Origin: Trichosphaerium sp. ATCC 40318
Taxonomy: Eukaryota > Protista > Tubulinea
Length of the DNA stretch: 64,000 nt
Direction: 5' to 3'
Assembly (NCBI GenBank): GCA_038496445.1
Contig: JALMLS010000354.1
Coordinates: 434,001 to 498,000 of the forward strand
In this document: piece after piece, positions 1-64,000 of the stretch
How positions within the stretch are numbered: the stretch's first letter is position 1
Layout: every line of letters starts with the position of its first letter
Made by a program: the position numbers and the translations under genes
Notes under the pieces: generated by a model
What the model saw: only the letters and a program-made list of their open reading frames with translations
Told to the model about the DNA's origin: nothing
Databases searched by the model: none

Positions 1-2656
1 CACAAGTATTGCCTTGAATAAATGTAAGTGACTTAAAAAGAAAACACCAAAAAGAGTCATACTTTTTCTGCAAAGAAGAGCCAGATGAAGGGTGTTGAAG
101 CATTCGATCTATCACATGATTTATATGCGACAGACAAATCAAAGGCATCTGGGTAAATGACAATACCAGTTGGTTGATTTACCAATGAGTAAATAATAAG
201 AAGAATCTAAAAGGAATGTTAGCAAGGAACGCCTTTTTTGTAATCTTGCTTCGAAGCTAGCGTACCAAATCAGCGAGCATGAGACCACCGATGATAGCCA
301 ATAGATATATTACCGGTATTTTCACTCTATCCAGCTTTTTGCTGGCAGATAGAATAAGGACAATACGAAGACATTTAGCGAAGAGAGGCCTAGAGATACA
401 AATTAATCCGCATTGTGGTATTGGTAAAGTATTCTTACCCAAACAATAACATGAATCCCAAGTTCAGAAAGTAGAGAGACAAGTGACATGTCGCATCTGA
501 CCAAAGAGAAGGCATCCAAGTAAAATTTGAAAGATACAATATGATAGAACCTACACCGACCAAACTTAAGAACAAAGGCGAAGACCAAACGATAACCTTA
601 AACGAAACAATAAGAACAAGCGCGAACAAAGAGTGTTCGCAACAACGTACCTTATGCCTATAGTTAATCGCTATGTATACCAAAAATGCAATACTGAGTC
701 CAATAGCTGCAAGAGTACTTATTAAGACAATGATCTCTGCAGCAGAGCCTAGAAAAATGGCTTGTTAAAATACAGTACCAACGATTTTTCTACGCAAATA
801 GTTTTCTTACCCCAACTCATATCGAGTTCTCGATTGTTGTATGGTACAAACTCAACCAAATCGGCATTAGCCGCAGCTACTGGAGCAACTACTTTAAAAA
901 CGGAACCACTATTTAAGTTCTCAACGGATGAATTCTGTATTTGAATAAAGTAACTACAAGCAATTTGTTAGAGAACAACTTGATATAAAAAAGGTCATAC
1001 GGCCTCTTCTTCTGTCCAAGGGCTATGTCCCATGAGAATTCTCCATTATTTGTTTTGAAAACAGACCGCGTGAGTGATTCTAAGCGTAGATTTAACCACA
1101 GTTTTGATAGTTGTAAAGGTGTACCTTTCACAAAGGCGTGATCAAAGCGTTCAACAGCTTGTTTCTGAACATTAAATTAATACGTTTTTGATACTTTAAA
1201 GCACGTGCCTGGAGGGTTCTTATAATGAACGAAGCTCCAACAAACCCAAACTCTGTTGAACCTGTGCTTAAGTACTGACCGACACTTGTATTGGGCTTAT
1301 TATTGTTGAACTCGGCAATATCTGCTGTAACTTCTTTGTATGTTCTTCCAGTGAAGTCATCCGGAGGAAAACTTGGGTCCACAACACGCTACATCTTTGT
1401 AAGACAACCGGTAAAACAGATATTAGTGTATGTTCCTTTGTAGTACCTGGACAACACCAGTTTGTAAATTTTCTGCTGGCGTATGCACTGAACAAACGTG
1501 TAAGGGTTTTATTAGAAGCTCAAATGAGGCTCACCTGCATTAGCTACCATTTCACCTCGGACAACTAGTTTAGGAGCCCAGTTTTCTCTTTCCATTGCTC
1601 TGGCAAACTCTTGTTGCTCCGCCAAGAAAGCAGTAAATACAACAACATCAACATCAGGAAACTCCTTAACAGCAATTTAAGCATCAACAGATTTACGTAT
1701 GTATGACGTACAGATGCTGCCAATTGTACTGTTTTGGTGACATTTGGAAAGCTCAATGTAGAGTTTGACGTGTTTATGATCGTGTACTCTTTGACCAACT
1801 TTGCCCCAGTCTCAGCTACTTGCGCTGACAGTGCCTATCAAAGAACAATTATTATCATTTAGAGTGTTAAATCACTTACGGTACACCTGTTTCCAATTAC
1901 ATCGTGATTAAATATGCACATTTGTATTATTGTCTTAAGTCCTTTTATCCTTATGTAAGGAAGAACAGAGTCCCAATAGCTGAAATACCAATAAGAATAC
2001 AAACACGGGAAAAACAAGCAAAAAACAGCGTATTTGAGTTTTTCCGAAAACCGGGAAATTACAAACAAAACAACGTACTATTCTGGTGCTGGAAGTAATG
2101 GTACAACACCATCGTGATCTTGCCATGTTGAAGGAAGAGAAATGAGCGGTGCTATCTAGGACAATAAATAAGAACAAGGTTTTCAAAGTCACGTTTGTGT
2201 CACGTGATATTTTTTTTTGCTTGAAAAATTAACACAACATACCCTAAAACATCCCATTCCGTCAAGTTCTTCTGAAATCCTAACGCTCAGAGCGTCGTTG
2301 TTTTGGCCCATAATAAAGACTTTCTCTTCATTGTTGTTTAACTGAGCTCGCTCACAAAACGATCTGTAATGTTCTCCAAGCAACGTCAAATTGTGATAAT
2401 TGTTCAGTATCTCGACTTCTATGGTGTATGTCTTTCCTCCAATATCAAAACCTTGCATGACATTATTCACAAAGTGTTGTAAGTATTCCATCCCCAAAGC
2501 AGTCGATGACGCGAAGAAATATATTGGGTCAAAGAATCCGCGAGGTATTAGACCGTAAGACGCCACTATTTTAATTGTTCCTTGCGATTGAATTGTTGGA
2601 AGGCTGATTAGTGTCAGCAGCGTGATTAACACATACGCTGGCCTTGTATTAGTCAT
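1..2656 (-). CDS. Class C (GABA-B/Grl-like) GPCR, tandem copy 1; 3' end runs off the window
   Basis: Multi-exon. Signal peptide (MTNTRPAYVLITLLTLISLPTIQS), periplasmic-binding-protein-like ectodomain, TM region with SSPLFLSLVGVGSIILY and LGFMLLFG as in 7tm_3 receptors. Near-identical to 4815-7461. Confidence 0.8.
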
Positions 2657-3577
2657 TATAAAAGACCTAAAGGAGTCATGAGCAATAAATAAATCAAACG
2701 TCACTAAAACAAAACCTATGTATGGACGTACGTAGTACAATCAAGTGCTTTAGATGTATTGAGGCGGAGACCGAAATGATACTACAGTAGGTTAGTTCAC
2801 ACACATAGCGACTTAGCGGAGTTATTTTGGACTACAGAGTATATATCCAACAGTTTAGAACGTATGAGAAAGAAATGAAGCTCACGACAGACATACCATT
2901 TTAGTGTTTTCTGACAATTCAATCAATGCCCACACTTCAGAATTCATTCAACCGGTGATCGCACTAAACAATCCGAATACAATACGCATTGATTAGGATA
3001 AAGAGAACATCTTTCATCAAAAAAGAAAAAAAAACAACAAACGTTCTATATTTGGTTGTTAAACTTTATTTCTTTATGATTGATTGTTTGAGCTTTTACC
3101 TGTACGCTGTGAGATAGTGGTTGTGTAATTATCTCATCAAATAAATTGGGTTCAGGCTCTACATAGTATTAACAAAAGGGGTGTAGGATGTCATTTCAAC
3201 TGCTGTGACCTTATTTGTTGCTCAGCCAAGCTACTCGGGGTCTGTACAAACAAGAAAACATGATTGGCCCAATGTGATTATTTCCCTGCTACTAACACCA
3301 CGCCACGATATACATGACTAATGCTAAGCGCAAGTACGGATGCTATACAGCTGAATAAGCCCTTTTGCAAGGAGATCCTGTAAAACGTGCGTTTGTGTCG
3401 ATTACCCTTCTCCTAAATAGTTGGCTGATAGTGCTTCATAGCTGGGCAGGAAACACATCACGTTGTAATCAATCCGACGTACAACGCATGTAGATATAAC
3501 ACGCGATGCACGCTCTTATGCATTCCACTGTAGAGTTAGGTGTTAGGTTCAATCGTATTGTGGTTAAATTGTTCACA

Positions 3578-3627
3578 GTCATAAGCCCATTGATGTACTT
3601 GCTTACGCGCTCTTTTTGTATTCTCGG
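3578..3627 (-). pseudogene. Degenerate fragment of the last exon of the Rad6-like E2 gene at 8047-9119
   Basis: Minus strand cgagaatacaaaaagagcgcgtaagcaagtacatcaatgggcttatga aligns with the E2 3' end cgagaatacaagaagcgtgtacgcaagtttgttcaaacatcaatgggattataa, with indels and a premature stop. Confidence 0.65.
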
Positions 3628-4070
3628 GTAGTGATAGTTATTGTTATCAAATGGCTCTTAAAAACGTTCTTTTCGTCAAATGGCCATCCGCTTATCAACT
3701 TTATTCCACGTGCTACGTGTACGAAGCAAGAAATCAACCAAATTATGCCTATTACGTTGTAACTAGACCATGCAGTAGCTTCGAAGACGTGGTAGCAACT
3801 GCAAAACACTAGCAACAAGACTACAAGCTACTCCACAATCTGATGTAGGTGCAATTACACATCTCAAAGGTTTTAATTTTATAGTTTTAACGACAGCTTG
3901 GGTGCTATAGCCAATGCTGGTAATGAGAAAACAAATCTAAAGAAATTAGTTTTTATTGACACTTTATTATTATTGTTACTTAGTTTAAGCGGATTGGCAC
4001 TTTTGATGATTTAGGAATAATTCTTTTATACAAGGATATGTTATACTACGTTATTGATTCTATTTTATAT

Positions 4071-7000
4071 TCAGTCTTCAGTACTATCACTGTTTTGGAG
4101 ACTTTCCAATTCAGCTTTGTATTGTTCAGCTTTTTTCCTCCATTTTTCTTTTTCTCCCTTTAGAAGTTGTATTATTTCCTCATAGTCTACGTTCTCACAG
4201 TAAGATAATTTAACATGTAGCATCGCAATTACATACCTGTTGATTTTTCGTCATCTGCTTTGCTTTCAAAGCCCATAATACTAAGGGAGAGTTAGATTTG
4301 GAGTTACAGTAACGTAACAACTTAAAATTCAAAGTATTATCAAGTCACTGTACCTATCTCCATTTGGTGCCTCGCTATTAACAGTAATAGATCCAACTCG
4401 TGTTGATTTAGTTGTACCATTACCGCTCATTGGGACTACACGTCTAGAGTCAGGTGAATGACCACCTGCTCTCCCAGAATTCACTTTTTTGATCATCACT
4501 ATTTTTTGAAGGAACAGAGACAAAACAGTGAGCCCTTTGAACAAAAAACACGTGTCAGTAATGAGGTATAATCAAATGGATATGAGAAAACAATGTTCAT
4601 GTGTACCTCCGCCAAAGACAACTGCCATTGATCTGAATACAAACAATCCTTCACGTTGTGTTTTAGAAGTAGATGTACCCAAAGCGTATTGAAGTGCAAA
4701 CCCAAGAATGGCGAAAAAGATGACGTTGTAAACACCAAATGCAATAACTTTTGATTCATCCAACACCTTGAAAGGTATTTTTCTTACTCTGTAAGCCAAG
4801 TACATACCAGTAACCACAAGTATTGCCTAGAATAAATGTAAGTGACTTAAAAAACAAAACACCAAAAAAAGTCATACTTTTTCTGCAAAGAAGAGCCAGA
4901 TGAAGGGTGTTGAAGCATTTGATCTATCACATGATTTATATGCGACAGACAAATCAAAGGCATCTGGGTAAATGACAATACCCGTTGGTTGATTTACCAC
5001 TGAGTAAATAATAAGAAGAATCTAAAAGGAATGTTAGCAAGAAACACTTTTTTTGTGATCGTTTTCAAGTGTACCAGATCAGCAAGCATGAGACCACCGA
5101 TGATAGCCAATAGATATATTACTGGGACCTTCACTCTATCTAGCTTCTTAGTGGCAGATAGAATGAGGACAATACGAAGACATTTAGCGAAGAGAGGCCT
5201 AGATACAAATTAATCCGCATTGTGGTATTGGTAAAGTATTCTTACCCAAACAGTAACATGAAGCCCAAGTTCAGAAAGTAGAGAGACAAGTGACATGTCG
5301 CATCTGACCAAAGAGAAGGCATCCAAGTAAAATTTGAAAGATACAATATGATAGAACCTACACCGACCAAACTTAAGAACAAAGGCGAAGACCAAACGAT
5401 AACCTTAAAAGAAACAATAAGAACAAAGAGTGTTCGCAACAACATACCTTGTGCCTATGGTTGATTGCTATGTATACCAAAAATGCAATACTGAGTCCGA
5501 TAGCTGCAAGAGTACTTATTAAGACAACAATCTCAGCAGCAGAGCCTAGAAAAGTTAATAAAAACAACTGGAAATAGTTTTCTTACCCCAACTCATATCG
5601 AGTTCTCGATTGTTGTATGGTACAAACTCAACCAAATCGGCATTAGCCGCAGCTACTGGAGCAACTATTTTAAAAACGGAACCACTATTTAGGTGTTCAA
5701 CTGATGAATTCTGTATTTGAATAAAGTAACTACAAACAATTAGAACCTCAACATAAACCCAAATAAAAAAAGTCATACGGCCTCCTCTTCTGTCCAAGGG
5801 TTATGTCCCATGAGAATTCTCCGTTATTTGTTTTGAAAACAGACCGCGTGAGTGATTCTAAATGTATAGTTAACCTGTGGTTTATGTTGGTTGTAAAGGT
5901 GTACCTTTCACAAAGGCGTGATCAAAGCGTTCAACAGCTTGTTTCTAAACATTAAATTAATACGTTTTTGATACTTTAAAGCACGTGCCTGGAGGGTTCT
6001 CACAATGAGCGAAGCTCCAAGAAACCCAAACGCTGATATGCTTGGGCTCAAGTACGAACCAACGCTTGTATTGGGCTTATTATTGTTGAACTCAGCAATA
6101 TCGTCTGCAACTTCTTTGTATGTTTTTCCAGTGAAGTCGTCTGTTGGAAAACTTGGATCTAGCATACTCTATGATATTGTAAGGCACTATGAAGTATAAA
6201 GGAAAAGAAGGTTCCTTTGAAGTACCTGGACAACACCAGTTTGTAAATTTTCTGCTGGAGTATGCACTGAAGAAACGTGTAAGAATATTGTGAGAAACGC
6301 AAATAAAGCTCACCTGTATTAGCTACCATTTCACCTCGGACAACTAGTTTAGGGCCCCAGTTTTCTCTTTCCATTGCTCTGGCAAACTCTTGTTGCTCCG
6401 CCAAGAAAGCAGTAAATATAACAACATCAACATCAGGAAACTCCTTAAACAGTTTGAGTCTTAAACAGTACTTATGTATGACGTACAGATGCTGCCAATT
6501 GTACTGTTTTGGTGACATTCGGAAAGCTCAATGTAGAGTTTAATGTATTTATAATCGTGTACTCTTTGACCAACTTTGCCCCAGTCTCAGCAACGCGCGC
6601 TGACAGTGCCTATCAAAGAACAATTATTATTTTTTTAGAGTGTTGTTAAATCACTTACGGTACACCTGTTTCCAACCACATCGTGATTAAATATGCACAT
6701 TTGTATTATTGTCTTAAGTCCTTTTATCCTTATGTAAGGAAGAACAGAGTCCCAATAGCTGAAATACCAAAATAAGCACAAAAACCAAAAAAAAAGAAAC
6801 CAAAACAACGTATTGAAAATGGTAAAAAAAAAACCCACCCAACAAATTACAAACAACAACGTACTATTCTGGTGCTGAAAGTAATGGTACAACACCATCG
6901 TGATCCTGCCATGTTGAAGGAAGAGAAATGAGCGGTGCTAACTAGGACAAGAAATCAGAAAAGGGTTTTATGTAGCGCATTTTTTTAGGCAGAATAACTG

Positions 7001-7461
7001 TCAATCACGTGATATTTTTTTTTGCTTGAAAAATTAACACAACATACCCTAAAACATCCCATTCCGTCAAGTTCTTCTGAAATCCTAACGCTCAGAGCAT
7101 CGTTGTTTTGGCCCATAATAAAGACTTTCTCTTCATTGTTGTTTAACTGAGCTCGCTCACAAAACGATCTGTAATGTTCTCCAAGCAACGTCAAATTATG
7201 ATAATTGTTTAGTATCTCGACTTCTATGGTGTATGTCTTTCCTCCAATATCAAAACCTTGCATGACATTATTCACAAAGTGTTGTAAGTATTCCACCCCA
7301 AAAGCAGTCGGTGACGCGAAGAAATATATTGGGTCAAAGAATCCACGAGGTATTAGACCGTAAGACGCCACTATTTTAATTGTTCCTTGAGATTGAATTG
7401 TCGGAAGGCTGATTAGTGTCAATAGCGTGATTAACACATATGTCGGCCTTGTGTTAACCAT
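4071..7461 (-). CDS. Class C (GABA-B/Grl-like) GPCR, tandem copy 2, complete
   Basis: Same exon structure as copy 1. TM5-7 region YLAYRVRKIPFKVLDESKVIAFGVYNV matches the class C 'F.ESK.I' motif. Charged coiled-coil-like tail EEIIQLLKGEKEKMEEKAEQYKAELESLQ ends at TGA 4071-4073. Confidence 0.82.
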
Positions 7462-8046
7462 TTTAAAACCTACAAAGAGTCATGAGCAATAAATAAATCA
7501 AACGTCACTAAAACAAAGCCCTTATGGGTACATACGTAATACAATCAAAAGCAAGTGATGTATTGAGGCGGAGACCGAAATGATACTACACAGAATATTA
7601 GTTCACACACATAGCGACTTAGCGGAGTTATTTTGGACTACAGAGTATACATCCAACAGTTTAGAACGTATGAGAAAGAAAAGAAGCTCACGACAGACAT
7701 ACTATTTTAGTGTTTTCTGACAATTCAATCAATGCCCACACTTTTTAGTTGTTTTATTTCTAATTATACTTCAATCAGTGCTCACTAAAGAATCCGCATA
7801 CAGTGCGTTAATTAGGATAAAGAAGTTCTAGAAATCAAAAAAAAAGAAAAAAAAAAAACTAACTCGGTATATTTGGTTGTTATTCTTTATGGTTGTCGAC
7901 TGTTTGAGCGTACACCCGTATGTTGTGAGATATTGGTTGTACAATTATCTCATTAAATAAATTGGGTTCAAGCTCTACATAGTATTTACAAAAGGGGTGT
8001 CGTTTCAACTACTGTAACCTTATTTGGGCTGTATTGTTTGCAATAA

Positions 8047-9119
8047 TTATAATCCCATTGATGTTTGAACAAACTTGCGTACACGCTTCTTGTATTCTCG
8101 AACATTGTCTGAAAAAATCTTAGCAGCCATTGGGTTTGCAGGAGAGGCAGGGTTTGGATCAGTTAGAAGAGACTACACGGAGTATTAATTAGAAGTAAAA
8201 AAATGAACAAAAAATGGTGGACAGAAACTATTAGATGCCCAAGAAAATAGTTTACAGGCTTTAGGAGTATCATTCGCCCGTGTGTAAAGTTAAGTTTTGA
8301 AAAAAGTGCTCGCACAAACTATTCCATTTTGTTGCAAAATGTCGTGTTAATTAAATTTTCAAAGAAGAATTGCTTTTTTTTTTTTGTTTCCGAAGTGCCC
8401 AGCATAACAAAACTCCCAACAAAAATATACATATATTTATACGAAGTAGTAATATTAGGCACTAAGAAGAACAAAAAATTAAAAGTACGACAGAAGTCTG
8501 AGTTTGAACGCGACGGCAAATTGTTTCTAAAAAAAAAAAACAAATTATGAAATGAACATTTTGACACATTGCGTCTACTGACAGATTACAAAAAGAGTTT
8601 ACTTGCCTGTATAGAAAGTAAGATAGTATTGACAGTGTATATAGGCCTCCATTTGTCTTGTATAATGTCCAAGCAGATAGAACCATCGTTGTAAACGTTT
8701 GGATGAAATATTGGCACTGTGAAGCGCACCTATGCGTTTAGGTGAGGGTTTAGGTATAAATGAGGGTTTTAATACGCACTTTTGGTGGTTTGCTCGGGTA
8801 TTCCTCTGGAAACTTCAATATAAGCGGTAAAATACCACCTGTAGCGTGTGAGCACAATTAAGACATGTTTTATATAGTGAATGGTAAACGCTACCTTCCC
8901 ACTCTGTTTCGTCTGGCCCAAATATCGTAGCGTTCCATATAAACATGTTATCTTCGTCAACTGGGCTTGCCGAAACTCCCTGTAACGTTTTTTTTTAAAT
9001 AGGCGCAAACAACGCTAATAGCAATAACAACGTACCTCTGGTGGCTCGTCTAACATGCTTTTGTAGTCTGCTAGTAAACGTAACATAGAAGGCGAAGGCT
9101 GGCTTGAGGATAGGCTCAT
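8047..9119 (-). CDS. Ubiquitin-conjugating enzyme E2, Rad6/UBC2-like (5 exons; absent from ORF track)
   Basis: Spliced translation [134 protein letters not shown]... with HPN motif and catalytic Cys. Last intron is GC-AG. Confidence 0.92.
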
Positions 9120-9709
9120 TTGTTTTATTTTGAGAGCAGGTTCGTTTCAGACAAGGCAATTTGAAGAAATTCACGCTTGTTGCTTAAAATTGATAAAGTT
9201 TTTTCTGTTTCAAACAAAATTTTGCCTCTACTGCACTTAGCGTCGTATTATTTACCTTACTTATGTCTTCGGCGCATGAAACTATTGAGACGGCTGCCAC
9301 TTATCATCTTGTTTGGTTGGTTATAGAAAAAAGTCTAGCACCGGGCTAGAAAGCGAATAGCGTACAGTGGATTGGCGGTTGTAAAGTTCAAAAAAAGACT
9401 AGTTTCCAAATTGAGAAGGAGCAGTTTTGTTTTGTTGCGCCTCTTGTACATGGCGTACTACACTATGTATGTTGAACTTACATTGCCAAAACATAATGTA
9501 CATTCACATGACAATCTCCAACGACCAAAAAAAAAAAACATGTATGTTGCGTGGAGTTAGTGCGTAAATAGTTACCTAATTAAAAACGAATTTTACTTCT
9601 GACGTCACCAAAAAACCGACTTAACAAACTTTCAAACTTTCCCTTTTCCAAAGATATTTACAAATAAAGGGGAGAGGTTCCTCCCCTTATTTACAACACA
9701 ATAATTGCT

Positions 9710-11566
9710 ATGAGTGCTTTACTAGCATTAATAGTATCCCTTATTACTCTAAACATCACATACGCATGCGTTAAAGCACCAGAAGGTATAGAAGAATGGT
9801 TAAAACTAGAAACAACGACAGAACAAACAAATGATATAATTAAAGGAAAGGGAGCCCTACTTCTAGGAGAGCCTCAAACAAGTCAGGTAATTAATACGAC
9901 GTTTGGTTAAACTAGCAACCACGTGATTTTTTTCAATTTAGGGACTCGTTGGCTCAAGCGTAACTTTCGAAAAAGCTTATGTAAAAATGATCGCAGATGC
10001 TTTAAAACCACGATCAGGTACCTCAATTTTTAACCACCATCAACTACTACGACTTGTTGGGGCGTATTTCCGTAAAATCTATTCCCAACCTGTCAGTTGT
10101 AGAATTTCTGGTATTCATAACATAACAATAATAATCCCGTCTCCCCGCTAGCTTTCACGATCGAGTTTTGGTTTCGGTCACGTGATGGTACAGCTGGATA
10201 TCTAGTAGATTACCACGAGCCGAATTGGCTTTTTTTATCGGTTTATATTGATAGCCAAAGCTTCTTCACATTAGCAACTGGTCATGGTAAGTGTTTAAAG
10301 AGTGTTGGTCTAGTTCGACTACAAAAAAAATTCAAACTTACGATTTTTTTAGGTGACCGACTAGCGCGGTCTAAAACGAACATTACTGTCGATATGGAAT
10401 GGCACCACTGCGCTGTAGTTATGAGCGAGTGAGTTTAAACGACAAAAGACAACGTCCTTATTGTGTTTTTTAGGTTTCATTCCTCGAAGCTATACCTTGG
10501 TATTTTGTTCTTGTTTTGTCTTGTTTCTCTTCTCTAATCGTACCATAGATGGTATACACTTGGGTGACTATGGAGCGAGCGTCTCCGGTGGAAGACTCTC
10601 AGCAAGCCCTCAACACTTGTACATTGGCGCAGCTGGTAATGCTGGCGCGGAAACAACAAATCACTTTGATGGGGCTATTGATGAAGTATGATTTTTGTTT
10701 TTTCAAAAAAATGGATTGTAGCTTACATTTATACGTAGGTATCTGTGTATACAAGAGCCTTAGATGCTAAGGACATACAAGATATTTATAATGAGCGTAC
10801 GTGATGAATGTAAGCGGTAAACTTTACAACTAACAAAATACTATTTCTAGGCGAAAAAGGAAAATGTATTCCTTGCCTTGGAGACGCACCTGTAGGCGCC
10901 GTGTGCAATGACACAGGAGAATGGATAGTAACAGGAGACGTAATTTTAACAAACGTAACGTTGACCATCACATCTTCAGTCACTTACACAGGTACACGTG
11001 ATAAACAACTTTGAATCGAAATTGAAACGTAAAATGTGCCTAAAATTTCTTTCATTTTCGACAAACGTCTAACTTCATTTACACTCTTAACCATACTCAA
11101 AGGTGTTGTTACTATTGGTTCTGGTACTGGATTCGTTATTGTTGATCAGGGTGTCATACATTTCGAACAATGTCCTAAAGTCGAAACCAAAGTATCAGTC
11201 ACTTCAAAATCATCTCAAGATGGACAAACAGTTTTCACTCTACCAACAACATGTATTGATTCTGGGATAGAAAACATACAACCAGCAGATCACCATCCTT
11301 GTCATAACTTTACAACAGGATCACGTGATGGATTGACACATGTCTTTTGGCTACAACAACGAGACTGTAACGCGTCAGCGGGTGTTAATCTTAGCCAAAA
11401 TATGCTATTGGTGATTTGTATTGTTATAGGCATTTTGATCGTAGTGACGGCAGTATGCTTGTATCTATTGGTCAGAAAAGGGTTTTTCGTTGTAAAGACA
11501 CGTGACCTAGCCACTCAGAAGACGCCTAGCACTAGAAAGTTGGTTGTAATCCCAAATCAAGTGTAA
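9710..11566 (+). CDS. Single-pass membrane protein with LamG/concanavalin-like domain
   Basis: Signal peptide MSALLALIVSLITLNITYA. LamG-type motifs FTIEFWF, WHHCAVV, LYIGA...HFDGAIDEV. TM helix MLLVICIVIGILIVVTAVCLYLLV. Confidence 0.7.
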
Positions 11567-11859
11567 ATGAATTTGTACTGTTATTTTACGTATTTTTCTA
11601 CGTTTGTACGCGTGAAAAGCGTTATTGTGATGCGTTTCAAGAAACAACGAACAAAAATGGTTGTATTGCTCGTTAAACGATCTAAATCACTTCTTGTGGT
11701 TTACGTACTATCGTTTTTTGTATTGCCTACGTTCATACTCTGCGTAGCAATCAGCAAACCAATTAAAGCGAAAAATCATCAGTTTTCTTTTCATCTATTA
11801 CTAATTAGACACTTGCAACACAACCACAAGGAGCACTTCAAAACTCTTATCAAATATAG

Positions 11860-12481
11860 ATGGCTTTCTTTGCAAAACGTACTGCCAATAGCTTTTTAAG
11901 AGCAATTTGGTTTTTTGTTTTCTGTTAGCTTACCTCTAGTTGCTTATACCCTACGTAGGTAGAAAAGATAAAGAAAACTGGGAGCGTAAATGCATGTGTA
12001 AACGCTGTGGAACTAAATTGATCGTAACGCCGGAAACTATGAAAAAATACAAGTACGCGTATCGTTGCACAAAACAACCACGATATTGCTATTCGCGTAG
12101 TTACTAACAATACTCCGTAGCTGGATCTCTTCAAATCACGACCAAGCTATTATAGACTACTACGTGCGATGCCCTAGCTCAGTACGTTACCTATTGTACA
12201 GTTTTCTGGTATTCTAAATTGGAAGCAATAGAAATGTTTTGGTCATATTTTCGTTATTGCATCAGCAGAACTATCAAACCATAACTCTATAATGATTTCT
12301 GGCGTTATTCCAAGATTAGCAGCTGAAAAGGTTGAATACGCACCTTACCCTGGTACACATTTATTGCAATAGAACGCTTAAAAGCTGTGCCACGTTTGTT
12401 TTAACTCTTGGTACAGGTGACCGTGCAATATACGATAATGTAACTCCAAGAAGACTCGAACCTCTTACACCACGTACTTAG
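11860..12481 (+). CDS. Spliced exons of an unknown protein (5' end unresolved)
   Basis: Exons join in frame through GT-AG introns: ...WISSNHDQAIIDYYVRCPSS-KCFGHIFVIASAELSNHNSIMISGVIPRLAAEKVEYAPYP-GDRAIYDNVTPRRLEPLTPRT*, followed by AATAAA near 12532. Confidence 0.45.
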
Positions 12482-12797
12482 CTAATACCTTTCATGCTTG
12501 TACTGTACTCAAATAACTTGTAAAATAAGACAATAAACAACTCTAAACCAAAACACTACCATAGCACAATTTTGTAGTTTATTTAAGCACGTCTGTCTTT
12601 ACAATTGCACTTCGCTAGTAGCCGAAGACGGTCTACCAAGCGAAATAAGTATTTTTTTCCGCCAATTTCTTTTTGAAGCTAATTACAAATGGTGTGGTAG
12701 CAACGTAAATGGGCAGTTGTTTTTCAACTTACCTGAGTAAAATTAGTCTTGTCATAAACGTTTTAAGGCGATTATGAAAATAGAAAGGTTTTTATAA

Positions 12798-12876
12798 GTA
12801 GTTCAGACTTGGAATAGTTGTACGACACAGATGATTCCGTCTCAGAAGCTTAGAATATTTTTTTAACATCATTACA
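12798..12876 (-). ncRNA. Candidate intronic box C/D snoRNA A
   Basis: gtaATGATGT...attctaagcttCTGA...attccaagtCTGAactac: box C variant, D', D and a short terminal stem. Box D is 70 nt upstream of the 3' splice site. Confidence 0.65.
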
Positions 12877-13100
12877 TCGGTTTTTAAGAGGAAGAGAAGA
12901 AAGCAGGAAAACTGGAAGAAAAGAAACGTACTGAGTTGGCAAAGTACTTCTTGGTGTTTGGCTATACGCCGTGCGATTGCAGCGCATAGCTACGATATTT
13001 TTTTCACTAGACGCGTAGCATGCTCTTCTATATTTTGGTGATGCTAAGCGATTATTAATCTCGACAGTTTGGAGTAAAAGCGCAGGTAAAAGGTTTATGG

Positions 13101-13175
13101 AACTAGTCAGTTATGCGATTTTTAGCAACACAGAGATTCAGTCTCAGAAGCTTAGAATGTTTTAACATCATAGTT
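13101..13175 (-). ncRNA. Candidate intronic box C/D snoRNA B (paralog of A)
   Basis: aactATGATGT...attctaagcttCTGA...atcgcataaCTGActagtt with terminal stem aacta/tagtt. Same D' guide as A. Lies about 63 nt upstream of the likely 3' splice site. Confidence 0.65.
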
Positions 13176-13577
13176 TTAATACAAATGAGAGCTTTGGTTG
13201 CGATGACGTACCACTCGAGGGTTTTTTCACATTGTTGATCGGAATCTACTAGTCCTTTTGTTATTTATACTTCTAAATAGTATTTATGAGCGATGGAGTA
13301 AGAAAGGCTTTTAAGATTAGTTTGAAATCCAAGTTTTTGTAGGTACAACCGAGCTTCAAGAAGCTTAGAGCGGTTGTATTACGCCTGAATTAGTGTAGAT
13401 TTTTGCGATAAAACGTAGAACGTACCGGACACTATGACACGGAATCGTCATGGATGTGTACTATACAAATAGGCAGTGAAGGTGCCTGCTTTGCGATTTT
13501 GTGAGTTTTAGCGTTTGACAAAGTACGACTAATAATTTTTGCTGGTAAAAAAAAACCAGCTTTGGCACACGTCAACA

Positions 13578-14558
13578 ATGCAAAGGAGACTGTTACTTGT
13601 CAGTAACTCATACTTGAAACCAGGTGGCTTTTTGGAGCACTGTTCTTCAGATATTAAACGGTTTTTGGGCGAGAAAGTAAAGAAAGTGCTGTTCGTCCCG
13701 TATGCTAGCTCTGAGAGCCGTTATGAAGGTTTGTGTAGTGTGAAAACGCTCTCAGTAGTATTACGACACTAGCGTGCCAATTTCGAACACTAACTCGTTG
13801 TAGCGTATGAAAATAAGGCCAAAAAGTCCTTTTCATCAATGGGGTACGAATTAACGTCTATACACAGAAGTTCAGGTTCTGAAGTTCAAGCCGTTAACGA
13901 TGCCGAAGCAATCATGATAGGTATGTTCTAAGACGACTCTATGTCTTTCCTTAGCGTTGTTTAATCTCCTTTTCAGGTGGTGGAAACACCTTCAGGCTGC
14001 TAAAAGCGCTGTACAGCAACAAACTGCTTTCTGCAATCAAAAAGCGTGTTGATGCTGGTATGCCATACATAGGCTCAAGCGCTGGATCAAACGTTGCTTG
14101 TTGCACAATTAAAACAACTAATGATATGCCAAGTACGTTGCCATGTGATTGTCACGTGACCCAACTGAAAACAAAACGGGTTTTCTGTATTACTTATTAT
14201 TGATGTTGTTTTAGTTGTTTGTCCGCCGTCCTTTGATGCGCTAGACTTTATACCATTTAATATTAATGCGCACTATCTTGATGCGGATCCTAACTCTACC
14301 CACGCAGGGGAGACAAGGGCACAGCGAATTTCTGTAAGTAGTTTTGTTGTTACTTAATTTAGTTTCATTGTCACTTATTGTTTGTAGGAGTTTCATGAGG
14401 AAAATGACGTGCCTGTTGTTGGTTTACGAGAAGGTGCAATACTGAAAAGGGAAGGTGACAAATTACATTTATGTGGCGTTAATGGAGCTGTGTTGTTTGA
14501 AAAAGGTGTAAAGCCACGTGAGTGCAACAAAAATGAGGATTTATCGCGGTTTTTATGA
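13578..14558 (+). CDS. pepE: Alpha-aspartyl dipeptidase (dipeptidase E, peptidase S51)
   Basis: RLLLVSNS...[50 protein letters not shown]...[25 protein letters not shown] are PepE family motifs. Confidence 0.92.
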
Positions 14559-14859
14559 TTCACACTGCAAATAAAAAACTCTTCCGTTTTGTATGGACGA
14601 AATAATACTTCTTTATTCATCCCAACATACCTTTTTGATCGCAGTTATCTTAATGAACGCATTCTCTTGTGGGCACAGGTTTGTTTAGTTGTTAGCCACG
14701 AGTGAGCTTGAAAGACTCACAGAAAGAAGTTCATTGTGGCAAGTTTTTGCAATATCATCGTATTACATGGGATAAAACCAGTTCTAAGAGGTGTTGTAGA
14801 TTTCAAAAGCGGTTCTAAGCATAGAAATATCAAACAATGTCACAAAAATTAGTGTTTTA

Positions 14860-15804
14860 CTAATACTGTTGTTGCTGTTGTGCAGGGTAGTTTGTAATTA
14901 TTGTTGTTGTTTCAACTTGTTCTGATGGTCTTATGTGTATTTCAAACCATTCGTATCCATGTATTTTTGGATGAGTTATTGATACACCACGAGGTGAAAG
15001 CTCAGTGTTCTTTTGTCTAATAAAATCATTCATCTTACTATCAACTTGATCCTTCTACATTGAGAAAAAGAGGTTAGTTCAATAGCAGAAATTCAAATAA
15101 ATCTGATGAGGTTTCATGACAAACACACGTACGAATCTCCTTGCTATTTTTTGTGACTCTTCTACTGATACAGGGTATTTTGGTATGGTCTTTTTAACTT
15201 TACCTTCAGGTGTCTTTATCACAACAACTCCTTTTTTAAAGTCCACCTTTATATTCTCACGTGAGATATCTTGTTGTGTGTATTCTTCATGAATTTTATC
15301 AAGCATCTCTTGCTTTCTGTCTTTGAAGTACACCTTCCAAGCAGACTTCAACTAGAAGAAAACAAAAATTAACAACTAATCGAAACATCACGTGATCAAT
15401 CCTTGCTAAATTAGCCAAAAAAGCAACATTCAAAAAAAAATATTGAAAACGAGCTTTGTTCTAACGTACATGCATATAACCGTAGCGTTTGAAGCCAACT
15501 ACCTCTGCATCAGTCTTTAGCTGTGTGTACTGGTCCTGAAGCTGGTTGTAGTAGTTTATAATCTGTACTAACTCTTCTTGGCTCATTCGGCCTTCTAGAT
15601 GTATTGAATACGAACACACTGTAATAGTTGATTAATAATGCGCGTTTACATGGTTTAGGGCAGTTTCTTACTCCATTTTTGTGTTTCGTTTACTAAATCC
15701 CTTGTAATTAGGCTGCCATCGCCTATTTTCTCCCTCACATTTGGGATTATTACGCAGCTAGGCGTTGTCTGTGGTTTTGCTTTTTCATCAGCAGCCTTGC
15801 CCAT
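14860..15804 (-). CDS. Erf4/GOLGA7-like protein, copy A of an inverted pair
   Basis: MGKAADEK start. LEGRMSQEELVQIINYYN and NTELSPRGVSITHPKIHGYEWFEIHI resemble Erf4/Golgin A7 N- and C-terminal motifs. Four exons. Confidence 0.6.
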
Positions 15805-16252
15805 CATCTTGACTGTTGTCACTGGTGACTAAACCGTAAGTAGTGCAGACCCGAAATAGCGTATTTAAAAACTGCAATTAATGTTTGGGGTTGTGTATTC
15901 GGGTAACTTAGCTTTCTTTTTTGTTGCTTATCAAACCTGTCAAAATGTCAATCCGGAAGTTTCTACTTCTAAAGCGCGGTTCGTAACCCTAACGTGTTGT
16001 TAAAGCATAGCTTTTTCAAACACGTGCCAAGCTTTAGACCAGTCAATGCAACGTGAAAAAAGCCTGGTAGAAGTTTCGCGTTTTGTGTTGTAGTATTTCG
16101 TGCAGGACGCCTTGGGTTACAAAAAACCATAGTTTTATTTTAGCATGCTTGTGTCACAAAAAGAACCTATTCTTTGAACGTGTACCAAAACCCCAAATTT
16201 ATCACAGTCAACACAAAGTAAGCAGCGTACTTACCCGAAAAAAAAAACTACA

Positions 16253-17272
16253 ATGGGTAACGTTGCGCAAGCACCTGCAAAACCACAGACAACACCTCAT
16301 TGCGTGATTGTTCCTAACCAGAGAGAGCCTGTACAGGGCTATTTAAGTTTGCTAGTACCAGCTAGACAAAAATGGAGTAAGAAACTGCCCTAAACCATGT
16401 AAACGCGCGTTATTAATCGACTATTACAGTGTGTTCGTATTCAATACATCTAGAAGGCCGAATGAGCCAAGAAGAGTTAGTACAGATTATAAACTACTAC
16501 AACCAGCTTCAAGACGAGTACTCAGAACTAAGTATCGATGCCTTCGCAGTACAACAGAAGAAGTTCAACTATGTACGGCAAAAAACGCCAAAAAAAATCG
16601 GAGTTTGCTTTTTTCTATCAGAAACACTTCTACACCTTCTCCCGTATTTTTAGACAAATTTTACAGGCATTGTTAAAAGCCAGAAAAGGCAGGCCCTGTT
16701 GAGGAAAAAAAAGTTTTTATTTTTTGGTTTATTGTCTTTTTCAATGATCACGTGATATTGGTTCTGGCTTATTAATTTATTTTAGAGAAAAGCTGCTTGT
16801 AAAGCGCATTTTAAAAAACGAAAGCAAGATCTGCTTGCTAAAATTCATGAACAATACACACAAGAAGATATCTCACTTGAGAATTTAAAGGTTGACTTTA
16901 AAAAAGGAGTTGTTGTGATAAAGACACCCGAAGGTAAAGTTAAAAAGAGCATACCAAAATATCCTCTGTCACTTGAGGAATCTAATAAGGTTGCAACTGA
17001 TTTTGTACGTGTGTTGTAGTGATTTAGTCTTTTTATTTTCTTGTTTTTTTCTTAATCACTGACAACTTTTTTTCTTGATACAGAAAGCACAAGTTGATGT
17101 TAAGATGGATGAATTAGTTAGACAAAAGAACACAGAGTTAGCACCTCGTGGCGTATCAATAACTCATCCAAAAACACATGGATACGAATGGTTTGAAATA
17201 CACATAAGACCATCAGAACAAGTTGAAACAACAACGATAATTACAAACTACCCTGCACAACAGCAACAGTAA
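16253..17272 (+). CDS. Erf4/GOLGA7-like protein, copy B of an inverted pair
   Basis: MGNVAQAP start. Same four-exon structure and motifs as copy A in the opposite orientation. Confidence 0.6.
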
Positions 17273-17652
17273 AGTATTAGTAAAACACTATTTTTGTAAC
17301 AATGTTTATTATAAATACTATTTCTAAACTCTACAGCATAAGTGTAGCACAGATAGTGTTAAAGCCAAAGCAGTGCAAGATATTAATAATTTTATCTCAC
17401 AACTGTCATAACAGGCTAATTAAAAACTAGACAACTTTTCATGTTACAAGTATGCGATGAATTTCTGTAGTTCAATTCACTTGCTAGGAACTTTGTAAAT
17501 ATTTAGCTGAGATACTACGACGAACGTCTTCTCGTTTGGGAGAGCAAATTAACCTGTCGCTAGTTTGAAAAATTCACAACTGACATGGTTGCGTGTATAA
17601 CAGACAGCCAAAGAGCTAGCAGAGTTTGGAAATTGCAAAAGTATTGGATGTT

Positions 17653-19128
17653 TTATTGGTCTCCCTCATCTATTTCAAAATACACCACATTGGTTTCTTT
17701 GAAATAAGTGCGAAGAAGAATGTTCCTCTTATAAAAACCATGGAAATTTAAAAAACCTTCTCTATGCCATATTCTGTGATGACCTTCTTTTTTACCTTTC
17801 ACGTATTGACATCTTTTCGCAATCTGACCATTACTATACCATACCTCATAAGTACCTTGTTTTTTACCTTTTTTGTAATGACATCTTTTTCCGATTTTAC
17901 CATTACTATACCATAGCTCGTGAGTGCCTTGTTTTTCACCATCTACTATATTCATGCTTTCCATGATATTACCGTTACTATACCATTCCTTTGTTTCGCC
18001 TGAGTTATTGCCATTGACTTTTTTTGTTGTGAAAACAAGCAAACCTTCTTTGTTCCAAAGTCTACAGTCACCATGTTTGACATTTAAAAAATAGCTGCAA
18101 TCTTTAATCAAAATGCCATTTTCATGCCATTTACGATACTCTCCATGCTTCTTACCTTTGTAATACTCATTTTCATATTCTAGATTCCCATTTTCATGCC
18201 ATTGTCTAAACCAACCATGTTTTAAGTCATCAACCACATCATACTCTCTAAGTTTTTTTCCATTTTGGTAGAAATCTTGTACTTTGCTATTCTGTTTGCC
18301 ATCAATATAATAACTCAAAGTTTCAAGTTCACCAGTGTCATAGTATCGTTTAGATTCTCCTTTCTTTTTACCATCCTTATACATACATTCATAAACAAGT
18401 ACACCTTCTCTTTTGAGCATGCGTTTTCCTTCTTTTTTCCCTTCATTATACATTGAAATCTCCTCTGTTTTAGACTTGCAAGTATTTCTGTAGTAACCAC
18501 CCATATCGGTCTTCATATACTCACGGTCACTATCTTTTATCATACAATATCCATGACGCTCACCATTCTTCCAATAACTCTCTTCAAATAGCTCACCAGA
18601 TTTACTCCATATCTTTCTTGAACCATGCCTAGATCCGTCTTTAAAATAAAATTCTTTGAACGGTTGACCGTTTGGCCACCATTCCTTATGAACCCCTATC
18701 GAAGCCCCTTTACTGAATTTCCTCTTTTTACACATTCTACCATCCTTTTCGTACTCTGTAATGAGACCATCGAGCTCTCCTTGATGATACATTCCTTCTT
18801 CTCTCAAGGCACCTGAAGCAAACCAAATTTTGAACTCGCCATGTTTTTTATCTTGTTTAAACGACGTGCGGCTATACAAGCGCCCGTTGTCATGCCAAAC
18901 ACGCGAGACGCCATCTAGAACGCCGTTTTTGAAGTTTATGGCTTTCCAAAGAGTATTTCGAGGATGAGGATAGTTCTTAATAAATGTCCCATGTTTTTCA
19001 AGGCTGTTATTAAACCTAGATGTTATAGCGGTTTGGTAGTTTAATAAAGGCCACTTGAGGTATACACTACTGTCTATACTTCTAATTAAGTACTGAAGCT
19101 CTACAGGAATACCGAGAAGCGTATTCAT
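17653..19128 (-). CDS. Intronless protein: F-box-like N-terminus plus MORN-variant (MORN_2/YwqK-like) repeats
   Basis: ATG at 19128 (MNTLLGIPVELQYLI). Tandem ~24-aa repeats of type G.(Y/W)..W(H/Y)ENG.L.....Y..GK. A 72-bp DNA periodicity is visible near 17790-17940. Confidence 0.85.
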   Translation of the reverse strand: MNTLLGIPVELQYLIRSIDSSVYLKWPLLNYQTAITSRFNNSLEKHGTFIKNYPHPRNTLWKAINFKNGVLDGVSRVWHDNGRLYSRTSFKQDKKHGEFKIWFASGALREEGMYHQGELDGLITEYEKDGRMCKKRKFSKGASIGVHKEWWPNGQPFKEFYFKDGSRHGSRKIWSKSGELFEESYWKNGERHGYCMIKDSDREYMKTDMGGYYRNTCKSKTEEISMYNEGKKEGKRMLKREGVLVYECMYKDGKKKGESKRYYDTGELETLSYYIDGKQNSKVQDFYQNGKKLREYDVVDDLKHGWFRQWHENGNLEYENEYYKGKKHGEYRKWHENGILIKDCSYFLNVKHGDCRLWNKEGLLVFTTKKVNGNNSGETKEWYSNGNIMESMNIVDGEKQGTHELWYSNGKIGKRCHYKKGKKQGTYEVWYSNGQIAKRCQYVKGKKEGHHRIWHREGFLNFHGFYKRNILLRTYFKETNVVYFEIDEGDQ

Positions 19129-19361
19129 AGCTGCGTTGTAGTGTACTTTGTGGTGACGAAGAAAAACAAGTGAAAACTTCAGTGAACTTGTTTTGGTCAC
19201 TAAAACAACCTGTGGCGGCCAAATTAATTAGTTAACAGGTCACGTGTTATACTAGGTTGTTAAGTATGAATAACTGTAGGCATTATTTAAGTCTGCTAAA
19301 ACATGTTTAAACGAAGGTTCAGTATTTAGTCTAATTCTGTGCTTTATTTTGTATGAGTACA

Positions 19362-19405
19362 TCAATCACTTTGTATATCAGACTCAATCACTTTGTATGT
19401 CAGAC
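19362..19405. repeat. 22-bp tandem duplication spanning a GPCR stop codon
   Basis: tcaatcactttgtatatcagac followed by tcaatcactttgtatgtcagac. Confidence 0.9.
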
Positions 19406-22400
19406 GAGTTTGACCTAAAAAACCCCACAGTTAGCAATCGCTTATATGTACAAATTGAAAACGTACGTAAATCCAGAGCTTCCTCCGGTTGATATTTTGC
19501 TCTTCGAACTGAAAGAATCCATAAATTTACCAACTTGAGTTTTATGCAAGAACATAGAGTTCACAGTGATAGCTGTAATTCAAGGTAAGAAAAATGATAA
19601 AAAACAACTGCGTATTACCTGATCCAAGAATGATAAACAGTGATACCAATGCAAATCTTGTAAATCTCGTGATGTTTGTAGCAGCAAGAGCAACACTCAA
19701 GAAAGCAAAGAAGGCGACATTGTAGACAGCAAAGAAAATAATCTTAGACTCATTGTATTTTTTGATTGGAATAGAACGAACTCTGAATGCAACAGCACTG
19801 CACACCAACAACAGCACTCCCTAAGATGATGTGAGACATTCGTAAAGGAAAATCATAGTACGTTTATAGCTGCAATAATGTAAAGAATCACGTTGTAACC
19901 AAGGGAAGCAGAGCACGTGTAGTAGTTCAAGTAAACAAGGATACTATCAACAATAACAAGTTCACGTTCAGATCTACCAACTGAAGTCTATCCTAAAGAT
20001 TAACATTGCATTGTAAATACAAACAGCGTACCAATACAGTAAGAAGAACTAAATGTATGCCAACAAGAATGCTGACCCACAATAATACTACTTTATCACT
20101 AATCATGAATACTTCAGTGGACTTATTGCTGAACAGCCTCTCTACCCTGAGGGTCTTTGCAAAAAGAGGTCTAAACAGATTGACATTAAGTTAGGTTACT
20201 ATCACTTATTTAAACTCATCGCTTACCCGAACAGCATCACAAAGCCAAGATCTAGAATCCAAGGCATGGCACTACACGTGAACGTTGATCTAACATTTGG
20301 GAGCATTGTAAACACAGACAGATACAACAAACAGCTTCCGATTAACATGATACCCATAAACAACGGAGAAGATGCTTTTACTTTTGAGCTATTATAGTTC
20401 ATTGCAAGGAAGATTCCCCAATAGATGTTCAATGCGAAGAATGCAATAGCAACAACTGTAACTAGTAGTTCAGTCCAATGACCTATAAACGGAAAGAGTA
20501 AGATTCACGTGTTCCCAATAATACTGTAGATACCGTATTTCGGATCAAATATGCGTTCATGCCATTTTGGCATTGGAAATACAATGTTCGCTCTTGTAGT
20601 TGTTGGTGGCCCTATTGAGTTGTGAGAAAACAATAGAAGCTCTTAATTGAATGTACCAATAATAGAGAAGGAACCTAGCTCAATCATTTGCATGTGAAGC
20701 CATTCTCTGAATGAAACGTTATCAAAATAAAGTTGTGACGTTAACTGTACCTTTGTTGAATATTTTTTGAGTCCCATGAGTATCTTCCAGATATCGTATC
20801 TATCTTTAACTTGAATATATTTTGATAAAGGATATCTTGTATCTAAGGAGTCCGTGTGAGTCGATAAAAAAAAAGTGGCCAATGAAAAAAAAACGTACTG
20901 TTTCCCCACAGGATGTTGATGCATTTGATGCTACATATTCAAGTCCAGAGTCAGCATTGAGCTATATTTTAGTGTAAGCCGGTAAGATACGTTATTGTTC
21001 TTCAAGACGCACAATTATAGAGTCACCATACTTTTCGATTGCATTTTCAATTGCAGTTTTATAAATGATAAACATTGCTGCATATGGTGGAGTGTTGAAC
21101 CCCACACTCCTATTACTTCTTGTTTCAATAATCTCTCTGAACTCATCAAATGTTCCGAGGCTTCTTGTTGCTGGAAACGCCATGTTGTCGTCATACTATA
21201 GAGCACTCGGCTTAGCTTGAAAACCCCTACATACTTCTTGTTACGTACTTGAGCACCAGCAGTAACATAGTGCCATAGGTCGACATCAAACGCTGTTGTT
21301 ATCTCGTCAATGGTTTGTGTTACACCAACAAACTTTGGTGTGTAATCTATATCTCTAGCTGTTTTAAGAAGCATGCCAGTTACATCAACAAGCGGATTAC
21401 AAAGCAGCCTAGAAAGAAGGTAAGAATCTAAGAAATAGTAGGACTATCACGTGCCAGGCATCAGAATCTATTTCTTTTGCTTTTATAGCTGTGTTGGTAA
21501 TGTTTATCTGAACATCTTCTGGATACTCGGCGTGATTTTTGTTCCAAAAAGCAAACACGGATGGAGCCGCTAACAGAGTAAGTAATGACACATGTAGGAA
21601 CTTAAAAGATCGCTGCGAAATACCATCTTTTATCAACAATTCTGCCTTAATTTCAAATCCTTGTACTCTTAATTCGTCTCTCAGACGCTCGCTATGGCAT
21701 CTATTTTTTGGAACTTAGAACGAAAAGGTGTTTCGAGAACGTGCCTTGTAGCAATAAAGTCAGTGCCCTCACCATATATCATTGTAATTGTCTTGACACC
21801 AGCAGTTCTCATTGCAGGTAGCATAGTAAAAAAAGATGAATCCGAGGATAGTCCAGTAGATAGTGAGTACTTTGAGTCAACAGCGAACAGGTTAAACAAG
21901 TTGCCTACTGACACTGATGCAAGTGTTAGATCATTCTAAAAAAGGATCGTTTTTTTTTGTTGTTCGTACTCATAACATGCTTTCTTTCATCCATTAATTC
22001 TATGATGTCTGGTGAACTTGTTGATGAAGGGCTAAAGAATAACGATATCGATGGATCATCTAGTGCGTCTTCATATAGTTCCTTCCTGTAAGTAGAGTTT
22101 GACAGACTGTTTCGCAAACTATGTAAAAGAAGAATTAGATTGTACTTCCTACGACATATAAATGGCGTACATGAATTGCATTCCAACTTTCTCTCCATTT
22201 ATTTCTATAGCATTTTCTGGTTGAGATATCCACTCGGATAAATAGTCGAATAGAACTCTACGAAACCATAAAATAAGCAAAAAAATTGTCAAAACACAAA
22301 AAGACAAAACGCCAAAAATGATTTTTTGCGAGGCTCCTTTTTTAGATAATAGGTGTTTAATGTCTTCCGGATGCATGAATTTAGGCATAGCAATCATTAA

Positions 22401-22700
22401 TAACCTTTGTCTTTATAGATGTATCGAGTAGAGTAGAGGAGTAATTTTCGGGTTGTAAAATTGGAATACTTTCCAAAAACAGACAGCAAGCTGTTTTGTG
22501 CTAGCGAAGTTTGTTTTATCTTGTATACGTACGGATACTGTTGTGTATGTACAGTGTCAAAATTTGATGCGTCCCAGTCCAAAGCGCCAACTAGACGTAA
22601 AAAACTTGAGTTAGAAATAACTTGCAACAAACAAAAACAAAGCGCCTAATCCATAACAATAGGGTGGCTTTTTACAAAAAAAAGCGAAAATAGTTTTACG
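19384..22700 (-). CDS. Third, divergent class C GPCR
   Basis: KVKASSPLFMGIMLIGSCLLY, LGFVMLFG, AFRVRSIPIKKYNESKIIFFAVYNV. Large ectodomain exons upstream. Start codon not resolved. Confidence 0.78.
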
Positions 22701-23655
22701 CTAAACTTTTTACGTAAAAAAAACGTTTTCGAAAGAGCCGAGTTCTGCAAATGTCAGTGGTCTATTAACCTCTATGGCAATAAGCCTAGGTTTCCACTCG
22801 ATAGTGGAATGGCGTGGAATCGTACGCGACAAAATGCGAAGCAACCCGTTAAAACTGTTTAAATACAAGCACAGGTGCTTGTAAGAGGCTTTGCGAAATG
22901 TTGTTCCAAATACGTACAAACTGTTATGTTTCTCAACGCTCCTACTCCATGTGCAATGCTTAATATGCATAGTAAAGCTAGAAAAGTATTGTATCCGTTG
23001 TGTTTAGGCATCATTGCGTGTTGTGTTGCACTACTATGACTACTTGACTTTTTTAGCGCAAATTTTCAGCCGAACTGGTCGAAATAACCTTTTTACGAGC
23101 ACTTATGATACACAAACAATCTCTCAGGTGTAACACAGTTTCCACAGTAAGCAAGTTCGTCATAGTTAAAACAAAGACCTATTATAGAGCGATGACGTGT
23201 AGGAATACGCGAAAAACTTAGAGTCCCACACCATTTTCAAGTTCTTTGTTTAGCAAACGCTAGTTTCTAATTTTGAACTGAGATGTTCCTAAAAAAGCGA
23301 GGTGTCCACATTTGTAAACCGGGTTTCCATTTCTATTCTGTCGTACCAATAAATGTCCGGTCTCAGGAGTGTCTATGCTTTGTACACTACTACTACGCGC
23401 CTAGAGGTACTATAGCAGTTAGAGCGCCAACAGTGGAGCTTCAAAAGGGACTATAAACATGTTCTAAGTATCTAATACCTGGATTAAAACTCACAAGTCC
23501 CGTACCTTTGACTTTTTGTACACAACGTCACTTGTTTTCTACAGTTAAATAGCATACGATAAAAATCGTTCACTACTTTTCGTACCAACGTTTTCCTTCA
23601 TTTCACGAAAATGGCTTAAGTCAACTTACACATGCGTTTATCATTCAAACAACAC

Positions 23656-26059
23656 ATGATGAAGCACGTGATAGTTTTTATTCTCTACATAGCGTTTCTG
23701 TATGCTTTTATAGTACCCAAAGAAGCTAGTATGCAAAAAGTTATGTGTTTTACAAAGCTAATATAAACAACAGATGCAATAAACGTCCAAGACGCTCCAT
23801 ACAATGCAAAAGGAGATGGAAAAACAGACGACACGCTTTCACTTCAACGCGCCATAAACGACTCCCATAGTGACCAGACAATCTATATACCAGTAAGAAC
23901 ATCTTAAACAACTATTTTCAACCTCACGTGCTCGTAGAACGGTGTTTACCTCGTTAACGGTCCACTTATTTTTCACCAACCTGGTTCTTCTTCCTTGATA
24001 ACAAAGCGGCGTTGGATACAAGGAGAGTCTCAAGATAAGACTATTATACTTCTGAAAGATAAATCTTCAATATTCCAAGACCCTACGAAACCACAAGGTG
24101 TAATACAAATAGGAAGAGGCGTTGCTCAAGTACGTAGTCCGATTTTTCTTCACACTCTTCAACTTTTCTCAAGCGCTAGTTGTAGAATTTTGGAAATCAC
24201 GTGTTTGAACTTACAATCGAAACTGGTTCGAACAACCCTGGAGCTTCAGCTCTACAGTATGATTCAAACAACGAAGGATCTATTAGAAACGTTACTTTGA
24301 AATCAACAGATGGTGATGGTGCACGTGGCCTTGATTTCGCTTATACAGGCCAAGAAGGACCTCTGCTAGTTAAACATCTTACTGTTGAAGGTTTTAGAGT
24401 TGGTGTTGGTATTGGATACTCAGTGGACAGTGAGACTTTTGAGCATGTCATACTCAAAGGACAATTAGATTGTGGTATTAAAAATGCAGGCCAGGTGATA
24501 AGTGTTCGTGGGCTAGACAGCACGAACGATGTACCTTCATGTACATCATCAGTTCTAACCTTTAACTTGTAACCTTTCGTGTTAGTGTGTAGCAGTGGGT
24601 CTTCTGTGACCACTTTGATTGATTCTACGATCCAGTCCATGTCATCTACAGCTGATACTTCAATTACGTACTCCGGAGGCGGAATGTACATTCGGAATCT
24701 TCAAACAAAAGGATTTTCAACTGTTATCTTTAACGCCAAGACAACCACAAATGTGACATCGCCGTATGTGGAAGAATGGACATCAGCGCCAATTATTCCA
24801 GGATTGTTCTCGAAAAAGACAACCTTCAAATCACTTGATATACGAGAAACGCCAGTGTTACCCTATAATCCTGTTGAAGATTGGATTCCGCTTGTAACAA
24901 GTCCAAGCACTGAGTGTACTCGTACACAATCTGGAGAAGGAAATGTCAAGTACGATTGCAGTGAGGCTTTTCAAAATGCAATAGACTCAGGAAAGAAAAC
25001 AGTAAGTCTTCATTGTGATCAAGTAACAGTTTCTGACGATATTTTTCAAATCAGGTCTATGTTCCTAATAACTTACCAGAGTTTTATTGTTTTTCGACAG
25101 AATATAACCCTCTTATTCATGTAAGAGGGAATGTAGAGAGAATAATAGGATTGGGATCGAAGCACGTGATATTCAATAAGAGTATTTACAATCCGAAACC
25201 TAATGATACTTTTTTGACAGAATAAATGGCAACTGCACTTTCTCTGTAGGAGATGCTGGTCCAAAGATTGTCACCATTGAGCGATTTGATAATTCGTATC
25301 AACACACATCAATACTTCAAGCCGGATCACGTACACTGGGTAAGTAAGTTCCACCTATTTGTACAAATATCAAACAATAATCTCGTTTTTTTTAGTTATT
25401 CGAGATGTTCTTGGTTTAGTCCTTGGTAACAATACAGGTTTTGGCGATTTATTCATTGAAAATACTGTAAGCAATCCTCTGAAATTCACGTGCGTACCTC
25501 AGCTTATTGCTTGGAAAGTCCTTCATGCAGAAAGATCATCCATTCGCAGATTCTCTGTTTTTGTATGTTGAGTTACTTTTCAGGAAGCAGAATGTGTGGT
25601 ACAGACAACTCAATCAAGAAGGAGATACAACGCACGTACAAAACATTGGTGGAAATTTGTGGGTTCTTGGTTTGAAGACAGAAAGAGCAGGTACCCTTGT
25701 ATCAACAACACAAGGCGGCAAAACACAAGTTGACGGGATGTTTGTTTACTCAACATCCAAAGTACCTAATCCTTCTCCAATGATGCTTTCTGTGGACTCG
25801 AGTATAGCCTTTACATACGGAGGTACATGCAAAGTTGTTAACAATCAAAACCCTCAAGAACAGTAGACAATTACAAAACAAACCAGTTGCTAATCAGATT
25901 ATAGAAGCTTGTTTCACTCATCACCCGTTTGACATACTGGTACAAGAGATGAGAAACAATCAAGTTATGACATTGAATAGCACCCAACATGGTATTATAC
26001 CTGGACTACAGGGAAGATCAGGCGGAAGCATGATCGTCCGGTACACTGGCGAGTCATGA
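23656..26059 (+). CDS. Secreted pectin-lyase-fold (Pectate_lyase_3 / GH55-like) beta-helix protein
   Basis: Signal peptide MMKHVIVFILYIAFLYA. Motif INVQDAPYNAKGDGKTDDTLSLQRAIND...IY. A second YDCSEAFQNAIDSGK motif. C-terminal GGNLWVLGLKTE. Confidence 0.78.
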
Positions 26060-26140
26060 ATCACCCCAAATACGAGACATGTCACAAAATACTACATGCT
26101 CTTACAACAGTTTTTTTGCAAGCTATGGTTTTGCGATAAT

Positions 26141-27043
26141 CTATTTCTTTAAAATGCCATTTTCGTACCACTCTACAGTTTCACTTCGTTTACCATTAAT
26201 CCATGTGTGTTCTGCCCTTTGTTGTCCGTTTCTATACCATGCTTTTACTATTCCATCTTGTTCACCATTAACATAGTTGCTTTGTGCTTTAAGCTGTCCA
26301 TTGTCATGCCATTCTTTGGCTTCCCCATGTTGTTCATTGTACACCCACATTATTTGTACATGGAGCTGCCCATTGTTGTACCATTCTTTGTATTCACCAT
26401 GTAGTTTATCATCAACCCACATACCCTGTTCCTTAAGTTGACCAGTTTTGTTCCATTCTTTGAATTCACCATTACGTTTATCGTCAACAAACATACCACG
26501 TGTCTTAAGTTGCCCATTTTCATTGTCATACCATTCTTTGTATTCACCGTGTATCTTATTATCAACCCAAATGGACTTTGACTCAAGTCTTCCGCTGTTA
26601 TACCACCATAAGGATTCTCCATTTAGTTTACCATCAATCACAATATTGTGTGCTTGAAGCTGTCCATTTTCATACCACTCTTTGAAGTCACCATTTATTA
26701 TGCCATTGACAACAAGATATTTCTTCTTAAGTTTTCCACTTTCATAAAACACTTTGTATTCACCGTTCTGTTTACCATCAAGCACCATATATTGTTCTTT
26801 AAGTTGTCCACTCTCATACCAGATTTTACCAGTTCCATTCTTTGCATATTCATGTGTATGTACTTTCCCACTTTTATACCATTTGATCCATTTTCCTTTA
26901 CGTTTTAAATGTTCATCGAAATGTGTATTGATTGCTGCTCTTTTTGATAGTAAGTGAAAGTTTTTGAACACTTCATTATTGAAACTACAAAGGTACTCTT
27001 GAAGTTCGCACGGAAGGTCAAGTAAATGCAAGGACGAACACAT
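26141..27043 (-). CDS. Intronless F-box-like plus MORN-variant repeat protein (paralog of 17653-19128)
   Basis: LLDLPCELQEYL N-terminus, then about 10 repeats of GEYKEWY.NGQL......V.GK. Single 300-aa ORF. Confidence 0.85.
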   Translation of the reverse strand: MCSSLHLLDLPCELQEYLCSFNNEVFKNFHLLSKRAAINTHFDEHLKRKGKWIKWYKSGKVHTHEYAKNGTGKIWYESGQLKEQYMVLDGKQNGEYKVFYESGKLKKKYLVVNGIINGDFKEWYENGQLQAHNIVIDGKLNGESLWWYNSGRLESKSIWVDNKIHGEYKEWYDNENGQLKTRGMFVDDKRNGEFKEWNKTGQLKEQGMWVDDKLHGEYKEWYNNGQLHVQIMWVYNEQHGEAKEWHDNGQLKAQSNYVNGEQDGIVKAWYRNGQQRAEHTWINGKRSETVEWYENGILKK

Positions 27044-28089
27044 GTTATTTTATCAATCCTAAAAGAAAATTGTAAATCAATTGTAGACACGTGGTGTTTG
27101 ACGGCTATTATTTAAGTTTTCCTAGCCCCCAAGCTGGAATTAATACTACTACGACCACGTCTCACGTATGAATTTAATGGATAAACACAAAAAGCCATTC
27201 GTTAACGTACTTTGCTTTCAAATCAGTTTTTAGGATGCAAACGTAAAAATCACTGCACGTGGTTAACTAATACCAGTACTATATTCAATGCTTGAAGCGA
27301 TGTGATTTTACAGCTGAGTAGGTTAATCACAACTGTGCCTCTTGAACTGAACCTTTACTTAGTTGAGAGTACAGATTGCCTTGCATTCCTCTAATTTGGT
27401 GTAACTGTTGGAGTGGATTTGAGTCAAAGTTATTCCAGTATGGCCATACAGGCCAAGCTGTACTTGTTGAAACTATTGCTTGTGAAGGCTTTAATATAAG
27501 TACATGCCTTTGGTAACTCGATTATGATAATGTGTTTTAGCACTATATTGCAATATTTTAAGGGCTCATTTTGAAAGTACAATAAATGAGGTGTCAAATA
27601 CTTTGACAAATATTACTTTCTGTACCGTAAGAACAAATGAATCGCGTCTTTGTTGAACGTAATACTGTGCTCTCATTGCAAATTGGACTGATAGTGGGTC
27701 AAATAGTGCCTGAAATGTCACATGATTTCAGTGACGCGCTTTACGGTAAGTTTTCTGAAAATATTTATTGTTCACGTGATGTGACAGTCAACAAATGGTA
27801 TGCAAATACCCTGAAAAAACAAAGTACAACTAATTAACCTTGCTACGTATAGATAGCATCTCGCTTGTTGCACTGCACTAATGTCACGAAAGAACTTTTG
27901 GAGCTACGAAAAGATTAAGTATACACTGTCATTGTTAAGGTAATGTGCGCTTTACAGCCTAGATTGAATTGGATTTGTGCCTATTGCGCGGTGTAACAAC
28001 GTACCCGGACCATTAATACAATCAGCAATGCTGTGTAGCCCTTTTCTGTAATTGCAAGCAGTAATGACATTTTAAGCTAACGACATAGT

Positions 28090-30526
28090 CCTTGATGCGT
28101 GGGGCTGTTGGTAAACGGAAATTGCTTCAAAAAAACTATTCTCAACGATGGGGCGTCACAGAGAACCTAAAATCATTCGTTAGAGACGTTAGTAGTCGGG
28201 TTTTAGCTTTTATACACACCATTTTATGCTTATGAACACCTATTAATTAAAAGCGCTCAAAACGTTCTAGAACACATTCTATCGAGCTCAAAACGCGTAG
28301 GTAGAAAGAAAATTAAGTATTAAGGGCATAGACGACTGGTACGGAATAACATCGACAAAATTACGCGCAAACGGTGGTGTTGGTCCTCTTATGTGCGCTC
28401 AGAACTCTATTCTCAACGTTTTGTTTTGACATTGTTGTTTTCACAGATTTTATGGATCACTGTTAAAATTTCTTCAATGTGCTTACCCTCATCATCATTG
28501 GCAACCTTGGAAATTTCGTATGTGTTCTTGTTAGTATAGAATTAGTTTTTAAACTTCTTTGTATCATAGGTGTATTTCCACGTGATGTATGGGACAGTAA
28601 AGAACCCTTTGTAGAGTTTACAAAATACGTTCGTTTTTTTGAAAATACAAAAATGGTGTTTGACTTGTCGTGTTGGAACTTATACCGTGCTTCAGGTTGA
28701 AAGGACGCTGAATATAACAAAGGTTCGTCAATGGCTACATATAACTCGTAAGGATATTCAAAGTATTGGTGGGGCTACACTGTTCGAGTAAGATAATGAC
28801 TTTTTTCGAATGATTTTGCTGGTTTTTTTTCTATGTATTTAATGGCTTGTCACGGTCTTGGTAAATGCCAAATTCGATATAAAATTCGCATTTGTGGTGT
28901 ATATTTCATATTTAAAAAAAGTACCTACAACGGTTTTCTTGATGTCGTTGCTTGGTACAACTAATGTTTTAATTTTCTTTCTAGAAAAGTCACATTTTAC
29001 GACTACCTGAACCACGTTTACCCAGAGTATGAATGGAAAAGATTCAAAAGAGGTTAGATTTTGATGAATTTTATTTTCACGTGTCTCTTATCTTCGTTTC
29101 TTTAGATAGGCAAGGTCTTTTTTTTTCTTTGAAAGAATGGGTTATTCAGGTAACTTACTTTTTATCCGTCCGTTGTTAGTTATGCTTTAACACACAGTGT
29201 TCTCTTTAGTTTGAGCGCCATAATGCTATGACAGAAATAGTAGATTGGTATCATGTATCACTGCTGGATGCAAAACAATTTGGTGGTTCACCTTTTGTTA
29301 GGTACATCTAAACATTTTGTTACTTTTTCTTTATCTTATACCCTGTTTCAATTAAGCCGATACGGTTCTGCTTCTATATATAGACTTTTGCATGTAGTGT
29401 ATCCTGAACAAACATGGAAGGGAATGCATTTTAGTACGCGAAGAGAAAGATTAATGCCAACACAATGATGAAACTAACTTTTTCTAAAAGGAAAAAAACC
29501 TAACTATTTTTGGAATGATAGTGCCAACGTTGAAAGTGCTATACGAGAGGTAAGTGCCGAGAAGTAACCATGTAAGGTTGTTAAAATCAAGAGTTCGTAG
29601 ATAGAGAGTACTCTTGGTATTAAGAAGCTGGACGACTGGTACAAAATCCACACCAACAATATTCTGGATGTTGGAGCTATTACGCTTGTTAGGTATACTC
29701 AAAATCCTCACTTTTTACGAGTTTTTCTCTAATTATATAGGATACATGATAATTCCTTACAACGTATGCTATCTCATGTTTATCCTGATCATTACTGGGA
29801 GCCATGGAAATTCTGTATGAGCAAAAACAGTAACAAAAAAATATCTCATTGGTTTGTTTTAGATTCTGTTGGACAACGGTTCTGGCACCATAGAGATAAT
29901 GTAATCGATTTTGTTCGATATGCAGAAGGAGTTTTAAATGTAAAAGAGATTTCAGATTGGACAAGAGTAAGTGTTCGGAAGGTTTGGTCTATTGGTGGCA
30001 GAGGACTTTTTAAGTAAGTGACAAACCGTTCATCTCAAAAAAAACCACCTCGTTTTAATAATGGTCTCTAGTATCCATAGAGACTCTCTACGCAGCCTCA
30101 CTAAATATGTATACCCTGATTATAATTGGAGTGAATACAAGTTCCGTAAGTCCATAAGACTCAACACAGCATCTGTTGCTAACATGTTACGTTCTCTCAA
30201 GGTCGAAGAACAAGAAATTACTTTAAAAATGAAAATAACCTTTTTGAATTCATGGAGAAGCTGAAGAGTACTTTAGCTATTGAAAAGACTAGCGATTGGT
30301 ATCGTGTATCTGAAGGAGACCTTCAAAAAAATTATGGTGCACCATTAGTTCGTGAATGGCCACAGGCGCTTTTAGATGCTTATCCCGATGAAGCTTTTGA
30401 TATTGTACAGTTTAAAGTGAGAGGTAATACGAAGGCTGTACAAAGGTAAGGTTACAGGGTGTGTGTGATGGTATTTAACTGTTTGTTAGGTCGTTGCTGA
30501 CCTTCACAAAAGAAATATTTTTGTAA
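28090..30526 (+). CDS. Trp-rich tandem repeat protein (~65-aa units), function unknown; start not resolved
   Basis: Recurrent unit W....N...F...L.I...(D/S)DWY.V...GG..L...L...YP(D/E)..W..WKF in successive exons (IDDWYGIT, YPHHHWQPWKF, YPDHYWEPWKF, ISDWTRVS, TSDWYRVS). Confidence 0.7.
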
Positions 30527-31286
30527 TAGTAAACCAAAAAAACCAAACAAATAAAGATACTTTGTAGCTGTGCGCATGTGTTGCTGTTGAACTGGTATCA
30601 ACGCTTGGAGGAGTTTCACTAGTGACGTAACTATCTAGACTAGTTCAAACTAGGTTTTTTGGTACTACTGCTTATGACGCTAAGTGAAAGCGAAAGCAGT
30701 GAAGCTACTACAGCATTTTTTACTTTTCGTTAGGAGTGAACTCATCAAGTGTCTGTATTTTGTTCGTAATCGACGTACTTGTATGCATTGGAAAGCTTCG
30801 CATATTTTCAAGATATGGGTACAGTATATAGAAAAGGCAATACCTCATGAAACCAAAACCCGAAATCACGTTTTTCTTCTATTTTTTGGTTTTTTGAATT
30901 TAGTTCGTGACAAGACAAACTGCTCCGTATACTCAGGGAGAACTTTTGAGCTTATCACCAAGCCACGCATGCGAATAAGACTAAATTTCAAAGAACATTG
31001 AAATTTGGCAAGTTTTTGGTTTGACCAGCGTTCACACTCGTCCGATGAGGTCGGGCGCTATATGCGCAAAAGAACTTGGGAACGTAAACAAAACCTTTGA
31101 AATTTACATCTTGAAGATTTACTACATCGGGTCAAAAACTGAACGAAAAGTGAAGAAATCAATTCACTGAAAAGTTGTTCTCTTGGTCATGACAGGTCAT
31201 ATCCCTTTTAAGTAGTAAGAAAATACTCCAGTTTTCAATTGAATAGACTAGAGTAACCATACAGCTCTCCTGAAGATCAATACAAC

Positions 31287-34284
31287 ATGTTAAGCACACG
31301 TACGTAAAAAGACATCAAAAAAAATAAGTGCCGCCATTTTTAGCTCGGAGTTGGATCATATTCTTCAGAAATTGGTTGTAGCGTTTGTTTTAATGTCTAC
31401 TTAGGCGTTGGTTTGTTGCTTATAGCCCTTTTTGCGTTTTCAAGTTTATGTGCAGACAGACGGTTCTTTTTCAATTATAGATGTAAGAAAGGATGCGCTG
31501 CACAGATATTTGATTACTTCTACGGTGGATACTTGCTTGGAGAAAGACCAAATGTTGCAAGTATTGATTACAACCCAGGTTTAGATGCGTAAGTGCATGT
31601 GCTGTGATTATAGCGCAACACGAACTAGTTTAATTGGTCATTTGTTTTAGTGTTTTTTTTTCGGTGCATTTGCTAAATAAACTCTCTAGTTATGGACCTA
31701 GAACATCATTTTGGAACAAAAGAGAAACCAACGATGAAGAACCAGACTTTATAGGTCCTGTTATGGGTGATTATAATGGAACAACGCTTTATGGTACGTT
31801 TTTAATTCGGTTTTTGACTTTGGTTTTTTCTTCCACTTATTGTCAAACTTAGGTATCGATAAAGACGATTTTGGTTACTTTAGCGTTGTTGCTATTGACA
31901 TGGATGAAAAAGAAACGTCTGGTGATCATACAGGAGAAGGAAAAACAGAAGTACTTTGGGAATGCAGAGCTCCTGCTTATACTCAAGGTGATTGCCAACA
32001 AATGGCGTATACAATCTTTTCTTCTTCCATTGCTTTCGATCACGAAAACCGCAATCTATATTGGACTGGCAAAGTATTGAATGGATCATCTACGAACGGA
32101 TTTTTCCGATTTAATGTTGATACAAGAGCTACGCCTGAGGTACGTCTATTTTTCCAAAGCTTCATTTCTTGTTTTTACCGGAACTATCCACAACACTAGT
32201 TGTTATGGTATATTACACCAAATCCCTGGAAACCTGAAAACTTAAAAGCTTTCTTATTTTTGGAAGCAAACTATTTTTTCGTGTTTTCTCTTGAATCCAC
32301 AACTGACCTAGCGTAGTTTCTTGATTGGACTCCGTACACTGTAGCTAAACAACGTGGTCAAATGAGAATATTCGAAGGTTTTCTTTATGATGTAGTGCGC
32401 ACAGATGTATCCTCAGCCGATGAAGGCATTTTCCGATACAACATTACAGACGGAACAAGAGAACATTGGATGGTGCCAAGTAAGTACTATGATTATTACG
32501 CCAAAGATTGCTTACACTTTCACTTAGGCGATTATGACAGCAGAAGTAATATCGAACCTTATGGATTCGCTATTGATTATGTAACCCGTATGGTGTACTT
32601 TTCTATAGCAGACGTCAATAAGGCATCTCCTGGACGCATTATAGTGAAAAGTCTTGATCAGACAACAGTTTCACCTTTTGAAGAAGTACGCCTTACTTTC
32701 AGTTGTTTTGATGTGCACGTGACTAACACATGACATAGTTAAATGTTGGTCCTATACATAGAAGAATTTATGGTTTAGAAATGAACCCTGGTAAAGAACT
32801 ATACATGCTTTCAGAAGAGCCAAACGTAGTTCGAACAGCTGTTCCTTTTGGTAATACCAAGATGATATGTCGATTCATCTTAGATATCGCTTTGCCACCA
32901 CTCGCCAACTGCGATCTCCTTGGTTTGGGAACTGAACAGGGATCCAGATATTTGGCAGTAAAACCAGGAGATAAGATACACATACCTGATTACCCAAGGC
33001 ACAACATTCGTCGCTGCTTTATCTTTCTAATTTCTTGGCGTTTTTAGTATTTCAATTCCAGATGCAGCATCTGTTGACTTTCAAGATGGAGAAGGAAGGC
33101 CACTCTGGGGTAAATGGGAACAAGGATTTTCTGGATCCATTTGGACAACAACAGACTTTGTCCGTAACAATCGTGTGGAGTACTTTGAGAAGCCATATGG
33201 TGGTCGTAACCAAGTAGCTGGTATTTATGTTGACGTACCAAACAGCGTAATATACTACCAGTCCTACTACAAATGGGCTATCCGTAAGATCGACATGGTG
33301 ACAAGCGAGATATCAGATACTTGGCTATGTCCATATCCTACATACTATACACCAGATGAATGTAATCTTGCTATTGATAATTGCGAAGGCGATGAATGTA
33401 GTTTCACTTACGATCCTAATACATCAACATTTATATGGGTTTCAGATAACAAAAAACACTTTTACTACCAAGCAACAAACCCTGATCCTTCTCATCTCCC
33501 AACTGAGTACACGTGGGGTGATGACATTGGAGTTACTCTTGGCGCTATGGTAGTACAGGACGGATATGTCTACATACCTGGCGGTTCCGTTGGTATTCAA
33601 CGTAAACTCATTTCAGATATCACAAGCGGAAGTACAAATGTTGAAGTATTCGCAGATCCAAATGATTGGACAGACCTTCCTCTTAATGGCTTACACTTTT
33701 ACAATAACGTCATTTACCTAGCCACAAAGAACGCTATATATACACACCCTGTGGCATCTACAATCGCTTCATCAACAGCAACATTGATCGAATTTAACAA
33801 GTATTCATCTTGGACATCAAGCTGGCAAGTACAAGCTGTTGCGGCTACAGAAGATGATAAGCTTTACTTTACAGTCGACGACGGAAACGACGTATATTTA
33901 GCATTTATACCAGCTGCTGGTAAACCAGGACAGACGCTTGGTCTATCAGAGGTATGGGTAGATCATAGAAAAACAACGGGAAGCATGGAAAAATTCTTGT
34001 TTTACTATCCACCAACTACACCTACTTCTTCGCCTACAATTGCACCTACAGCTCCTGTGGTACCAACTACTACTGCACCTGTTACACCAACTACAACAGC
34101 TCCGATTGCGCCTACAGCTCCTGTGGTACCAACTACTGCACCGCCTGTTACACCAACTACGGAAGCTCCCGTCATGCCTGTGGCTCCTACAACAGTTGCT
34201 CCAGTTGATTCAAGTGCAAATAATGTTATGAGGATTTCTACTTTGTGTTTTATGGCTTTTGTAGTTTCAATATTCTTGATTTAG
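31287..34284 (+). CDS. Cell-surface protein: beta-propeller-like ectodomain, Pro/Thr stalk, hydrophobic C-terminus (probable GPI anchor)
   Basis: Hydrophobic leader GVGLLLIALFAFSSLCA. YWTD-like blades (IAFDHENRNLYWT, FAIDYVTRMVYFS, IYVDVPNSVIYY). PTTTAPV repeats at 34010-34205. Terminal LCFMAFVVSIFLI. Start approximate. Confidence 0.72.
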
Positions 34285-34355
34285 ACGTGAATAGAATAAA
34301 AAATAGTTTTAATTAATACTGCCTACGGTTTTCTTAAGTTATTCATTATAGGCTG

Positions 34356-37300
34356 TTACACACTGGTGGTTTGGTCTTCGTTACTGCCGCCTGTATCGCT
34401 GTTATTCAAATTGTCTCTTATATCAATGAAGGAGGGCCTATCAGCAGGCTTAAACTCCCAACAGTCCTTCATTATATTCTTCCATTTTGGAGATATACTA
34501 TCATCAACGTCTGGAGTATGACCTTCATCTCTAATCCTTACAGCAAGGTCCAGTATATCCCCTATTTCACCAAACGGTGATTTTTTGTAAATCAACTCCC
34601 ACATTAGCATTCCAAACGACCACACCTTATTTCAATGAAAAGTAAGCCTTGATCAAGACAGCAGAACATAAACGTACATCACTTTTGAACTCGTATTTTT
34701 TTCTGATTGATTCTGGACTCATCCACCTTACAGGACCAATATTTGTCTTTGTACTTTGTATAGTTGCATTAAATATCATTTTCCTTAAGAAAAAAATTAG
34801 AAGGAGCTTTATTCAATGCGTGTATTTTGGACGTACCTTGACATACCAAAATCGCTTATTTTCAATATGTCATCACTGGATACCTATCATTGTTAGTCAA
34901 CACACAGGACTACACAAATACTGCGTACCAGTACATTTCTACAAGCCAAATCTCTTTTGGGTTTTTTCAAAGATTAGCACGTGCGTGGTGTTAAAAAACT
35001 TGTTTTTTGATCGTACCTGTGAATAATATTGTTTGAATGAAGAAATACCATGCCGCTCACAATTGATTCGAAGTATGTTGTTAGTACAGTATCAGAGAAT
35101 GTATTTTTGGCTTTCAAGTATATATCTTTCAGAGATCCTTTTGCCATGTACTCAAGAACAAGCATAGGGGTACCATTATCGATACAAAGCCCAATTGTGC
35201 CAACAATATTTGGATGAGGGTCAAGTGCCAAGTTCAATTCAACCTAGTATGCCACTGTTAGGTTAAAGCAAACTAAAATACTTTTTGTAAAAAAATTGAA
35301 GTGTCTAAATGTACCTCAAGAAGAAACGCCCTGTTTTCTTCGCTATACTCATTAGCTATCTTTACAGCCACTAACACGCCTTTAAACTTTCCTTTCTTTA
35401 CTGAACCAAAACTACCAGATCCTGGTTGCAAAAAAGCTGTCAGTGGTTATTGCATGTGAACCAAGATTACCTATTTGTTGGCCTAATACCAGCTCATCTC
35501 TTTTCAATAAACTTTTAGAACCAGTACCAGATAAAGTGTCAAATGGTAAAATATCGTAATCAACGGTGCTTCTGTGAGTTTTAATATCCGCTGTTTGAAC
35601 AAGTTCTTCCACAGCCGAGTTTGTAGACTCATGCTTTTTCTTCTTTCTGTAGACCAAATATAGCACTAACAAGATAACCAATAATCCAAGTAGTACCACT
35701 CCAACTATAAGTCCAATCAATAGACCTTGACTTTGTTAGCAACAAACGTGAACTTGTTCAATAGAAAGGCTTGCTTTTTGAAGATTCGTGATTACGAGCT
35801 ATTATCTGCTGTCCAGTGTTGTTTGAGATTGATACGTTTAAAGTTTGTGTAGGTGAAGCTGTTGTGATCAAAGGCGTTGTAGGGGCAGCCGTTGGCATGG
35901 GCGTTGTAGGCGCAACTGTTGATGGTGTCATTGGAGGTAAGGCCATTACGCTCTGAAAGCAATTTGTAACAGGTTCAAACAAACATTCTTGTTTATAGTA
36001 TAGCTCCCCAAAAAAAATAAAACGATCTAAATACCAACTTATATCTGTATGAAAGTTTGTACAATCTGTTTCTTCGCGTAAACAGATCTGGTAGTAAAAT
36101 AAGAGTTACGTACTTCAATTTCAACATGTGATATTAACTTACCGCAGCTTTATCAACATATCCACAACCATCAGTAGCTGAGTTTGTACAAACTGCGAAT
36201 AGGTTTGGATGTTCACGGCATCGTCGAAAAATAGAGTTATGTGTTCTTTCTGTTGAGATACATTGACCGGTAGAGGTGTCAATTTACAAACAACTTTTTT
36301 TTTGGGGTTCAAATTGCTTACCTGTTACAACATCGCAGTAGCTTGGTTTACATACCTCATTTGAAAAGCAGTCTGGACACGCTTTCTTTTCACCTATTTT
36401 ACACTCTGGTCCTGTGTTGTTATACTCACAGTACCGAGGAACAAAGTTGCCATCAACAAAAACTACATGTAGGTTAATACTAATCAGTTTGTATCTAGCT
36501 ACCATTATTGTAACAGGTGACCTCAGGCCGTCTTGTTAACACTGTTGGATCGCAAAATGATTCGTGTTCGCCTAATGGAATAAGGCGATGACGTAGCATT
36601 TTGTACGTACAATGGATACTAACACGAGTTGCAGTAATTGGATATACTGGACTTGGTCGTGTTGTACAGCCCATATCAGCACTTAAACAGCTATCTCTTG
36701 TACACGGATTTACATCATCGCAAAGAGAGTCTGAACAAGTACAAAATTGTTCACAGGTGCACGTGACTCTACATCTTGGACCACAAAAACTTCTCACCTC
36801 TATGTATTAATAAATATAATCTGGTGAAGTAAAACAGAATAAGTACCTGGACATACTCTACGCGCCATGTTTGATAGAACTCTGACAGGTAAATCATCCA
36901 TTGTCTGCGCAATGAAGTGATTGGAATCATCAACTTTAAAACTACTTTCAGAGCCAATTTGAATTGAAATAATAGTGAACTCCTATTGTACGGAGTCAAT
37001 TGGATTCTACCGAGCGTTGCGAAGTACCTCAGACTCGAGGTTTTTCACAACAACTGATGAGTTTAAGTCAATGGTAAAGGCATTGCGGTGTTGATTAACA
37101 ATGATCATTTTGTTGTTTCTCTTCTTTCTACCGAAGCCCTCAATGTGAGTACTTGCCTCCAAAATCCCTAAAATTGTCTTAGCTGCTTTCCTCCTGAAAG
37201 GAACTGTACCTTCCGTCACGTTTGACGAAGATCCAATAGAGTTATCCTGCCTTATGCCATCCAAAGCAAGCAAGAATTCCTCTTTTGACCTAGTGGCAAG

Positions 37301-38521
37301 AGGCAATACGACTTGAGCTGATAAACGGTATAGAACGACTCCAACACGGTAGCCAAATTCATGAAATTTTAGAGGGTTAATAACACTTTTAATAAAATCA
37401 AAGTAGTTATCCCAGTTCAGGTGCTTAATACACGACTCACTTGACGCTCTATTATGTGATCCAAATGTTGAATTGTTTTGTATGCACTCAGTATCTATTC
37501 TATATATTAAAATGCTGTTCATGAGTACCACGTGCCATCAGGATTGGAAGGAATTACATTCTCCGAAGCATCAATTACTAAGAAGTACAACAATTAGTAA
37601 GCTGACTATGAAGTTCGGTAGTACCAAACACGAGATCGGTGGTATCCACACAAAGAGCTTGACCGCAAGTATTTGGCTGAGTTAGATCTTTGTATTCTTC
37701 CTTTTCGGTAGCAGACAGATCTATAATTGCACCATCATAGAATGTAAGTCTGTGTTATTGTAAGTTAATAATCAATTTTAATAACTGGCAGTAACCTTAG
37801 CAAAGATGTTGTATTCTTCTGTACGAATAGTTCTTTAATACTCATAAAGGTTGCATCGCTTCCAGGCGTTTTTTCTCGACGATACCGTGTACTTGTAATG
37901 TATAAGTTACTCGTAATGTCGGCTAAAGGAAAAATACTCACGTGTTAACCTTTTGGTACTTGAAAACAACATCGTCATCATCGTCGTCCAAAAAATAACC
38001 ACGATGAGTTATGGTTATATCATCGGCATCTAACACGGTACCAGGCCAATCTAGAGAAAAAGGAGAAGAGTTTTCCATTGTTACTGTTCCCGACATTACT
38101 CTAGCTATACAAGAACCTCCGCCCGGGCATATCAATGTTTGAGTAATTTTTCCCTATGTTCTTTTTTAACTGAGACTGTTTGTGTTCGTAGTTGAGACTC
38201 ACCGTCTCTCTATCCCATCTCTCTACAATATCTGATACTCTACTAATTTGTCCTTCGAAGTAAATAGTAAGATTATCAACTACCGTTGTAGAATCCTCAA
38301 AAGAAACTTGATATCCAAAAAATCCTCCTTTAACGCCCTTAGATAAAGATTACTTTTCTACAAATAAATAATTTGATCAATACTTTAGCACTACTGTTTC
38401 CATACATGACTGCACGTGTACGTAGCTGAGAGAATAAACTACTTCCTCCAATAATGGCGCAAAAACAACTAACAAGAAGAAATACTACTACGTTGAGGTT
38501 AGGAACATTGTTTTGTGTCAT
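34356..38521 (-). CDS. Receptor tyrosine-kinase-like protein with vWA and Cys-rich ectodomain
   Basis: Signal peptide, vWA-like exon (37007-37460), CDDVNPCTRDSC repeat, PT stalk, TM LIVGVVLLGLLVILLVLYLVY. Kinase GSGSFG, VAVK, spliced HRDLACRN, DFG, GPVRWMSPE, DVWSFG. Confidence 0.85.
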
Positions 38522-39066
38522 TGCTAACCAACAATTGTTTTTCGCATGAAATCTTAACCCGATTTTGATGTATTTTGTTTGGGCTTTCCCTAGCGTTGAA
38601 ACTTAATGTTTGTGTACTCAGGTGTTTAGGTCGAGTTCCTATATTGCCAGTTTGCTAGGTCGTGCAAAAAGAAACCAGTGTAGGGTACATTATTTTCCCC
38701 TTTGTGATCCATGTGAAATGCTTCGTGATCTCGCGAAACAATACAACAAACACCCTGGAGAGATAAGCCTACGTTAGTTCTAAGACAGCACGTGTTGTAG
38801 AAAGATACTACATCGTCACAAAACAAATAACGACTCTGAAATAAATACTGTCACGTGTTACAGGCCATCTGAACCCTTTTTCGCAATAGGAACCAGGCAG
38901 ATTAGTAATTGAAACGACAAAAGGAACTTTTGTTTGTTCACAGATAATTGTCTATAGCTGAAACTGCTGTAAACTCTTGGTGACAATACATGGTAATTAC
39001 CCATCATCATAATGAAGCACTTGTTAAGCGTCACGTTTTATTTGAAAATAAAAACGGTATTTAATA

Positions 39067-40955
39067 ATGATGGGCGGAAGCGCCTCCTCTGAGGTTTGTA
39101 CTTACGTTGTGATTGGCCTTGGGCAGCGTGGTGGTATTTATGCTAGATACGCAAGAGAGAATCCATCGTTGGCTACAGTAGTGGCTATAGCGGAACCAAA
39201 GGATAAAACAAGGTTGATTTAAAGCAAACCGTTACTAAATGTACTAATAAACAAAGGAAACGCTGGGGAACCTCGTTGAACGTACCCACAGAGCATCAGT
39301 ACACGGATTGGAAAGAACTAGCCAAAATGGACAAAATGGCAGATGCTGCCGTTATAACTGTACAAGACAGCATGCATAGAGAAGTAGCAGTTGCTTTAGC
39401 CGAAAAGGGCTATCACATATTATTGGAGAAGCCAATGGCCGTAAGGTAAGCCTAAGACGTTGACTACGCGCCATATATCAAATTATAATGCAAAGAGCGT
39501 TGTAGACTACGTTGTAGTGTTTTTCTGACATTAACGGTTTCTATAGCATGGATGGTTGTGTGGCTATTACAAACGCCATAAAGGCAAAAAATCTAGTGTT
39601 TAAAGTTGGACATGTCATGCGTTACACGCCACATTCACTTAAAATAAAAGAAATAATCGATTCTGGCGTTCTTGGCCAAATCGTCAATATTCAGCATCTG
39701 GAGGTACTCAAATACAGAATAGTACGTAAATTTACATGCTCAAGAACCATATTTAGCCTGTAGGTCACTATCACTTTGCACACAGCTATGTCAGAGGTAA
39801 CTGGAGGAACGAAGCTGAGTCTACTTTTTCATTGATGGCAAAAGTAAGCAAATAACGGTATTGTTCCCGTTTAACTCTATTTAGAGTTGTCATGATATTG
39901 ACTTGATAAGATGGTTTGCTGGGTCTCCTTGCAAGCAAGTTTCAAGTTTCGGTACCCCACGTGATGCATTTTCTAGACTATTTTTGGAATTTGTAGTTCT
40001 TCTAAGTCTTTATTGTTGCTTTACTTATAAACATGTTAACAGGCTCATTGTTGCATTTCAATGCTTCCAAAAAACCCGAAGGCGCGTCATCAAGATGCAT
40101 AGATTGTGCTGTCGAACAAACATGTCCATACTCAGCCAAAAAGATTTATTTGAACTCTATAAAATCTGGAAACAGGGTATTTACAGCTCTGTTTATCCGT
40201 TTTATCTTATTGAACTTAGGGTTGGCCAGTATCGGTTCTCGTTGAAAACCCACGTGTAAAAGATATAGAAGACGCAATTACAAACGGACCGTACGGTCGT
40301 TGTGTTTACGAGTGTGATAATGACGTTGTTGGTACGAGAACTAGACTTTTTCAATTTAAAAACTGATTGTGAAGAACAGATAATCAAGTAGTAAATATGG
40401 TCTTTGAAAACGGTATCACAGCTTCATTTACCATGATAGCATTCTCTAAAGATATTTGTGTGCGTAAAACGCGTATATTTGGGTCTTTAGGACAAATAGA
40501 ATACGATGGTAGAAGGTATGAAACAGAAATAAAACGATCCATAAAACCAAAACTTCTTGTTTTTTAATCATGTCGACTTCTTTTTTGACAACTAACTGTA
40601 CGTACACTAGGATTGTTCACAGCGACTTTGTTAAAAATAAAACATCCCAATACACGCCATATGCGAATGTAGATACAAAAATGCGTGGCCATGGTTATGG
40701 TGACTACTTTCTTGCAAAGGAATTCTTCGATGAAGTCAGCGAAAGAAAAAAGAAAAACTCAGAAACAGCCTTACCTGACAACTCAAGTGTTGATGAGGTA
40801 TGTGAATCTCGTTGAACATATTGAAGCTTAAACTCATATTAAACTAGACACTTGAGAGTCACGTGATTGTTTTTGCAGCTGAAGAATCCAGGAAAAAAAA
40901 CAAGATTGTGAATGTTTCAGAGATGCTTTCTGATTGTCAAGCTCAAGTTAAGTAA
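39067..40955 (+). CDS. Gfo/Idh/MocA family NAD(P)-dependent oxidoreductase
   Basis: [76 protein letters not shown]. Confidence 0.92.
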
Positions 40956-42276
40956 AACCACTTTTAGTTCTTGCAGTTATATCAAAATTGAACTAAGGTT
41001 GGTGTTTCCAATCAAGGAGTTAAATTACACATATGTTGTCCTTCGTAAAGAAATCCAGTCGGTGGGATGCTCGAAAATGTTACTACAAGTGCTGGTGGGC
41101 TCTTTAGTGACCTAATATTCTAGGTACATCCTATGAAGTACAAAAAGGAAAGTGGCTAAAAAAGCCAAAGTAAGTTTACATTCATGCTACGGCGAATACA
41201 ATCTAATTTATGTGACGCGATTAAGAATTACAAACCTTTGAAAAAAGTACCTGGAATTGACTCCCAATACCCCTCCTGCGCGTAAGAGCTCTTACTGTAA
41301 TACTCACTTATACACCAGCCTTTCACAAATGTAACACGTACTGCGTAACATAGAGGTGCTTACGAATATGAAAAGGGTAAAGAACGTTGAATACGTTTGG
41401 GCAAATGCGTTTTCTTCACATGTCGTGACGCTTCGCCACTGCATTACCAAATCACGTGTTTAGAGTACTCACCATCGCATAGCGTATTCTTATACTATAA
41501 AGGCTAACTGGTTACTACACGCGGTAGACAGGAAAAGAAAACTTCCCAACATTATAGAAAAGTACTAAGCTTTAGATACTATGAAGTAGTATGAGACAGC
41601 AGTTTCTCATGAGAAAAGTTAGCCACATTTTGAGCAAAAATAGTTAATTTCACATCATACGGGTTAGCCTTATGCATCTATTTATTAAAGCGTTGTTACT
41701 AGCAACTGGGATATCACTTGGCCAACGCGTGGCAAAAAAACAAGAAAAATGTGAAACTACCCAAATTTTCCCGTGCCTAAATATTTGGCCTACAATCTGT
41801 TTCGCACAATCTAAGCACCCAGCTTTTGCTCGTAACAATCCTACGCTTCCTTGAATGTGCATCTTTTACCCACACCGTAAAACAACGCCTGAACAAGGTA
41901 CGTGCTCTATTTGGGACACTGAAAAACTGTCATCCCACGAAAATCAACAAGTTGGGAACAGGTAGGTTTGTGTATTACCCGCTTTGTAGTTTATGTCTTG
42001 ACCTTTCATTCCAATATTCACGTACGTGGAAAAGTATCTTACTCTGAGTAAGTTCAAAGCGTAAAAAAAAACAATAGGGTAAAAGTTAGGTGAGGTTTTT
42101 TTCAAAAAACCGAAAAAAAATAATCACGTGATGTAAAACGAAGAAATAATCCTTCAACAAATGTTGAGCGAAGTTTCCTTATTCCACCGTGCAGTGTGGA
42201 GGAAAATGTGCTTTGCGTACACAACGAAAAGTACAAAAGCAGTTATAAATACAAAACACCAACAGCAGCACACGTG

Positions 42277-44083
42277 ATGAAGCTCTTCGCGGTTTTTTGC
42301 CTTATTCTAGTCTCAACGGCTTTTGCCCAACAAGTTGGCACCCAACAAGCTGAAAACCACCCACAGATAACCATTCAACAATGCAAGACCAAAGGAAACT
42401 GCCAAACGCAATCTAGATCTATTGTATTGGATTCCAACTGGAGATGGACCCACAAAACCGGCGGTTACACCAACTGCTACACCGGTAACGAATGGGATAC
42501 TTCTATCTGCCCTGACCCACAAACTTGTGCTGAAAACTGCGCAATTGACGGAGCTGATTACGAAGGCGTTTATGGTGTTACAGCAAGCGGAAATTCCGTA
42601 AGTTTGAAGTTGGTTACAGTAGGCCAATACGACACCAACATTGGTTCAAGACTTTACCTTTTGGAGGACGAAGAACACTACCAAATCTTTAAGTTAAAGA
42701 ATGCTGAATTTACTTTCGACGTCGATGTATCGAACTTACCTTGTGGTTTGAATGGCGCTCTTTACTTCGTTGAAATGGACGCTGATGGTGGTACATCAAA
42801 GTATCCATCTAACAAAGCAGGTTCGTAACGACTTCTTAGCTTTTTTTTTTTGACAAAATCACGTGCTCATTTTATTAAAACCTTTTTCCCGTATTAACTT
42901 TTTTTTTACTCTTAGGTGCCAAATACGGTACTGGTTACTGCGATGCTCAATGCCCACACGACCTTAAATGGATCAACGGTGAAGCAAACGTACTCGACTG
43001 GAAACCATCTTCGAACAACAAAAATACTGGTACAGGCAAATACGGAACATGCTGTACTGAGATGGACATCTGGGAGTCTAATAGCATGTCCACTGCTTAC
43101 ACTCCTCACGTATGTACCGTTCAAGGACAATACAGATGCAGTTCTCCTACCGAATGCGGTGATCTCGGTCCAGACAGATATTTGGGCGTTTGCGATAAGG
43201 ATGGTTGCGATTACAACTCTTACAGAGTCGGTAACAAGACTTTCTTCGGTAAGGGAATGAACGTCGATTCATCACAAAAGATTACAGTTGTTACTCAATT
43301 TATCACTTCTGATGGTACCGACAGTGGCGACTTAGTTGATATCAAGAGGTAAGCAAGAAAGTTGAACAAAATTGGATCTTTTTTTTGTTTTGGGTTTTTT
43401 TAGAATTTTTTTTTGTTTGGTTCCCTTCTCATGACCCTTCTAACCGATTACTCCAGATTCTACGTCCAAAATGGTGTTACTATTCCAAACTCTTACGTCA
43501 CTTACTCGAACGTTTCCAAGACCAACTCTGTTACTGATAAATTCTGTCAAGAAATTAAATCTTTCTTCGGTGATAACCCAGACTTTAACAAAAAGGGTGG
43601 TTTGAAAACAATGGGTCAAGCTTTGGATCGCGGAATGGTTCTCGTTATGAGCTTATGGGATGACTACTACGCTTACATGCTCTGGTTGGACTCAAACTAC
43701 CCTGTTGATAAACCAGCAACCCAACCTGGTATCGCTAGAGGTACTAAAAGCTCAGCAGTTAAAACTCAAAAGGGAAAACTGTAACGCCAATTTTTCCGGT
43801 TTTTTTTTCTGGAAATGAAAATTACTCTTAACCACCTTGAAGAACCGTATTAAATATCTCCGTGCTAAAAAATTGGCCGAAAATTAAACTGAAAAGTTTT
43901 TCGAAACAGCACTTGTTTTGTCAAGTTACTTTTGGGTTTTTTCGGTTTTTGTTCTAACTTTTTTACCACTCAGGTTCTTGCCCAACTTCTTCTGGTAGAC
44001 CACATGATGTCGAAAGTCAATATCCTAACGCCAACGTTGTTTACAGCAACATCAAATACGGACCAATTGGATCCACCTTTTGA
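42277..44083 (+). CDS. Glycoside hydrolase family 7 cellobiohydrolase (no CBM)
   Basis: Signal peptide then [47 protein letters not shown], catalytic [30 protein letters not shown]. Confidence 0.96.
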
Positions 44084-44484
44084 ATAGTGTAACACACTTT
44101 GTGCTTCGACAAATAAACCATTAAAACAAAAATATGTTTCTCTTTCTTGTAATTACCAGACCTTGAACGTTATATTCTTCAAACAATTGCTTGTGAGGTG
44201 AATACTATTGCGTGTCGGTTCACACCATGTGAGAAAGAAAGAAAATATTTTATGGCAGCTTCGTTTTACTAAAAGTGAGCCCGCATAAAAGGGAACGGTG
44301 CCCAGTACACACCGTGTACTCTACCATTCCATGCCACGTCATAGTAATAAATACGCTGCGCGTTATGATCAAACAGTCCAGTAGAACGTTGAGTTTTGTT
44401 GCGGTAGTATAAGGAAGGTTTTTACTCTCCAAACAGACCAATAACACGTGAGGTGAGGAAGCGACATGCGTTTATTAGTACGAT

Positions 44485-46413
44485 CTACAAAGGCTTACAA
44501 GGCTTGTACGCTCCAAAGAACTTGACATTAGGCGTCAGCTGCTGTTCAGAGAGAGTTACATTCAACCTCAGTTCCGTTACTAATAAGATAACATTAGAAC
44601 GTTTATACCGTTTACAAATGCTTTTTAGGGCAGGCACATGGAAATTGCGAAAGTATAACGTAGTAATACATACCTTCAACACTTTGAGAAAACAACGCAA
44701 TATATTTATTACCAACAGATGAGCCAGAAGCTACTACTGTCCATCCTTTCCCGTTTACGTTTGCCATAATATTGAACCTATCAAAGAAGATGAGCACATT
44801 ACATACTTATACGCACTCGTACGCTCTTATGAGTTGCCCTTTTGCTTGGTTTTCTTGAATAACAGCTCTATCAATTGTTTGTGTTTTGTTGAAACTTATT
44901 GTAAGTGTAGTTGCTAGTAGGAAGCGGGTAACGATTTTGAATAATAATAACGTCTACAAACCTGATCCCGAAGTGCTACCAACAGAAGATCCATAGCACG
45001 TCTTAATGTAAGAACCAAACTCTTTGTATCTTTGAACAGCATCGGGAGGCAAGACACCATCTTAACAGGCGGAAAAAAGTGAGAAGAAAAGCAGGAGATT
45101 ACGTGCTTGAAGAATCTCACCTGGTGTAGGAGCAAAATCAAGTAGCATATTACAATTATGGCCAATGCTATCATGGTATATTGACATGAGTTCCTTTAAC
45201 GAACGAAGTCCAATCTAAAAAACAAACAATAAGGAAAATAGTCAGAAAATAATCGGAAAAATACCAGTTTTACCTTCTCATTATAAAACCACGTGTCAGA
45301 ATTTTGAAGCGTAAAATCGCATTCAGGAGGGACCCAAACATTAGAGTTTTGATCTCCTGCACCTTTATCACCTGTAGACCATGTAGGATATGGAGCATGA
45401 CCAGTCTCTGAACCTATCCATCGAACAGCATTCTTGGATATACCATATCCATTAAATGCTGTAGCGTGAGGTTGTAGCTTTTCCAGGAGACTCGTGATTT
45501 TATCTTTAAGATCCTTAATTGTTTATTAGGCAAACCATAAACTCTTAAATAAAATACTCGGACTCGAAGAAAGGTACCGTTGTATATCCACCATCAAACC
45601 AAATCTCAGCAAGAGGTCCATTATTAGTCCAAAGCTCAGAGACCTGAGAAAAAACGATTTGATCGTATTGCTCTTGAGTTACTTTGACTTGTCCTGGCGC
45701 TAAAGGACCACCTGTGTACAGTAAGTTAAGCGCAAATGAATAATAAAGAACACTACTTCTTGGCTGAATACACTGAACATACCTTGTACTACACCATCAT
45801 GGACGTTCAAATACGAATTTGTTACAACGCTGTAATAGAATCCAGGTTTAATTCCATACTTGTTCATTGACGCAATGAACTGTTTCACAACGTCTCCCTA
45901 TACCAAAAAATTAATTCAGAATTGATGTCAGAGCTTTGTATCGTACCTTATAAGCGCTATTGTTAACACTGTAGTCATAGCTAAAGTCGAAATCAGGGAA
46001 CTTCGTTTTAGTGTGCCAAGTACAGAATCCACAATTATGTTTAGCGACATAGACTGCGTATTTCACTCCCATGTCCCTCTATTTAACAAAGAAAACACGT
46101 GGTTAGATAAAAGCCTCACGTGATTGTTCGGTTACCATCGATTCAGCCCATTGATCAGTATTTAGCGTCTTTGGGTTAAATGTAGATAAAGGAGGGACTT
46201 CACGAAGCGTACAGCCTTGTGTTCCTTAAAACACGTTATGTAAGACGGTTTTATTGTATAGAGCTTACCAGCAGCTGTAGCCATATTGAAGTGAATGATA
46301 GCGCCTACTTCCATCTCTTCATAAGCGAGTTGATCTGGTGTTGGTAAGGGAACACCATAACAGAGTTTTAAACACAAAAGTAGCAAGAAAGCAAACTGTA
46401 TTAACTGTGGCAT
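44485..46413 (-). CDS. Alpha-L-fucosidase (GH29) with C-terminal F5/8-type module
   Basis: PLPTPDQLAYEEMEVGAIIHFNMAT, AKHNCGFCTW, AEIWFDGG, RWIGSETGH, WVPPECDFT, SVGRNS, GSSVGNKYI. Confidence 0.92.
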
Positions 46414-47022
46414 AGTTCTTATGCTTTTTAAAAAGTGAGGTGACAGTCATGATTATTAGTTCACCTCGTTTTGAACTAAAAAAAGAAAGAGAAGCTCACG
46501 TTTGCTAAACTCTTTGCTGTTTACTCTATACAGAACTTGAATGGTGCCGCCACTTTCATAGTTTAGTGGTTTATGGAAGTATTTTTTTGCCACTATTAGT
46601 TGTTGCGGTAGTCAAATTTGAGGTATTCCATTCAATACTTTGGTACCATTCTCACTCACCTGTGTCTTTCTTAAGGAAATTTCATACACCCAACTATGGT
46701 TTAATACATTCATTTGCTATCAGCCTGCATTTATCCAAATGGATAGTGTACGCCAGCTAAAGACTTAATACCCTGAGAGGAATCACTAACTTGACTAATG
46801 ACTCAAATTTATACTATCAGCACTGCTAGATTAATGATACCGTCATCTGTGAGTTCCACAATAAGACAATCAAACGTATGTACGCCTGTAAGCTAGGATA
46901 AGTGACTATCGGCAGCCTTGGATAATGACAACAAAAACGCTGCTTATGTTGCAAGGTTGTATTAATTTTGAGACAGAAGCCTTTTACAAGCGCATTGTTA
47001 TTTACTGCATGCTTTGTGTAAA

Positions 47023-50000
47023 TCATTTATATCCTCTCCCGGGTCTACTGTTGTAACCCCTTCCGACACCACCACCTAGAGAACGATAAGTAACCAAACG
47101 AACAAAAAATAGGACAAAATATCCAGATTACATACCAAGATCATGTGAAAATTGGCAATGCCTATGAGGACAATGTTTACCACCACTATCACGATAAAAT
47201 TTACATATCTCACGGCCTCTACCTATAAGCAAAAGTTAATTTGTGACAAAAAGAACCAAGAAAAGAAAAAAAGGTGTTACCTCTTCCACGGCCCGAGTTT
47301 AGCGACTGTGTGTATCTATTTTGATTACCATTTCTCTGCGCATTGTTGTGACCATTATTATTATAGTTTCCTTGTCTGGCTAAATAATGGCATAAGTCCA
47401 GAAATACAATGAAACATCGTGGTAAAGTGAAATGAACAGGAAAAAAACGCACGTGTTCCACCATTTTTACGTTTGGTTACTGGTACTACAAGTGCTCTTC
47501 CATGAACAGCTCTATGGTATCCAAGTCTATATGATTCAATAACAGACCTTCGAAGCCAATTATTTAGTTCACCATGCGTTGGAGGCTTTAAGCGAACATA
47601 TATGAAGAATTCGCTAAAACAAGTAATTACTAATTAAGGATTTGGTGTTTGTTAACTTACTCCCACGTAGATATGTTCTTAATAGTTTCAACAGCATCTC
47701 TTAAACCCCCAATCATATCTTCTGTTGGTCTACCATATCTAGCATCATAATTATTGGCTATTTTTTGCGCAGAAAGTCCAGCAGGTCTTCCTTTATAAAA
47801 ATAGTTAGAAAAAAGTCAACACATTTTCAAGATTATATGAACGCAAAACGATCTTCCAAACAGGTTTTTAAGAACGTACCTATATTCTCCAAGAAATAAA
47901 CATGAAAAGCTAAAAGATGTCGAGATACTTTTGTCAACTCGAAAGTTTTAGAAGCTCTTATATTCTCTACTGCTGGAAGAGGCTCTTGAGCAGCTAATTG
48001 ATAGCATTCCTTTGTATACCATCTAACATTACGTATGAAAGCTTCTCTCATGTACTAACAAGAAATCTTAGCACTACAAAGGCAAACAACTATAAAACTT
48101 ACCGGCACAGCAATATCCTTCCAAGCTAAAGACGATATAGTCAAAAGTGGTAAGAACTCTCCAAGAGAAGGTAGCTAAAGTAAAAATAAGAATACAGTAA
48201 TATCAATGTGCTTGACAAAGACGTCGTACAACTGCTTTGCTTCTATTCTCAACACTAACACGGAACTTTATAATCTTATTATTGATTTGTTCAACTTGTT
48301 GAGGATGCTTAGCAGCAAAGCTAATCATATATCTCTGGAATGCACAGTACCCTTCAAGAGCCTTTATAGAAGCTACAAACAAAACAAACATTAGATCAAG
48401 GAACATACAGTATGAGGGGAGGTTCCAAGTCCATACCATAGAGTGTCCCATTCATGATCTCAACAATCATTGTGTTCATCAGTTTAGGAAAAATTTTGAA
48501 TGCCATGCTTGGCGTAAACCTGTCTTTACAACAAAGTTTACTCAAAGCTTGTTTGAGCATATCCTGAGATCGTTTACCATGGTCTTTATTTATATCTAAG
48601 ACAACAAATAAGCACATTTAGGTAACCACACCGTATTAACCAACGTACACAGTGGTAACCAATGAGTGAGTTTCTCAGTTGAACCATAAACTGATGACCT
48701 TATACCTTCATCAAAAGCATGCTTCGTCATAAGCTCTAATGGAGTGCTTATAGCATGAATAACACCATTTCTGCGTCTCTTTACAACAAGACCAACACCG
48801 AGTATATCTTCTGTGAAAAGTACACGTGTATGGAAACAACGCAGTGATTCACGGATGATTTCAAGCTCTGACTTTGGTTTTACGTTTGGATTTTCCTGTT
48901 GATTTATGATTAGCACAGTTTAACTGATACTGGACGTACAACACTAAAAGGAGGCCATGGTTCGCTTGGAGTATGCTCACATAGGGTACAAGCAAAAGCG
49001 TTTGCAGTGCGTATAGCACTTGGAATACGACGTAAAATATCATCAAGTGGTCGTCCTTCGTTATCTTCAAGATCCATAAGGAACGCTAAAGAAAAGTTTA
49101 AGTCAGTTGACAGTAGCATATAAAAAGAACTGTTTTATGTTATTACCTTGCATTTGTAGCAGTATTGTTTGTACTGAGTAAGCCGAGCACCAACCAGTAG
49201 TACGCTGTTTATTATCAGAATCAAAGTAACTCTGAAAATCGCTTAATAAATCAAGACAGATCTTATCATCATGAACCTACAATACAGCATTAACAAAAAT
49301 CACGTTTTAAAATTCATCTCGAAACGCACGTGTGGGTGTGGTAAGGGTACTAAAATTGTGGCACTAGGTGGACTCGTCTAATATTTATAATTAGCACAAG
49401 CAAAACATTAAAATAAAAGCCGTACTGGATAATCCATTGGAAATTTGAGTTCAATATGAAAAATTGCGCCAGCATAAGGAGTATTTTCTAACAAGTTCGT
49501 CAGTTGAGCTTTATCAATTTGCTTATAAAAACAAGTACCTGGTCCCTTTAAATTACCATGCCAGATGAACATATCCTCCTTTAATGACATGAGTTAGCGT
49601 GATGATCTTTTTGGTAAGATTGTACCTCTAAAGGACTTGCTGACACCAAAGGAAGTGGGTTCTTTATAATCTCTTTGTAATCACGCATAAGCGCACGTCT
49701 AGCATCAAGTAATCTTCCAGGTGTTGTAGGTTTGTTCCCTGCATCAGTTGTATCTGATAGAACAGAAGATACAGATGCTGTTAAATTCTCTCTTAACCTT
49801 TCACTATAAAACAGTCAATGATGAATACATAAAAAATAGCTGCTCGTACGTCTCAGGGTGAATCATATCTAATGATGTTCTTTGTTCAACAACATCTTGA
49901 ATAGCACCTTGAGAGAACTTGTTGAATCCACAGCGCAGTATATACAGCCTAGGTAGCACTGCAAGATCCAGTATAGCCTTTTTAAATTAAGTAAGTTTCA

Positions 50001-53000
50001 TAAAACCGAAAGAGAACAGTGTACCCTCAATAAATAATCGTCAATCTTTTTACAATTTGAAATATCCCATTCAGTCAACGCTTTAAACATGTACAGAGCG
50101 CTACAATGAATGAATTTAGAAAGTATTCTCAACGTTAATATTACATACTCTTGAGTAGGCGTATTTACATGGGTACAGGTACGCATGAAGAGCTTAGACA
50201 AAAGAGGGCATCCCTTAGAGGTAAGTGAGTAGTTTAATTCATGATGCAGATAAATCTTATCGTGCACGTACCATTGCAAGAGGAGACACGTCACCAATTA
50301 GTAAGCAATGGCTACAGTTTAATGTGTCCAATTTATGCAACTTTGCAACGTGTTCAAGCGTGGATACAAGATTACAACCAGAAATATCCAAATCGATTAA
50401 ATTAGGATTAAACTCTGCAATAGTATCCAGCGCTTTATCCGTGATATTTACGCACCTATTAAGACCATCAGTTAATTGCAATAAACACATATTAGACTTA
50501 CTTGGAAATGTTCAGCTTTACTAACTTTGGACAATGTATCGCAACAGACATTATAGCACCATCATGAATATCACAACCGCTACAATTAAACTCCTTCAAA
50601 GAACCAGCAACTTTTGCCAAATGCTGCAATGCAATATCACTTACTTTGCACTTTGATATATTAACTAAAAAATGAATAAACAACATGTTAGATTATTACA
50701 CAAATACGAACCTTGTTCAAGTTTTTGACCAATAGAAAATAAGTTTTGTAAACCATCATGAGAAACACGTGTTGATGATAAATTAATAGACCGAATATTC
50801 AGAAGAAGTTGACCCATTGTGCGTAACAGAACATCATCAACAAGTGTATTGTTCAATGCAACACATTCCAATTTTCTATTAGCTTGTATGAATTGCTGTA
50901 GTGGGCCCGTGAAGCCATCTTTGTAAATAGAAGAAAGGCCTAAAAAAAAACTCAACAAAAAAAATACGTTCGTTTCAATTTTCGTACTTGTGAAGTCTAT
51001 GCTCTTCAGCGATTCAAAGTGTATCAGGTACTGTAAAGAAGCATGTGATAGGTTATGACACCTCTTTGCAGAAAGACTACGGAGTGTTTTGCAGGTTTGA
51101 AGTGCCAGTAATGCATCATCATCAAAAGCATTACATTCGTCAACATGAAGCTCCTGAAGTGACGGCGCAGAAGACAACAGTGCCCTAACACTCTCACTAT
51201 TGAAGGACTTACTTCCACTAACTTTAAATACACTCAAAGATGGCATTTTAACCGCCCCGAAGGTACCACAGAAGTCCTTACTAAGCATCGTGTTAATAAC
51301 AGCCAAAACGGAAGAACTACTTACTTGTTACAGTACAAGCCAGATAAATCAAGGTACTCCAACGTACTCTGAGCCTTGAATGAACGAAAGTATGTAATAA
51401 AGCTAGGTGCAAAGCTATTATAAGATACATCAAGCCAAGAAAGTTTTATACAATTACGTTGTAGATGCTTCAATGAATCAACACTGAGATTACTACATCT
51501 TGAAATATCAAGTTTCTTTAAATTAGAAAACTTTGATACTTTAAGTATAGTTGCATCAGTTATATGAGGACACTCTAAGTTAAACGTATATTAGCTTTCT
51601 CAGGTATAAATATATTAATTGCGTACCTTTGAGGACAAGTTCAGTAGCAAAAAGGCAATTGATAAGTGCACCTCCTTTAAAAGTGCAACGTGTGAAATCA
51701 AATATATTTAGTGATGCAATGTTCTTTGTTAACGTTGTGATACTTCTTGTAGTAATATACTTTTTGTTGAACGCATGTGTTGTGTTGAACGTATCCCTCT
51801 TTTCTGAATATCGAAGTACTTCAATAACAGCAGCAAGCTCAGTATCAACAAGTTCTTCATGCCAACTTGCAATCCAAGAAAAATCACCATCAGGTCCCAA
51901 AAGAATAGCTTTCCTAAAGCAGTAACCTAGGTACATATTAACGTCAATGCTACCTTCCTCATTACATAACCAAAACAACATACCAGCTTTCTCATAAAGT
52001 TTATCGTTATTGTTCCTGTGAGCCATCTTAATAAGCAAGTGTGCACGTCTAATATAACCCTCAACATATTTTGGTAATCGTGTAATAACAGAAGCATAAC
52101 ATTCATCTGCAAGTTCTGAAAGCTGATCCTGGTATCTCCATGCATCAATATCTTGTAGTGTATTTCCCAAATTAAATAGACCAACATTGTTACGTGCAAT
52201 ATTATATTTTTCAAAAGCTTTCTTGAAGTACGTATAACAGTCGTCATCACCTTTGATGAAAGAAAAGTTAGAACAATCACAAAGGCAAAGGAACTTCAAG
52301 CATACCTGTTTTTAGGCTTCCAAGCTTTACTAGTACATCAGCGTAGCTATTAAGCATGAAAGTATTATCAGGAGTACTTCTTATGGCCTTGGAATAGTGT
52401 GAGCGGTAATTAAAGAAAGATGAAGTTACCTGCTCAAATTTCGACATAGCCAATCGGAATAACCGATCATTGTGTGATCCTTGAGACTTCAGACCACCTG
52501 CAGCTGCCTTCATTTGGTCCATTGCCATTATAGACAATGCATTAGCTTCTGCCATTTGTGTAATATTCATATTCTTTACAAGAACAGACATCTGAACGAG
52601 CATAAGTAGTTGCAATAACACAGCAAACTAGTTTTTCTTTTCTAACCTTTTTAATATCTGGAATTACTAGTTTGAAGTCATCTGGGCTCTTTTCAAGTTC
52701 TTTTCTTGCTTCCTTTGTTAATTTAATCCCTGTTAGTTGTTGTATACGCTGGAAAAGCATATACATATCAACTGAAGACTTTAAATCGAACGAAGGACTC
52801 TCTTCTTCTTCAGAAAGAGAATCAACAAAGTATTCCGCCAAAGCTATTTTATAAAGTTAACTACTGGACTCAAAAAGTTTACCTCTTCATGTACCTTCCC
52901 TTAAATCCTCTCTCCAAAAGGTTTTAGAATCGTCACTCCAGCCAAGAACCATGTTGAAGAACTCAAGCGCCAAAGCAAAGAAGATATCTGTTGCTACAGT

Positions 53001-55101
53001 TCTAGAAGTACGAACAAGGTTTCTAAACTTCTCACCAAGCATGCGTTTAATTATTCTATAGTCAATAAGCAATACAACCCTCCTAGTGTACTTTCAGTAC
53101 CTGGCGATCATGTCAAGCAAAATCTCATCTTTCAGGGTTTTTGAAGTCACGTGGCTCCTTAATTTTCCAAGGTACCGAACATTTACACCTTACGGCATTA
53201 GAAAAAAATAACAACCAATTTTTTGACAAGGTAGCAATTTTCAAAAAATGAAATATCCAAGACGTTGTTTTACCTTCGCGATGAATAACCTCCGTTAGTT
53301 TAGGGAGATCAGCGGATTTATTATCCTTGTAATTCTTATCAAGCCATTTTGCAAGATTCACAATAATAGTAGAAAAAAGGTAGTCTGTGGCTTCCTGTAC
53401 TTCACTAACTCAAATGTTAGCAAAACAAACATAAGGAGCAATTGTCGCTAAACTTTCTCCTTTAAAACTCACGCATTTATTGCATCATAATCAGGATCAT
53501 ACTGGCTGAATCTAGAGAATGCATCACTAGACAATGGCTTTGGATACTGCTTAATAAATTCAGGCCTAAAAACCTTTTTTTTAAGTTAGTGTTACTTAGT
53601 ATTTACTACAACTTCGTTGGATATCCAAGAAAGTGTACCTTGTATAAGAATGTCTTCTTAACATTCTCCTCAGCAGTAGGAGGGAAAACGCGAGCAAAGT
53701 CTATCTGTACAAAGAATAAATACAAGAAAAAGAAATTTGGCAAAAATTAGCCAAGTTTAGGAACTTTCACCTACCACATAAAATCGTCCATCATCACCAC
53801 GATGACCTTCTATATCTATAGGTCCATATAAAAGCTTCATGTTATCCTTTTTGCCGCAAAGATGACCTTTAATGTTCAATTTTTTTGCAGCATTTCGCAT
53901 CTGAAGTTAAGATGTTAAAGAAACAAAGATATTATAGATGTAACCGCACCAATTCCCTCATAACATCGTTCTCATCCCAAACATGACAACCACCATCAGC
54001 GCTACCATATACGAGCGTTTTTTTGTGGACTGGAAGTATTGACATTGCCACAAGACGAAACCCAAGATAATCGATCTGAGGTATTAATTAGTTCTTTGTA
54101 TACACTACACCAGCAATACTAACCACAGCCATCATTGGTACATGTAACCCCTCACATGCGTAATACCTCATTAATGCTTTTAACTCCAAACTTCCTGTCT
54201 AGAAGCGTCATAAATAATACCGAAACAACAAATAAATACTGACACGTGCCTTCATGGCATAAAAGTCACCTCCGTAAATGTTCAAAAAATCTGTTTGGAA
54301 CTTGAATAAAATGCCATTGTATACATATTTCTTGCCTAAGGTTGTATAAGCGTTACAAAATGCAACAAAGGTGGTAAATAATTAATTCGTAGAGTGAAAA
54401 AAATTCATAATGAGAAATTTCTCATAGTGACACTTGTGAGCGGACATTGGCGTTCAGGATGTGTACGTGCCTCCTGCAGAACCACCTACATCTATAGGAT
54501 GTATTGTTTTGAATTCATCTGGCAGAAAGGCTTCAGAAATGATAATCTTTCCGTAGCGTTTTGCTATCTTTACAAAATCTTTACTGAGTGATGATAGCTT
54601 GTGGTATTTGGTTAGACGCGCTTCCTTTGTATCTTCAGGGAATTCAAGAAGGCGCTGGTGTAAATAAATCAATAAAAACGAATCGTTTGAGTCATAACAG
54701 CACTAGCGTTACCTGAAAGTCTTTATTCCAATCAACAGGTGAACCTGTGCTAACTGTTTGCTTAGCATCGGCGATATTAGCCTTTGGATATGGCGTAGTG
54801 GTAGATTCCGCCTTAGACATGGCCGTGTTTGCATTCTTTAAAGAATAACGTTCTACGCCTGTGTAGATGTACTGTACACCTCCATTATTAGCTCCCACAT
54901 ACTGGTAAAGATTGGGAGAGGTGGTAGAGGCGGCTGAAGGAACACCTAGGGAAGGCTCCCCTGCAACAATTAGAAATATGTTAAAACAGCCTAACACGCA
55001 CCAAGCGCGGTTTCATCGAAATCTGCTGGTGTTATAAGGTTAAAATCGTCTGGCGTTGAAGTTGTAGCACTTAGGTCGTAACCGCCGTGGTCAGAAGCCA
55101 T
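47023..55101 (-). CDS. Large multidomain protein: Clu domain, helical/TPR-like region, LRRs, UBC (E2) domain, CCCH zinc finger, RGG tail
   Basis: Clu motifs (DFVKIAKRYGKIIISE, GGSAGG.KY, IDYLGFRLVAMSILP, YGSADGG, DIEGHRGDDGRFYV.DFARVFPP, HREG). Many LRRs. UBC segment RALMRDY...WHGNLKGP.NTPY.G..FH..L.FP.DYP...HPH...ICLDLL. Then CKFYRDSGGKHCPHRHCQFSH. The splice junctions checked keep the frame. Confidence 0.75.
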
Positions 55102-55609
55102 ATCTTATCATTGCCACCACGTTTTCAATAAAAAGAAACACAGAAAAGAAAACTGGCAAAAATTACAAAAAGTTTTCCGCGTCACCATTTCTTTAAATTG
55201 ATTTACATTAACGCTGTTTAAACAGAGCTATTCTGAGCTTGTATAATAAGCCTTTGCAACTAAAATTCGCGTTAACCCATTTGAACTTGACATCTATAAC
55301 ACCAGTGCTCGCGTCATTAAGCATAATTTGATTGTATGCAGTAAAAAACGTTTTTTGTAGTTCCCTTTAACTTTGTGCCCTAATTTGCATTCGTTTTAAT
55401 GCTACACCAATGGGTCTCACGCGCAATGGTGCGTTGGCTGTGCCAAAATTGTGTCGGTTTTCATTCGCCCAAAATGTGATTGTTGTACAATCACTATCGT
55501 CACTAGCAAACGAAGTACCCCACTCAACTTGTTTTTGTGGCATTTGGTCTCGTTTAATCACCTAGCCAATTTTTTTATCTATTTTCAGTAAGTCCAAGAC
55601 GCTGAAACA

Positions 55610-58600
55610 ATGGTACATCTTGTCTCTACGAATTTTTTTATGCTTACTGTAAGGCTAGGCGGTTACAGGCGCACAAGCCGCGCAACAGGTAAGGGATCAG
55701 TACAACACGCAGTTTTTGACCGTACAATAGGGCGTGGAAGACATGGTGTTGATTTCTGCGGTAGACGAGCCTTCTATCGTTGAAAATATTAAAAAGCGCT
55801 ATGACCACGATCAAATTTACGTAAGTAGCTATTTAAACTCGTAGGAGCATTTTGAAGTTTAAACGTCGGAAATACATTTTGTTCTTGTAGTAAATGGGGC
55901 ACAGGCGTTAGCAATAATGCCATAGTGCCTGAATTAGCGTAAATAACTCGAGAAAAACACTCACAAACTCATAGACCAACATCGGTGCTGTGTTGATCTC
56001 GGTGAACCCTTTTCGCTGGATTAAAGGTATAACTGATGACGAGCAAGTCGAAGAATACAGAGGGCGCTTTCGTCACGAGCTACCACCAAACGTTTTCGCA
56101 TTGGCAGAAGAGGCTTACCGCTCAGTAAAAGGTGAACAAATGAACCAATGCGTTATTATCACGTACGTTAGAGCGCTTACAGCATTTTTTGAGCGTAGTA
56201 TAACGCAGTTTTATTGAAATTGTGCAAAGTTTGGGTAATCGTTAGAGCAACATTTCATCACCCTCAAACAGCAGTAAAACCAGTAATTTTTTCTATCACT
56301 TGACAATCAAACCAAAAACAATTAAAAAAAAAGCCAAAAACGTAAACGCCATCTAACGCACTCAATTTATAGTGGTGAATCTGGAGCTGGAAAGACTGTA
56401 GCTGCAAAATTGATTATGAAGTATGTTGCTGCAGTGTCAAGTAATTCCGAAGAGATTCAATACGTAAAACAAGTAATCCTCGATTCAAACCCTGTACTCG
56501 AGGCTTTCGGTAATGCCAAGACATTGCGTAACAATAACTCTTCCCGTTTTGTGCGTCCCTTTTCTCGTTTACTCCACTTTAACTTTTGTTTTTGTATTTT
56601 TTTTGTTTTTTTGTTCTGCTTGGTACACAAAATTGTTCTGATTGCTTTTATATAGGGTAAATATTTTGATATTCGCTTTAACAGATATGGTGACCCATGT
56701 GGTGGATTTATTACAACTTGTACGTCAGTTCAATTTGTGAAGTTTTTTTTCAGAATATAAAATTATTTTTTGGTATTCTTCTTTTGTTGTCTGTCAAGTT
56801 GCTAATTATTTTCTCTTCTAGACTTGTTGGAAAAATCTCGCGTTACGAGTCAGTTGAAGGGCGAAAGAAACTTTCACATTTTCTACCAAATTCTTAATGG
56901 TTCTACACAACAAGAAGTCGGTATGTTTTTTTTTTTCTTGTATTTCTTGTAGATTTTTTTGAGTTAATTTTTTTGTAGACGAGCTTCAATTATACTCCCC
57001 AGAGTACTTTAGCTACCTAGCTGGTTCTGGATGTTACACTGTAGACTCTATTGATGATGCTGAGGAATACGCTGAAGTCCGAAAGGGTTTTAATACTCTT
57101 GGTTTCCCAGCCACTGGTAAATTTTTATTTTTATTCAAAGTATATTCGCTAGTTCGTGTCTAATATTTTTTCACAGAGGTACAAGCTATTATCAGATTGT
57201 TGGCGGGTATTTTACATTTGGGTAATATTCAATTTCAAGAAAATGCTCAAAGCCAGAGTTCCGTCGTTGACCAGAACCCAGTAAACCTCGCTGCTGGTCT
57301 CTTCAAGGTAAACATTAAAATCTTTTTTTGTGTTTGACTTGCTGTTCTCGTTCACAAATTTTCTGTAATTAACTTTTTCAAAATAGGTTAACCCTGAGGC
57401 TCTCTGCAATTGCTTGCTTACACGTCGTATTACTACCGGTGGTCGTGGTGGTGGTTCCGAGTACGATGTACCAAATAACAACACTAAGGCAACTGCTGCA
57501 CGTGATGCTCTCAGTAAAGCTATGTACTCTCGTATGTTCGACAGAATTGTTGCTGTTACAAATGTTGCTCTTGAAAAGAAAAAGCTCCAACACTCTTGTG
57601 TTATTGGTGTATTAGATATTTATGGCTTTGAGATTTTCGACGTACGTTCACTACTTCTACTGCTTGAGTATTTCCGAGGGAGATCCCGAGGGATTTTTTT
57701 TTCACCTTTTTGACTTTGTGTTTTTGTCGGCTTCATTCTTACTTCTGTGTTAGAACAACGGCTTCGAACAGTTCTGTATCAACTTTGTGAACGAAAAACT
57801 TCAACAGTACTTCATTCAATTGACGTTGAAGAAAGAACAAGAAGAATATAACGATGAGGGTATTCAATGGACTCCTATCAAGTTTTTCAATAACCAAATT
57901 GTGTGTGATCTTATTGAAGCTAAGGTATGTGTTGTTGTTACTTTGCTGGTGGAATTTGTCATAGTTCTAATGATTTGTAGCGTCCTCCTGGTATTTTCTC
58001 TGTTCTTGATGATGTATGCGCAACCATGCACTCTGAAGAAGCTGATGCTGCTGATCTCAAGTTCCTCGACAAGGCTGGTGGTTTCTTCAGCGGAAATCTT
58101 CATTTCCGTAAACTCAAGAACGCTTTTGAAGTCAAGCACTACGCTGGATCTGTCACTTACGAAACACGCGGTTTCTGCGAGAAGAATAAGGATATTTTGA
58201 ATCCTGATATCATCAAAGTTATGAAATCCTCACAATTGCAGTACTTGGTCGAGCTCTTCCCAGAAGATGTTACCCAAAAGCAGAGTAGGCGTCCAACTAC
58301 CGTCGGTTATAAAATCAAGACATCTGCAGCTGATTTGATCAACCAGTTGTCTCAATGTCAACCTCATTACATTCGTTGTATCAAACCGAATGAAACAAAA
58401 CAACCTAAAGATTGGGATGCTAAGCGCGTACAGCATCAAGTAAGTATTGTGGAGTTACTTTAAGACCATTTTATTCTTATAAATATGTTTAGGTCCAATA
58501 CCTTGGTATTCTCGAGAATGTTCGTGTATGTCGTGCCGGTTACTGTTACAGTACGTGTTTTTTTTTTATTTTGTTTTTTTCAGAATTTGCTTTTTTTTTT

Positions 58601-60528
58601 ATTGCTTGGCGTGTTGGTTATCTAATATGTTATTCCTTAGGGGCACCTTACCAACGTTTCCTTAATCGTTACAAAAAATTGTCGTCCAAGACATGGGGAT
58701 CATGGGGAGAATGGAGCGGCCCTCCAATGGAAGGTGTCAAGATTATTCTCACTGAATCTGTCCTTGATGCAAGTCAATACCAATTTGGCCGTACCAAGGT
58801 CTTTGTTCGTCACCCAGAATCCTTGTTCTACTTGGAAGAATGTCTCGAACGTCACGATTACGAATGTGCCTTGCTCATCCAAAAAGTACGTTTAAACTGA
58901 TAATTAAAGATGTAATTCGCTCGTACTCACCTTTTTAAAGGCTTGGAGACGATGGAAGGCTAAGAAAAAGGCTTTGGAACAACGTGCCAAGGCTGCTAGC
59001 TTGCTGCTCGGTAAAAAAGAGAGGCGTAGAGAGTCCGTCAACATTAAGTTTGATACCGATTACATGTGTTACGAATCAAACTTTTCTTTGCAAGGAGCCA
59101 TGGGCAAATACAGTACGTTTATCTTCTTCTCTTCGAGATTGTTTTACTCCCTTCTTTGTCTGTAACTTGAAGCTTACTGGTATTGTTTTTTCTAGTCGAG
59201 GAACCATGTGTTTTTGCTGATCAAACCATTACTTTCAGTAGACGTGGCCGACCTGAGAGAAGAGATTTCGTTCTCACTACAAACGCTTTTTACGTATTGA
59301 TGCGTATCCAAAAAGGTGGGCAACAGCAGTACACACTCATGCGTCGTGTACCTCTCGACAAGATTGCCAAGGTATCTATGTCTACGCTACAAGATAACTG
59401 GGTCGTATTCCACTGTCAAGGCGGTGAAACCGATTTTGCCTTCGAGACTAAGTTTAAAACTGAGTGTGTTACTGTACTCAGTGAGAGTTACGAGGCTTAC
59501 GCACGCTCAAAACTATCACTCAACTTTTCTGGTACGTACTCCTGACAGATACCTCTTAGAGTCAGTTTTCTTTCCTTTTTTTTTTGTTTGTATTTTTGTT
59601 GTTCACTGTTATTTTAGACAGCATTACGTACAACATCCAAGCTGGATCAAGCACAGATACACGTACTCTCGCTTTCCAGAAGGATGAAGGTGCACAACCA
59701 AGAAAGGTTAAAAAGTCAGGCAAGACGCTCACCATCATGATCAATTCTGGTCTAGATAAGAACACGAGTACGCTCAATATATTTCGTGTATACTTCAATG
59801 TTCTTACTTTCCTTAGATACTACGCCACAAGGCTTCCAAGCAACGCCTACTGCATCTGTACCACGCTCTTCTGGTCCTAAAAAGACCATGGGTGGCATGG
59901 GCGGTGGCATGCGCGGTAACACAGGAGGTGGTGCTTCAAGACCAGGTCCAAAGAAGATGGGCTTTGGTGCACCAAAGGGACGTGGTAGAGGCGCTGGAAA
60001 GAAGGGTCGCGGTAGGGGTCGCGGTAAAGTCCGAGGCCGAGGCCGAGGTCGAGGAAAAGGCAGAGGATTTAAAAAGGCGCGATGATGATAGCCACTAATG
60101 GTTTATATATATTACTTTTTTTTTTGTACCTGTTCGGCTTATTGGTGTCTGTGCCTGTGTGGCTATGACACTATTAGTCTGGTATACCCATTATGTTTAT
60201 ATATATTCCATCTATCTATCATATAGCGACTTGCCTCAGCTGTCTTGGCGCAACCTTCTGCAACTCTGACTCTAAGCAAAAAAAAAAAAAAACTTTGTGA
60301 AGTTTTTTGCTAACGTTTCTTTAGGGACCAAAAATGTTACCAAAAGGAAAACCTGCACAACCGCAAGCGAAGGCATTGTACGATTATCAAGGATCTACAG
60401 CCGAAGAATTGTCATTTGGAGTCGGTGATGTTATTATCGTTCACCAGAAGGATCCTGGTGGCTGGTGGGAAGGTGAACTCAACGGTAAGCGCGGATGGGT
60501 TCCAGCGAACTATTTGCAAGAGATGTAG
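55610..60528 (+). CDS. Long-tailed class I myosin (motor, TH1, Gly/Pro/Arg-rich TH2, SH3)
   Basis: [61 protein letters not shown]-terminal SH3 ALYDY...ELSF...GWWEGE...GWVPANY. First coding exon is ATG only. Confidence 0.97.
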
Positions 60529-60786
60529 AAAGCGTCTAGAAGGTACGACAGTTTTAGGTTTGGTAACACGTGAACTGATGTTTTTTTTTTTCAGAAGAAG
60601 GTTGACGCGATTGTTGGCTGTTTATGTCTCTTGCTGCTAATCAGATGCTCTTTTCCCCTTTGTTAGCGAAGTGTCTGTAAAATCTAATATGAAGTCAATA
60701 AAACGCAACATGTTTTAGTAAAGTGAACAAGAGCTTGCGGTTTTTTTTTTTTTGTTGAGTCATACATAGTATTTCGAAATACTATT

Positions 60787-61926
60787 ATGAGCGGGCACTT
60801 TAGCCCTTTCAAGCATGGTGTATTCAATATGGAGCGCTTCATAGAGTTCTTGGATGCCGTTATATTGGTTGTAGCTAATTTAGACGCACAATCTATTGGT
60901 AGATGGCGTATCTGTTGTAAAACAGCTGTTTCTTTCTTAACAGACGAAGAAATATGGAAACAAGTGCTTAGGAACGAAGGTGCGTCACCCATAACTTTTT
61001 TGTAAACAACACAAAGCAACAAACGTTTACCACGCTCTTCATCGTTGTATTGTCTACGAAAAACGCCATTGAACAGTTTTTTACCCCTTTTTAATTTCTT
61101 TGTTCAAGGATTACATCACATACCCATCAGACGCATGCAAGGCCCTCCAAAAGGTGACCAAAGCTTACCTACGTATTATCAGGCTGTTTCTCAGAATATT
61201 TACGAAGAAAACAAGTCTGTGTCAAGAATAGAATCTTTAAAGAATATTCACTGTTTTCATCCACCTTTCATGACAAGATACATTAATCGTAGTACTATTG
61301 ATCAAGATTTACAAATATCAGGTGATCCTTCTAAAACCTATAATTGTAAAGATAAGAACCCACGTGCCATGGATGCAATGTTGTTACATGTAGGCGGTTG
61401 GGATGGTGCTGAACAATACAAAGAAAACTCACCTTGGGACATTGTTCGCAGAGTGTTCAAGCGAGGCGAGCTTAGTACAGATTATGGTACGCATCTGAAA
61501 ACAAAGAAAGCTAGATTTTGTACACTCGGTGGTGAAGAAGACCAAGAGCAGTATGTTGATGATAGTGTTAAGCATCCTTGGAGATTACAAAAAAGAAATT
61601 TTGTACAATTCTTGTCATTAGAAAATCGTGATATTTTCTTCAACAGGACCTACAAGCTGGTTGAGGTTTCTCCAAGGTGTAGGGCAAGTTGTGATTTGAA
61701 TGAAGCGGAGAAAGAGTACTTGAAAGAGCAGTCAGAAAAGTATTTAAGTGACTTAAAAGCGTTCTATGATGATTTCTATACATCTTACCGGATTACTGAT
61801 AAGTGCTATAAAGGGTATCAGGTTTCTGATGAACTTGAAGGTGGTAGTAGAAATGCAATGATATGTGTCATTAATGACAAATGGATTAGATTCTATTGGA
61901 CAGGAAGACATCGTGTAGACTTCTAA
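60787..61926 (+). CDS. F-box-like protein with uncharacterised C-terminal domain
   Basis: DAVILVVANLDAQSIGRWRICCK...DEEIWK resembles an F-box. One intron (about 60980-61108) joins it to the long ORF. Confidence 0.6.
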
Positions 61927-62197
61927 GTAGTAGCTCAATAATAAAACAAAAAGTGTTGAACACCCTTTGGTTTCAAGCTCTTATGGCTCGTCTTCTTTCC
62001 AACAGAAACACAAGCTGAAACCGATTCTTCAAAGTCCCCACGATTGTTGACACAGGAGCGTAGGACACGAGATACACTCATTGTATTTTCTGCAAGGTGA
62101 AACGTGATACTTTGTGCTGATACTGTTGCACTATTTTTTATCTTTTGATCGGACCACCTTAGACTATTTTGTTTCGTCGGTAATTTTCTGCAATCGT

Positions 62198-62563
62198 ATG
62201 AGTAACAACTATTTATTCTATGGTGGTTTGTGGGTTTTGGGTACATCATTATTACATACGTTTGGTGGTCAGCGGGACCTTATTAACCCAATGATGGGCG
62301 CATTCGACATAAACGACGATGCAAAGGCCCAATTAGTAGGTAGTTGGCATATAGTAACACTAACACTGTTTGCAACGTCGTATATACTGATTAAAAACGG
62401 ATTAAAACGTGAAGAGTCTTCTCGTGGCTTGATACGCTTTCTGGGGTGGATGCATGTTCTGTATGGAGGTGTTTTTATGGTATCTAGTGTAGTACACCAA
62501 GTGTGGATTCCTCAGTGGATATTATTGACTCCTGTTGGTGTTTTAGCCTTATTAGGTGCCTGA
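62198..62563 (+). CDS. Small intronless multi-pass membrane protein (121 aa)
   Basis: ATG at 62198, about four hydrophobic segments, LLHTFGG and PQWILL motifs, AATAAA right after the stop. Confidence 0.7.
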   Translation: MSNNYLFYGGLWVLGTSLLHTFGGQRDLINPMMGAFDINDDAKAQLVGSWHIVTLTLFATSYILIKNGLKREESSRGLIRFLGWMHVLYGGVFMVSSVVHQVWIPQWILLTPVGVLALLGA

Positions 62564-63015
62564 ACTCAATAAAAGATCGTAAGTTACACAGTATTGCAAA
62601 CAGCACGGTAATCAAAGTGTGGACATTTATGTAAGTGAAAGCGTTGGAAAACAATAAGGCTTGTAGTATTGATGAAGCATTTCAATAAAGTCACGTGTCA
62701 TAGCTATTTTTGACAATGAAAAATTTAATTGTTTAAGCTCACTACGCAACTTCCCGCGAAAGCTTGAGAACCTACTTTACGCTGGCAATCTCGGCGGTAT
62801 TGAAGCAACTCCGAACTTTCACCATAAGAAATACGACAAGCATGTCCGAAACCATCGTGGGCTGTTCTTTTAAATCTTTGGCGGTTCCAAAAAATTAGAA
62901 GAAAAACTTTGTCAAAGAACTTCAAAAGCTAGCCTGTAGCTGACACCCAGCCTTGCTCATTTTTTCATACAATCAGGATTTATCACGTGTCTAACCTGTT
63001 CTGCGATAAAAGAAG

Positions 63016-64000
63016 ATGGAAAAAAGTGATCTAACCGAGAATACACCAAAACACTCTGGTTCGCTTGTAAATTATTGTAATTTGTTATTTACTACAAGTA
63101 GTTGTGTCTGCAGGAGAAGTTGTTTCGCCTTTTATTAGAATGATGTCAAACGATTTTGTACAGAGAACAATGATTAGCTGTTGTTCCTTTACGGAAATAG
63201 CTAAACTTACACTGTGCTCACATGTGTTGAGACGCCTCTGTCTTCGCTGTAACTGCAATTGTTATAAAGAATCCAGAAGAAGCCAGATTGATAAAAAAAA
63301 ATCAAATGGTAGCCGCTCTAAATGACTATGAGCCGGTTGAGGGAATACCTCAGTACTGTGACTCGTGGAGACTTGGAATACGTACTATCATGAGGAAAGC
63401 AGGTATAACATATCCAGGGCGATTGTTATATAGAACTGCGTACAAAGTTTGCTGTCATATTATCGGAAGGTGTGTTTTTTTGAATTTGCACTGATTGATT
63501 TTGTCTATTTCAGACAACGTTCAATTTTGATCACGTGTTTCAAGAGGTTTTTTAATGCTATAATTCGCTCATAATGTTTGTTACAAGATTGTTGTTTGAG
63601 GCAAATTATAGTCTGAATACTATTGAGGAAGTTAATATTATGAACTATTTTGGTATTGTACAAGCTGTTGAAAAAGTGAAAGAAGAAAGCATGTTTAAGT
63701 GCTTAAGGTTAGTTTCATGTTATCTAACATTAAACTGACAACGTGGTAGTTCATATACTGATGTTCCAGATACCTATGATGATAAACAAGCTTTGGAAAA
63801 GAGTAACAAATATCTTACTGCTCACGGCATTGAAAACATCCAAGATATTGTTTTATCGAGAAAACAAAGAGAAGACGAAGTTGAGGAAGCACAAGTATGT
63901 CAATTGGTGTTTTGTGTTACTCTCACACTTGATAGGAATCAAAATCACCCTTCTTTCAACCTATGGCTTTATTTCATCATATAAGCGCTTTGGGGTACCA
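63016..64000 (+). CDS. F-box-like protein, partial (runs off the window)
   Basis: NDFVQRTMISCCSFTEIAKLTLCSHVLRRLC is F-box-like. Spliced exons continue to the window end. Confidence 0.5.

Follow-up and report, generated by a model that had tools for sequence, protein, structure and literature searches.

UBE2O and BIRC6 are large single chains in which an active UBC (E2) domain stands together with substrate-binding regions, E2 and E3 functions being combined in one polypeptide; they are not known to have a RING-type module beside their UBC. The CLU family, CLUH in particular, has been linked to the mRNAs of mitochondrial proteins, and UBR4 acts in mitochondrial import stress. The hemiRING-UZI of UBR4, reported only in 2024, is an E3 element without precedent which the primary sequence does not reveal: this module binds and activates free UBE2A, the region with affinity for the E2 lying N-terminal to the hemiRING, and its single zinc is held by a C2HC site, C-x2-C...H-x2-C (PMC10873205). 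Amoebozoa fuse CLU to signalling domains, as in the Dictyostelium proteins CldA, CldB and ComB (PMC2906285).

We analysed a stretch of 64,000 nucleotides from Trichosphaerium sp. ATCC 40318 (the window), and found in it a single spliced gene which belongs to a conserved amoebozoan family (Table 1). The domain order of its product is CLU, eIF3_p135-like, TPR-like helices, leucine-rich repeats (LRRs) of FBXL type, UBC, a domain predicted to resemble the UBR4 hemiRING-UZI, and a variable tail. On balance we favour the reading that this chain of about 1,935 residues is a self-contained E2-E3 ubiquitin ligase. For Pfam and PDB searches and for structure prediction we used single window exons and orthologues, the latter tied to the window by local BLAST and MAFFT alignments.

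Table 1. Features of the gene, in the order of the protein where residues are given (window positions)
Feature	Residues	Positions	Strand	Basis or remark
Whole coding region	1,935 codons + stop	47023..55101	minus	41 exons; spliced RNA contigs, colinear orthologues P0018, P0021, P0026
N-terminal low-complexity region	1-111	54713..55101	minus	putative start codon and first intron, from ORF and splice-site inference only
CLU domain	~112-321	53678..54654	minus	6 exons; Pfam PF13236 on exons and orthologues
CLU-central/eIF3_p135-like region	~368-494 (approximate boundaries)	52895..53404	minus	PF12807 on aligned orthologues
"Exitron", 52 nt inside exon 13		52713..52764	minus	removed in run X3 contig, joint 52711>52764
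Family-specific helical TPR-like region	561-831	51573..52591	minus	RNA contigs X3 rec11, X5 rec12, X2 rec7
Cys-containing FBXL/RNI-type LRRs	832-1292	49850..51572	minus	LRR_4, LRR_1, LRR_Zer-1
UBC (E2) core	1328-1450	49072..49700	minus	6 exons; UQ_con and PDB E2 matches
In-frame 51-nt intron in UBC region		49488..49538	minus	GTACTT...CTGAC...TTAG
HPH in place of HPN		49338..49330	minus	in small exon 49377..49330
Predicted catalytic Cys codon of UBC		49258..49256	minus	aligned with PDB E2 active sites
C-x2-C-x-H motif (CTLCEH)		48973..48990	minus	invariant columns C, C, H
Cys of CFHTR		48838..48824	minus	invariant column C
Domain predicted to fold like UBR4 hemiRING-UZI E3 module	~1514-1836	47514..48838	minus	orthologue AF2 models
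N/Q-rich, RG-rich tail		47026..47379	minus	aligns to Echinamoeba tail
C-x10-C-x4-C-x3-H finger CKFYRDSGGKHCPHRHCQFSH		47205..47143	minus	between GRGRGRGR and GRGYNSRPGRGYK

The E2 domain and the domain that follows it

In the orthologues the UBC is recognised by the Pfam family UQ_con at 74-92 bits (cutoff 27; E 8e-21 to 4e-26), and the window is colinear with them; the lone window exon 49411-49593 gives a weak match of 25.8 bits, and PDB E2s match this exon at the position of PYxGGxF...FPxDYP. The matches to PDB E2s reach E 5e-20, with the Cys of the family aligned with the E2 active-site Cys, which is intact. HPHVH.D.ICLD is invariant in 11 sequences and the context of the Cys, ICLD(L/I)L, is kept. 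The canonical HPN triad is replaced in every member, the Asn having become a His (HPH). A Rad6 origin of the fused E2 was considered, as UBR ligases use Rad6, but found no support: scores are 64-75 bits against UBC4/UBE2D/E (64-72 for UBC4/UBE2D) and about 61 against Rad6/Ubc2.

The approximately 330 residues after the UBC, which are covered by RNA contigs X1 rec1 and X3 rec10, matched nothing at E<=10 in PDB sequence searches with a single sequence or with a profile; Pfam at the same threshold returned nothing relevant, only noise, with no detectable homology to UBR1-4, and the ESM Atlas, queried with an 82-aa exon of this domain, gave no usable match. The fold was assigned from AF2 models of two orthologues, and not of the window protein, built on 9-15 sequences; the pLDDT is about 75-95 in the post-UBC domain, and in the first model confidence is low for the UBC part. 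The predicted fold begins with a small subdomain, rich in beta structure and resembling a zinc finger, after which comes a bundle of some 11 helices. Foldseek matched an orthologue model to the UBR4 structure 8B5W with E 1.2e-6 (prob 1.00). Aligned by VIA-align to the same structure (UBR4 4833-5183), the first model gave Z 20.1 (300 residues aligned, rmsd 5.0) and the second Z 19.9 (296 aligned, rmsd 4.7), the runner-up being yeast Ubr1 with Z 9.0-9.3 over about 250 residues and unrelated structures not exceeding 4.2. Since these residues are predicted to fold like a hemiRING-UZI, a UBR-type E3 module would directly follow the E2 to which it is fused. A reading of the sequence alone (the sequence-only reading) had proposed an E2/E3 hybrid, to be checked by structure prediction, and the match of the models to the UBR4 module (Z about 20) lends weight to this idea. 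The same reading had given the LRRs a part in the hybrid; these are present, but the likely E3 element is the hemiRING-UZI-like module and not the LRRs alone.

The likeness to UBR4 (PDB 8B5W, 8BTL) extends over the whole resolved module, and in both cases a giant multidomain protein carries the module close to its C-terminal end, immediately preceded by an E2-related element. The amoebal family differs in that it has neither detectable sequence similarity to UBR4 nor a UBR box, in that the remainder of the protein is CLU/LRR, and in that its E2 is covalently fused whereas UBR4 recruits UBE2A/B. Its conserved Cys and His come in the order C-x2-C-x-H...C: CTLCEH and the Cys of CFHTR form a candidate single (C2HC) zinc site whose order and spacing are unlike those of UBR4. 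Yeast Ubr1 with Ubc2/Rad6 (PDB 7MEX, 7MEY) shows a comparable arrangement of a RING-like element and a helical cap positioning an E2; however, the fold match is much weaker, and Ubr1 has a full two-zinc RING, a UBR box and a separate E2. Unlike UBE2O and BIRC6, the amoebal protein has no BIR or CR1-3 region, and its UBC, class-I-like with HPH, directly precedes the predicted UBR-type domain.

It could also be, although we consider it unlikely, that we are dealing with an ordinary E3 or a scaffold protein, with a non-catalytic or regulatory UBC and a hemiRING-UZI which recruits a free E2 of Rad6 or UBC4 type, or conversely that the UBC is an E2 and the hemiRING-UZI-like domain a structural remnant. 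The presence of HPH in all members would fit an inactive UBC, but UBE2W, an active E2, likewise has HPH, and the catalytic Cys and ICLD(L/I)L, invariant among lineages which share just about 35-45% identity, would rarely be kept by a pure scaffold. In UBR4 the E2 bound by the module is normally a protein of its own, which also favours this alternative; on the other hand, the fused E2 occupies exactly the position of the E2-affinity region of UBR4, N-terminal to the hemiRING. The zinc-ligand pattern unlike that of UBR4 and the low confidence of the modelled UBC part count on the side of the scaffold as well. Against the E2-E3 reading weigh HPH instead of HPN, the UBR4 zinc-ligand order which is not reproduced, the assignment of the fold from orthologue models with no match at the sequence level, the low confidence of the modelled UBC part, the gap in RNA coverage at 50667-51252 and a frame-breaking 52-nt splice in an X3 contig.

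The CLU half, the LRRs and the tail

PF13236 (CLU) matches three single window exons with E 1e-9 to 5e-8 (33-39 bits, cutoff 24) and the orthologues with E 1e-42 to 1e-61. PF12807 is above its cutoff at the colinear position after CLU in P0002, P0018, P0021, P0025 and P0026; it was undetected on single window exons, which are too short to score. Clu_N and the canonical TPR families have no Pfam match in full-length members (E<=0.001-0.01), and a weak match of TPR_11 was found on the fragment P0008. The helical region has just 15 relatives among 1.84 billion representatives. PF13236, PF12807 and helical repeats follow each other in the same order as in CLUH, Clu1/TIF31, Dictyostelium CluA and plant FRIENDLY, but the amoebal protein lacks the Clu_N and canonical TPR matches and its C-terminal half is an LRR-UBC-E3 module and not only TPRs. 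CldA, CldB and ComB are CLU-domain fusions too; unlike them, the window protein has no SH2 or Rab domain.

Pfam LRR families match the window exons 51324-51590 and 50260-50511; PF25372 (LRR_FBXL15) matches the LRRs of P0022, and PF24758 and LRR_6 are also among the LRR matches of the family. As in the F-box/LRR receptors of FBXL type, these Cys-containing FBXL/RNI repeats plausibly form a substrate-binding solenoid. In contrast to these receptors, the LRRs here share one chain with the predicted ligase machinery, and an F-box upstream of the LRRs is absent from the Pfam matches of every fusion member checked; hence nothing points to a dependence on Skp1/cullin.

In the tail, the C-x10-C-x4-C-x3-H finger which the sequence-only reading had placed between RG-rich segments is present, and the introns on either side of it are removed in RNA contigs X1 rec1 and X3 rec10 (joints 47219>47278 and 47073>47134). 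The window finger has the CCCH pattern, Pfam being silent on lone pieces of 28-35 aa; the Echinamoeba finger aligned to it matches zf-CCCH with 28.5 bits (cutoff 20.5; E 1.4e-6). Of the full-length members checked, those of the window and of Echinamoeba alone have the finger, and RGG-like tails are variable. The family as a whole therefore does not conserve RNA binding by the tail.

One might suppose that the main job of the protein is that of CLU, namely mRNA or ribosome binding or mitochondrial positioning, and that the ubiquitin half serves only self-regulation, for example auto-ubiquitination or turnover. The well conserved CLU and eIF3_p135 domains, the CCCH/RGG tail of the window protein and the existence of CLU+LRR relatives without UBC (Heterostelium PPL_11271 and the dictyostelid-like contig L003) point in this direction. 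However, few parts of the family are as well conserved as the UBC and post-UBC domains, and the failure to detect Clu_N and canonical TPR families also argues against this possibility, which we regard as improbable.

One spliced gene and its amoebozoan relatives

The exon model was curated by hand against RNA joints and homologues; automatic exon chaining over-spliced or misframed the CLU and UBC regions. The 41-exon frame has canonical splice sites and no internal stop; an intron inside the CLU domain (54470..54336) is a probable GC-AG. Many junctions are backed by spliced RNA contigs from three studies, the joints listed all being GT..AG on the minus strand, and 15 of the 19 base differences found in other runs are synonymous in the modelled frame. 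No RNA contig directly supports exons 1 and 2 or the putative start codon, and the alignments of orthologues to the window protein begin near residues 99-141.

The sequence-only reading had held that, at the junctions it examined, one frame runs on by normal splicing from the CLU/helical region to the LRRs and into the UBC, and ends in the CCCH/RGG tail. Both introns concerned are indeed canonical GT..AG: 50024..49978 at the DDYLLR/AILDLAVL junction, and 49849..49804 at the MIHPET/ERLREN junction, where one RNA contig piece begins exactly at 49803. The stop-free frame and the colinear orthologues bear out the single gene and its order. To the exons first drawn, whose junctions stand, had to be added the small exon with HPH and an in-frame intron (49538..49488) whose 17 codons are missing from all ten homologues in the alignment.

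The stretch from the helices to the LRRs is bridged by RNA contigs X5 rec12 and X2 rec7. The LRR-to-UBC junction is probably bridged by two more, deduced from depth arithmetic: X1 with depth 6.56 over 50390-49892, and X2 with depth 5.19 over 49920-49705, which spans the LRR-to-UBC intron. RNA contigs leave a gap at 50667-51252 and no single one spans the whole gene; 51280..50712, a region without RNA contig, remains open in frame. Removal of the exitron in the X3 contig shifts the frame, which then meets a stop before 15 codons have passed; where the exitron is retained it encodes MYMLFQRIQQLTGIKLTK, and a matching motif is found in orthologues P0001 and P0002.

The orthologues settle the question of a single gene. 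A Trinity transcript of Echinamoeba exundans has an ORF of 1,846 aa which aligns to residues 141-1930 in a single HSP with 41% identity, and P0022 carries CLU, eIF3_p135, LRR and UBC in one intron-less ORF of 7.3 kb (L001 5788..13071). The X3 splice, the coverage gap and the want of a spanning contig might suggest a read-through of merged adjacent genes, or a locus making mainly a short CLU-only protein and a separate downstream product, but with no stop or intergenic gap in the frame, the helical-to-LRR bridge, the whole architecture in orthologous full-length transcripts and in an intron-less ORF, and a conserved exitron motif, we consider this highly improbable.

The sequence-only reading did not recognise the architecture and suggested a domain search, which found CLU, eIF3_p135, LRR and UQ_con together in single orthologue chains from several Amoebozoa (P0021-P0026, Clastostelium and Synstelium included). 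The architecture is undescribed in the searchable literature, where our search returned only work on Dictyostelium CldA/CldB and general surveys, but it is not unique to this genome: public protein sets of several Amoebozoa contain it unnamed, as "hypothetical", "Clu domain-containing" or "ubiquitin-protein ligase".

Proposed mechanism and its meaning

One chain thus appears to carry both E2 and E3, and we infer from domains and predicted fold a biochemistry of the E2/E3-hybrid type. The UBC cysteine would receive ubiquitin from E1 as a thioester; the hemiRING-UZI module, tethered just downstream, would dock on the E2~Ub of the same chain and activate it in cis. The LRR and CLU/TPR half would select what is ubiquitinated or where the protein acts, perhaps on mRNPs or on ribosomes engaged in the synthesis of mitochondrial proteins, as the analogy with CLUH suggests. 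Of the RNA-guided or ribosome-associated enzyme proposed in the sequence-only reading, the RNA guidance is hypothetical and the association with ribosomes is suggested only by analogy with CLUH/Clu1. The protein may bind zinc, and possibly RNA. A bolder picture, which we hold to be doubtful, is that an active E2 permanently tethered to a UBR4-type hemiRING-UZI is delivered to mRNPs or ribosomes of mitochondrial proteins by CLU/TPR, LRR and, in some lineages, CCCH/RGG: the amoebozoan protein would be the one-polypeptide counterpart of the separate CLUH and UBR4/SIFI of animals.

The models predict a UBR4-like hemiRING-UZI fold in an unrelated protein family, right after an E2 domain. If this is true, the family offers a natural E2-E3 fusion of a RING-related class and a compact system to study the activation of E2~Ub by hemiRING-UZI, and this module would be older and more mobile than thought. 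Finally, as homology alone ties the CLU half to the mRNAs of mitochondrial proteins, and UBR4 acts in mitochondrial import stress, the fusion suggests a testable link between both systems.

The gene and its transcripts

Between 47023 and 55101, where G+C is 35-40%, the minus strand reads as a series of open segments with short, stop-containing gaps between them. When single segments were searched with Pfam, three matched CLU (PF13236), three matched LRR families and one weakly matched UQ_con, the E2 domain (UBC below); E2 enzymes of the PDB match this same exon at the expected place. Automatic chaining was unreliable, and the exon borders were curated manually, giving 40 exons. In the alignment, 17 residues were missing from all homologues; hence we set the in-frame stretch coding for them as an intron. 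In its final form the model comprises 41 exons and encodes 1,935 aa, with zero internal stops. One intron requiring a GC donor is predicted, and so are the first two exons.

Four public RNA runs (X1, X2, X3 and X5) were compared with 47023-53000. Their assembled contigs (records) lack short stretches of the genomic sequence, each of them bounded by CT..AC when read on the plus strand. On the minus strand these bounds read GT..AG, which marks the contigs as spliced transcripts of the minus-strand gene. The 15 joints displayed are consistent with the borders of the model: 14 are model introns and one is a splice inside exon 13. The introns confirmed by RNA measure 42-89 nt, start with GTA or GTG and have a CTAAC-like branch site. 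By exon arithmetic, X3 record 11 (2,339 nt) extends to about 54945, across the CLU domain; X5 record 12 and X2 record 7 connect the helical region to the first LRR exons; X1 record 2 starts exactly at the first UBC exon, with five extra letters upstream; X1 record 1 and X3 record 10 span the entire post-UBC domain (about 330 residues directly after UBC) plus the CCCH/RGG tail. Depth arithmetic points to two further contigs. Base differences in other runs are scattered across all domains, and 15 of 19 are synonymous in the model frame.

An X3 contig also carries the splice inside exon 13. This splice shifts the frame, and in any reading that crosses the joint a stop follows within 15 codons. 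The excised nucleotides code MYMLFQRIQQLTGIKLTK, with a matching motif in orthologues (DMWLLLKRVQQLSGIKLT, NMRLLFTRMRQLTNVKLS). We interpret this removal as "exitron" splicing that is either unproductive or regulatory; the resulting isoform may give a CLU-only product, perhaps a regulated unproductive form.

Features of the locus and of its transcripts, in window positions
Feature	Position	Strand	Observation
Divergent neighbour	55990-56214	+	Myosin motor domain at its start (Pfam Myosin_head, E 6.5e-17)
Predicted intron	54470..54336	-	135 nt, GC-AG (G|GCACGT), longer than all other introns of the gene; no other choice with a good donor keeps CLU in frame (RNA comparison spans 47023-53000)
Splice inside exon 13	52764..52713	-	52 nt, GT..AG
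X3 record 11	51629 to beyond 53000	-	
LRR stretch	50667-51252	-	Single open frame; no RNA contig among the matches listed for the four runs
Further contigs (depth arithmetic)	50390-49892 and 49920-49705	-	The latter would cross the LRR-to-UBC intron
Start of X1 record 2	49803	-	Acceptor of the first UBC exon
In-frame intron	49538..49488	-	51 nt
Micro-exon	49330-49377	-	48 nt; codes TSPPSATILVPLPHPH, a strand and the HPH motif of the E2 core; absent from ORF lists and from automatic chaining
Intron	48373-48436	-	Removed in X1 and X3 contigs; X2 record 5 unspliced (either intron retention or pre-mRNA)

Relatives of the fusion

With the Pfam-silent helical piece as query, only 15 matches were found in 1.84 billion representatives. 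Among these matches, P0001 joins the helical, LRR and UQ_con parts, and P0002 joins CLU, eIF3_p135, helical and LRR. The cluster of P0001 includes a 1,846-aa Trinity ORF of Echinamoeba exundans, which aligns with window residues 141-1930 in a single stretch at 41% identity and carries CLU, eIF3_p135, LRRs, UQ_con and zf-CCCH. A word search with this ORF as query yielded further members having CLU, eIF3_p135, LRR and UQ_con: P0021, P0022, P0023, P0024 and the proteins of Clastostelium recurvatum (2,679 aa) and Synstelium polycarpum (1,934 aa). On an assembled contig, with unrelated genes on either side, one intron-less ORF encodes P0022 and is 2,427 codons long; hence the fusion is one polypeptide. 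The sequence-only reading had followed a single frame from the CLU region into the UBC domain at the junctions that it checked, and the stop-free 41 exons, the spliced RNA contigs, the single-stretch Echinamoeba ORF and P0022 bear out that this is one gene. Since the fusion occurs in both Tubulinea and Evosea, the sequences indicate that it is old within Amoebozoa. The fusion proteins are present in public databases under names which are not meaningful.

The CCCH pattern and the RG repeats which the same reading had reported at the C-terminus are both present in the window, and the finger is common to the window and Echinamoeba. P0022, P0023 and P0024 have a C-terminal GRGLGRG without the finger, and the Clastostelium and Synstelium proteins have neither finger nor RG repeats. 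The CCCH/RG tail is thus a lineage-variable extra and no hallmark of the family.

CLU and LRR relatives without UBC are found in Heterostelium (PPL_11271) and on the dictyostelid-like contig L003. On L003 (5376-11703) and on L004, both of them ENA contigs of dictyostelid-like type, ankyrin and kelch genes come after a related CLU, eIF3_p135, helical and LRR gene without UBC; PPL_11271 has in appearance the same layout. Either this branch or paralogue has lost the UBC-E3 half, or it never had one. Amoebozoan and metagenomic CLU-domain proteins have many other partners: a Hint/intein-like insert and LRR (P0027), RCC1 repeats (P0031, Balamuthia), a fascin-like domain (P0034), or Laminin_G_3 and LRR (P0030, P0036, P0037). 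Within this group, CLU seems to have been re-used often as a module; other CLU-domain fusions known from Dictyostelium are CldA, CldB and ComB (PMC2906285).

The E2 domain and the post-UBC domain

Compared with the PDB, the Echinamoeba UBC region matched class-I E2s (UBC4, UBE2D/E, J2) with E 5e-20 to 1e-15, the catalytic Cys being aligned. The E2 active site is conserved: in the alignment, HPHVH.D.ICLD(L/I)LSD is unchanged in the window and ten homologues. In all of them the usual HPN reads HPH, His replacing Asn; HPH also occurs in UBE2W, an active E2. A Rad6-specific kinship of the fused E2 was not supported by the PDB scores.

The post-UBC domain is well conserved across the family; Pfam and PDB sequence searches with it gave no match, and an Atlas search gave no lead. 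A first AlphaFold model, of the Echinamoeba segment, was confident only in this domain (pLDDT about 75-94). Foldseek matched it to the crystal structure of the UBR4 E3 module (E 1.2e-6, prob 1.00), and VIA-align aligned 300 residues with UBR4 4833-5183 at Z 20.1, yeast Ubr1 coming second (Z 9.3) and unrelated chains reaching at most 3.6. A second model, of the orthologue P0022 (mean pLDDT 79), again aligned with UBR4 4833-5183 (Z 19.9, 296 residues; following row 4.2). The predicted fold is common to UBR4, Ubr1 and the amoebozoan family, whereas sequence similarity is undetectable.

In the UBR4 module, a "hemiRING" that holds a single C2HC zinc site packs against a UZI bundle of 11 helices. 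The module binds UBE2A, and its activation of E2~Ub is modest; a region N-terminal to the module provides extra E2 affinity (PMC10873205). At that place the amoebozoan family has the E2 itself. Four residues never vary in this family, those of C-x2-C-x-H and, after them, the Cys of CFHTR. They could form a single zinc site, but are arranged in another order than in UBR4.

A putative E2/E3 hybrid

The single chain carries, in order, CLU, eIF3_p135, helices, LRR, UBC, a predicted hemiRING-UZI-like domain and the tail. The sequence-only reading did not recognise this architecture, and likewise our literature search found no paper describing a CLU-LRR-UBC-E3-module architecture. As for the hybrid enzyme which it proposed, the UBC with its conserved active site and, in the models, the UBR4-like fold agree with it, while the activity is only predicted. 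From sequence and models, we infer that the protein would work like an E2/E3 hybrid. The main rival explanation is that the UBC, or else the E3-like domain, has no catalytic activity. UBE2O and BIRC6 are hybrids alike in kind, but the amoebozoan protein is not their relative. Two of its domains, CLU and eIF3_p135, place it in the CLU superfamily. E1 would charge the UBC, and the tethered hemiRING-UZI would dock on the charged UBC and promote discharge, the target being chosen by the LRR and CLU/TPR parts. By analogy with CLUH, and speculatively, the protein may act at mRNPs or ribosomes of mitochondrial proteins.
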